A stretch of DNA of 53,876 nt, from contig CAVRZU010000183.1 of the NCBI GenBank assembly GCA_963725365.1, positions 1 through 53,876 on the forward strand. Reading direction: 5' to 3'. The stretch comes from an uncultured delta proteobacterium (lineage in GTDB: Bacteria > Desulfobacterota > Syntrophobacteria > Syntrophobacterales > Syntrophobacteraceae). Under the pieces are notes generated by a model. That model had not been told where the DNA came from. It made no database searches and was given only the letters and a program-made list of their open reading frames with translations. The translations under genes and the position numbers were made by a program. Below are positions 1 to 53,876 of this stretch, one piece after another (position 1 is the stretch's first letter; each line of letters opens with the position of its first letter).

Positions 1-10598: not shown

Positions 10599-11333
10599 GT
10601 GTCGCGCGAACTCAAAAAGCTGATCGTTAAAGACATTGTAAAGAGTTATCAGGGACGGCGTGTTGTCGATCATGTCAGCCTCGAATTGCATGAGGCGCAA
10701 ATTGTAGGGCTGCTTGGACCAAACGGCGCCGGGAAATCGACGACCTTTTACAGCGTAGTGGGCATAATCCGTCCGGACAGTGGGGCTGTATATCTTAATG
10801 GGGAAAACATAACGGCTCAGCCGATGTACTTAAGGGCCAGAAAAGGGGTCACCTACCTGTCCCAGGAACCTTCCGTTTTCCGCAAGCTGACTGTGGAACA
10901 GAATATAATGGCCATTCTCGAAACTCTCGAGATTGGAAAAGAGGAGAGGCAGGCAAGGCTCAAAGAACTTCTCGGTGAGTTGCGGATAGCACATCTTGCT
11001 AAAAATAAGGCCGACAGGCTTTCGGGGGGTGAGAGAAGGCGAGTGGAAATTACACGGGCACTCGTTACTCAACCCAGTTTTATTCTGCTCGATGAACCGT
11101 TCGCGGGCATAGACCCGCTCGCTGTCGTGGAAATCCAGGGTCTTATCATGGCGCTCAAAGCAAAGGGCATAGGCGTAATGATTTCCGATCACAATGTACG
11201 CGAAACGCTCAAGGTGTGTGATTGGGCTTATATAATGCATGAAGGGCGGATCCTGGAGAAAGGAGACCCGGTCAGTATCGCTGAAAGCGATCTTGCCAGG
11301 CGCACCTATCTTGGGGATCAGTTCAGTTTGTAA
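10599..11333 (+). CDS. lptB: LPS export ABC transporter ATPase LptB
   Basis: Walker A GPNGAGKST, signature LSGGERRR and Walker B ILLDEP. GTG start. Confidence 0.9.
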   Translation: MSRELKKLIVKDIVKSYQGRRVVDHVSLELHEAQIVGLLGPNGAGKSTTFYSVVGIIRPDSGAVYLNGENITAQPMYLRARKGVTYLSQEPSVFRKLTVEQNIMAILETLEIGKEERQARLKELLGELRIAHLAKNKADRLSGGERRRVEITRALVTQPSFILLDEPFAGIDPLAVVEIQGLIMALKAKGIGVMISDHNVRETLKVCDWAYIMHEGRILEKGDPVSIAESDLARRTYLGDQFSL

Positions 11334-11342
11334 ATGGATTGA

Positions 11343-12791
11343 TTGATGGCATTGGAACTAAAACAGCAGCTAAGACTGAGCCAACAGCTCATTATGACCC
11401 CCCAGCTGCAGCAGGCGATCAAGCTGCTGCAACTTTCGCGATTGGAATTGCTGGAAACGATTCACCAGGAACTGGAAACAAATCCTCTGCTCGAAGAGTC
11501 CCAGGAAGAACTTCCCACCGAACAGGACGCTGAACTCGAGACTCTCACCACGGAAGAGACTCCTTTCCAGGAAGTGCAGCTTTCTGAAAAAATGCGGCAA
11601 GACTTTGATTGGGAAGGGTATTTGGATGAATACAATACAAGCACCCCCGCGTTTGCTGAAACCGACCCTAACCAGGAATGGCCGAGCTTCGACAGCAGGC
11701 TCAGCGAACCCACATCGTTAAAAGACCATCTCGAATGGCAGATCAGACTTTCGGACTTCTCCGATGAGGAACGGGAAATAGGTGCGTGCATAATCGGAAA
11801 TCTCGACAATGACGGCTATCTCGATGCGACAATTGAAGAGGTAGTCGAAATGTCCGGGGCAACTCCGGCAATGGTTGAACAAGTCCGGCAGGATACAGAC
11901 CTTCGATCCGACCGGGGTTGGCGCCAGGGACCTCAAGGAATGTCTGCTGGTGCAGGCTAAGAACCTCGATCTCGATAGACGGAGCTTGTTGTCCGAATAA
12001 TAGAGGACCACCTGCACTATCTTGAAACAAAAAATTATGCCGCTCTGGTTCGCGCCCTCAAACGCAGTCCCGAGGAAGTAAAGGCTGCGGTAGAAATTAT
12101 ACTCGGGCTCGATCCCAGACCGGGCAGCGCATTCAACAAAGAGACTGTCGAATATATCAGCCCCGATATCTACATTTTTAGAATTGATGACGAATGGGTC
12201 ATATTGCTAAACGAAGACGGTATGCCCAAACTGAGGGTCAGCTCTTATTACAAGGACGCCCTTGGAGAGGGCGATTCGCTGCCCACCGAAACCAGGGACT
12301 ACATTCAGACGAAGCTGCGTTCGGCCGCCTGGCTCATCAAGAGCATTCACCAGAGACAGCGGACCCTCTACAAGGTGTCCCAGAGCATAGTGAAGCTGCA
12401 GACGGATTTCTTTGAAAAAGGGGTGGCGCACCTCAGGCCAATGGTGCTAAGAGACGTTGCCGAAGATGTCGGAATGCATGAATCGACCATCAGCAGGGTT
12501 ACCGCAAGTAAGTACATGCATACGCCGCATGGGATTTTTGAGTTGAAATATTTCTTTAACAGTTCAATAAATAGCGTGATGGGCGAAGCGGTCGCCTCGG
12601 AGTCTGTAAAGGATCGAATACGGCATCTTGTTCGAGAGGAGGACTCCTCAAAGCCATACAGCGATCAGGAACTAGTGGAGATTCTGGAAAAGGAAAATAT
12701 CAGCATCGCCAGGCGCACCGTCGCCAAGTACCGTGAGATGCTGGGGATTTTGCCCTCCAACAGAAGACGGAAATCTTCCTGGGGGTCCTGA
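11343..12791 (+). CDS. rpoN: RNA polymerase sigma-54 factor, with two frameshifts near 11890 and 11995
   Basis: N-terminal region I LELKQQLRLSQQLIMTPQLQQAIKLLQLSRLEL. The middle part IQTFDPTGVGARDLKECLLVQ is in another frame. The C-terminal RpoN box is ARRTVAKYRE. Confidence 0.9.
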
Positions 12792-12810
12792 GAGACAAAA
12801 AGGGATAATC

Positions 12811-13357
12811 ATGCAGATTAAAATATCTTTCCGGCATATCGAACCTTCAGATCCCTTGAAATCTTATGTTGAAGACAAGCTCGCAAGAGTTAAGAAATAC
12901 CTGGAAGAACCCATAGAAGCCCACGTGGTGCTCAGAGTGGGAAAAATTCCGGCACATCGCCGAAGTCTCCATCGACGCCCCGGGCTTTCGGCTCAACGGC
13001 ACCGAAGAAACCGATAGCATGTATTCCAGCATCGACCTGCTCGTGGATAGCCTTGAGGCACAGGCTGCCAGGAAAGGGAAGGAAAAAGTCAACCGGCGCA
13101 GGTCCGGCGGGGGGGGCCAAAAGGACTCAACCGGATTGTCTGAAGCCGCAGAGCGTTCGCCCCATGACGACAAAGAGCTTCGAGTGATAAGAGCTGAGCA
13201 GGTTTACGCAAAGCCTATGCACCTCGATGAAGCGGTAATGGAGTTAAACCTTTCGAACGGCGAGTTCATGTTGTTCACAAACAGGAGCACGCACCGGGTT
13301 AATGTTCTGTACAAGAGAAAAGACGGCAATCTCGGCCTCATTGAAGCAGTCGGGTAG
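12811..13357 (+). CDS. hpf: Ribosome hibernation promoting factor (long HPF), with a frameshift near 12945
   Basis: The N-terminus MQIKISFRHIEPSDPLKSYVEDKL and the C-terminal domain VIRAEQVYAKPMHLDEAVMELNL...FMLFTN...VNVLYKRKDGNLGLIE lie in different frames. Confidence 0.8.
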
Positions 13358-13451
13358 TTGAACGGAGGGCGCGCAAGAAAGGACTGAGCGTTGAGTGCTG
13401 CTCCTCAGGCCTCTTTTCGGTCCTATTCTCAGTTGCGGTAGAGGAAATTTA

Positions 13452-13913
13452 ATGAAAATTCTAGATATTCTCGCAGTGGACTCCATTGTTCCCGAACTCA
13501 AGGGGAGAAACAAAAATCAGGTGCTTGAAGAGCTGATTGATGCCGTGAAACAGAATAAACCCCATCTGGATCGCGATCAGTTCATGAAAGTCTTGCTCGA
13601 AAGAGAAAGACTGGGCAGCACCGGAATCGGGGACGGGATTGCCATTCCACATGGGAAGCTAAATGATATCAAGGACCTGGCGCTCTCATTCGGCCGTTCG
13701 ACGGAAGGCATTGATTTCGAATCCATGGATGGAAAGCCTGTTCACCTTTTCTTTCTTCTAGTGGCGCCTGAGGCGTGCGCAGGAGTTCACCTGAGGGCAC
13801 TGGCAAAGATCGCCAGGCTGCTTAAAAACGGAACTGTGAGAAAGAGGCTTGCCAAAGTTGACAGCCGGGAAGACATCTTTTCAATCATTCAGCAGGAAGA
13901 CGAGGATTTCTAG
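13452..13913 (+). CDS. ptsN: PTS-Ntr EIIA component
   Basis: Contains LLERERLGSTGIGDGIAIPHGK (active-site His) and VHLFFLLVAPE. It follows rpoN-hpf. Confidence 0.85.
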   Translation: MKILDILAVDSIVPELKGRNKNQVLEELIDAVKQNKPHLDRDQFMKVLLERERLGSTGIGDGIAIPHGKLNDIKDLALSFGRSTEGIDFESMDGKPVHLFFLLVAPEACAGVHLRALAKIARLLKNGTVRKRLAKVDSREDIFSIIQQEDEDF

Positions 13914-14014
13914 CCCGGACTTTTCCTCAAGGATAGCAGCTTGCGCCCTCCTTTTTTCCCTCCGATTCGTTGTGTGCCCGCACTTTGCCGGATTTGGATA
14001 TGCAGGGATTGCAA

Positions 14015-14890
14015 ATGAACCCAAGAAAGCTGCACGTTATTGTTGTCACTGGTCTTTCCGGATCTGGTAAAAGTACCGCGATCAAAGCTTTTGAGGATAT
14101 AGACTATTTTTGCATCGACAACCTGCCGGTGCCTCTGCTGGGGAGCCTTCTGCAACTGTGCGAGCAAGATATGCCGGACATGAAGAGGATCGCCCTGGGA
14201 ATAGACATCAGGGAGCGCAAGTTCCTCAAAGATTACAACCAGATATTTTCGGTGCTGGAAGATGCCGGCTACAGGTTCGAAATCATTTTTCTCGAAGCAA
14301 GCGATGAAATATTGCAGCGAAGATATAGTCAGACCCGCAGGGTCCACCCTGCAGCCCCTTCCGAGCATCAGTTGCTCCAGGCAATCGACTTTGAGCGGGA
14401 GCAGTTGCGCGCGCTGCGCGGCAGGGCAACCAGGGTCATCGATACCGGTACTCTTTCGGTCCATGAACTTAAGCGGCTTATAACGAGGACCTATTCTTAC
14501 ACCGCCGAAAGTGAGCAACTCAGTATCCAGGTCCTCTCCTTCGGCTACAAATACGGAGTTCCGCTTGAAGCCGACCTGGTAATGGACGTGAGATTCCTTC
14601 CAAACCCGTACTTTATAGAAAATTTAAAAGACCTGGATGGCTGTTCGGCCCCTGTCCATTCATGGGTATTACAATGGCCCTCGGTGCAGGAGTTTCTCTC
14701 CGATTATTGCGCGTTGCTTCTCAAGCTTCTGCCCTCTTACGTGCAGGAAGGCAAGCGGTATCTAACCGTGGCTTTCGGGTGTACAGGAGGCAAGCACCGC
14801 TCGGTTGTAATCGCCGAAGGAATCGCTGACAGGTTGAGAAAAAATAGTTATCATGTAACAGTGTTCCATAGAGATATTAATCTGGAATGA
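14015..14890 (+). CDS. rapZ: RNase adapter / nucleotide-binding protein RapZ
   Basis: Walker A VVTGLSGSGKST, then DNLP and the C-terminal FGCTGGKHRSV. Confidence 0.85.
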   Translation: MNPRKLHVIVVTGLSGSGKSTAIKAFEDIDYFCIDNLPVPLLGSLLQLCEQDMPDMKRIALGIDIRERKFLKDYNQIFSVLEDAGYRFEIIFLEASDEILQRRYSQTRRVHPAAPSEHQLLQAIDFEREQLRALRGRATRVIDTGTLSVHELKRLITRTYSYTAESEQLSIQVLSFGYKYGVPLEADLVMDVRFLPNPYFIENLKDLDGCSAPVHSWVLQWPSVQEFLSDYCALLLKLLPSYVQEGKRYLTVAFGCTGGKHRSVVIAEGIADRLRKNSYHVTVFHRDINLE

Positions 14891-14900
14891 GAGGTTTGAA

Positions 14901-15329
14901 TTGAGCCGGGAAAACGATACGGGCCTCATAGGAGTCATAGCCACATCTCACTGCAGGCTGGCCGAAGAGATGCTCGCGTGCGCCGAGATGATCGTCGGCC
15001 CCATGCAGAACTGCAAGGCCGTCTGCTTCAAACCGGCTCAGACAGTTGACGAATTGATCAAGCTGATGGGGGACGCGATAAAAGAGGTGGACCAGGGAAA
15101 GGGCGTTTTGATACTCACCGACCTTTTTGGCGGCACGCCCGCAAATATCAGCTTGTCGTTCCAGGGACCGAAGGTGGAGGTTGTCTGCGGCATGAATCTT
15201 CCAATGCTGATCAAGCTTGCCAGGTGCCGAAACGGGTATAGTCTGGGCGAAGCTGCTGCTTTGGTGAAAGAGTACGGACAGCGCCACATATCTCTTGCCA
15301 GCGAAGTGCTTTCCCGGTCGGCGAAATAG
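14901..15329 (+). CDS. PTS EIIA component, mannose/fructose family
   Basis: Contains GVIATSHCRLAEEML (His loop) and VLILTDLFGGTPANI. Confidence 0.75.
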   Translation: MSRENDTGLIGVIATSHCRLAEEMLACAEMIVGPMQNCKAVCFKPAQTVDELIKLMGDAIKEVDQGKGVLILTDLFGGTPANISLSFQGPKVEVVCGMNLPMLIKLARCRNGYSLGEAAALVKEYGQRHISLASEVLSRSAK

Positions 15330-15334
15330 TCTAG

Positions 15335-15811
15335 TGGAAATTACTGTCTTCTACCTACCTCTGGCAATCCGATATCGCCTCGATCCTGGAAATAGAATAC
15401 GACAGCCAGCCCGAACCATGGACCCAACGGGCTTTCGTGGAGGAAATCAATAGGGCTGATTCGAACGTCCTGGTGGCGCGGCTGCCCACTGGGGACCTCG
15501 TCGGGCGAGTCGTCTCCGCAGGTCGCGGGATATATTTGCTTCTGGTCGGTTCAAGGCGAGATTCAAATCCTCAATTCGCAGTACGCAAGACCTTAAGGCG
15601 AAAAGGAATAGCTCGAAAGCTCATTGAGACCGCGATTCGACCGGGACGGGAGCGCATGCCGGATTGATCACACTCGAGGTCCGGAAAAGCAATGCCGCTG
15701 CCCGAAAACTCTATGAATCTTTCGGATTTCATTGTGACCGGCGAACGGCCCAACTACTACGGCGTCCTGAAGGAATCGGCTATCCTGATGGAACTCGAAT
15801 TAACGAATTAA
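15335..15811 (+). CDS. rimI: GNAT acetyltransferase, RimI-like, frameshifted
   Basis: ILEIEYDSQPEPWTQRAFVEEI is in one frame. RRKGIARKLIE and ITLEVRKSNAAARKLYESFGF are in others. Start codon unclear. Confidence 0.55.
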
Positions 15812-15823
15812 GGAATTTTCCAC

Positions 15824-18800
15824 ATGCCTTTTGACCAGTTTCAATCAGACGCTCTCACCAGGAACCTGGACCTGACAAATATCGCGGTAGTTATTCCGCA
15901 ATCTTTTCAGATCCCTGGAGGATGCGGTTAAAGGTTATGCCGGCAAGGAAAAGCAGGCCCGCGAGCTTCTTTTGGAATACCATCACAGGTACAGGAACTG
16001 GCATTTTGTTGTTCAGGAAACCCAGAGGTATGCCGTCGGCAATCTGCGGCTCTATCGAAACAGCGAGCTTTGCGGCAAGGTGATATATCTGCTATCGGGC
16101 ATTTTTATCGATGCCCTGAAAAGGTCGGAACGGTTTGAAATTCAAAGCCTTGCCGCCGATCATCTTCTGTCATACTGGATCAAACTCCTGGAGGAAATGC
16201 CCGAAGAAATGGCCAAACCGGCCTTGGGCGATATCAGCGCCGACGCAATAGAGACGGTCTTCAAAAAGGACGCTTCATTCCATCAGGGAATTCTGAGGCA
16301 TTTTTTGTATGAACTCTCAGAACTGCCCGAGGCGCCTTTTGAGTTCCTAATGCGAAGTTTTTACCCTCCCAAACGCATCGGGTCCCGGCTGCTGAGAATC
16401 TGGGAAAACGGTTCCTCATTTGTGGAACTCAGGGCTTTTCTGGTAAGATTTCTAAGGAATACTTATGAGTTCTGGCTGCGCAGGGAAGACCCCGGCGCGT
16501 GGTTGGATGAGCATGGGAGGTAGACTCTGTCCTGCAGATCCCTGGGCGGAATCGCTCAGCCACGATCTTTTATCCAGGCGACTGCACGTGCTGGAGACTG
16601 AAGTCGTTGCGGACCCCGATAATCGCAAGGCTGTCGAAGCCCTGACCGGCATGATCGACTTCCACGATATCATTCAAATCTATTTCCGTTTGCCTCAAAA
16701 GCTCGATGATAATGGAGGCAAGGCTGAAACAGGTGGTGCAGGCGCCCAGGCGGCTCATAACAGCATGCTCTTGCGGCTGAAGATCCTGGAAGTAAAGGGG
16801 CTCGAAGCTATTCAGGAAGATGTGCTTCGAGAAATAAACTTCGAGATCGGCAGGTGGATTCGCCAGGAACCCCGAGATCAACTGGAGCCCCTGATCGAGC
16901 GCACATTGAAGGTCCTGGAGATCCCTCTTCAAAACTACCCGCAGGCAGCCATCCAGATCATCCGCACGATGGGTTTGGAAATTACGGCAACAGACCACAG
17001 GCCGTTGATTGATTTCTTCCTGAGGCAAATCATACGGCTTTGTTTTCAGTCTCCCAGGCTTGGACAGGTAAACAACAGATGGCAGATATCGGTAAACCCT
17101 GCCCATCTTCCCAATATAAGGGTCTGGCTCGACATAATAAAATCCAATCCCCTGAGATCGAGGGCGCTCCTTTCCGCCCTGATTGTGAATCTGTCATTGG
17201 GCGGGATCTTCGTCCGGGATACCGATCTTTTTCAAAAAGACGTCTCCCAGTTGCTCAACTCTCCCATTCGCCCTGTTTACAACCTGGTAAAGCAGCTCGC
17301 AAAGCTGTTTCCTGTCTATTTCAGCCAGATTGGGGCCGAAGGACTGCTCAGAAAGGTTTCCACCGATATTGACGAGATCACCGGCAGAGGCGACAAGCTT
17401 ATTCACTTCCTTAGAAAACAAAGTCATGTGGAAAGCAACAATGCAATTGTATCTTTCATACAGGGAATAATCGAATACTGGCGCACAATGGATAAAAAGC
17501 GCCTGGAAGGGCTGATCCCGGATGAGGTCTATTGCGAAGTCCCTGAATCCGGGCCTCTGGTCGATGACATCCACAAGATTTTCCAATATCTTTTCAGCAC
17601 CAGGACGATCCACCACGTTCAGGACCTGCTCGATTTGTCAGAAGATCAGGCCCGGGCACTGATTGCACAGGTAGAGGACGTTTCCGAAAAAGAGCGCGCG
17701 CGCGCTTTTCTCATGATCCAGTTCCATCAGCTTCTCCATGAAAAATATGCCCTGAGCTTCAAGGATATTCACATCCATCTCCAGCGCGCAAAAACCATTG
17801 GCCTGCCCGATCCGGGGAAACTGACCGATGCGCTCGAAAACAGTGATAAATATCACTTGCTCAATACCATTCTGGATTATCTCGGCGAGTTGAACGAAGT
17901 CATCCTGACCCCCGGCGAACTGAAGATAATGGAGAACATTTACTACAAACGCCACATCGCAGTAGACATTCCCTCGATGTATGGGTCTTATAACGAACCT
18001 CGCTTCGATGCCCTCGGGCTGACCTTTCGGCTGGAAAACCTCGCTAATGTGCATATTCGAGGAGATCATATTTTCAATCAACCTGAGTTTTATCACAAGG
18101 GCCACATTTCACCGGATCGCGCGTTTCATTCCGCTTTTCATGAAAGCGCTGGAGATTGACGGGATTACCTCCAGCCGCCTCGAGAGCCAGCAGGAGCTTT
18201 TCATTAAAGCCCTTGAGGTCCCCGGGTTCTCGCATTCACAGTTCATGGACATCTTCAGGGGTTTTTCCGAAGCTATAAAGCAGATAATCCAGACCTATTA
18301 CGATTCGGTTCACGATGAAAATCTCGAACTTATAATCAAGCAACTCGGGCCCGACAGACTGATTCAGCGATATCAAAGAGACGGTGAGGCCTCGGCGGAA
18401 AGGAATCCAGAGAGTCTCCGAGAGCTTTCTGCGCGACCTGATCGCCAGGACTTTCGGGCTCCAGTATTTCGACCATTTTATCGCCAGCATTCTGACCACG
18501 CTGGCCACGCAGCGCGAAGGACTGAGCGCCACCGATCTGGACCTGCTGCTCAGCTATGACCCCGGCAGGACTGTTTCCCACATTTATCGCCCGAAAAACG
18601 AGAGTCCACGATTCCATATACATGGGCAGCAAGGGGCACATACTGGCCAATCTGCATTCCATGGGAATCAAGGTCCCGCCCGGTTTCGTCATAACTACCG
18701 AGTATTTCCGGTGCAGGCCCGTGATAGAGAGTTTCTGGCAATCGCGTGAGGATTTCGTAGAGCGGGTGCATGTCAATGGTGGCCCAGGCTGGAGGTCGAA

Positions 18801-20115
18801 ACCGGGCCGCAAGTTCGGCCACTCTGCCAACCCGCTTCTTTTCTCGGTCCGTAGCGGCTCTGCCGTCTCGATGCCCGGAATGATGAATACATTTCTCAAC
18901 GTGGGAATCAACGAACAAATAGTAGAAGGCCTTATTTCGCAGACCGGTGAAGCCTGGTTCGCCTGGGACAATTACAGGCGCTTTGTCCAGTCCTGGGGAA
19001 TGTCATTTGGAATTCCGCGCGACGAGTTCAGCGGAGTGATGAACAAGTACAAGAGAAGATATGGCAGGTCCGTCAAACGGGAATTCTCCCCGGTTGAAAT
19101 CAGAGAGCTTGCCCTTGCCTACCGGGAAGTGCTGAAGGCTCATAATATCGAATTTTGCCGAATCTCCCCGAGGAACAGCTCTTAACGGCCATTCAGCAGG
19201 TCGTGGAATCATGGGAATCGGACAAAGCAAAGCACGTACCGGGAAATCATGATGCTCTCGGACAACTGGGGCACTGCCGTTACCATCCAGTCAATGGTGT
19301 TCGGAAACCTGGACACTCATTCGGGGGCCGGTGTCATGTTTACCCATGATCCGCGCACTTCTGCGGACAAGGTCGACCCGGTCGGCGACTTCACCTGGGG
19401 CAACCAGGGAGAAGACGTAGTGGGGGGCCTGGTCAAAACGCTCCCGCTCTCCGAAAAACAAAGACTCGGCGCGGCTGAGCCCAGGGAGACTTCTCTCGAA
19501 GCCCTTTTCCCGCGCGTCTATAAAAGATTGCTGGACATAGCCAGAAAGCTTGTCTATGAAAATCACTGGGCGCCCCAGGAAGTGGAGTTTACATTCCAGG
19601 GGGAGGGTGAAGAGGGCGTCTATGTCTTGCAGTCCCGTGACATGATCCCCCGCATAAAGCGCTACTATCCGGTTTTCAAGAAGATCGAAGACCTGCACTC
19701 CAGGTACCTGGGAAGCGGTATCGGGGTCAGCGGCGGCGCGATTGCCGGACTGGCTGCCTTTGACCTGGAATCCATCCAGCGCATCAAAAAAGAGCACCCC
19801 GGACAACCGGTTATCCTGATCCGCTCCGACACCGTCCCCGATGATATACACGAGATTTCGATTGCAGATGGGCTCCTGACCGCCAAGGGGGGCGCCACAT
19901 CGCACGCCGCCATCGTCGCCCACCGGCTTGACAAAACGTGCGTAGTCGGTTTGGGCCGCATGAGGGTCCGAGACTCGGAAAATACGTGCGCAATCGACGG
20001 CCACCCGGTTAAAACAGGCGACTCGATAAGCATTGACGGCAGGAGCGGAGCAGTCTACTCGGGAATGCTGGAAGTGGAACGGGTAAATCTTTCGTCTAGT
20101 GCGGATTATGAGTAG
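15824..20115 (+). CDS. Large PPDK/PEP-synthase-like protein: roughly 900-aa unassigned N-terminal region, an ATP-grasp nucleotide-binding domain and a swivelling phosphohistidine domain. At least 5 frameshifts.
   Basis: Contains GSKGHILANLHSMGIKVPPGFVITTEYF, LLFSVRSGSAVSMPGMMNTFLNVG, TAVTIQSMVFGN...SGAGVMFTHDP and GLLTAKGGATSHAAIVAHRLDKTCVVG. The ORF pieces 15824, 15972, 16465, 18047, 18556 and 19249 are colinear. No PEP/pyruvate TIM-barrel domain follows. Confidence 0.7.
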
Positions 20116-20240
20116 ACAGGGCTGAGGACTGAGGAGGGGCGTAGACTGAGAACCTGGTCGTCAAGCACTAAGAACAGCAGGATGGGCGGAGCGAAGAGAC
20201 TGTGTCGTAATTCAGAAATTGCTCGGACATCTTAACTATC

Positions 20241-20279
20241 TTTCTCGGCCTTTCCTCCGTGCTCTCTGTGTCTCTGTGG
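20241..20279 (-). repeat. Dispersed repeat, copy A (CCACAGAGACACAGAGAGCAC... family)
   Basis: The reverse complement matches 52571-52608 with 3 differences. It lies in the convergent intergenic gap between the PPDK-like gene and pstS. Confidence 0.7.
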
Positions 20280-20296
20280 TCAAACCGTAATTCGCT

Positions 20297-21403
20297 TCAA
20301 GGCTCCACCGTATTCAAAGCTGCAACGGACCTTTCGACGATGCCGGCAGGCAAAGGGAGATAGCCCAATTGATCGCTATAGGCCTGTCCTTCATGGAGGC
20401 ACCAGCTGAAAATTTCTCGTATGGCCCGGGCCTTTTTCTGATCGTCGTAGCGGTCATAGAGCAGGACCCAGGTCAGCGTTACGATGGGGTATGAATCCGG
20501 GCCGTCCGGGTCGGGGATAAAAAGCCGCAGGTTTTGCGGCAAAACAGCCGACGAGATCGATATTATGGCGCTTTCCGGGCTTGGCAGGATGTAATTGCCG
20601 GACTTATTCTGGAGATAGGCAATTTCAAGGCCCAGTTTCCGGGCAAAACCCAGTTCCATATACCCGATGGAGCCGAGAGACTCGCGGACCAGCCCGGCGA
20701 CCCCCTCGTTTCCTTTCGCCCTCATCGCTCTGCCGGGCCAATCCACGATTTTTGCCGGACCGTACTTTTGACGCCACTCGCCGCTGATGGCGTCGAGGTG
20801 CTTGGTGAAGGCGAAAGTGGTGCCGCTGCCGTCGCTCCTCACCACCGCAGTGATTGTCATTTTCGGTAGCTGCATGCCCGGATTGCACTCTCTTATGACC
20901 GGATCGTTCCAATCTTTGATCTTTCCGAGAAAAATACCGGCCAGGGCTTTCCGGCTCAGCTTCAGCTCACCCTTGAGCCCGGGTATGTTATAAGCGAGCA
21001 CTACGCCGCCTGCAGTCATGGGGACCATTTTTACGCCGCGCTCTACGCGGGCGATTTCAGCATCGGTCATAGCCGCATCGCTGGCGCCGAAATCCACTCG
21101 TTTCTCCTCGGCTATGCCCTTGCCGATGAATCGTTCAATGCCCGCGCCGCTGCCCACCGGTTCATATTTCACAACGATATCGGGATGGGACACCCTATAC
21201 AGACCAAACCACTTTTCGTACAAGGGGGCAGGGAAAGTCGCCCCCGCTCCCTTGAGCAGGACGGAACCGGACGCCAGTTTGGCTGTAGATGTTTTTCCGG
21301 CAGGTGCGCTCACTTCGGTTTGCTTCTCTTCGGAGCGGGAGCATCCCGTAGCCAGCACAAACATTACCAGAGCAGGGACCAGTAGCTTAATCCGGGCTGT
21401 CAT
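20297..21403 (-). CDS. pstS: Phosphate ABC transporter substrate-binding protein (distal copy)
   Basis: Lipoprotein-type signal (LATGC), then GAGATFPAPLYEKWF and DFGASDAAMTDAE. Confidence 0.85.
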   Translation of the reverse strand: MTARIKLLVPALVMFVLATGCSRSEEKQTEVSAPAGKTSTAKLASGSVLLKGAGATFPAPLYEKWFGLYRVSHPDIVVKYEPVGSGAGIERFIGKGIAEEKRVDFGASDAAMTDAEIARVERGVKMVPMTAGGVVLAYNIPGLKGELKLSRKALAGIFLGKIKDWNDPVIRECNPGMQLPKMTITAVVRSDGSGTTFAFTKHLDAISGEWRQKYGPAKIVDWPGRAMRAKGNEGVAGLVRESLGSIGYMELGFARKLGLEIAYLQNKSGNYILPSPESAIISISSAVLPQNLRLFIPDPDGPDSYPIVTLTWVLLYDRYDDQKKARAIREIFSWCLHEGQAYSDQLGYLPLPAGIVERSVAALNTVEP

Positions 21404-21423
21404 AATCGGTTCCTCGCCTGTTA

Positions 21424-22248
21424 CTAGCTGAACCTGCCGCTGATGTAGTCCTGAGTATATTTCTCCACGGGATCTTCGAATATCTGCCGGGTCTCTCCGT
21501 ATTCGACCAGGTAGCCCGTGCGTCCGCCCTGGGTGGTATCGACGTACAAAAACCCCGTCTTGTCAGCTACTCGCTGGGCCTGCTGGAGGTTGTGCGTCAC
21601 TATTACGATCGTGAAGTTCTGCTTGAGTTCGAGCATAAGGTCTTCGATTCTGCGTGTGGCGATCGGATCCAAAGCCGAACAGGGCTCGTCCATGAGCAAA
21701 ACCTGGGGTTGGGTCGCAATGGCCCTGGCTATGCAGAGGCGCTGCTGCTGGCCGCCGGACAGGGAAAGTCCGCTGTCGTGCAGCTTGTCCTTTACCTCGT
21801 CCCACAGTGCTGCGCGCCGGAGCGCATTCTCAACCCGTTCTGCCTTGTCGCCCTTATAGCCGTTTAGCTTCAAACCAAAGGCCACATTGCGAAAAATGCT
21901 CATGGCAAAAGGATTGGGCTGCTGAAACACCATCCCTATATAGCGGCGAACCGCGACGGGGTCGATAGAGGTGTGGTAGATATCGGTCCCCTGGAAACAT
22001 ACCTGCCCCTCGAAGCGAAACCCCCGCACCAGGTCGTTCATGCGGTTGAGGCAGCGCAGCACCGTGCTCTTGCCGCACCCGGAGGGGCCAATGAAGGCTG
22101 TGATCTTGCCACGTTCGATCGCTATCCTTGTATCGCGCACTGCTTTGAATTTGCCGTAATAGAGTTCCCTGACATCACAATCTATTACCACTCCATCTTT
22201 GTCTCCGTTCGAGACGCTGTTTAAGGAACATTGCGGGGCAAGACTCAT
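21424..22248 (-). CDS. pstB: Phosphate ABC transporter ATPase
   Basis: Contains [35 protein letters not shown] and the C-terminal YISGRFS. Confidence 0.9.
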
Positions 22249-22290
22249 GACATTTACCTCCAGTTATAAGAGCGGTGCTTCAGGACCGCG

Positions 22291-23217
22291 TCATTCTGCC
22301 CTGTTGCGAGAAAGGGCTTGTCCTGTCAAGTTCACGGTGAGCACCATGAGCACCAGCACCAAGGCTGCGGCCCAGGCCAGTTCAACCTGGTTTTCGAACG
22401 GCATTGCCGAAAAATTGTATATCAAAACGGCCAGTGAAGCCGTAGGCTGCATCAGGTCGATTTTTCCATCGGAAGCAAGCCAATAATTGCTGAAAAGAGC
22501 TGTAAACAACAAGGGAGCTGTTTCACCTGCCGCTCGCGCTACCGCCAGCATAATTCCGGTGAGAATTCCCGGAAACGCAGTGGGGAGCAAAACCATCCAT
22601 ACGGTCTGGACCTGTGTGGCCCCCATACCGAGGGCGGCCTCGCGGATCTTCGAGGGCACCATGCGGATCGCCTCTTCAGCCGTAAGCATTACCGTCGGCA
22701 GCATAAGGATTGACAGGGCGATTCCACCGGCGAGGGCTGAAAACCCGCCGGTAATCAAAACAACCGCTCCATAGGCAAAGACTCCCGCCAGGATGGAAGG
22801 AAAACCTGTCATCAGCTTTGCGCACATGCGCACAACTTTTGCGAGCCTGCTTTCCGGCGCCACTTCCGCAAGAAACACTGCCGATATGATTCCAACGGGA
22901 ACGCTGATCAAAGCCGCAATTCCCACCATTATTACCGTGCCGGCAATGGCGTTTCCGAATCCTCCGCCCAGCTCGAACGCCGAGGGGGGCAGTTCGGTAA
23001 GTGCGCTCATACTCAGCTTTTTCCCGCCCCTTACGAGCAGCATGAATATCACGGAAAAAAGCGGGACCAGGGCCGTAATGGTCATCAGACCGACGAGGAC
23101 GCTCAGTACGAAACTGAATGCCGATCTGGGGCGGCGCAGCGATTTCTCCAATTGGTGAATGTCGATTCTGACGGGTTCATCAACCGTGCTGACCGCGGGA
23201 TAAACGGTCTTGTTCAT
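22291..23217 (-). CDS. pstA: Phosphate ABC transporter permease PstA
   Basis: Multi-TM permease with an EAA-like loop (EEAIRMVPSKIREAALGMGAT). It is the third gene in pstSCAB order. Confidence 0.85.
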   Translation of the reverse strand: MNKTVYPAVSTVDEPVRIDIHQLEKSLRRPRSAFSFVLSVLVGLMTITALVPLFSVIFMLLVRGGKKLSMSALTELPPSAFELGGGFGNAIAGTVIMVGIAALISVPVGIISAVFLAEVAPESRLAKVVRMCAKLMTGFPSILAGVFAYGAVVLITGGFSALAGGIALSILMLPTVMLTAEEAIRMVPSKIREAALGMGATQVQTVWMVLLPTAFPGILTGIMLAVARAAGETAPLLFTALFSNYWLASDGKIDLMQPTASLAVLIYNFSAMPFENQVELAWAAALVLVLMVLTVNLTGQALSRNRAE

Positions 23218-24260
23218 TGCTTCGCTCCTTCCGGGCCGGCAGAGGCCTTATCCAGGATAAAAGCTCCCACCACGTTTACCAGCAAGGTGATTCCCAGCAG
23301 GATGAGGGCTGCGAACATCAAAACCCCTATCTCGCCCGGGCCCGCCTCGGCGAAGTTGTTTGCCAGAAGGGCGGCCAGGGTATTGCCCGGCGAAAACAAG
23401 GACCAACTGATCACATTCGAGTTGCCGATCAGCATGGCCAGGGCCATCGTCTCGCCAAGCGCCCTGCCGAACGCCAAGATAACGGCCCCGAAAATCCCTT
23501 TTGACGCCGTTGGAAGAATAACGCCCAGAATGGTTTCCCACCGGGTAGCACCCAGGCCGTAAGCTGCCTGGCGTAATTTGGGCGGCACGGCAAGCAGTGA
23601 ATTGAGGCTTATGGCGGCAATAGTGGGCATGATCATGACGGAGAGCACAATGCCGGCCGGCAACATACCCGGCCCGCTCAGGGTGGTGCTGAATATGGGA
23701 ATCCAGCCCAGCTTCACCTGGAACCATTGGCACAAGGGTCTGATAAGGGGTATGATGAAATATATTCCCCACAGCCCGTAGACCACACTGGGAATAGCAG
23801 CGAGAAGTTCGATGAGGTTCTTTAAAAGAACTTCAAACCGGTCCGGCAGTTTTCCCAAGAAAGGGTGGAACTGGACGCCAAAGAGCTTCAAAACGGAGAA
23901 TACCAGGGCGGCAAGGAAATGTTCGCTCAGAAAAACGGCCACTGCAACGCCGAACAAGGCGCCAAGGACCAGGGCCAACAAGGAACTGTACAGCGTACCC
24001 CAGATCTCGGGCAGGACCCCGAACTCTTTGGTGTTGGGGTCCCACTTGGTCCCCGTGACGAATCCCCAGCCGTACTTGCTCATGGCCGGGACAGCCTGCC
24101 TCGCTATAGTGTACGCTATGTACAAAACGAGCAGTACGGTCAGCCACGCAAACAAATAACTGGCCAATCTGAAGGCGGTGTTGCCGTGCTTCTCAAAGGC
24201 CGTGGGAGCGCGAGTGATCGAATCACCCTTACTGGTCGCGTTAGTGCCGGTTTCAGCCAT
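23214..24260 (-). CDS. pstC: Phosphate ABC transporter permease PstC
   Basis: Multi-TM permease (LRQAAYGLGATRWE). It overlaps pstA by 4 nt and follows pstS. Confidence 0.85.
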   Translation of the reverse strand: MAETGTNATSKGDSITRAPTAFEKHGNTAFRLASYLFAWLTVLLVLYIAYTIARQAVPAMSKYGWGFVTGTKWDPNTKEFGVLPEIWGTLYSSLLALVLGALFGVAVAVFLSEHFLAALVFSVLKLFGVQFHPFLGKLPDRFEVLLKNLIELLAAIPSVVYGLWGIYFIIPLIRPLCQWFQVKLGWIPIFSTTLSGPGMLPAGIVLSVMIMPTIAAISLNSLLAVPPKLRQAAYGLGATRWETILGVILPTASKGIFGAVILAFGRALGETMALAMLIGNSNVISWSLFSPGNTLAALLANNFAEAGPGEIGVLMFAALILLGITLLVNVVGAFILDKASAGPEGAKQ

Positions 24261-24285
24261 GCAAGATTCCCATCTCCACCGGTGC

Positions 24286-25335
24286 TTATTTACCCTGAAT
24301 GTTTTCGAGGGCAGCTTTATCCCTGGCCACTACGGAAGCGGGCAATGGAATATAGCCGAGCAGTGCGCTGCTCCTCTGACCTTCAGTCAGGCAGTACTCG
24401 ACCACGTCCTTAACTGCCTTGAGCTTGTTCGCATCGTCGTATTTCTTATAGAAAAGCATCCAGGTAAACGTTACGACCGGATATGAAGCATCCCCGTCGG
24501 GATCAGACACCCACGCCACAAGGTCGGCAGGCAGTTCCACCGCCGCCAGCGCCGCCTGGGCGGCCTCCGGTGTGGGTTTTACAAATTTTCCAGCCTTGTT
24601 CTCGATCGTCGCCATCGGGACCTTCTGAAAGGCTGCATAACCATATTCGATATAGCCAATCGACCCTGGGGTGGTGCGAATGGCGGCCGTAACCCCTTCG
24701 TTGCCCTTTGAGCGAGTCCCAACGGACCAGTTGGGCATGTTGTTGATCCCCGGGCTTTTTGCGAATTCAGCGCTGATCGTTGAAAGATGCCGTGTGAAAA
24801 CGTTTGTCGTGCCGCTGCTATCGGCCCGGACAATAACGTTGATGGGGCTGTCGGGCAGGTTGACGCCCGGATTGCTCTTTGCAATAGCGGGATCGTTCCA
24901 TTTGGTCACTTTGCCGAGGAAAATACCTGCGTAGGCCTCACGGCTGAGTTTCAGCTCGGGAACCCCCGGCAGGTTGTAAGCGAGAACAATGCTGCCCGCC
25001 GTCATGGGGAGCAACTGGACCCCGGCGGCGACTTGTGCTATCTCTTCCTTGGTCATAGCCGCATCGCTGGCGCCAAAATCAACCGTTTTGTTGATGAAAT
25101 TCTTTACGCCGCTGCCGCTGCCCACAGACTGATAGTCGACCTGGACATTCTGATGATGGGCATGAAAATCCTTGAACCACTTATTGTAGAGTGGGGCTGG
25201 AAAACTGGCTCCCGCTCCAGTCAGTCTTACATGCGCGGCAGACTCGTCTGCTCCAAGCGCATAGCCCTGAAAACAAACCAGTAAAATCACAAAAGCGGTC
25301 AAGACATTTCGAATTTTCATCCCTTTTCCTTTCAA
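24286..25335 (-). CDS. pstS: Phosphate ABC transporter substrate-binding protein (promoter-proximal copy)
   Basis: Signal peptide, then GAGASFPAPLYNKWF and DFGASDAAMTKEE. Paralogous to 20297-21403. Confidence 0.9.
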   Translation of the reverse strand: MKGKGMKIRNVLTAFVILLVCFQGYALGADESAAHVRLTGAGASFPAPLYNKWFKDFHAHHQNVQVDYQSVGSGSGVKNFINKTVDFGASDAAMTKEEIAQVAAGVQLLPMTAGSIVLAYNLPGVPELKLSREAYAGIFLGKVTKWNDPAIAKSNPGVNLPDSPINVIVRADSSGTTNVFTRHLSTISAEFAKSPGINNMPNWSVGTRSKGNEGVTAAIRTTPGSIGYIEYGYAAFQKVPMATIENKAGKFVKPTPEAAQAALAAVELPADLVAWVSDPDGDASYPVVTFTWMLFYKKYDDANKLKAVKDVVEYCLTEGQRSSALLGYIPLPASVVARDKAALENIQGK

Positions 25336-25530
25336 CGCCGAGTATGGTTACGCACGGAAGGCATTTTCCCCTGAAGACTCTTAAAGACCGGCGCGAACCC
25401 GCCACCACTAAACTCTCATCTGCTTCTTGACTTGATAGCCACTATTCAAGTATTTGTAAACGGTCAGTCAAATTGGCGTTTTGTGCCCGCTGATCCTTAC
25501 GGAGTCGAGTCTACAAGGACGTAGAGTGTA

Positions 25531-25558
25531 TTACTGCTATGTTACATTTACGTTAAGA
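25531..25558 (+). promoter_or_regulatory. Candidate Pho-box-like site: three hexamer direct repeats with 11-bp phasing
   Basis: TTACTG-ctatg-TTACAT-ttacg-TTAAGA, in the divergent pstS / carbamoyltransferase intergenic region. Confidence 0.35.
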
Positions 25559-25623
25559 ATATGTGATAGCTTTGTTGCGGGGGCGATCTGCGCAAATTCC
25601 ATCAAACCAGGCGAAAGGTCACA

Positions 25624-27360
25624 GTGAAACGTTTCTATATCGGTATAGCGACAACATTTCATGATTCAGCGCTCTCAATAGTAGACGCAAACGGAGAGAT
25701 TTTGTTTGCCGAGGCGACTGAGCGCTACCTGCAATACAAGAGGGCTTTTAATTGCGAGGCCGACAACTTCGTGCGGGTCCCTCAACTCCTTAAGAAGTAC
25801 TGCGACCCCGACGCCGAATACGTGTTTGCCACAACATGGAGTGATAATGTTGTTGGAGTGCTCGATGGACTCTCCGAAGCCGGGACTTTCAGCCTCGATA
25901 AAGTGCGCGACTCATCAACCGAGGTCAATCGCTCCCTGGTGAAAGAATATTCCGAGCTTGTTTTCCTGGCTTATCTTCATGCAGCCCAAAGAACTGCCGG
26001 ACACGGGCTTGTACATGGGCTGCAGGAAGCGTTCGGACATTCACGATTCCAAATTAAGCGATATCCTCATCACTTGACCCACGCGGCATATTCCTGTCTC
26101 ACCAGCCCCTTCCGGGAAGCCGCCTGCATGGTCGTAGACGGAATCGGCGAATTCGGCTCGATGGCGTTCTACAGGTACTCGGATGGAAACATCGAGACGG
26201 TAAAAAGGCATAAGGGCCCAGAAAGCCTAGGCTTTTTTTACGGCCTTGTCACCGATCTTTGCGGCTTCGATCTCAAAAAGGGCGAAGAGTGGAAAGTAAT
26301 GGGACTTGCCCCTTACGGGCGGTTCGACCCTGAGATGTATGCCCTTCTCAGCAAAATCTATTATTTCGACTCCGGCAGGCTCAAATTCGTTCCCCTGAAG
26401 GAAATACGAAATGTAATAAATGAGCTTCGTAAAATTATAAGTCCATGGAATGTGTCTCCGGAAAAAGCGGCTGACCTTGCCAACGTGGGGCAGGCCATAT
26501 TCTGTGAAATAATGCTCACCCTGATCAGGGATTTCGAGCAAAATTGCAGCTCCCTCAACCTAACGCTGGGGGGAGGCTGTGCGTTGAATTCCTCTTTTAA
26601 TGGAGCGATTCTTTCGCAGACCGGTTTTGAAAATCTGTATGTCCCGTCCGCCCCGGCCGATGACGGGGCAGCCATCGGAGCAGCTCTGCTGGCTTTCTGC
26701 GAAGACAACCCCGGCTACAGGCCTGAGGGGAAGTTTCTAACTCCATACCTTGGCACGCAGATGTCAACAGATCCGATATTGAGGATGATCGAGTTCAGGG
26801 CTGAGAGCAAAGTTCAACACCTGCCTCAAAATATTTGCGAACGGGCGGCATCGCTTCTCGCCGAGGGAAAACTTCTCGGCTGGGTTCAGGGCCGGGCAGA
26901 GTTTGGGCCGCGAGCTCTTGGAAACAGGTCTATAGTCGCCGATCCCCGGCCAGCGGATATGAAGGACCGAATCAATGCAAGGGTCAAACTGCGCGAGCCG
27001 TTCCGCCCCTTTGCCCCATCAATTCTGCACGAGTACGGAGACGAGTACTTCGAAAACTACCAGGAAGCCCCATACATGGAAAGAACGCTGCGCTTCAGGG
27101 CTGAAGCCGCATTGAAAATACCTGCCGTAGTTCATGTTAACGGGACCGGAAGAGTGCAGACGGTCAAGGCCGAATGGAACCCTAAATATTACAGGCTGAT
27201 CAAATGCTTTCATGACCTCACCGGTATCCCCCTGGTGCTCAACACGAGTCTTAACATCATGGGAAAACCGATTATTCACTCAGCCGAAGACGCTATAGCC
27301 TTGTTCTATACCTCAGGCCTCGACGCCCTTGTTATCGAAGACTATCTGATTACGAAATAG
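25624..27360 (+). CDS. Carbamoyltransferase (NodU/CmcH family)
   Basis: Contains IGIATTFHDSALSIVD, HHLTHAAYS, GGCALNSSFNG, GPRALGNRSI and PFRPFAPS. GTG start. Confidence 0.8.
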   Translation: MKRFYIGIATTFHDSALSIVDANGEILFAEATERYLQYKRAFNCEADNFVRVPQLLKKYCDPDAEYVFATTWSDNVVGVLDGLSEAGTFSLDKVRDSSTEVNRSLVKEYSELVFLAYLHAAQRTAGHGLVHGLQEAFGHSRFQIKRYPHHLTHAAYSCLTSPFREAACMVVDGIGEFGSMAFYRYSDGNIETVKRHKGPESLGFFYGLVTDLCGFDLKKGEEWKVMGLAPYGRFDPEMYALLSKIYYFDSGRLKFVPLKEIRNVINELRKIISPWNVSPEKAADLANVGQAIFCEIMLTLIRDFEQNCSSLNLTLGGGCALNSSFNGAILSQTGFENLYVPSAPADDGAAIGAALLAFCEDNPGYRPEGKFLTPYLGTQMSTDPILRMIEFRAESKVQHLPQNICERAASLLAEGKLLGWVQGRAEFGPRALGNRSIVADPRPADMKDRINARVKLREPFRPFAPSILHEYGDEYFENYQEAPYMERTLRFRAEAALKIPAVVHVNGTGRVQTVKAEWNPKYYRLIKCFHDLTGIPLVLNTSLNIMGKPIIHSAEDAIALFYTSGLDALVIEDYLITK

Positions 27361-27390
27361 GTTTACGAATACTATGAATCGAGGGAGCGC

Positions 27391-27690
27391 ATGATGGATC
27401 AGGAAATAAATGTTGTCGCCAGTCTTAAAGCAAAAGAAGGCAGGGAGCAGGAACTTAAGGAACTTCTCCTGACCCTAATTGAGCCAAGCAGATCGGATGA
27501 AGGCTGCATTAGATACGATCTGCACCAGTCGATCAAAGACCCTGCTCTGTTCGTATTCTATGAAGCCTGGCAGAGCAAGGATCATTTGAAAAAGCACTCC
27601 GCCACATCTCACGTGCAAAGTTACAGGGCCAAGGCAAAGGACCTGCTCGCAGAACCGGGCGAAATAACGTTGCTGGCGAAGATAAGTTAG
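27391..27690 (+). CDS. ABM-domain (antibiotic biosynthesis monooxygenase-like) protein
   Basis: 99 aa, containing GCIRYDLHQS...FVFYEAWQSKDHLKKH. Confidence 0.65.
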   Translation: MMDQEINVVASLKAKEGREQELKELLLTLIEPSRSDEGCIRYDLHQSIKDPALFVFYEAWQSKDHLKKHSATSHVQSYRAKAKDLLAEPGEITLLAKIS

Positions 27691-27720
27691 GCGATGGGAC
27701 CGCCTGCCGGTTTCCTTTTT

Positions 27721-27945
27721 TCAGCACCCTGACAGGTCCTCAAGGACATCTTCAAGACGCAACTTCGGCTCGTGTGTCCGCTCCTCGAACGCGGATAGCT
27801 CCTCGGCATCTTCTTCAAGCTTTAACCTGACGGCCTCATTGACCAGATCGGAAATGGTGCGGTTTGACTCCGCCGCCTTAAGCATGAGAGCCCGATGAAG
27901 TTCGGAATCCAGATAAATTGTGGCTCGCTTCTGTGTCGTTTTCAT
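27721..27945 (-). CDS. Ribbon-helix-helix (CopG-like) antitoxin-type protein, no partner toxin
   Basis: RATIYLDSELHRALMLKAAESNRTISDLVNEAV is a typical RHH N-terminus. No toxin ORF lies downstream. Confidence 0.6.
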   Translation of the reverse strand: MKTTQKRATIYLDSELHRALMLKAAESNRTISDLVNEAVRLKLEEDAEELSAFEERTHEPKLRLEDVLEDLSGC

Positions 27946-28067
27946 GGTTTAAATTTAATACCCGGACGTCTATACGTCAACGAAGTTTCAAACCGGCAGC
28001 CCCTGCGATTCCGGCGGGCTATAGCGAGTCGCCGTTGGCGCCGGCCTGATCGGCCCTTCGAAAGAGA

Positions 28068-28096
28068 TTGACAAAATCCGGCGGATTTTCTATTCT
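28068..28096 (+). promoter_or_regulatory. Sigma70-type promoter for the aroF/pheA leader
   Basis: TTGACA (28068-28073), a 17-nt spacer, then TATTCT (28091-28096). Confidence 0.5.
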
Positions 28097-28211
28097 TCCT
28101 GGCGGACCCTCACTACGTTTCGGGCCTCCCGCTATACCCGGAGGCCGCGCGGGCGATGCTTCAAGTCCGCGCCCGATCTTTTGTGAGGGCGGAAATAAGA
28201 AAGGGTTCTCA

Positions 28212-28340
28212 ATGAATAAGGAAATGCTTTTCGATATTTGCCTGTTCTTCCCTGGTTTGCGCAAATCGCTTGGACGCACTTTTTCGTCCTTTTGCGGCTT
28301 CTTTTTTTTCTTTTTTAGGAGCGCCCACCTGGGATGTTAG
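28212..28340 (+). CDS. Candidate Phe-rich attenuation leader peptide (42 aa)
   Basis: MNKEMLFDICLFFPGLRKSLGRTFSSFCGFFFFFFRSAHLGC has 12 Phe, including six consecutive Phe codons. It lies just 5' of a strong terminator and of the Phe-pathway genes. Confidence 0.5.
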   Translation: MNKEMLFDICLFFPGLRKSLGRTFSSFCGFFFFFFRSAHLGC

Positions 28341-28401
28341 CTTTTTGAAAAAAAGCTCCGGGTGGTGCAGCAAACTTCCCCGGGGCGCCAAGAACATTAA
28401 A

Positions 28402-28430
28402 CCCCGAGGAGTTTCTCTTCGGGGTTTTTT
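28402..28430 (+). terminator. Intrinsic terminator (attenuator) before aroF
   Basis: CCCCGAGGAG-ttt-CTCTTCGGGG forms a 10-bp stem (one G-U pair) followed by TTTTTT. It sits 39 nt upstream of the GTG start at 28469. Confidence 0.75.
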
Positions 28431-28468
28431 ATTGCAGTCAACTCAACAACCTGATCGGAGGATATGCC

Positions 28469-29503
28469 GTGATTCTCGTACTTGAAAAAGGCGTAACGCA
28501 GCAACAAGTGGAAAGACTCAAAGATTTACTTCGTTCCGAGGGCCATATGGTGAAAGAAATAGGTGGCGTGGAGGAACAGGTACTGGGAATTGTAGGCAAG
28601 ATGTACAGGGAGAGCTCGTATTATGGAGCGTTGCCCGGAGTCGAAAGGGCCGTGCCCATATCCAAGCCCTACAAGCTGGTGAGCCGGGAACTCCATCCCG
28701 CTGCATCCATCATTAAGGTCGGAGACGTCACAATAGGAGGAGACCGTCTGGTGGTAATTGCGGGTCCATGCGGCGTTGAGGACAGGAAAACAACGATGGA
28801 CATTGCCCGCGTCGTTCGTAAACACGGGGCGGTGCTTTTCCGGGGCGGGGCATTCAAACCGAGGACCTCGCCTTATGCCTTCCAGGGCCTGGGGGAGGAA
28901 GGGCTGAAGATACTCAGTGAGGTAAGGCAGGAAACAGGGCTTGGAATAGTTACGGAAATGACCTCCCCGAGCCAGGCCGACCTGATGATGAAATACGTCG
29001 ATGTCGTTCAGATCGGTGCCAGGAATATGCAAAATTTCGAACTGCTGAAGTCTGTCGGCCGAATAGGCAAGCCGGTGCTTTTGAAGCGGGGGTTGTCGGC
29101 GACTATCGAGGAATGGCTCATGTCCGCCGAGTATATTCTCTCGGAAGGAAACGACCAGGTGATCCTGTGCGAGCGAGGGATTCGCACGTTCGAGCGCTAC
29201 ACGCGAAACACCCTGGACCTTACTGCTGTTCCGGTCATAAAGAAGCTTACTCACCTGCCGATCATAGTGGACCCGAGCCATGCCACGGGAATCAGGGCAA
29301 AAGTGAGTCCCATGGCCCGAGCCTCCATAGCCGCAGGCGCCGACGGCCTCATAATCGAGGTGCACACCCAACCGGAAAAAGCACTGTCCGACGGCCCCCA
29401 GAGCCTCTATCCGGAACAATTCGAACAGTTGATGAGAGATCTTTACGCAATTGCTCCCGTTGTTGGAAAGCAGGTCGATTTTGCTTACCTGGACAAAGCA
29501 ACG
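28469..29503 (+). CDS. aroF: DAHP synthase, type I-beta, with an N-terminal ferredoxin-like/ACT regulatory domain
   Basis: Contains [57 protein letters not shown] and [10 protein letters not shown]. There is no stop codon before the pheA-like part. Confidence 0.85.
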
Positions 29504-29506
29504 ATC

Positions 29507-30365
29507 ATGACGCGGCCCAGGGGCGAGAGCAAAGCGCCCGCGACTGTTGTCTACAGCAGAGTTGCCGGTTCCTTTTCCCACAAGGCATGCATGCAGTTTT
29601 TCGGCAATGAGGTCCCCTGCGCAACAGTTCCTCATTCAGAGAAGTCTTCACCCTTGTGGACAGCGAACAGGCGGCCTTCGGCGTCGTGCCCGTCGAAAAC
29701 AGCCTTACGGGCAGCATCCATGAGAACTACGACCTGCTCCTGGAATATGACTTGAAAATCGTCGGTGAGTTGACCCTGAGGATCAAACACAATCTCCTGG
29801 GACATCCAAATGCTCCAATAGATGGTTTGGAAAAAATCTACTCCCATCCCCAGGCTTTTCAGCAGTGCAGAGAATATCTGGAAAAAAATCCCGTCTGGGA
29901 CCTGGTGGCGTGCAAAGATACCGCCACTGCTGTCCTGCGGGTCAAAGACGGCGCAGATCCCAAAGAAGCCGCAATAGCCGGTGAAGGCGCCGATCAGGTT
30001 GCGGGGATGGCGATCCTCAAAGAAGGCATAGAGACCAATCCGAGGAATTTCACCCGCTTTGTGGTTATATCCAGGAATGAATCGCTTCCAGGCCCTCAGA
30101 ACAAATCCTCGCTTATCTATTCGGTAAGCGATAAGCCGGGGCTTTGTTCGAGACCCTCGGGATCTTTTCGCGATACGATATAAACATCGTCAAAATCGAA
30201 TCGAGGCCGATTCACAGCAGGCCCTGGGAGTATATGTTTTATGTGGACCTGGAAACCGATATAACCGAAGAGAGCCGGAAGCATATCCTGGCTGAATTGA
30301 CAGAGAAGACAGAATTTTCCAAGTTCCTCGGAAGTTATAACAAGGGCGCCCGGGCCAATCCTTAA
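29507..30365 (+). CDS. pheA: Prephenate dehydratase with C-terminal ACT domain, with frameshifts near 29630 and 30140
   Basis: Contains VVYSRVAGSFSHKA, FGVVPVENSLTGSIHENYDLL, IYSHPQAFQQC, TNPRNFTRFVVI and the ACT part DKPG(A)LFETLGIFSRYDINIVKIESRP. Confidence 0.8.
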
Positions 30366-30372
30366 GCAGTTT

Positions 30373-30393
30373 CCATCCGGAGTTTCCGGATGG
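30373..30393. terminator. Hairpin between convergent pheA and smr
   Basis: CCATCCGGA-gtt-TCCGGATGG forms a 9-bp perfect stem. No clear U-tract follows. Confidence 0.4.
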
Positions 30394-30396
30394 ACA

Positions 30397-30686
30397 TTAA
30401 GCAGCGTTTTTCCTGAGAACGGCAATCGTTGCGCCCCAGCCGCCGTGCGTCGAACGCCCGCTTCCCGGAACGAAATCACCAGCGGGTGGCTCTTCAGGAC
30501 CCCATGGACCAGTCGGCGAAGGACCCCGATGCCCTTTCCGTGGATGATTCGAACCTCGTCGAAACCCTTTTCAACGGCTGCTTCGAGGTAGTCGTTGAGA
30601 AGGTCCTTCACTTCGTTGGGCCTGAATGTATGGAGGTCGATCGAGTCTTCGATGGGTAAGCGGACTATATCCTCTTCTTCTTTCAT
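30397..30686 (-). CDS. Smr-domain protein, with a frameshift near 30455
   Basis: Contains IDLHTFRPNEVKDLLNDYLEAAVEKGFDEVRIIHGKGIGVLRRLVHGVLKSHPLVISF. The expected end GGWGATIAVLRKNAA* is in the adjacent frame. Confidence 0.7.
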
Positions 30687-30877
30687 GGGGCAAAGGGTCC
30701 TTTTCGAATGATGAATGACGAATGATGAGAGAGCCGGTTCCTTATTCCGCATTCATCATTCCTCATTCATCGCTGTTTTTCAAAGAATGTTCTGGAAATT
30801 TCAGTCGAATTCTGTTTTGAATACCTCGCGGCATCGGATATCGTCAGTCCGAAAATTATGTAAGAGGAAACAATTCA

Positions 30878-31495
30878 ATGCTTACAAATCTGGTATCGTG
30901 TTTCGCAATTTCATGCCTGCATGCTTCGGGGTATTTCGGGGCCGCATTCCTGATGGCCCTCGAGAGCATGATAGCTCCTGTTCCGAGTGAAGCTGTAATG
31001 CCTTTTGTCGGCTTTATGGTCGTCGATGGCCAATGGAACCTCTGGGCCGCCATCCTCGCAACCAGCACCGGTTCGGTTGTCGGGTCCGCAATATCTTATG
31101 CGATGGGCTACTATGGAGGGAAGCCGTTTGTATTGAAAGTCGGCAGGTATCTGTTGCTCAATCCGCATGATCTGGAGAGGACAGAGGATTTCTTCAGACG
31201 CCGGAAGGGGACTATTACCCTTTTCATCTGCCGGTTTATACCTGTGGTGCGCCATCTCGTCTCGGTCACGGCAGGAACGGGCAAGATGGGGCTCCTGCCC
31301 TTCCTTCTTGCGACTCTTTTCGGTGCGACGCTGTGGAATTCTTTTCTCCTCGTATGCGGAATGTACCTTCGTGAAAGGTGGGAACTTGTCCTGCAATACT
31401 CCCATGAGGTCGATATAGTGGTAGTAGTTGTCCTTCTTGCCGGGTTGGCGTTTTTTGTGAAATCCCGCTATAGAGTAGCGAAGAGTGAAGGGTGA
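30878..31495 (+). CDS. DedA-family inner-membrane protein
   Basis: Contains LESMIAPVPSEAVMPFVGFM and ICRFIPVVRHLVSVTAG. Confidence 0.8.
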   Translation: MLTNLVSCFAISCLHASGYFGAAFLMALESMIAPVPSEAVMPFVGFMVVDGQWNLWAAILATSTGSVVGSAISYAMGYYGGKPFVLKVGRYLLLNPHDLERTEDFFRRRKGTITLFICRFIPVVRHLVSVTAGTGKMGLLPFLLATLFGATLWNSFLLVCGMYLRERWELVLQYSHEVDIVVVVVLLAGLAFFVKSRYRVAKSEG

Positions 31496-31583
31496 GGTAA
31501 AAAGTGAACTGGTACAGGAGCGTAAATTGACTAATTGCAGACTCCTAATTTTATGTTGGGCGGTTCAGCCGTAGGGAGGAATT

Positions 31584-32672
31584 ATGAGCGAATCGGACAA
31601 GTCGAAAGTCTTACCCTACGCCGAGCTGTTGGCGTCAAGCACATCAAGCCCACTCGTTTTCATTAGTCATGATGCGCGAGACGCTGAGCTTGCTGAAGCG
31701 TTCAGCAAGCTGCTAAGGAGCGTCAGCGCCGGAATGATCAAGACATTTAGGTCTTCCGACAAGAAAGGCAACGAGGGCATTGACTTCGGCGAAGAGTGGT
31801 ACAAACGCTTGATGGCGCAGCTTCAGTCCACTTCGGATGTGGTGTGTCTCTTCACTGAGCGCAGCCTCGAGCGACCGTGGATTCTGTTCGAGGCAGGCGT
31901 GGCCAAGGGAAAGCTGAATACTCCTGTCGCTGGGGTAGCGCTCGGCGTCCCCCTCAGCCGTGTGAGCGCCGGTCCGTTCTATCAGTTCATGAACATGGAC
32001 GACAGTGAGGGCGACCTCACAAAGCTGGTCAATCAGCTTGCCCGACGAATCCCAAACTTGGAACTCGACAGCGATGTAGTCAAAACTCAAGTGGCAGCTT
32101 TCAAGGCGACGGAGGCCACGCTCCTGAAGAAGCTGACGTCTGGCAGCGCCAAGCCCGCAACGAAAGAGGATGTGGACGAGACTGCCATTGCAAAGCTAGC
32201 TGAGGAAATGAAAGCTCTGCCGTCACGCGTAGCAGAACGACTGGCCGAAAGCGGCGCCCCCATTAGCCGACGGAGAATGCGCCGTTTCAGCCCGATGATG
32301 TTCGATGATATCATGCATATGCAGGGCGATCTGGGTGATCCGATCTCCATCCTCATTGCGGCTAGCGTAGTCCGTGATGACATGCCATGGCTATACGAAC
32401 TGGCTATGGAGGTATACAGGGCTGTCAGAGCAGGAAATGCAGAAGCTATCCATGTCGAGATGATAAGACTACGTAACTACTCCGATATGATGATGCAAGG
32501 CCCTTTGGTAGAAGCGTTGGGCTTCAGCGACAAGGAGTATCATATGTTCGCAATGGAGTTTCCCAGAATGCTTGAGCATATGTTGAGGCGCATTCTTGAT
32601 ATGAAGATGAAGACCAACTCTACCAAAAGGCGAAAGTCCTCTAGCGCTGCCGGAGGACTCGCAGAGGATTGA
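31584..32672 (+). CDS. TIR-like domain protein with an unassigned roughly 190-aa helical C-terminal domain
   Basis: The N-terminus has LVFISHDARDAELAEAFSKLL (beta-A FISH-type motif) and DVVCLFTERSLERPWILFEAG (W-x3-E motif carrying the candidate catalytic Glu). I recognise no motif in the C-terminus. Confidence 0.65.
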   Translation: MSESDKSKVLPYAELLASSTSSPLVFISHDARDAELAEAFSKLLRSVSAGMIKTFRSSDKKGNEGIDFGEEWYKRLMAQLQSTSDVVCLFTERSLERPWILFEAGVAKGKLNTPVAGVALGVPLSRVSAGPFYQFMNMDDSEGDLTKLVNQLARRIPNLELDSDVVKTQVAAFKATEATLLKKLTSGSAKPATKEDVDETAIAKLAEEMKALPSRVAERLAESGAPISRRRMRRFSPMMFDDIMHMQGDLGDPISILIAASVVRDDMPWLYELAMEVYRAVRAGNAEAIHVEMIRLRNYSDMMMQGPLVEALGFSDKEYHMFAMEFPRMLEHMLRRILDMKMKTNSTKRRKSSSAAGGLAED

Positions 32673-32772
32673 CATCTCCGGGAATATACGAAAATCTCCC
32701 CATTGTAAACCGATTAGTGGCCCGGATAGTTATCAGGGCGACCCGCGTCGAGGACGATCTGAGCGGCGGGCG

Positions 32773-33168
32773 CTATCCCCGTGTGGATCGAATGATTGAC
32801 TTGCTCTTAAGCCAGTCCGAAAACCCGGCCTCATCCATTTCGCCCGTCGCCAAGGCCAACACAGCGGTCACTGTTTCGGCTTCCGGCGCCATCAGTTCCC
32901 ATCCATTGAGATCAAGAAAAACATAAGCAGCAAGAAAACCTGTGCGTTTGTTGCCGTCCACGAAAGGATGGTTTCGAATGATGCCGAAAGCGTAGGCGGC
33001 GGCAAGATCAAACACGGATGACCGGCCATAGGCCGCTTGGTTTTGCGGACGGGCAAGGGCTGATGACAACAATCCTGCGTCACGGATGCCGGGATTTCCG
33101 CCATGCGCTGCCATCTGCTCGTCGTGCATGGCAATAACAACCCCCTCCAGAAGCCAGCGCCACGTCAC
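32773..33168 (-). CDS. doc: Doc (death-on-curing) Fic-family toxin
   Basis: HPFVDGNKRTG is the Doc-type Fic motif. The 131-aa ORF has a GTG start that overlaps the antitoxin stop by 4 nt (GTGA). Confidence 0.85.
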   Translation of the reverse strand: MTWRWLLEGVVIAMHDEQMAAHGGNPGIRDAGLLSSALARPQNQAAYGRSSVFDLAAAYAFGIIRNHPFVDGNKRTGFLAAYVFLDLNGWELMAPEAETVTAVLALATGEMDEAGFSDWLKSKSIIRSTRG

Positions 33169-33389
33169 TTCCCGGCAAGCTCGCGCAGAGCATTGCGGTA
33201 TTTGGACATTCCGCGCTGCGCCACTTTCATTTGTGCTTCAAATTCCGGATCGTAGGGCGTGATGGCATAACCGTCAGGCATTTCCGTTAAGAATAGGCTG
33301 TCGCCTTTCTTCACCTTGAGACGCGCGGCAGCTTCCTTCGGCAGGATAAGGCCGGTAGAGTTGCCAATCTGTGTTACCTTGACCCGCAT
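33165..33389 (-). CDS. AbrB/MazE/SpoVT-fold antitoxin partner of Doc
   Basis: MRVKVTQIGNSTGLILPKEAAARLKVKKGDSLFL is a typical swapped-hairpin barrel N-terminus. It is translationally coupled to doc. Confidence 0.8.
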   Translation of the reverse strand: MRVKVTQIGNSTGLILPKEAAARLKVKKGDSLFLTEMPDGYAITPYDPEFEAQMKVAQRGMSKYRNALRELAGK

Positions 33390-33405
33390 TGATCTATCTC
33401 CTTTT

Positions 33406-33425
33406 GTTATAACCTATATTATAAC
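33406..33425. promoter_or_regulatory. Possible operator / -10 region of the antitoxin-doc operon
   Basis: GTTATAAC-ctat-ATTATAAC lies 17 nt upstream of the antitoxin start. On the minus strand it contains TATAAT. Confidence 0.3.
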
Positions 33426-33533
33426 GCAGGCCGCTGCTCCGTCAAGCCGCATCAGGATGCTTCTACAACCTTTTGAAACAGCAGGAAGAAGCCGCCTTTC
33501 ATTAAGCAAGGCATAAACCGGTCAATGTGAATT

Positions 33534-35485
33534 TCAATCTTCCTGTTCCTCCAGGATCTCCCCGCCTTCCGCTTTGGAAAGCACGCTGATGACGCTCTGC
33601 GCCACCTTTTGAGGAAGGCCGGCGCTTTCCAGTTCGAAGACCGAGGCAGCCTGGATTGCATCCAGGCTGCCGAATCGTTGAAGAAGCATCTGTCTTCTGC
33701 CGGGGCCTATTCCTGGAATGCCGTCCAACGCCGATGTGAGCAGCGAGTTCCTGTGTACGTTCTGGTAATGGGTGATAGCAAAGCGGTGCGCCTCGTCGCG
33801 TATTCGCTGGAGCAAGTGCAAAATGTCCGGATAACGGTGCAGAAAAAGGGGGTTCTTTGTCCGGGCAGATAGATTTTCTCATAGAGCCCCTTTCCTTTGT
33901 CTCCAATTTCCCATTCCTGTCCTTGGCAATTGAGGCGACCGGGAGCGTATCGGAAATTTCGAGCTGATCGAGCAGAGCCACGTATTTGTTCAACTGGCCC
34001 TTTCCTCCGTCAAGAAGAAGCAGATCGAGCTTTGAGGTAAGTTCCGGGTCGTTTTCAATCAGCCTGCCTATTACCTCCGCCATCATCGCCGGGTCGTCTG
34101 GTTCACTCTTCAGTCTTATCCGGTAGCGCCTGTAGGAATTCTTGTCCGGCCGTCCACTTTCAAAAACAACTACCGCCCCGACCGCGTGCTGCCCCTGGAT
34201 ATTGGAGATGTCCACGCAGGCGATTCGCTCCGGCGTCTCTCGGCAATTTGAGGAGACGCCCAAGACTTTCGATCAGGGCTCTGTCCAGCTTCTGCCACCG
34301 CCTGCGGCTGCCGGATCTCTCGCGGGCGTTGGTCAGGGCCATATCGAGCAGGTGCTTCCTGCCGCCTCTCATTGCCGCCCAGATCCTCACCCGTTTTCCC
34401 TTCATATCGGATAGCCATTCCGAGAGGACCGTTTCGGAATCGAGCGAAACGGGAACTATCACCTCATCGGGTATGAATGCGCCTTGATAGTAGTATTGCT
34501 GAATGAAGGATGAGATCAGCTCACGATCTTCCCCCTTGGCCTCCTTGAGGTCGAATGTTCTCTGGCCGGAATGCACTCCCTGCCTGATAAATAGAACCAC
34601 CAGTTCGGTTCGGTCTTCCTCCTGGTAGATCCCGAGCACGTCCTGGTCCCGGAAGCGGTCGGATATGACATGCTGCTTTTCGATCGTTGCCGCGACATTT
34701 CGCAGACGGTCGCGGTAAAAGGCCGCCAATTCGAAATGCTGTGCCTGGGCGGCTTCCTGCATTCTTTGCTTGAGCTGTCTCTGGAGGGTGTCGGTTTTTC
34801 CTTGCAGAAAGAGCACCACTTCCTCGACCATCTTCATGTAGTCTTCCCGGGAAACTTTGCCTGCACAGGCGCCAAGGCACTGCCCCATCGAAAAATTGAG
34901 ACATGGACGGTCCCGGGGCAGGAGTTTTTTGCCCTTGCAAAGCCTCAAGGGGAAAAGCTGATGAAGGTATTTGAGCGTGTCGCGGGCCGCGCGAGCCGAG
35001 GTATAGGGCCCGAAGTAGAGCGCTCCGTCCTTTTGAAAGCGCCGCACTATGTCCAGCCTGGGATAGGGGTCGCGCGAGTCGATCCGGATCGAGAGATAAT
35101 TTTTATCATCGCGAAGCACCACGTTGTAGCGCGGGCGGTGTTTTTTGATGAGGCTGGCCTCGAGGAGGAGCGCCTCTTTTTCCGAAGATGTAACAGCGTA
35201 TTCGAGGTCGGCGGCCTTGGCGAGCATGATCCTGGTCTTGGCGTCTATGGCCTCGCCACTGCGGAAATAATTGCCGATCCTTTTCCTGAGGTCCCGGGCC
35301 TTTCCGATGTAAAGTATTCCGCCGCTCGTATCCCTGAACATATATATTCCCGGCAGATGCGGAAATGCGGATATCCGGCCTGCAAGATCTCCCGGGCCGG
35401 CGGACTCGGAAGCAGCGGTCCGGGACGAGCCGTCTGTCTCAAGTCCCGCTGCCCCGTCCTGGTTTTCGCCTTCAAGTTCAAGCAT
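33534..35485 (-). CDS. uvrC: Excinuclease ABC subunit C, with frameshifts near 34200 and 33850
   Basis: GIY-YIG domain (GIYMFRDTSGGILYIGKARDLRKRIGNYF), a UvrBC-interaction region, and the C-terminal RIRDEAHRFAITHY plus (HhH)2 motif LDGIPGIGPGRRQMLLQRFGS. Confidence 0.9.
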
Positions 35486-35618
35486 TGACGTCCGTTTCTT
35501 TCAGATCCGATACGGTATTGCGTTCAAACTAATTAGTGTCCATCCGGAAACCCAGGATGTGACACTTACAGTTTCCAATTCGGAAAGGAGGCATTTTTCG
35601 TCATGGCAAGGAAATCGA

Positions 35619-35743
35619 GGGTTTGCGCGGAGGCGTACTTGGGTCGGCCCTCGCCACGCCCCATAAGCATCGGAGGAGCGTGGAACCATGTTCGACCCAT
35701 ATAGCCGGGACCCCGTGAGGGGGTACGCCGCACAAGCAAACCC
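35619..35743 (+). ncRNA. Candidate structured RNA / cis-regulatory element, class unknown
   Basis: Five nested, fully Watson-Crick helices: 35619-26/35736-43 (8 bp), 35632-38/35723-29 (7 bp), 35641-46/35693-98 (6 bp), 35654-59/35678-83 (6 bp), and 35711-14/35719-22 capped by a GTGA (GNRA) loop. Confidence 0.35.
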
Positions 35744-36016
35744 GAAGATTGACGACGCCAAGGCGGAAAAGAACCCTTTCCGGATGGAAACTAATTATAG
35801 CACAGAAGCCCCGGTCTGCCATAATTGCAGCACATTTGAACTGCGCTCAGCCGCGCTTCCCCAAGTAAAGGTGGAGGCGAATTTTATTCACTTGCGCGAT
35901 GATACGTACACCTTTTAATCCCCTTTTTGCTTGATATTTATCGTTCTTTTCCTCCCCTCGCCATTATTGAGTGCCTGATGACCATCGGGCCATTATCTTC
36001 ATAACAGGAGATCAAT

Positions 36017-37150
36017 ATGTCCATACCAACCGCGCTTACAGGCGCTTTTCTGATAGCCGTTATACTTTGGGAAGCCTTCGAAACGCTCATTTACCCGCGC
36101 CGGGTCACCCGCCGGGTGCGCCTGACCCGCATCTTTTACCGGGTGACATGGAAAGCCTGGAGAGCAGTCGTACACCGGATACCGGCCAGGCATCTTCGAG
36201 AGAATTTATTCAGCATCTACGGGCCGCTTTCCTTCCTGGTACTCCTGAGTTTATGGGCTTTCACGCTGATACTGGGGTTCGGGCTTCTCAACAGCAGCAC
36301 GGCTTCAACATCGGCAGGCCAACCCAGCCTGGCCACGAACCTCTATTACAGCGGAACGACCTTCTTCACGCTCGGGTTGGGCGATATCCGGCCGCTCACG
36401 CCCTGGGGCCGGCTGCTGTCGGTCGTAGAGGCCGGGACCGGACTTGGTTTTCTGGCAATTGTGATCGGCTACCTGCCTGGTCTCAATCAGTCCTTCTCCC
36501 GGCGCGAGGTCAATATTTCTCTTTTGGATGCCCGGGCAGGCTCGCCGCCTACCGCCGCCGAAATGTTCCACAGGCAAAATGACGATCATGGCATGGAATC
36601 AATCCGGCAGACCCTGCACGAATGGGAAAGATGGTCTGCGGAATTGCTCGAAAGCCATCTCTCATACCCCGTGCTCGCCTATTTCAGGTCTCAACACGAC
36701 AACCAGTCGTGGCTCGCCGCCCTCGCGGCAATGCTCGATATCAGCGCATTCGTAATGGTAGGCATTGAAGGGGCCTGCGTACGCCAGGCGCAACTGACTT
36801 TTGCCATGGCCAGGCACACCGTGGTAGATCTTTCACTCATTTTTGGAGTTACGCCCCGATGGCCGGAGCCCGACCGCCTACCTGCCGCTGCTCTTTCGAA
36901 TTTGAGGTCCATGTTACTGGCCTCAGGTCTGCGGCCGCAGATGGGAGATGAAGCGGATCTGAAATTATTGGAACTTCGCGGCATGTATGAACCTTTTCTT
37001 TATGCCCTCTCTACGCATTTTAGTCTTGATCTGCCGCCGTGGGTCCCGCAATCCCATATGGCCGACAACTGGCAGACGAGCATATCGGCCCCCCAACCCG
37101 GCGCAGCGAAGGTCGTGCGGCTGCGCAGAAGCGGCGAGAGGCATTTTTAG
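36017..37150 (+). CDS. K+-channel-family (Ion_trans_2-like) membrane protein with an atypical TLGLGD filter and a roughly 210-aa cytoplasmic domain
   Basis: Three hydrophobic helices flank a pore-helix/filter segment, NLYYSGTTFFTLGLGD. The C-terminal half has no motif I recognise. Confidence 0.6.
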   Translation: MSIPTALTGAFLIAVILWEAFETLIYPRRVTRRVRLTRIFYRVTWKAWRAVVHRIPARHLRENLFSIYGPLSFLVLLSLWAFTLILGFGLLNSSTASTSAGQPSLATNLYYSGTTFFTLGLGDIRPLTPWGRLLSVVEAGTGLGFLAIVIGYLPGLNQSFSRREVNISLLDARAGSPPTAAEMFHRQNDDHGMESIRQTLHEWERWSAELLESHLSYPVLAYFRSQHDNQSWLAALAAMLDISAFVMVGIEGACVRQAQLTFAMARHTVVDLSLIFGVTPRWPEPDRLPAAALSNLRSMLLASGLRPQMGDEADLKLLELRGMYEPFLYALSTHFSLDLPPWVPQSHMADNWQTSISAPQPGAAKVVRLRRSGERHF

Positions 37151-37170
37151 TGCAAGGGCAGAAACTTAGA

Positions 37171-37206
37171 CAGGATCAACAGGATTTACAGGATTTACAG
37201 GATTAA
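37171..37206. repeat. 4 x 9-bp tandem repeat (CAGGATYWA)
   Basis: caggatcaa caggattta caggattta caggattaa, immediately after the channel gene stop. Confidence 0.85.
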
Positions 37207-37369
37207 AAATAAATAAAAACCTGCAACTTTTAAACTGCGGTGCCTTCTTTCTTGCAGGAGGAGGCAAATGTCCTGAGTGATCCGAAAAGAATATTCCCTG
37301 AATTGGCTTGCAACCTTGCTCTTTCGGTGTTATCAAAAATTGATAAACACGAATAACGGAGGTTTAGCC

Positions 37370-37630
37370 ATGCCATCAAGTTACGCCATAGGCTCTCATT
37401 TCGAGCGCTTCATAAAGCAGAAAATCGAAAGTGGGCGCTACAGCAGCGCAAGCGAAGTTATCCGCGACGCCTTGCGTCTGTTGGAAGAGCACGAAGAATT
37501 GCGGGAAGTGCAAATCAAAACCCTCCGCCAGCAGCTTCAAGAGGGCAGAGAAAGCGGCCCCGGCATTTCGGCCGACAAGGTTTTGGATCGGCTTGAAGCA
37601 AAATACAGTAAGCTCACAACCGAACCCTGA
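37370..37630 (+). CDS. parD: ParD-family (RHH) antitoxin
   Basis: Contains MPSSYAIGSHFERFIKQKIESGRYSSASEVIRDALRLLEEHE. Confidence 0.75.
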   Translation: MPSSYAIGSHFERFIKQKIESGRYSSASEVIRDALRLLEEHEELREVQIKTLRQQLQEGRESGPGISADKVLDRLEAKYSKLTTEP

Positions 37631-37638
37631 GATAGCCT

Positions 37639-37707
37639 ATGCAATGCGTGTTTTCCCCGCGCGCCGAACTCGATATAGTATCCCAGATCTCCCTTCCCAT
37701 GGTTTGA
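37639..37707 (+). pseudogene. ParE toxin remnant (first roughly 22 codons only)
   Basis: MQCVFSPRAELDIVSQISLPMV* resembles the ParE/RelE N-terminus (S..A..DL..I). It starts 9 nt after the last base of the parD stop codon and is then truncated. Confidence 0.4.
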
Positions 37708-37719
37708 GCGCCCATCTCA

Positions 37720-38051
37720 AGCAGGATATCCTGTCGTTTGTAAGCCAGGTACTCATCCACCGCCTGTTCCATGTTCTCCAGGAAATCAATGCACGCTATG
37801 CGGAATCCCACATCCCTGCCCAGCTTTTCCGAAAGGAGCCATTTGTGCTGGAGAATTTTTGCCCACAATTCCGATGCCGAATCGGCTTCGAATCTGGCTC
37901 CACTCAATTCAAATATCTTCCCGGCACATTCTTCCGGGGAAAGATCTTCCTGTTTGCTTTCGTCCACCTGATCACCTCCTGAAACTTTTGATACCTGAAC
38001 AGAAGTCCCACTTGAGCACTGGACTCTCTCAATCAGCCTTCTCGGGATCAC
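37720..38051 (-). pseudogene. DUF4032-like gene fragment
   Basis: ELWAKILQHKWLLSEKLGRDVGFRIACIDFLENM resembles the conserved DUF4032 core. The ORF lacks a plausible N-terminus, and its read-through tail overlaps the parE remnant and parD. Confidence 0.35.
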
Positions 38052-38833
38052 AATGCCGGTATAAGGGGTTTTAGCCGCAGGTAGGACTGCAATCGGCCCA
38101 GGTCATGTTTGCTGTCTTGTGAGCACCGTTTCCTCCTGCCCGGGACTTCAGGCAGGGATGCAACAGCCGATGGCAAACATAATCCTTTTGCTGTGAAGGG
38201 TCAATGACGCACAAGTGGCAATTGCGTTTCATCTCAGTAGAGGAGCTCACCGCGATGTCATCGGCGGGCAGGAAGCCAGCATAGCCACTGTACGTAATAA
38301 ATTCTGTAAAATCATCCCTTCTATTCAGGTTTAGCGAGAGTCAAAATTCCTTGCCTACGTGGAAAATCCCGCTCAGGCCCGAGGGCATACGAGTATGATC
38401 TGAATTTGTTAACCAGAGAGACGGGTCCCTCCAGAACGCCAGATAGGAGAGGAATGCTGACTTTTGAAGAATGGAGTTGTCAAAAAAAGGCTAAGCCGTC
38501 GCTAACCCTGCCCAATTTATAGAGAAGATAACCAGCCATCCTAAATGCTTTCTCCTAAGCCCAACCAGACTAGCCATTCCTGGACCTAAGAGCCAGGCTA
38601 CACTGCGTCCGGCAGATACCATTTTCCTGGTGGGATGAGCTTTTGCTCTTGACCGCTGCCTTTTAAATGGTTCCCCCTTCATATTGCCGTCCAAAAAAGT
38701 AATGTTTACCCTTCTTTGTAGTGAGTCGATCCGACCCGCGAACTCGCACCGGAACTAGGCTTGATCTCTTCATCATGCGCTGAGCAGGCGCTATGATTGA
38801 AAAGTTTAGCCGTTTCAAGGAGAAGCAAGAATA

Positions 38834-39142
38834 ATGAGGACCTTACTATTGTTTGCGGCCGCTTTTGCGGTCGTGTCGATTGTAATTTTGGGAAGTGTTT
38901 CCGCCTACGCGCAAGCGGAAGCATTGAACTGCGACCAGGCCTTTAGAACGTACTCCGGCGGAAAGGACTACATGAACCAGGAAGATTTTGAACAGTATTG
39001 GGTAGACGCCGGCGAGGGAAACGGCAGCAATATGAACCCGGAGATTGGAGGCTCGGGTTCTGCTTTTGAGAGCGCGAATCAGAGTGGAAGTGGCATGCTG
39101 TCGAAATCAGAGTTCTGTGATTGGGCAAAGTCAAACCCGTAA
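38834..39142 (+). CDS. Small secreted protein with EF-hand-like loops
   Basis: Signal peptide MRTLLLFAAAFAVVSIVILGSVSAYA. Loops GGKDYMNQEDFEQY and NQSGSGMLSKSEF approximate the DxDxDGxIxxxE pattern. Confidence 0.45.
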   Translation: MRTLLLFAAAFAVVSIVILGSVSAYAQAEALNCDQAFRTYSGGKDYMNQEDFEQYWVDAGEGNGSNMNPEIGGSGSAFESANQSGSGMLSKSEFCDWAKSNP

Positions 39143-39382
39143 GACGCGCGCGAACGTTTCGATAGGGCGCTACGGCTTCAGCCGACATCTTCTTCCGTGA
39201 CCAACAGGAAAGGCAGGGTGGTCATCCAGCTCTGCTTTCTTCACCCGACAGAATCAATCTTTCTTGCCAAAATGGAAAGTCCGGAAGGTCACTGATCGCA
39301 TAACGGAAATGATCTCGATATGTGAATTCCCCTGAGGCGCCAAGAGTCGGCGGCATAGTCCAGCGGGGTGTGTGCCACCTAA

Positions 39383-40738
39383 CAGGCTGTTGAAATAGGG
39401 GTGTGCATCGTCCCCTGTTGACCAAAAGCATTTTTTGAAAATTGCTCTTTGACAACTCGCGATTACCAGATCAGAGAACTGTTCTCACATTATGACGCTC
39501 CGGAGGGTTTTGTCGGCTGATTTTAGCCCCGAATCAGGCATATCCTCTCCTCCCGGGGCTATGCTTTAGCCAGATTTCTCATTCGCACCAGGTTATAGAC
39601 CGCTGTTGCAAACGTGAAGACCCACTCTACCTTTCGCGAACCCCGGTAGCGAAGTTTACGAAGGGTAGCCACGGTCTTGATCCAGCCGAAGACCTCTTCT
39701 ATCCTCTTACGTTTGCGCTGACTCACGTTATAGCCCTCATGGCAGGTTGTCCTTCCATCAATGGCCGAGTTCTGTTTCTGGGCGACATGGGGAGTAACTC
39801 TTAACCGGCGGCACTCTTTGACAAAACCTTTGGTATCGTATGCCTTATCGGCGCCCACTGTGGTCCGGTTCCCTCCCGTTGACTGCTTTAGCATCTCTGC
39901 TGCCGCTTCTCTTTCGCATGTTCCGGTGGCTTGTGTGACACAGGCATTGACGACCAAACCGTTACGATTCTCCATCAAGACATGGCCGGTGAAACAGAGC
40001 TTTGCTTCTTTTCCTTTGCCTTTCTTCGACAGGAGAGCTTCTGGGTCGGTTGTGGAAGCGTGGGTCTCATTGGAGCGCTTCTCCCCGTGGAAATCGACTT
40101 CAGGGTTGCGGCCTCCCCCGGACGACGGTGGATCGGAAGGAGGGGGTGGCTCATCTTTTGGTCGAAAACTCTTGAGGGAAGCCCATGATTCCAGAAGAGT
40201 CCCGTCCACCGAGAAATGCTCTTCTGAGAGCAACCCTTGTTCCTGCGCCTTTTCCAGCACGGAAGCGAGGAAGGAGAGTGCTATGTCGGATTCGATCAAC
40301 CTGTCCCGATTCTTGGAAAAGGTGGAGTGGTTCCACAATGGTTCATCGAGGTGAAGCCCTATGAACCAACGGAAGAGAATATTGTAGTCGATATGCTCAA
40401 TGAGAGCCCGCTCGCTTCGCACGGAGTAGAGAATCTGCAATAGAAGGGCCTTGAGGAGTCGTTCCGGCGCAATGGATGGGCGCCCTATCGATGAGTACAT
40501 CTTGTTAAATCGCTCATCCAGAGACTTGAGACACTCTTCGACCATCACCTTGACGGGCCGTAGGGGATGGTTCTTCGGGATGCGCTTCTCTGCAGAGATG
40601 TAGAAGAAGGTCTTCTGCTGCTGGTGGTCGGGGGTCCTCATCTTTTTTCTCCATCGATTGTTAAGCAATTTCGGTGGGATGAGTATACATCAGACAGGGA
40701 TTTGATGCATTAATATAAGTGCCTTTTTCAACAGCCTG
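39383..40738 (-). mobile_element. Complete IS5-family insertion sequence (1356 bp)
   Basis: 17-bp terminal inverted repeats CAGGCTGTTGAAATAGG (39383-39399) and CAGGCTGTTGAAAAAGG (reverse complement of 40722-40738), matching 16/17. The element is flanked by a 4-bp direct duplication CTAA (39379-82 and 40739-42). It carries a single intact transposase ORF. Confidence 0.85.
39559..40641 (-). CDS. IS5-family DDE transposase
   Basis: N-terminal DUF772-like region (GRPSIAPERLLKALLLQILYSVRSERALIEHIDYNILFRWFIGL) and C-terminal IEEVFGWIKTVATLRKLRYRG. Confidence 0.85.
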   Translation of the reverse strand: MRTPDHQQQKTFFYISAEKRIPKNHPLRPVKVMVEECLKSLDERFNKMYSSIGRPSIAPERLLKALLLQILYSVRSERALIEHIDYNILFRWFIGLHLDEPLWNHSTFSKNRDRLIESDIALSFLASVLEKAQEQGLLSEEHFSVDGTLLESWASLKSFRPKDEPPPPSDPPSSGGGRNPEVDFHGEKRSNETHASTTDPEALLSKKGKGKEAKLCFTGHVLMENRNGLVVNACVTQATGTCEREAAAEMLKQSTGGNRTTVGADKAYDTKGFVKECRRLRVTPHVAQKQNSAIDGRTTCHEGYNVSQRKRKRIEEVFGWIKTVATLRKLRYRGSRKVEWVFTFATAVYNLVRMRNLAKA

Positions 40739-41392
40739 CTAAGCTACTCCAACGCTCATTTTGCTGACATACTTGATCCAGTCGTTTCCGTAGTAGCCCT
40801 CTGCAACGACGCGAAGAGGATATCCATCACTTATGGGCAGTGCTTGGCCATTGACCCGGTAGGCGAGGAAAACTCGATTGGCAAGAACATCAGCCACCGG
40901 AAACTCTCTTTTGTAGGTACCCTCTGGCCCGGAATAGAAGATTATGCGTGTAACACCACTCTCCATCACGGCCCTACTAAGCAAATCCTTCATGGAAACG
41001 CCTTGCCATCGACCGTAATTGGCAAAAAATCCTGGACAGATCAGGAGTACGTTCTTTTCAACTGACGGGAGGGATAGAATTTCCGAGTAGGTGAGTTGAA
41101 GCGGCGTTTTGACTTTCCCCTCAACTCCCAAACGCCATTCCTGCATGTTCACTTCAAAGTCTGCGAGACCCATCGTCCCAAAATCCTTGAGAGGAGTTAT
41201 TTCCAGATTCTTCGTATCCAATGATTTGGGATCTTTGTCGATCAGGGTCTCTCTTTTCGTTCCCCAAGGCAGTATGATTCTCTCGGCGTTCGAGTATGCC
41301 CAGCGAATGGGCAGTGCCAGAGAACATAAAAATACGCCAGCACCAGTTATAAGCTTGAGCAAGACTTCGAGGAATTCTCTGCGTGTGTCCAT
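40739..41392 (-). CDS. Molybdopterin-binding oxidoreductase domain protein (sulfite oxidase / MsrP-YedY family)
   Basis: Tat-like N-terminus MDTRREFL. Also contains LLICPGFF...RWQGVSMKDLL and AYRVNGQALPISDGYPLRVVAEGYYGNDWIKYV. Confidence 0.7.
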   Translation of the reverse strand: MDTRREFLEVLLKLITGAGVFLCSLALPIRWAYSNAERIILPWGTKRETLIDKDPKSLDTKNLEITPLKDFGTMGLADFEVNMQEWRLGVEGKVKTPLQLTYSEILSLPSVEKNVLLICPGFFANYGRWQGVSMKDLLSRAVMESGVTRIIFYSGPEGTYKREFPVADVLANRVFLAYRVNGQALPISDGYPLRVVAEGYYGNDWIKYVSKMSVGVA

Positions 41393-41665
41393 GAGTCATC
41401 CTTCATTGATCGCCGCGACGTAACCATGTTTGAAAACTATCACAAAGCTAATTCAAACTCCACCCCATTGACGCGGCAGACTGCGAGGATATCTTTTGCT
41501 CAGAGCTATTCTTTGAACCTGCCCGCGTCCTCTACCTCATGGGAGCGGGAATCCGGGGAGGCCACTTTGCCCTCGGATGTTTCGGTTCTCAGGCTTCTGA
41601 ACCGGTTCCATTCACCGGTAAAAATGATAAGAACGAGGCGTGGAGGCTGAACACAGACAATGCTT

Positions 41666-42454
41666 CTACCTGACCTCCAGTAAGAAGTAGGCGAGCGCGT
41701 AGCCTAACGCTATCGCCAGTGCAAATGCGGCTCCTCCTTCAATGAAAACAGCCTGCCTGCGATGATTCATCGATAGTACTCTCGCTCCTATCGGCAGAAT
41801 GGCCAGGAACATCAAAAATTCCCCGAAAGGAATGTACAGGGCAAAGGAATCTCCAAGCATCACATTGGCTTTCTCATACCTCCACAAGTTCGCTCTGTAG
41901 GCGAGGTATTCGTAGAATCCCACCGTTACCGAGGCGGCCAGGCCGGTCAGGAGCGAGGCGATGACCGCCGCTCGATTCGTGGTCATGGATGCTTTGAGCC
42001 ATCGGAACAGGCGCATCGCCGGATAGCCAAGCTCCGCGATCACGCAGGCCCAGGCCACGGGCATCCACAGCGGCGAGGCAAGAAGAACGACGTCGTTGCC
42101 GGTAAGGTAAACCAAACGGCCGTTGGAAATCCAGTGGATGAGTCCCCAGTCCACGAGAATCTCAAAAATGCCCGCCACGAGTCCAAGCTTGAAGAGATCG
42201 GATAAAACCTCACCGCCGCGGCCCTCCAGAACCACCCCCGCCCTGAAGTAGAGGCTCGCGCGAATGCTAAGTCCGGCGTATGCCAAGAATTTCCCCGTCG
42301 GAGAGAAGGCAAAAAGATAGGCGGCAATCAGCGTAAAACCGAGACCGACACTCAGGGCCGCAAGCCAGACACGGTCCGATTTTACCGAAAGCTCACCAAT
42401 GCGGCGAAGAAACTCCGGGTCTTCAAGTCCGCCTTTGTGCTGGCAATGCAACAT
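41666..42454 (-). CDS. Integral membrane protein, unknown function
   Basis: 262-aa ORF with about 7 hydrophobic segments. No motif recognised. Confidence 0.5.
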   Translation of the reverse strand: MLHCQHKGGLEDPEFLRRIGELSVKSDRVWLAALSVGLGFTLIAAYLFAFSPTGKFLAYAGLSIRASLYFRAGVVLEGRGGEVLSDLFKLGLVAGIFEILVDWGLIHWISNGRLVYLTGNDVVLLASPLWMPVAWACVIAELGYPAMRLFRWLKASMTTNRAAVIASLLTGLAASVTVGFYEYLAYRANLWRYEKANVMLGDSFALYIPFGEFLMFLAILPIGARVLSMNHRRQAVFIEGGAAFALAIALGYALAYFLLEVR

Positions 42455-42529
42455 GGTCGATCCTTCGTTTACGGCCTTTCACACGGCGATCCTTCGACAG
42501 GCTCTTCTTTGCGTGAATAAGCATTCTGC

Positions 42530-43033
42530 TTACCCCACCAAACCTTCCCTATCGCGAATGCTCATCATTGTAGCAAGCATGGTGGCCACCAACTTCTTGT
42601 CACCGTCTTTTACAGCGAACACATCTCCTGAGCACACGGTAAGAGTGCGCCCCGGTCTGGTCACTTTCCCAAGTGCAATCAGCGATTCCCCTGCAGCTGG
42701 TGAGAGCAGGTTTATCTTGTATTCGACGGTAAGCACCGCCGCATCAGGAGCCATCAGGCTGAATGCGGCATAGCCACAGGCGGTATCGGCAAGGGTGGCG
42801 ACAATACCTGCATGGATGAAGCCGTGCTGTTGCGTTAAATCGTCTTGGAACTCGATTGATATTTCAACCTCCCCCGGTATCACCTTCGTTAGAGTCGCGC
42901 CAATGGTTTGCATCAGCTTCTGCTTGGAGAAGCTCTCTCGCACTCGCATTTCGTAGTTGTCATCTTGAGGTGCACAGTCCTGCATCGCTTGGCTCCTTCG
43001 TTCGAGAACGGAATCGACATCTATCCCTGTCAT
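42530..43033 (-). CDS. PaaI/hotdog-fold thioesterase
   Basis: Contains QQHGFIHAGIVATLADTACGYAA...VEYKINLLSPA...GRTLTVCSGDVF. The start was placed at the Met just after the lhr stop; alternative starts are 43096 and 42985. Confidence 0.7.
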   Translation of the reverse strand: MTGIDVDSVLERRSQAMQDCAPQDDNYEMRVRESFSKQKLMQTIGATLTKVIPGEVEISIEFQDDLTQQHGFIHAGIVATLADTACGYAAFSLMAPDAAVLTVEYKINLLSPAAGESLIALGKVTRPGRTLTVCSGDVFAVKDGDKKLVATMLATMMSIRDREGLVG

Positions 43034-43040
43034 CTTCGGC

Positions 43041-46000
43041 TTATTCTTGTCCAGATCGTTGTGGACGTGACTCAACATTGTATTTTCTGTACACATTCAA
43101 TTTTGAGCCGTCGTTGACTACATCAAATTGTTTACTGAGATGCCGTTGTAAGTCGGTGATGGATATACCGGTAGAGGTTTCGATGACGATGCGGCGCATC
43201 GGTTGGAATCTTCTTGTGAGCAAATGGTACAGCAATCCAAAGTAAGATTGCAGATGGTCGGAGTTTTCGGGCACATGAAAGATCAGGGTTTTCGCGCTGC
43301 GCCGTGATTCCATGACAAGCTTTGTGCCGTGATAAACGAGATGGGCGCCCGGGACCCTCCGTGGGAGTTTTCCTTTTAGAGCGTCCATCCGTATGCCGCA
43401 AACCGATGCCGGATCTGTGGCGCAAATCCAGTAGACGGACTGCTCCGGAAATTTTATTCTGGAGCATCCGGAAAGCCTCGTGGGAAATAAACTGCGGACC
43501 GGGAACTCCCTCAAAGAAATAGCCGGTCAGGACTTCTCCCGATAGTTCCATCAGCCGCAACGCCCTAAAGATATTTCCCCAACTGAATGCCGGAAGCTCG
43601 TTTTGCAAAAGCTCACGGAATAAGACGCCATACCTGTCCAGGAGCAGCCGCACTCGTTCCTTCTCGCGTTCGGCCCTTGCCAGGAGACCCTCTTCGCGGC
43701 TTGGGCCACTCAATACGCATCCAATTGCCCGCCATCGGAAGCGAACCCTTCCACATCGAAAAGGCGGCTCTACTACCGTACGGCGTCTGCGGCTGCGCCG
43801 GGCCATCAGTGCCGCCGAGTCCGACACTCTGAAGTCGTTGTCGATCCCATGGCGAAGGGACGCGAAAGTGTCGTTGGTGAGCTTGCCCAGCCAGACTTCT
43901 TCCCAGAGCATCTCGGCCAGTTCCGCCAGCCTGATATTGGATAAATCCGCAAGAGTTGAAAAGTTGTAGCGGACCGCCGGGTTTAAAAAGAGCCTGTCGC
44001 AAATCCGAGTATTTCTCTATACCCTCGAATTCGCTTTGCATTCTAAGTGACGGGATGCTCCCCGGAACCTGGTTCGGCATCGTTTTCCGTTACTTTAGCA
44101 GAGGGCCGTACCAGACGAAGAAGCGGCTTAGCCGGCGCCGCGCCCTTCTTGCCAAGCCCAGAGATGGCGGTCCCGGCGATTCCCGACGGCTTCGTGGCAG
44201 ACATGGCCTGCTTCGGTCCGGCGCCTTCCTGAAGAAGATCCAGGTCCGGCTCGAAGGAGAAGAGGACCTGCCGGGAACCGCCGGATTCTTCGTTCCACGC
44301 TTGGCGAACCCGGCCTGCGCCGGCTCGGCGCCCGGCTCGGCGCCCCGATCCAGCGAAGATCGCTTTGATGCATGATGGAGTCCAGCCAGGAAGGATCGTA
44401 AGGCTTTAGGCGCGCCGGAAAAATCTCCGTTTCCCAAAGTTCTGCCGGAACCGGGCAGGAGACGAGTTGCTCTACTCTTCGCAAGAGCCCATCGGGACGG
44501 ATTCGGATTCCGGGGTGACAAGACCTTGCCACAGGGCAAGAAAGGGCTGCAGCTTCTCGATATCCAGGGCGGAGAAGGCGGGTATGGCCGCCGCCCGCGA
44601 AAGCCGGAGCATAACTTCATAGTTTTGGTGTCGCAAAGGCTGTCCTGCTCGTCATTGGCAATGAGAAGTCCTGAAACGAGCTGTTCCGCATCGATCAGCG
44701 CCTCCACGGCTGCCGCCAGCCTGCCGTTGTCCAGACCAAGGGTATCCCACACGAATTCCAGTCTCCGGGGCGAATAGAACTGGAGCCACTGCGAAAGAAT
44801 CGCCGTGAACAGCTCGTCTTGATCCTCGACGTCCGGCGCCGAGCCGGCGCAGGCCGGGTTTGCCAAGCCTGGAACGCAGGACCTGGCGGTTCCCAACGCC
44901 GAGTCCAGCGTCGATATGGGCAGGGAGTCGATATCCCAATACAGGCCTGGCTTAGCCGCGGAAGGTCTTCGATCGCGACGATCAGCGGTTGGGCTGCCTT
45001 CGGCGGGTGGACCGCACCAGCCTGGCGGTAATGGAAGCAGTCATGGTTTCAGGGGCCGTGCCGTGATCGCGCTCAATGACGCCCAGCAGGCTCTGCCATT
45101 CCGATTCAGGCAAAAGAAGCCGTTCCTTTACCCATTCGATCAGGTCGGGTGCGCTATCCGGCGAATAGCCGGGGCTAAGCCGCTGCCGCTTCAGCTCGAA
45201 GCGTTGGGCCAACTCGCTGGAGACCGCCGGGCGCAGCCCGGAAATCGAGACGATCTCATGGAGCAGGTCCGTCCGGAGCTTTGAACTCTTCCCCGATCTC
45301 AGTTGGTCGTCCATGTACATGTACTGGTTGATTTGGGGCCAACTGACGGAGTGCGCCATCGGGCTCGGGTGGCTGGTATGAGCTTCCGACCAGGTGATGG
45401 CGCCCGATTCCAGTTCGGTAAGAATTTTTGCCAGTCCTTCCAGGTCCAGATCATCCCTCAAGCAGGTGCGCCAAGCCTCGAGAAGGATCGGAAAATCCTC
45501 ATACTGGAGCACGGATTCAAGCAGTCTTTGAGAACGAAGCCGGCTCAGCCAGAGCGGCATGCGCTCGCTTAGTTGGCGGCGGGTCAAGAGCAGGGAGCGG
45601 CCGGCGCATTCCCGGAACCTGGCCCCGAAGAAACCGGAGCCCTCGAGTTTATTTCTTATCAACCCGGAAAAGTTGAAGCTGCTAACCAGGGAGAGGATTT
45701 CTTCACCCCCTGCTTCATGAGGCAGTTGCAGCATAATGCAGTCATTGCCGGGAAAGAGCTCCGGCCTGCACCCGTAGCGGCCTTCCCACGCCGCTTCGAG
45801 GGCCATGGCGAACGGCCGGTTTATTCGGCCTCCCCATATTGTGTGAAGCACGATCTGATTTCCGGCGTATCCTCCGGGCCCCGAGCCGACATGCTCTATC
45901 AGCATATGGCGCCTGTGGGGAAGAGAGCCTCCGGTCGCCTCCTTCTGCCTCATCAGAAAGGTAATTAGCCTTTCCAAGGCCCCGGGCTCCAGGCTTTCGA

Positions 46001-47914
46001 AGATGAACGATGAATCGCCGGGACGCAGAACGGACGACCTGGCCCGGAGTAAACCCGAAAGCCTCCGCCAGCCGTTTTTGTCCGTGAGCGATTTTCTATA
46101 GAATTCCTTTACTTCGGGATCTTCGAGCAGTTCATCGGCCGCTTCCAGAAAATCTGCTATCAGCCGTGAAAAATGAGAATCGCGCAGGTTTTCCTCGGCT
46201 TTCCAGAACGGAGGCGCCGCGGCCCCGGCCGAGCCGCTGTGGCGAAGACATCGTTGTGAGTGATCCGCTCGATCTTCCAGTTCTGAGTGCCGAAGGTAAA
46301 CACCTGGCCGATTTTAGCTTCCCAGACGAATTCTTCGTCGAGTTCCCCGAGTTGCGCCCCGCTTTCATTGTGACGCAGATGGAAGTAGCCCCTGTCGGGA
46401 ATGTGCCGCCGGAAAAGTAGACCGCCTGCAGGGCGCCTTTTCTTGCCGTCGCCGTATTGTCGAGTTTATCGACCGCTATACGCGCTTTGAGCTCGCGCAG
46501 CCGGCTGCCGGCATACCGGCCCGCAAGCATCTCGATCACGAGGTCGAACTGCGGACGGCCCAGCGAGTGGTAGGGATAACTGGTTTTAAGCCGGGCATGG
46601 AGCTCATCGAGGTCCCAGGTTTCGACGCCGGTCATGGAAACGATGATTTGGGCCAGCACATCCAGCGGGCAGAGAACGGGATGCACCGCTTCGATGTTCT
46701 GGCCGTAGACTCCCCCAGCCAGTACAGCCGTGTGCAAAATGTCCCGCGAATCGATAGGGAAGAGGGTCCCTCGGCTGACTTCCCCTACCCGGTGCCCTGC
46801 CCTGCCGATCCTTTGAATTGCCGCAGAACCGATGGCGGCGCCTGAATCAGCACTACCTCGTCGAGTGTTCCGATGTCTATGCCCAGTTCCAATGAGTTCG
46901 TGGCGACTATGGCGCGCAGTTTCCCGCCTTGAGCTTGTTTTCCACTTCGGCGCGGATTTCGCGGGAGAGGGAGCCATGGTGGGCATAGGCCAGGGGCGCC
47001 GGTTCACCCTCGTTGAGCAGATGGGTGAGCTTTTCACACAGCCGCCTGCTGTTGGCGAAAATCAGGGTTGACCGGTTCCTTGCCACTATCCCTTTGATTT
47101 CGTCCACAAAAGGCTGCCAGAAATTGTCGCGCTCATCCCAGCCGGCCGCAGCCTCAGGAAACCGAACGGTTATCCTGTAGTCCTTCTTTTGGGATGAGGA
47201 GACGATGCGCACGGGTCTGGCGCCGTATACGGGGCTTGCGGGCACCCCCGTCATCCGGAACCCTCCGACGAATTCGGCTACGGTTTCAAGCGGCCGGACG
47301 GTAGCCGAAAGGGCAATACGCTGGAACTCGCCGGAAAGCGGCGTCAGCCGGTCGACTGCGGTGATCAGATGCACGCCGCGCTTGCTGTTGACCACCGCGT
47401 GAATCTCATCCAGGATAACGGTCCGGATATTGGTCAGCATGGACCGTCCGCCGTGGGAACTGAGCAGCAGGTTGAGGCTCTCAGGTGTTGTGATCAGGAT
47501 TTCAGGGGGCTCGCGCAGCATGCGGCGCCGTTCGGACTGAGGCGTGTCGCCGCTTCTTATGGCGACAGCGATAGATGGCAAATGTTTTCCGGATCGCGCA
47601 AAGACTGCTTTGAGCTCGGTGAGCGGCCCTGTGAGGTTTGTGCGGATGTCGTTATTGAGCGCTTTGAGTGGTGAAACGTAGAGCACACTCAAACGGCCCG
47701 GCGGCCATTTTCCCGTGATCAGCTCATTTATGGCCCACAGGAAGGCGGCCATCGTTTTCCCGCTTCCCGTCGGAGCCGAGATGAGGACGTGCTCTCCTGC
47801 CGCAATTCGCGGCCAGGCAAGCCTTTGAAGCTCGGTGGGCATGCCGATGGCTTCGGCAAACCAACTCGCCACAAGGGGGTGGAAATAATTCAGGGCTGTT
47901 CGATTCATCTCCAT
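43041..47914 (-). CDS. lhr: Lhr-type large ATP-dependent helicase (roughly 1600 aa), with many frameshifts
   Basis: Contains LQRLAWPRIAAGEHVLISAPTGSGKT (motif I), ILDEIHAVVNSKRG (DEIH) and IQRIGRAGHRVGEVSRG (motif VI). The colinear ORF pieces 46907, 46132, 44982, 44090, 43132 and 43041 carry Lhr C-terminal-type sequence. Confidence 0.85.
44273..44332. repeat. Inverted repeat arm 1 inside lhr, followed by a 12-bp tandem duplication at 44321-44344
   Basis: The core 44291-44332 is 40/42 identical to the reverse complement of 44835-44876. Weaker similarity extends about 18 nt further. Confidence 0.85.
44835..44895. repeat. Inverted repeat arm 2 inside lhr
   Basis: See arm 1. The arms are separated by about 500 bp of lhr coding sequence. 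Confidence 0.85.
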
Positions 47915-48349
47915 ATCGGTTTTAAGAATAAGATAGAATTGGTAAGAATTCCAGGCTGTATTAGCTGATAATACAGCGAAAAAAACAGCGAGAATCTTTG
48001 CAACCTATTGATTTCATAAGGTGGCCTTTTTTAGAAAACAACTGAGCATGCAGTGAACGGGAAGCGGGAATAAACAAATAGGACATATAGGACTAATAAC
48101 CCGCAGCGAAACCAGCACACTGAATGGTTGCATCGTATAAACGCATCACTTCGTTCGGGGTTGCGGGCAATGAAGGCAAAAGTAACTCGGCGGCATTCGA
48201 GATTTTTGGCAGAATCCAACCTAAAAATGCGGTTCTGGTGTACGGCAAACAACTTGATGCTTACTATGGACGGATGCCTTTTATGCGTAAACATTCTTGA
48301 GTTCGCGGGGATATGGCTCAAAGGTAATTATCGGATTTGGAGGCGCCCT

Positions 48350-49078
48350 ATGCACGATTGCTTCAGGCTCGGGAGGCTGGTCTACCTTATGACAGCCCTT
48401 TTTATCGCGGCCGGCGTATTTGGCTGTGCAACCACGCCCACAGGTCCATCCGCCCGAGCGGTGGCTCAGGCAGAAAAGACGGTAACGCCCGGACAGGTCC
48501 AGCATCCGGTGTATCAAGGCCCTGGCACGGTCACCTATTATCCTCCGCCCAACAGGATCGACTTGTGCGGGGAGCCCGTACCCTTGGAAAACCAGGAGGT
48601 CATGGAGCGATTCGACAAAGAGTTCACTCTCGTGGTGTACAACCCTGCGCATGTTTATCGGTGGTTAAAACTCAAGGGGCGCTATTTCCCGTCGCTTGAG
48701 GAACGCCTCCGGCGCCTCAACCTGCCCGAAGATCTGAAGTATGTCGCCATTGCGGAAATCGAGCCCCCGCTAAACACCCTGAAGAGAAGATCGGCAGACA
48801 TGCGCTATGACTTCGAGCGATCCCCTGACAGCGCTTTGCAGTATCTGGGGGATCTTTACCGCAATTTCAAGAGTTGGTCTCTCGCCATAGCGGCTTACGA
48901 CTCCGGTGAGAAACGCATTATGGACGAATGCCGCGCGCATGGAGAGAGCGATTGCTACCAGATGATGCTGCCGCAGGAAACAGAGCGCTATGTTTTCAGG
49001 ATCCTGGCGATCAAGGCGGTCCTGAGTGACCCGGCGCGGTACGGGTATGAACTGCCCAAAGGCGCCGGATACCGCTAG
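48350..49078 (+). CDS. Lipoprotein with a divergent lytic-transglycosylase (SLT)-like domain
   Basis: A GGAGG Shine-Dalgarno precedes a lipobox (AAGVFGC). It contains VAIAE, SWSLAIAAYDSGEKRI and LPQETERYVFRILAIKAV. The segment after the catalytic Glu is shorter than usual. Confidence 0.45.
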   Translation: MHDCFRLGRLVYLMTALFIAAGVFGCATTPTGPSARAVAQAEKTVTPGQVQHPVYQGPGTVTYYPPPNRIDLCGEPVPLENQEVMERFDKEFTLVVYNPAHVYRWLKLKGRYFPSLEERLRRLNLPEDLKYVAIAEIEPPLNTLKRRSADMRYDFERSPDSALQYLGDLYRNFKSWSLAIAAYDSGEKRIMDECRAHGESDCYQMMLPQETERYVFRILAIKAVLSDPARYGYELPKGAGYR

Positions 49079-49224
49079 GACCACCAGGGCATCAGGAGGT
49101 CAACATCTCTCCAGACTCCCATTGTATGGAAACATTGGTTAACGTCGGGTAATGGCATCTGCACTCTTGCATGCCGGCATGGTTTTGGCTTAAGCTTAAA
49201 GAGGTTCACCTGTTCGGTGCGGGG

Positions 49225-50115
49225 ATGAATCGGCGAAAGATGAAAAAAGGTTTAAAAAGAGCACTTCTGCTTTGGGTAATCGGGGCCGCTCTGTTCTGTT
49301 TTTTTTCGAGTGGCGTTGCCAATGCTGCCGCCATCGACCGCAGGCTTTATTCCGAGCTTCTAAACTTTCCCACTGACCGAAAGATCGTCGAAGTGTATGG
49401 CGTACCCTGCTTGAAAATATTCCTCCCAAAAGGGCAGTCAATCAGCTACTTTTGTCGTTTTGTGAAATATTTTGATCGGGATTTCAAGTTCTACCGCCAG
49501 CAAATCGCTCTTATAAACCGGCTGGAGCCCATGGCGGAGGTTGGCGGCACCGATAACCTGAGCACGAACGTAGACTTCATCTATGTCCCGCTCAATTTTT
49601 CCATACAGCCGCAGATCCTTCCCGAACGGATTGGAAATATTTCCAACCTGCCGAAATTCGTCCTGATCGATCTCGACAAGCAGTGCCTGGGGCTCTATCA
49701 ATACGGAAGATTGATCCAGCTGTTTCCGGTTTCATCCGGAATCCAAGGAACGCCTGCGAAAAAGTTTGCCATATTGTCCAAGGAAAAAGACCATTATTCG
49801 ACGAAATACGACAATGCCTGGATGCCGTATGCATTGAGACTGTTTGGGGACTATTATCTCCACGCCGGCATTCTTCCAAGCTATGCAGCCTCGCATGGAT
49901 GTATTCGTTTAATTTATGAAAACGCTATTGCCGTGTACGATTGGGCGGAGGTCGGAATGCCCGGCGAGATAATCAAGGCGACCTTAAACCAAAAAAACGG
50001 ACAACCACAACCCCAGAAACTGCTGCCAACCCAGGCTCCACCATCACCCCGGAAACTGCCACCGACCAACACTCTGGAACCCGCATACCGCGACCTTTTC
50101 ATTCCTAAATTCTAA
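49225..50115 (+). CDS. L,D-transpeptidase (YkuD domain)
   Basis: Signal/anchor segment, then YYLHAGILPSYAASHGCIRL, the catalytic H...SHGC(I/V)R motif. Confidence 0.8.
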   Translation: MNRRKMKKGLKRALLLWVIGAALFCFFSSGVANAAAIDRRLYSELLNFPTDRKIVEVYGVPCLKIFLPKGQSISYFCRFVKYFDRDFKFYRQQIALINRLEPMAEVGGTDNLSTNVDFIYVPLNFSIQPQILPERIGNISNLPKFVLIDLDKQCLGLYQYGRLIQLFPVSSGIQGTPAKKFAILSKEKDHYSTKYDNAWMPYALRLFGDYYLHAGILPSYAASHGCIRLIYENAIAVYDWAEVGMPGEIIKATLNQKNGQPQPQKLLPTQAPPSPRKLPPTNTLEPAYRDLFIPKF

Positions 50116-50122
50116 TTTTGCT

Positions 50123-50500
50123 ATGGAAATTAAGCCTATCAAAACGGAAGCTGATTACAGGGCGGCAATGGAAGAAGTAGAACGCCTTTTTGATTCCATA
50201 CCCGGTACTCCGGAAGGGGACCGGCTGGAGGTGCTGGTTACCCTTATCGAAGCCTTCGAAGAAAAACACTACACTATTCCACTGCCGGACCCGGTTGAAG
50301 CTATCCTCTACTATGTTGAGAGCCGCGGACTCTCCCGCCGGGACCTTGAGCAATTCATCGGCGGCCGTGCGCGTGTTTCCGAGATCCTGAATCGAAAGCG
50401 CCCACTCACTATCGGTATGATCCGCAAGCTTCACGCTGGTTTGGGCATTCCGGCAGAAGTCCTCATACAGCCTTACTCTTCAGAAGAGTCCGCTGCCTGA
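50123..50500 (+). CDS. HigA-type HTH antitoxin-like regulator, no adjacent toxin
   Basis: Contains IKTEADYRAAMEEVERLF...EVLVTLIEAFEEKHY and the HTH RRDLEQFIGGRARVSEILNRKRPLTIGMIRKL. Confidence 0.65.
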   Translation: MEIKPIKTEADYRAAMEEVERLFDSIPGTPEGDRLEVLVTLIEAFEEKHYTIPLPDPVEAILYYVESRGLSRRDLEQFIGGRARVSEILNRKRPLTIGMIRKLHAGLGIPAEVLIQPYSSEESAA

Positions 50501-51120
50501 GAATGAGTGATGATCATGCACTCACCCTCAAGGACATACATGGCTTCATCTTTCATTCTCAATAACTGAACTTTATGCGAGGCATCCCTCCGCGTCAAGA
50601 ACTGCGCCCTATCTTAAGCCATCCTGGACGTCAACTGGAACCGGGACATTCGGGATTACTCTCCCGGCCCTTGAAATCTCATTGTCCTAAAAATTTGCCA
50701 CGTTCAGATCATACATTCACGAAAACGTGGCAGGCTTCAGGTTTTACCTCCGGCAAGATATCTTTGCTATCTGACTCTACTCACAACTCGGAGGTCAGTG
50801 GCCCGCTCCTCTGCCTGGTTACTTTTCGAGTGCTTTGTGTAAATCCAAACCCTCGTGTGATAGGAGCGTCTGTGGACTCCCCAAATTTATCTTATTTGCC
50901 AGGTCCAGTCTGAAAGAGCTAATCAAGCTGCTGCACTTGCACCAGCGATTCTTCGTGCATATCTGGTTAAAGGTAAAAAATATTTTACTTTATTCCGTTC
51001 TGAGACATTCCCTTTTCAGACTAGCCTCATGCGGCAAGCGTGATGCATGGATGGGCATCCTGCATTGGGCACCAATTCCATGGCATAGAAAAGTGAAACG
51101 AACAGAAAGGAACTTCAGCC

Positions 51121-52092
51121 ATGAAGCAGATGACACTCGCTCAGGCCCCGAGCGCTCAGGCCACCGATCCTATGCCCTCCTGGAACGTCACCGCGCCGAA
51201 ACAGGCAATCATCGCTTTCGTCGAAAAGGTTACCAGGGAAGGCTCGCCAGACTTCGTGCCGGTGGCCGAACGCATCGCCGTCTTTGATAACGATGGCACG
51301 CTCTGGCCGGAATTCCCAATGTCCTTTCAGCTTGCGTTCCTCTTTGACGAACTCAAGCGCCGCACTCCGAACGAGCCCAAACTCACCACTGATCCGATGG
51401 TGAAGGCGGCGCTCGCCGGCGACATGGCTAAACTCTTTGCCGGTGAACATCACGACGGCCTATTGCGAATCATGGCGCTCACCCATACTGGGATGACGAC
51501 CGGAGACTTTCAAGCCCGGGTGGAGGCGTGGCTCGCCTCGGCCAAGCACCAGCGCTTCGGACAGCCTTACGACGGGCTCACCTATCAGCCCATGCAGGAA
51601 GTTTTGCGCTATATGCGAGCCAATGGCTTCAAGACCTTTATCGTTTCGGGTGGCGGCGCTGATTTCATGAGGGTCTGGACGGAGCGCGTTTTCGGCATCC
51701 CGCCCGAGCAGGTCGTCGGTTCCACGGTGAGAACGAAATTCGAGCTGGGCGACAATGGCCCGGTTCTGCTGAAAATGCCCGAAGACCCGTTCGTGAACGA
51801 CAAGACAGGCAAGCCGGTCGGGATCTGGCAGTTCATCGGCCGACGGCCCATCGCCTGTTTCGGCAACAGCGACGGCGACCAGGCCATGCTTCAATACACC
51901 ACCATCAATAACTCGAACCCCAATTTCGGCCTGCTTGTCCACCACACCGATGCCGAACGTGAATATGCCTATGACGTCAAGGCGCCGATAAGCGGCAAGC
52001 TGGTTGAGGCGCTGAAGGAAGCACCACAACGCGGCTGGAGCGTGGTAGATATGAAGAACGATTGGAAATGCATCTTCGGTTTCGAACAATAA
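51121..52092 (+). CDS. HAD-superfamily hydrolase (subfamily IB-like)
   Basis: Motif I VFDNDGTLW, then FIVSGGG and FGNSDGDQAML. Confidence 0.7.
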   Translation: MKQMTLAQAPSAQATDPMPSWNVTAPKQAIIAFVEKVTREGSPDFVPVAERIAVFDNDGTLWPEFPMSFQLAFLFDELKRRTPNEPKLTTDPMVKAALAGDMAKLFAGEHHDGLLRIMALTHTGMTTGDFQARVEAWLASAKHQRFGQPYDGLTYQPMQEVLRYMRANGFKTFIVSGGGADFMRVWTERVFGIPPEQVVGSTVRTKFELGDNGPVLLKMPEDPFVNDKTGKPVGIWQFIGRRPIACFGNSDGDQAMLQYTTINNSNPNFGLLVHHTDAEREYAYDVKAPISGKLVEALKEAPQRGWSVVDMKNDWKCIFGFEQ

Positions 52093-52570
52093 CTAAAACC
52101 GACTGTTAAAAAACAACACACAACAACAACAACTAGCGAGCTAAAGCAACCTTCCTTCATAGTCCGGAAAGGTCTAACTGAAACTAAAGATGGCTCTCCG
52201 GGACATTGACAATGTAGATCCCCGTAAAACATACCCTTGCCGAATCACATATCTTATTCACATGCTCGACCTCTGTTGGATTCGCGATAAGGTGTTGCGT
52301 TGCGGGTATATGGCCGGAGGATGAGAATATAGCGGAGAAACTGCGGCCAGCGTTGATCGAGCCGGTGGTGTGATGATGCGCTTCATGCGGCAAGAAACAA
52401 TTCCGGCGGCAATTCCCGGTGTTCATGACGCCTGTTCTACCCGGCCCAGAAGCACTGCCGGGGCAGGCTGCGGGGCGAATCGTTGTCCGGACAAAAAAGA
52501 TAATAAAGACAAATGCTATCTCACCACAGAGCAGCCATGGGCCGCAACCAAAAAGGCTAAAAGCGATTCA

Positions 52571-52608
52571 CCACAGAGACACAGAGAGCACAGAGAAAGG
52601 CTGAGAAA
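52571..52608 (+). repeat. Dispersed repeat, copy B
   Basis: CCACAGAGACACAGAGAGCACAGAGAAAGGCTGAGAAA matches the reverse complement of 20241-20279. Confidence 0.7.
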
Positions 52609-52773
52609 AGCGGCTAAAGTTTCGGCCTCGCGCGCAGGGCGCGCAACGCCGAGCGCTCGCGCTGTGACGGGACTGCCCGCCGCAGCGCACGTGTTAACCG
52701 TGGCACTGCCGCCTCTGTGGTGGACGCTTACGTTGACAGTCATTCTGCAGCAGATAGTTCTTCCCTTAATAAC

Positions 52774-53055
52774 TTAATGAGCGTGAATCTCTAACTCATA
52801 CTTCCTTGCAAGTGCCAGGATCTTCTCCATATCGGGAGGTTGCCCGAGTTCGATCATCTCCTCAAAGAATCCCTCAAACCCGGCAGGCGAGACAAATACC
52901 AGCATTCTACTCTGCCCCTACTCACATTAGTAAACCTATGTGCTATCTCTATTGGTGCAAAAACAAACGATCCTGCCCCGGCCTGAACCGTCTTATCCCC
53001 ATACTGGATCTAGTACTCACCCTCAAGAACGTACATGGCTTGATCTATATTCAAC
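52774..53055 (-). pseudogene. Cupin-domain gene remnant: 5'-truncated, with an in-frame TAG and a frameshift
   Basis: Contains DQAMYVLEGEY*IQYGDKTVQAGAGSFVFAPIEIAHRFTNVS. After a frame change it reads RMLVFVSPAGFEGFFEEMIELGQPPDMEKILALARKYELEIHAH*. Confidence 0.55.
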
Positions 53056-53847
53056 TCAAAGCACGATAGGGTAATGCCCTCCATCCATAGAAATCGTAGT
53101 TCCGGTGACATAACTTGCTTTGTCGGAGGCAAGATAGGCCACCATGTCGGCGATTTCCTCAGGAGAGGCCATGCGGCCTAATGGAATGCTCTCAACACTC
53201 TGCCTATATGCCTGATCGGTACTAATGCCGGAGAGCCGAGCCACAGCCGTCATCGCTTCTTTAACCCTGTCTGTTTCCGTCAGGCCGGGACTCACGCCAA
53301 CAACACGAACCCCTTTGGAGGCGTAAACTGCGGCAAGTCCGGCAATTGCCAACATAAGCGCGGCGTTTGCCGAACCGCCCGCCAAATGCGTCGGCATGGC
53401 GATTTTCCCGCCAATGCCGACAATGCTGATAATCACACCCTTCCCGCGTACAGCCATTCGCTTTACTAGAGGATCTATGACGTTGATGTAAGTAAAAAAC
53501 TTTGCATCAATCGCCGTTCGCCACAACTCCGGCGTCAGCTCATCGGGTGGCGTGCGTTTAGCCGCTCCGGCCGAGTTTACCAACACGTCAACATGTCCAA
53601 GACTGCTTTCAACTGTTTCGATCATCCGAGCAGCCGCATCAGCATCCGTCAAATCGGCAGCAACGCCAAAAGCATCAGGCAAACTTGCTTTAGCCTCGTC
53701 AATATGCTTCTGCGAGCGGGAGCAGATAGCGATCTTTGCCCCCTCGGCCGCTAAAGCTCCGGCGCAAGCCAACCCGATTCCTTTTGTGCCGCCCGTTATC
53801 AGCGCAAGCTTTCCCTCAAGACCCAACTCCATCGAATTCTCCGCCAA
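53056..53847 (-). CDS. SDR-family oxidoreductase (FabG-like)
   Basis: Contains LITGGTKGIGLA (TGxxxGIG), NSAG, and a C-terminal YVTGTTISMDGG. Confidence 0.85.
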   Translation of the reverse strand: MAENSMELGLEGKLALITGGTKGIGLACAGALAAEGAKIAICSRSQKHIDEAKASLPDAFGVAADLTDADAAARMIETVESSLGHVDVLVNSAGAAKRTPPDELTPELWRTAIDAKFFTYINVIDPLVKRMAVRGKGVIISIVGIGGKIAMPTHLAGGSANAALMLAIAGLAAVYASKGVRVVGVSPGLTETDRVKEAMTAVARLSGISTDQAYRQSVESIPLGRMASPEEIADMVAYLASDKASYVTGTTISMDGGHYPIVL

Positions 53848-53876
53848 AATTTGTTAGTAAATCAGCTTACTGGCAC

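Follow-up and report, generated by a model that had tools for sequence, protein, structure and literature searches.

Enzymes of the TIR type play a central part in the immune systems of bacteria, plants, and animals, and the way in which a TIR becomes activated varies with its partner domain. The catalytic residue of SARM1 and other TIR NADases is the glutamate of a W-x-x-x-E motif. Among the bacterial systems closest to the gene described here, SpbK of B. subtilis ICEBs1 (PDB 9phb) consists of one protein, a TIR NADase that a phage portal protein activates (PMC11984713), and the stand-alone TIR proteins TIR-II, TIR-V, and TIR-VI as well as TIR-IX defend E. coli by abortive infection that requires the TIR active site (PMC11350192). 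ThsB (EcThsB, PDB 8wcf) works with a linked ThsA. The PADLOC collection also contains a TIR-TM model (PDLC03016), and the publication behind that name could not be traced in the literature.

The window, the whole 53,876-nucleotide stretch of DNA that we analyzed, comes from an uncultured delta proteobacterium and encodes at 31584-32672 (forward strand, GGGAGG ribosome binding site ahead) a 362-aa protein in which a TIR domain is followed by a helical domain. The two motifs by which the preliminary description had recognized this protein, LVFISHDARD and DVVCLFTERSLERPWILFEAG, occur in it letter for letter, and the open reading frame is an intact, genuine gene. Its N-terminus is predicted from profiles, fold, and motif to be a TIR domain with a glutamate at the catalytic position, as had been proposed: residues 23-160 (31650..32063, forward strand) form five beta-alpha units and carry a W99-x-x-x-E103 motif (E103 codon, 31890-31892), and S94, R97, P98, W99, and E103 are invariant in an alignment of 92 diverse family members. 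In the family profile alignment, RPWILYE pairs with RPWVKYE of EcThsB and the FISHD strand with FISHS of SpbK, which places E103 opposite the glutamates of EcThsB RPWVKYE and SpbK LNEMG. The PADLOC models for ThsB, SpbK, and TIR-TM all match the protein. An AlphaFold2 model built on the 92-sequence alignment (pLDDT 81; an earlier set of 32 sequences that were too similar gave a pLDDT of ~30 for the TIR half) has the five-stranded parallel TIR fold across residues 24-153, and the top 14 Foldseek matches in the PDB are all TIR domains, including SPARTA TIR-APAZ, a B. cereus TIR, RUN1, EcThsB, SARM1, and BtpA (probability 1.0 at a modest E of about 2e-3; target-normalized TM-score 0.56-0.66 against isolated TIR domains). 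It could be argued that the N-terminus is instead a mislabeled flavodoxin-like or nucleoside 2-deoxyribosyltransferase-like domain, since the Foldseek E value is modest, flavodoxin-like, nucleoside 2-deoxyribosyltransferase, MilB, and DNPH1 folds appear at lower ranks, and the protein scores just under the curated cut-off of Pfam TIR_2 (PF13676; 25.4 bits, E=2.1e-5, against 28 bits). However, TIR hits lead the list, TIR_2 is matched by all 92 members at E<=0.01 (best 7.8e-8), and the relatives P0370 (32.6 bits), P0363 (36.6 bits), and a copy on the viral contig L083 (34.4 bits) lie above the cut-off; together with the PADLOC matches and the alignment to the EcThsB motif, this makes a non-TIR N-terminus very improbable.

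The TIR domain is joined by a linker, delimited by predicted secondary structure and alignments (residues 161-236; 32064..32291, forward strand), to a C-terminal helical bundle (residues 237-355; 32292..32648, forward strand) with the hallmark HPMM ... DD-x-PW-x-YE ... Y. The linker consists of a confidently predicted long helix (163-189), a variable acidic stretch, a conserved EEMK..LP helix, and a low-confidence basic RRRMRRF segment. We considered a HEPN reading of RRRMRRFH and rejected it: the histidine is serine in the window protein and Asp, Asn, or Tyr elsewhere, and the segment is predicted to be disordered. The preliminary description had seen helical sequence with no recognizable motif in the C-terminal region, and this stands: AlphaFold2 predicts it to be all-helical, none of the 92 members scanned has a Pfam family there, and a profile of the domain found only coiled-coil noise among PDB sequences. 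Foldseek returned a best E of 0.57 for the domain, a weak test because it used a poor shallow-alignment model in which the helical half alone was confidently folded, and among viral structures Foldseek recovered nothing but the TIR or NDT-like fold. The domain is nonetheless conserved and widespread, being present in 422 clusters at 50% identity, and in P0363 and P0362 it follows two other TIR-type N-termini, which brings the number of such fusions to three. This shuffling among TIR-type N-termini is the kind of modularity typical of immune proteins.

In P0363, the C-terminal domain sits where the PADLOC TIR-TM protein has its transmembrane module. TIR-TM and the phage family phrog_13899 share a homologous TIR and long linker helix with the window protein (E=1.2e-10 over positions 36-198 of the 293-position TIR-TM profile; E=1.9e-11 for phrog_13899), and the sister subfamily P0363 matches TIR-TM with E=4e-54 over positions 1-197. 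The last ~95 positions of the TIR-TM profile, which are membrane-spanning to judge by the model's name, have no match in the window protein, which carries the soluble helical bundle instead. Kyte-Doolittle means over 19 residues peak at 1.19 in the window protein, which therefore lacks a transmembrane helix; it is most likely soluble, and it does not belong to TIR-TM as PADLOC defines it.

With SpbK, the family shares the encoding of a TIR and a non-TIR domain by one gene without a partner, and SpbK is our proposed working model, in which binding of a phage protein by the non-TIR domain turns on NAD+ cleavage. The two differ in that the TIR domain of SpbK is C-terminal, reversing the domain order, that their non-TIR domains are unrelated, and that SpbK resides on a conjugative element whereas the family is chromosomal with no recognizable vehicle. 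The E. coli TIR proteins, compared by architecture, are short and TIR-only or combine TIR with TPR/ATPase domains, and none is reported with the C-terminal domain of the family (PMC11350192). ThsB is the closest solved TIR by profile (E=0.017), has the RPW-x-x-YE motif in common with the family, and is among the top structural matches, but it lacks the 200-residue helical extension, and neither the window locus nor the 80 genomic loci of our neighborhood survey has a ThsA-type gene. The Thoeris effector ThsA (SIR2-SLOG or Macro-TM) is absent from the gene table of L081, a contig near-identical to the window, and is not recurrent in the 80 loci. No CBASS or Pycsar cyclase neighbors the gene in L081 or the 80 loci, and the C-terminal domain has no Pfam match to a SAVED, STING, or cNMP sensor. 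The match to SPARTA TIR-APAZ spans ~160-170 columns, the TIR part only, and no Argonaute gene is a neighbor. We found no dedicated model of the family in PADLOC 2023 and no description of it in the literature. The suggestion that a single-gene TIR protein would be an uncharacterized abortive-infection system thus survives in part: the C-terminal domain is unassigned, but single-gene TIR defense as such is already established by SpbK and by TIR-II, V, VI, and IX.

The gene lies between dedA and uvrC, next to a convergent AbrB-type antitoxin/Doc pair, and Pfam and NCBIfam matches bear out these identities as originally given. The flanking genes are context and lie outside the system: dedA (30878-31495, forward strand; Pfam VTT_dom E=1.3e-21) is the left flank and is syntenic with Syntrophobacter sp. 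SbD1, and uvrC (33502-35485, reverse strand) is the right flank, split by a frameshift in the window with its Pfam domains on two reading frames, whereas UvrC is unbroken (650 aa) in L081 and SbD1. In SbD1, a near-identical relative whose UvrC is 98% identical and whose synteny is the same, dedA adjoins uvrC and neither insert is present, so the gap is a variable insertion spot, as had been suspected. The blastn homology to the SbD1 locus (L095) ends at 31478, and the 5' part of the TIR-bearing insert (31479..31583, forward strand) has no counterpart there; it takes in the final 17 nt of dedA as well as the GGGAGG site and a weak promoter candidate resembling TTGACT. A promoter scan found no consensus sigma-70 site and no convincing promoter for the TIR gene. 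The 3' part of this insert (32673..32743, forward strand) is non-coding and likewise lacks an SbD1 counterpart; it has no Rfam match, and since no Rfam match at E<=1 occurs anywhere over 30500-34000, a reading as an RNA element was dropped. An integron cassette or transposon was also considered and rejected, as there are no attC-like, terminal inverted, or direct repeats around the gene. The window contains no tRNA, and an integrase is not recurrent among neighbors of the family gene in the 80 loci.

Next to the TIR-bearing insert is a 38-bp remnant of the ancestral dedA-uvrC intergenic region (32744..32781; 97% identical to L095 8070-8033), followed by the Doc/antitoxin insert (32782..33456, reverse strand), which is also absent from SbD1. 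The Doc toxin (32773-33168, reverse strand; 131 aa; Pfam Fic E=2.8e-19, NCBIfam DOC_P1 E=4.3e-20) overlaps by 4 bp its AbrB/MazE-fold antitoxin (33165-33389, reverse strand; 74 aa; NCBIfam doc_partner E=4.5e-20, Pfam MazE_antitoxin E=4.5e-7), the arrangement of a Doc/antidote type II toxin-antitoxin pair, in which the Fic/Doc toxin follows a small overlapping antidote gene. The pair has its own promoter (TTGACG-16-TATAAT, 33445-33418), which scored 11/12 in the promoter scan. The preliminary description had raised the possibility of a combined TIR and toxin-antitoxin system, and some observations lend themselves to it: in the window, the TIR gene and the pair lie side by side and converge, toxin-antitoxin modules and Fic/Doc proteins are known from defense islands, and the family gene in one locus (L034) has a larger Fic protein encoded two genes upstream. 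Yet the 38 bp of ancestral DNA between the inserts, contiguous in SbD1, mean that the TIR and Doc/antitoxin segments are two independent insertions that arrived separately in a variable spot. Moreover, the Doc/antitoxin cassette has a strong promoter of its own, and in none of 82 loci (80 genomic and 2 on viral contigs) does the family gene have a homologue of Doc or of the antitoxin within 10 kb. A composite system is effectively refuted; most likely, the TIR gene is unrelated to the neighboring pair and works alone.

The wider neighborhoods also point to a solitary gene. Across the 80 loci there is no conserved partner gene; the largest cluster of neighbors is found in 7 of them, at variable positions. 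A search for a hidden small partner in six-frame translations (peptides of at least 25 aa, 400 bp to either side of the gene) showed conservation in no more than three genomes, all closely related. Similarity between loci at the DNA level is limited to the open reading frame and at most 29 bp upstream; even in the closest loci, conservation ahead of the ATG spans only ~29 bp. With no conserved neighbor or peptide and with similarity confined to the open reading frame, the gene is a single-gene unit, in keeping with its initial characterization as solitary. The L081 gene table, which extends from ~10 kb upstream to 6.6 kb downstream, contains no ThsA, SIR2, STING, cyclase, or NLR-type gene, confirming that partners of the Thoeris, STING, CBASS, Pycsar, SIR2, or NLR type are missing nearby. 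A location in defense islands, which had been put forward as a check, holds for a minority of loci: L034 has NotI, the Fic protein, a ThsB-like TIR with a caspase, and a further TIR-like gene near the family gene; L004 has a ThsB-like TIR with a caspase; L046 has a second TIR gene; the Paludibaculum locus has an Mrr-like nuclease and a PIN/Phd pair; and on the IMG/VR contig L083 the gene sits beside a CI-like repressor, DUF2971, Mrr_cat, and Bro-N, a prophage lysogeny region and moron context. Most neighbors, however, are housekeeping genes, and only ~10 of 150 immediate neighbors have any PADLOC match.

Full-length homologues number more than 2,500-3,500, share a common architecture of ~355 aa, and occur in at least 15 phyla, mostly in uncultured soil and sediment bacteria. 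Their distribution is patchy, the family phylogeny is at odds with taxonomy, and homologues at 70-84% identity are found in unrelated phyla; these distant close relatives and the absence of the gene from SbD1 identify it as an accessory gene. Among mobile elements, a Ralstonia megaplasmid has a single copy, partial and unannotated, and two IMG/VR contigs carry the gene; the family is otherwise nearly absent from sequenced phages and plasmids. Purifying selection on the TIR domain is very strong (dN/dS 0.01-0.055; pN 0.025-0.078 versus pS 0.47-0.86), with ~95% amino-acid identity across phyla and saturated synonymous sites.

With SpbK and the single-protein TIR systems of E. coli as precedent, we propose, at a probability of roughly 55%, that the gene encodes a soluble, stand-alone TIR NADase that acts as a single-protein abortive-infection (anti-phage) protein. 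At rest, the TIR domain, with E103 as its putative catalytic glutamate, would be held inactive. The sensing of an infection cue would fall to the C-terminal helical bundle with its PW-x-YE motif, perhaps with a contribution from the linker's long helix and its basic RRRxRRF segment; this would bring about TIR-TIR assembly, and the assembled TIR would cleave NAD+ and stop the growth of the infected cell. What we infer are the NADase activity, triggering by phage, oligomerization, and a sensory function of the C-terminal domain; the last is a guess, as no fold can be assigned to that domain.

The TIR domain could instead generate a signal, a messenger of the cADPR-isomer or His-ADPR type that acts on an unlinked effector, or could cleave or cyclize nucleic acids or nucleotides, rather than deplete NAD+ in bulk. 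The closest relatives by sequence and structure include ThsB proteins, which are signal producers, and ThsB-like TIR genes adjoin the family gene in a few loci; the conserved basic RRRxRRF could bind nucleic acid, and the extreme conservation of the TIR domain would fit a product read by a conserved receptor. We consider this quite unlikely nevertheless, because the window has no linked receptor gene of the ThsA, SLOG, Macro, SAVED, or STING type and none recurs in the 80 loci, and a producer without a linked effector would be unusual among horizontally moving defense genes. The family might also have no immune role, serving as an accessory metabolic or regulatory enzyme that processes NAD(P) or nucleotides, for example in dormancy or stress control of soil bacteria, with the helical domain binding an endogenous ligand. 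Several features speak against an immune reading and suit such an enzyme: the TIR domain is far more conserved than immune proteins usually are, its strong purifying selection being atypical of arms-race genes; ordinary housekeeping genes predominate around most loci; the family is almost missing from phages, plasmids, and IMG/VR; and Foldseek also finds the nucleoside 2-deoxyribosyltransferase, MilB, and DNPH1 fold. Set against these are the patchy distribution and the absence of the gene from a genome with 98% identity in UvrC, the discordance between phylogeny and taxonomy, the shuffling of the C-terminal domain among TIR-type N-termini, the defense-gene clusters and prophage moron region in several loci, and the TIR_2 and ThsB profiles, which outscore other families, and we regard a non-immune role as unlikely.

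The near-frozen TIR domain could mean that the family does not recognize fast-evolving phage proteins. One speculative possibility, which we would not put high, is that the PW-x-YE bundle is an undescribed sensor or regulatory module, joined in evolution to at least three different TIR-type enzyme domains, and that the family may watch over some conserved cellular process, bind a small molecule that is itself conserved, or produce one particular nucleotide. If so, it would represent a mode of TIR immunity or signaling distinct from the direct sensing of phage proteins by SpbK. The family comprises thousands of sequences whose partner domain has no known relative, and it poses the puzzle of an apparent immune gene that is so tightly conserved. 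Should the proposed anti-phage NADase activity hold, it would add a new sensor module to the TIR toolkit and would be a common defense gene in environments whose phage defense is poorly charted. Cultured strains that carry copies, Paludibaculum fermentans, Noviluteimonas lactosilytica A6, and Dyella humi DHG40, offer direct experimental handles.

The ORF at 31584-32672 (+) in the window is intact, encodes 362 amino acids, has a GGGAGG ribosome-binding site 5' of it and contains the strings LVFISHDARD and DVVCLFTERSLERPWILFEAG as first quoted. Its N-terminal domain is a TIR domain by profile, predicted fold and motif. The window protein scores 25.4 bits against Pfam TIR_2 (E=2.1e-5), below the 28-bit cut-off, and TIR_2 matches all 92 diverse family members scanned, some of them above the cut-off; the PADLOC models TIR-TM (1.2e-10), ThsB (2.4e-5) and SpbK (6.7e-5) also match the window protein. 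In an AlphaFold model built on 92 sequences of 46-80% identity (mean pLDDT 81), residues 24-153 form five beta-alpha units. The top 14 Foldseek matches in the PDB are TIR domains, each with probability 1.0 and an E of about 2e-3, including SPARTA TIR-APAZ, a Bacillus cereus TIR protein, RUN1, EcThsB and L6, with SARM1 and BtpA further down the list. When the family profile is compared with PDB sequences, RPWILYE aligns with RPWVKYE of EcThsB, and FISHD with FISHS of SpbK; S94, R97, P98, W99 and E103 are invariant across the 92 sequences. Because of the former alignment and this invariance, E103 is placed at the glutamate of the W-x-x-x-E motif, the catalytic residue of TIR NADases. Both the TIR assignment and the NADase-type glutamate of the preliminary description are thereby borne out, the latter as a predicted catalytic site.

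In the AlphaFold model, the rest of the protein comprises a confidently predicted long helix (residues 163-189), a low-confidence stretch (191-231) that contains a conserved EEMK..LP helix and a basic RRRMRRF segment, and a predicted six-helix bundle, the PW-x-YE domain (237-355, pLDDT 84-97). The C-terminal half has no hydrophobic segment (maximum 19-residue Kyte-Doolittle mean 1.19). Described at the outset as unassigned, it has no Pfam match in any of the 92 members beyond DUF7547 noise, weak and limited to seven, and the domain profile finds nothing among PDB sequences; Foldseek with a first model, a weak test based on 32 near-identical sequences with only the helical half folded, gave a best E of 0.57. 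When residues about 194-343 were compared with 1.84 billion cluster representatives, 422 clusters reached E<=1e-3, 168 of them also E<=1e-10; most have the same architecture as the family protein or are fragments of it. In one relative (P0363), the same domain is fused to a clearly different TIR_2 domain (36.6 bits); the first 189 residues of this protein match positions 1-197 of the 293 in PADLOC TIR-TM (4e-54), and the family's C-terminal domain takes the place of the C-terminal part of that model. Another relative (P0362) carries the domain on a third TIR-like N-terminus (PADLOC 'Effector TIR' 5e-9, phrog_3634 1.8e-51). P237, L257, P268, W269, Y271, E272 and Y278 are invariant or near-invariant across subfamilies. 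Because of these fusions, the C-terminal domain is, on sequence comparison, an independent module repeatedly paired with TIR-type enzymes. One retrieved locus, L034, also encodes a 311-aa protein (11134-12066) with the unusual TIR-like N-terminus of P0362 (AFVIMPF ... LVLADVT-x-x-NPNVFYELG) and a different C-terminal half without the PW-x-YE domain, which shows independent shuffling of these N- and C-terminal modules.

A sequence search retrieved 2,561 homologues, the best 120 of which are all 331-391 aa long and 70-100% identical, and a profile of divergent members retrieved 3,540. The 80 family loci found on one-genome-per-species contigs, at 44-84% identity, include Acidobacteriota, Alpha-, Beta-, Gamma- and Deltaproteobacteria, Nitrospirota, Planctomycetota, Verrucomicrobiota, Actinomycetota, Chloroflexota, Ignavibacteriota, Armatimonadota, Sumerlaeota, Krumholzibacteriota, Hydrogenedentota, Rhodothermales and one Woesearchaeota bin. 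The gene is present in the cultured strains Noviluteimonas lactosilytica A6 and Dyella humi DHG40, and a copy is also found in Paludibaculum fermentans. When the window gene is compared with the relatives closest to it, synonymous sites are near saturation (pS 0.47-0.86) and non-synonymous change in the TIR domain is low (pN 0.025-0.078), with dN/dS of 0.01-0.055 for the TIR domain, where calculable, and about 0.1-0.2 for the C-terminal domain. Near-saturated pS with low pN means that the conservation reflects strong constraint rather than recent spread, and the gene is clearly functional. Frameshifts in the assemblies split or cut short the family copies at L022, L043, L051, L061, L064, L068, L069 and L072; some of these copies may be genuine pseudogenes, which would bear on the cost of the gene, and others may stem from long-read assembly errors.

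The gene is an accessory one. UvrC is 98% identical to that of Syntrophobacter sp. SbD1, so the window host is a close relative of this strain, which shares its gene order in this region (K+ channel, uvrC, dedA, Smr, DAHP synthase/prephenate dehydratase) and has a 231-bp uvrC-dedA gap with neither TIR gene nor TA pair inside. In the window, as initially described, dedA (VTT domain) lies upstream of the TIR ORF and uvrC downstream; between the ORF and uvrC, and convergent with the ORF, are a Doc toxin (32773-33168, -; Pfam Fic E=2.8e-19, NCBIfam DOC_P1 E=4.3e-20) and an antitoxin that overlaps it by 4 bp (33165-33389, -; doc_partner E=4.5e-20, MazE_antitoxin E=4.5e-7). By blastn, homology to SbD1 stops at 31478, reappears for 38 bp at 32744-32781 (97% identity) and resumes from 33457, which indicates that the TIR-bearing segment (31479-32743, 1,265 bp), replacing about 140 bp including a hairpin, and the TA cassette (32782-33456, 675 bp), with its own TTGACG-16-TATAAT promoter from a promoter scan, entered separately. 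Other genes occupy the dedA-uvrC position in more distant relatives, making it a variable spot and supporting the suspected insertion hotspot. A composite TIR-TA system, as once proposed, is barely credible and is refuted by these separate insertions, split by SbD1-like DNA, and by the lack of any Doc or antitoxin homologue within 10 kb of the family gene in 80 genome loci and two viral-contig loci; the Doc pair is unrelated to the TIR gene. Clustering of all ORFs within 5 kb in the 80 loci revealed no recurrent neighbour, the largest cluster spanning 7 loci, with its members at differing positions and on either strand. No conserved small flanking peptide was found beside the family gene, nor repeats, attC-like sites, tRNAs or Rfam elements flanking the window copy, and outside the ORF the window resembles other loci at the nucleotide level over at most 29 bp upstream. 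The family gene is a single-gene unit, in keeping with its first description as solitary.

An association with defence islands holds only in part. Most of the 150 immediate neighbours of the family gene are ordinary metabolic or envelope genes, with three ThsB_TIR, two TIR_2, single cases of DNA methylase or integrase and only about ten PADLOC matches among the 150; in one Acidobacteriota lineage the gene is flanked by DJ-1/PfpI and an unannotated gene, and its surroundings are housekeeping throughout. Several other loci are clear defence clusters: NotI, a Fic protein, a ThsB-like TIR and caspase pair, the family gene and another TIR-like gene (L034); a ThsB-like TIR and caspase pair directly downstream (L004); a second TIR gene 12 bp downstream (L046); a Mrr-like nuclease downstream and a PIN/Phd pair upstream (Paludibaculum); and a CI-like repressor, DUF2971, a Mrr-like nuclease and Bro-N beside the gene in L083, one of only two IMG/VR matches. 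Defence genes carried by prophages usually reside in such surroundings. Apart from this, sequenced plasmids and phages have almost no copies of the family, and the evidence hints at an immune role without being strong. The ThsB-like TIR (138-183 aa) and following caspase-domain (Peptidase_C14) gene adjoining the family gene (L004 7428-8795, L034 8383-9912) come from two unrelated genomes, a Nitrospira MAG and a metagenome-derived chromosome, and look like a TIR-plus-caspase defence module of their own.

We favor, with a probability of about 0.55, a stand-alone TIR protein in which the C-terminal bundle would detect an infection cue, the TIR domain would then be released or assembled, and the freed or assembled TIR would deplete NAD+ and abort infection. 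The analysis establishes the fold, motif, modular architecture, accessory status and selection pattern; activity, trigger, oligomerization and the role of the C-terminal domain are proposed here by analogy with the closest precedents, SpbK, a one-gene TIR NADase activated on binding phage portal protein (PMC11984713), and E. coli single-protein TIR systems, which require their own TIR active site (PMC11350192). A non-immune accessory enzyme, processing NAD or nucleotides or acting in regulation, would fit the extreme conservation and mostly housekeeping contexts of the family; set against the defence clusters, it is unlikely. It is rather doubtful that the TIR domain is a ThsB-like signal producer or acts on another substrate, and highly improbable that the N-terminus is a mislabelled non-TIR fold; in the PDB search, related nucleoside-2-deoxyribosyltransferase-like folds rank under TIR domains. 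Stand-alone TIR defence proteins are already a known kind, from which the family differs in its unclassified conserved C-terminal module, its wide spread over phyla and how strongly it is conserved. PADLOC (2023), Pfam, NCBIfam and PHROGs contain no dedicated model for it beyond the generic TIR part; as a candidate it is well defined and testable, but not a surprise.

Elsewhere in the window, uvrC (33502-35485), split by a frameshift, and the DAHP synthase/prephenate dehydratase fusion (28469-30365) each appear as two or three ORFs. A 99.8%-identical contig (L081) and SbD1 both have an unbroken uvrC (650 aa), and the fusion is intact in SbD1 (632 aa) and shortened to 446 aa in L081; these breaks are most likely assembly indels, not real pseudogenes. 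The near-consensus sigma-70 promoter and a palindromic TTATAACCTATATTATAA, both within the TA insert just 5' of the antitoxin start (33390-33456), are probably an autoregulated operator of the Doc module. Two more small antitoxin-like genes lie nearby (27721-27945, -, and 37277-37630, +), one a ribbon-helix-helix protein (RH3_dom) and the other a ParD-type antitoxin, with no toxin gene recognized beside either; TA remnants abound in this region. A candidate invertible segment (35530-35797; L095 5815-5956 in SbD1), located between uvrC and the K+ channel gene (36017), is bounded by 21-nt inverted repeats, TAATTAGTGTCCATCCGGAAA and TTTCCGGATGGAAACTAATTA; in the window 226 nt lie between the repeats, in SbD1 100 nt. 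Its inner piece is flipped relative to the flanks between the two genomes, and the window copy has about 116 extra nt inside. A phase-variable promoter is one possible reading of the segment and a small inversion polymorphism another.
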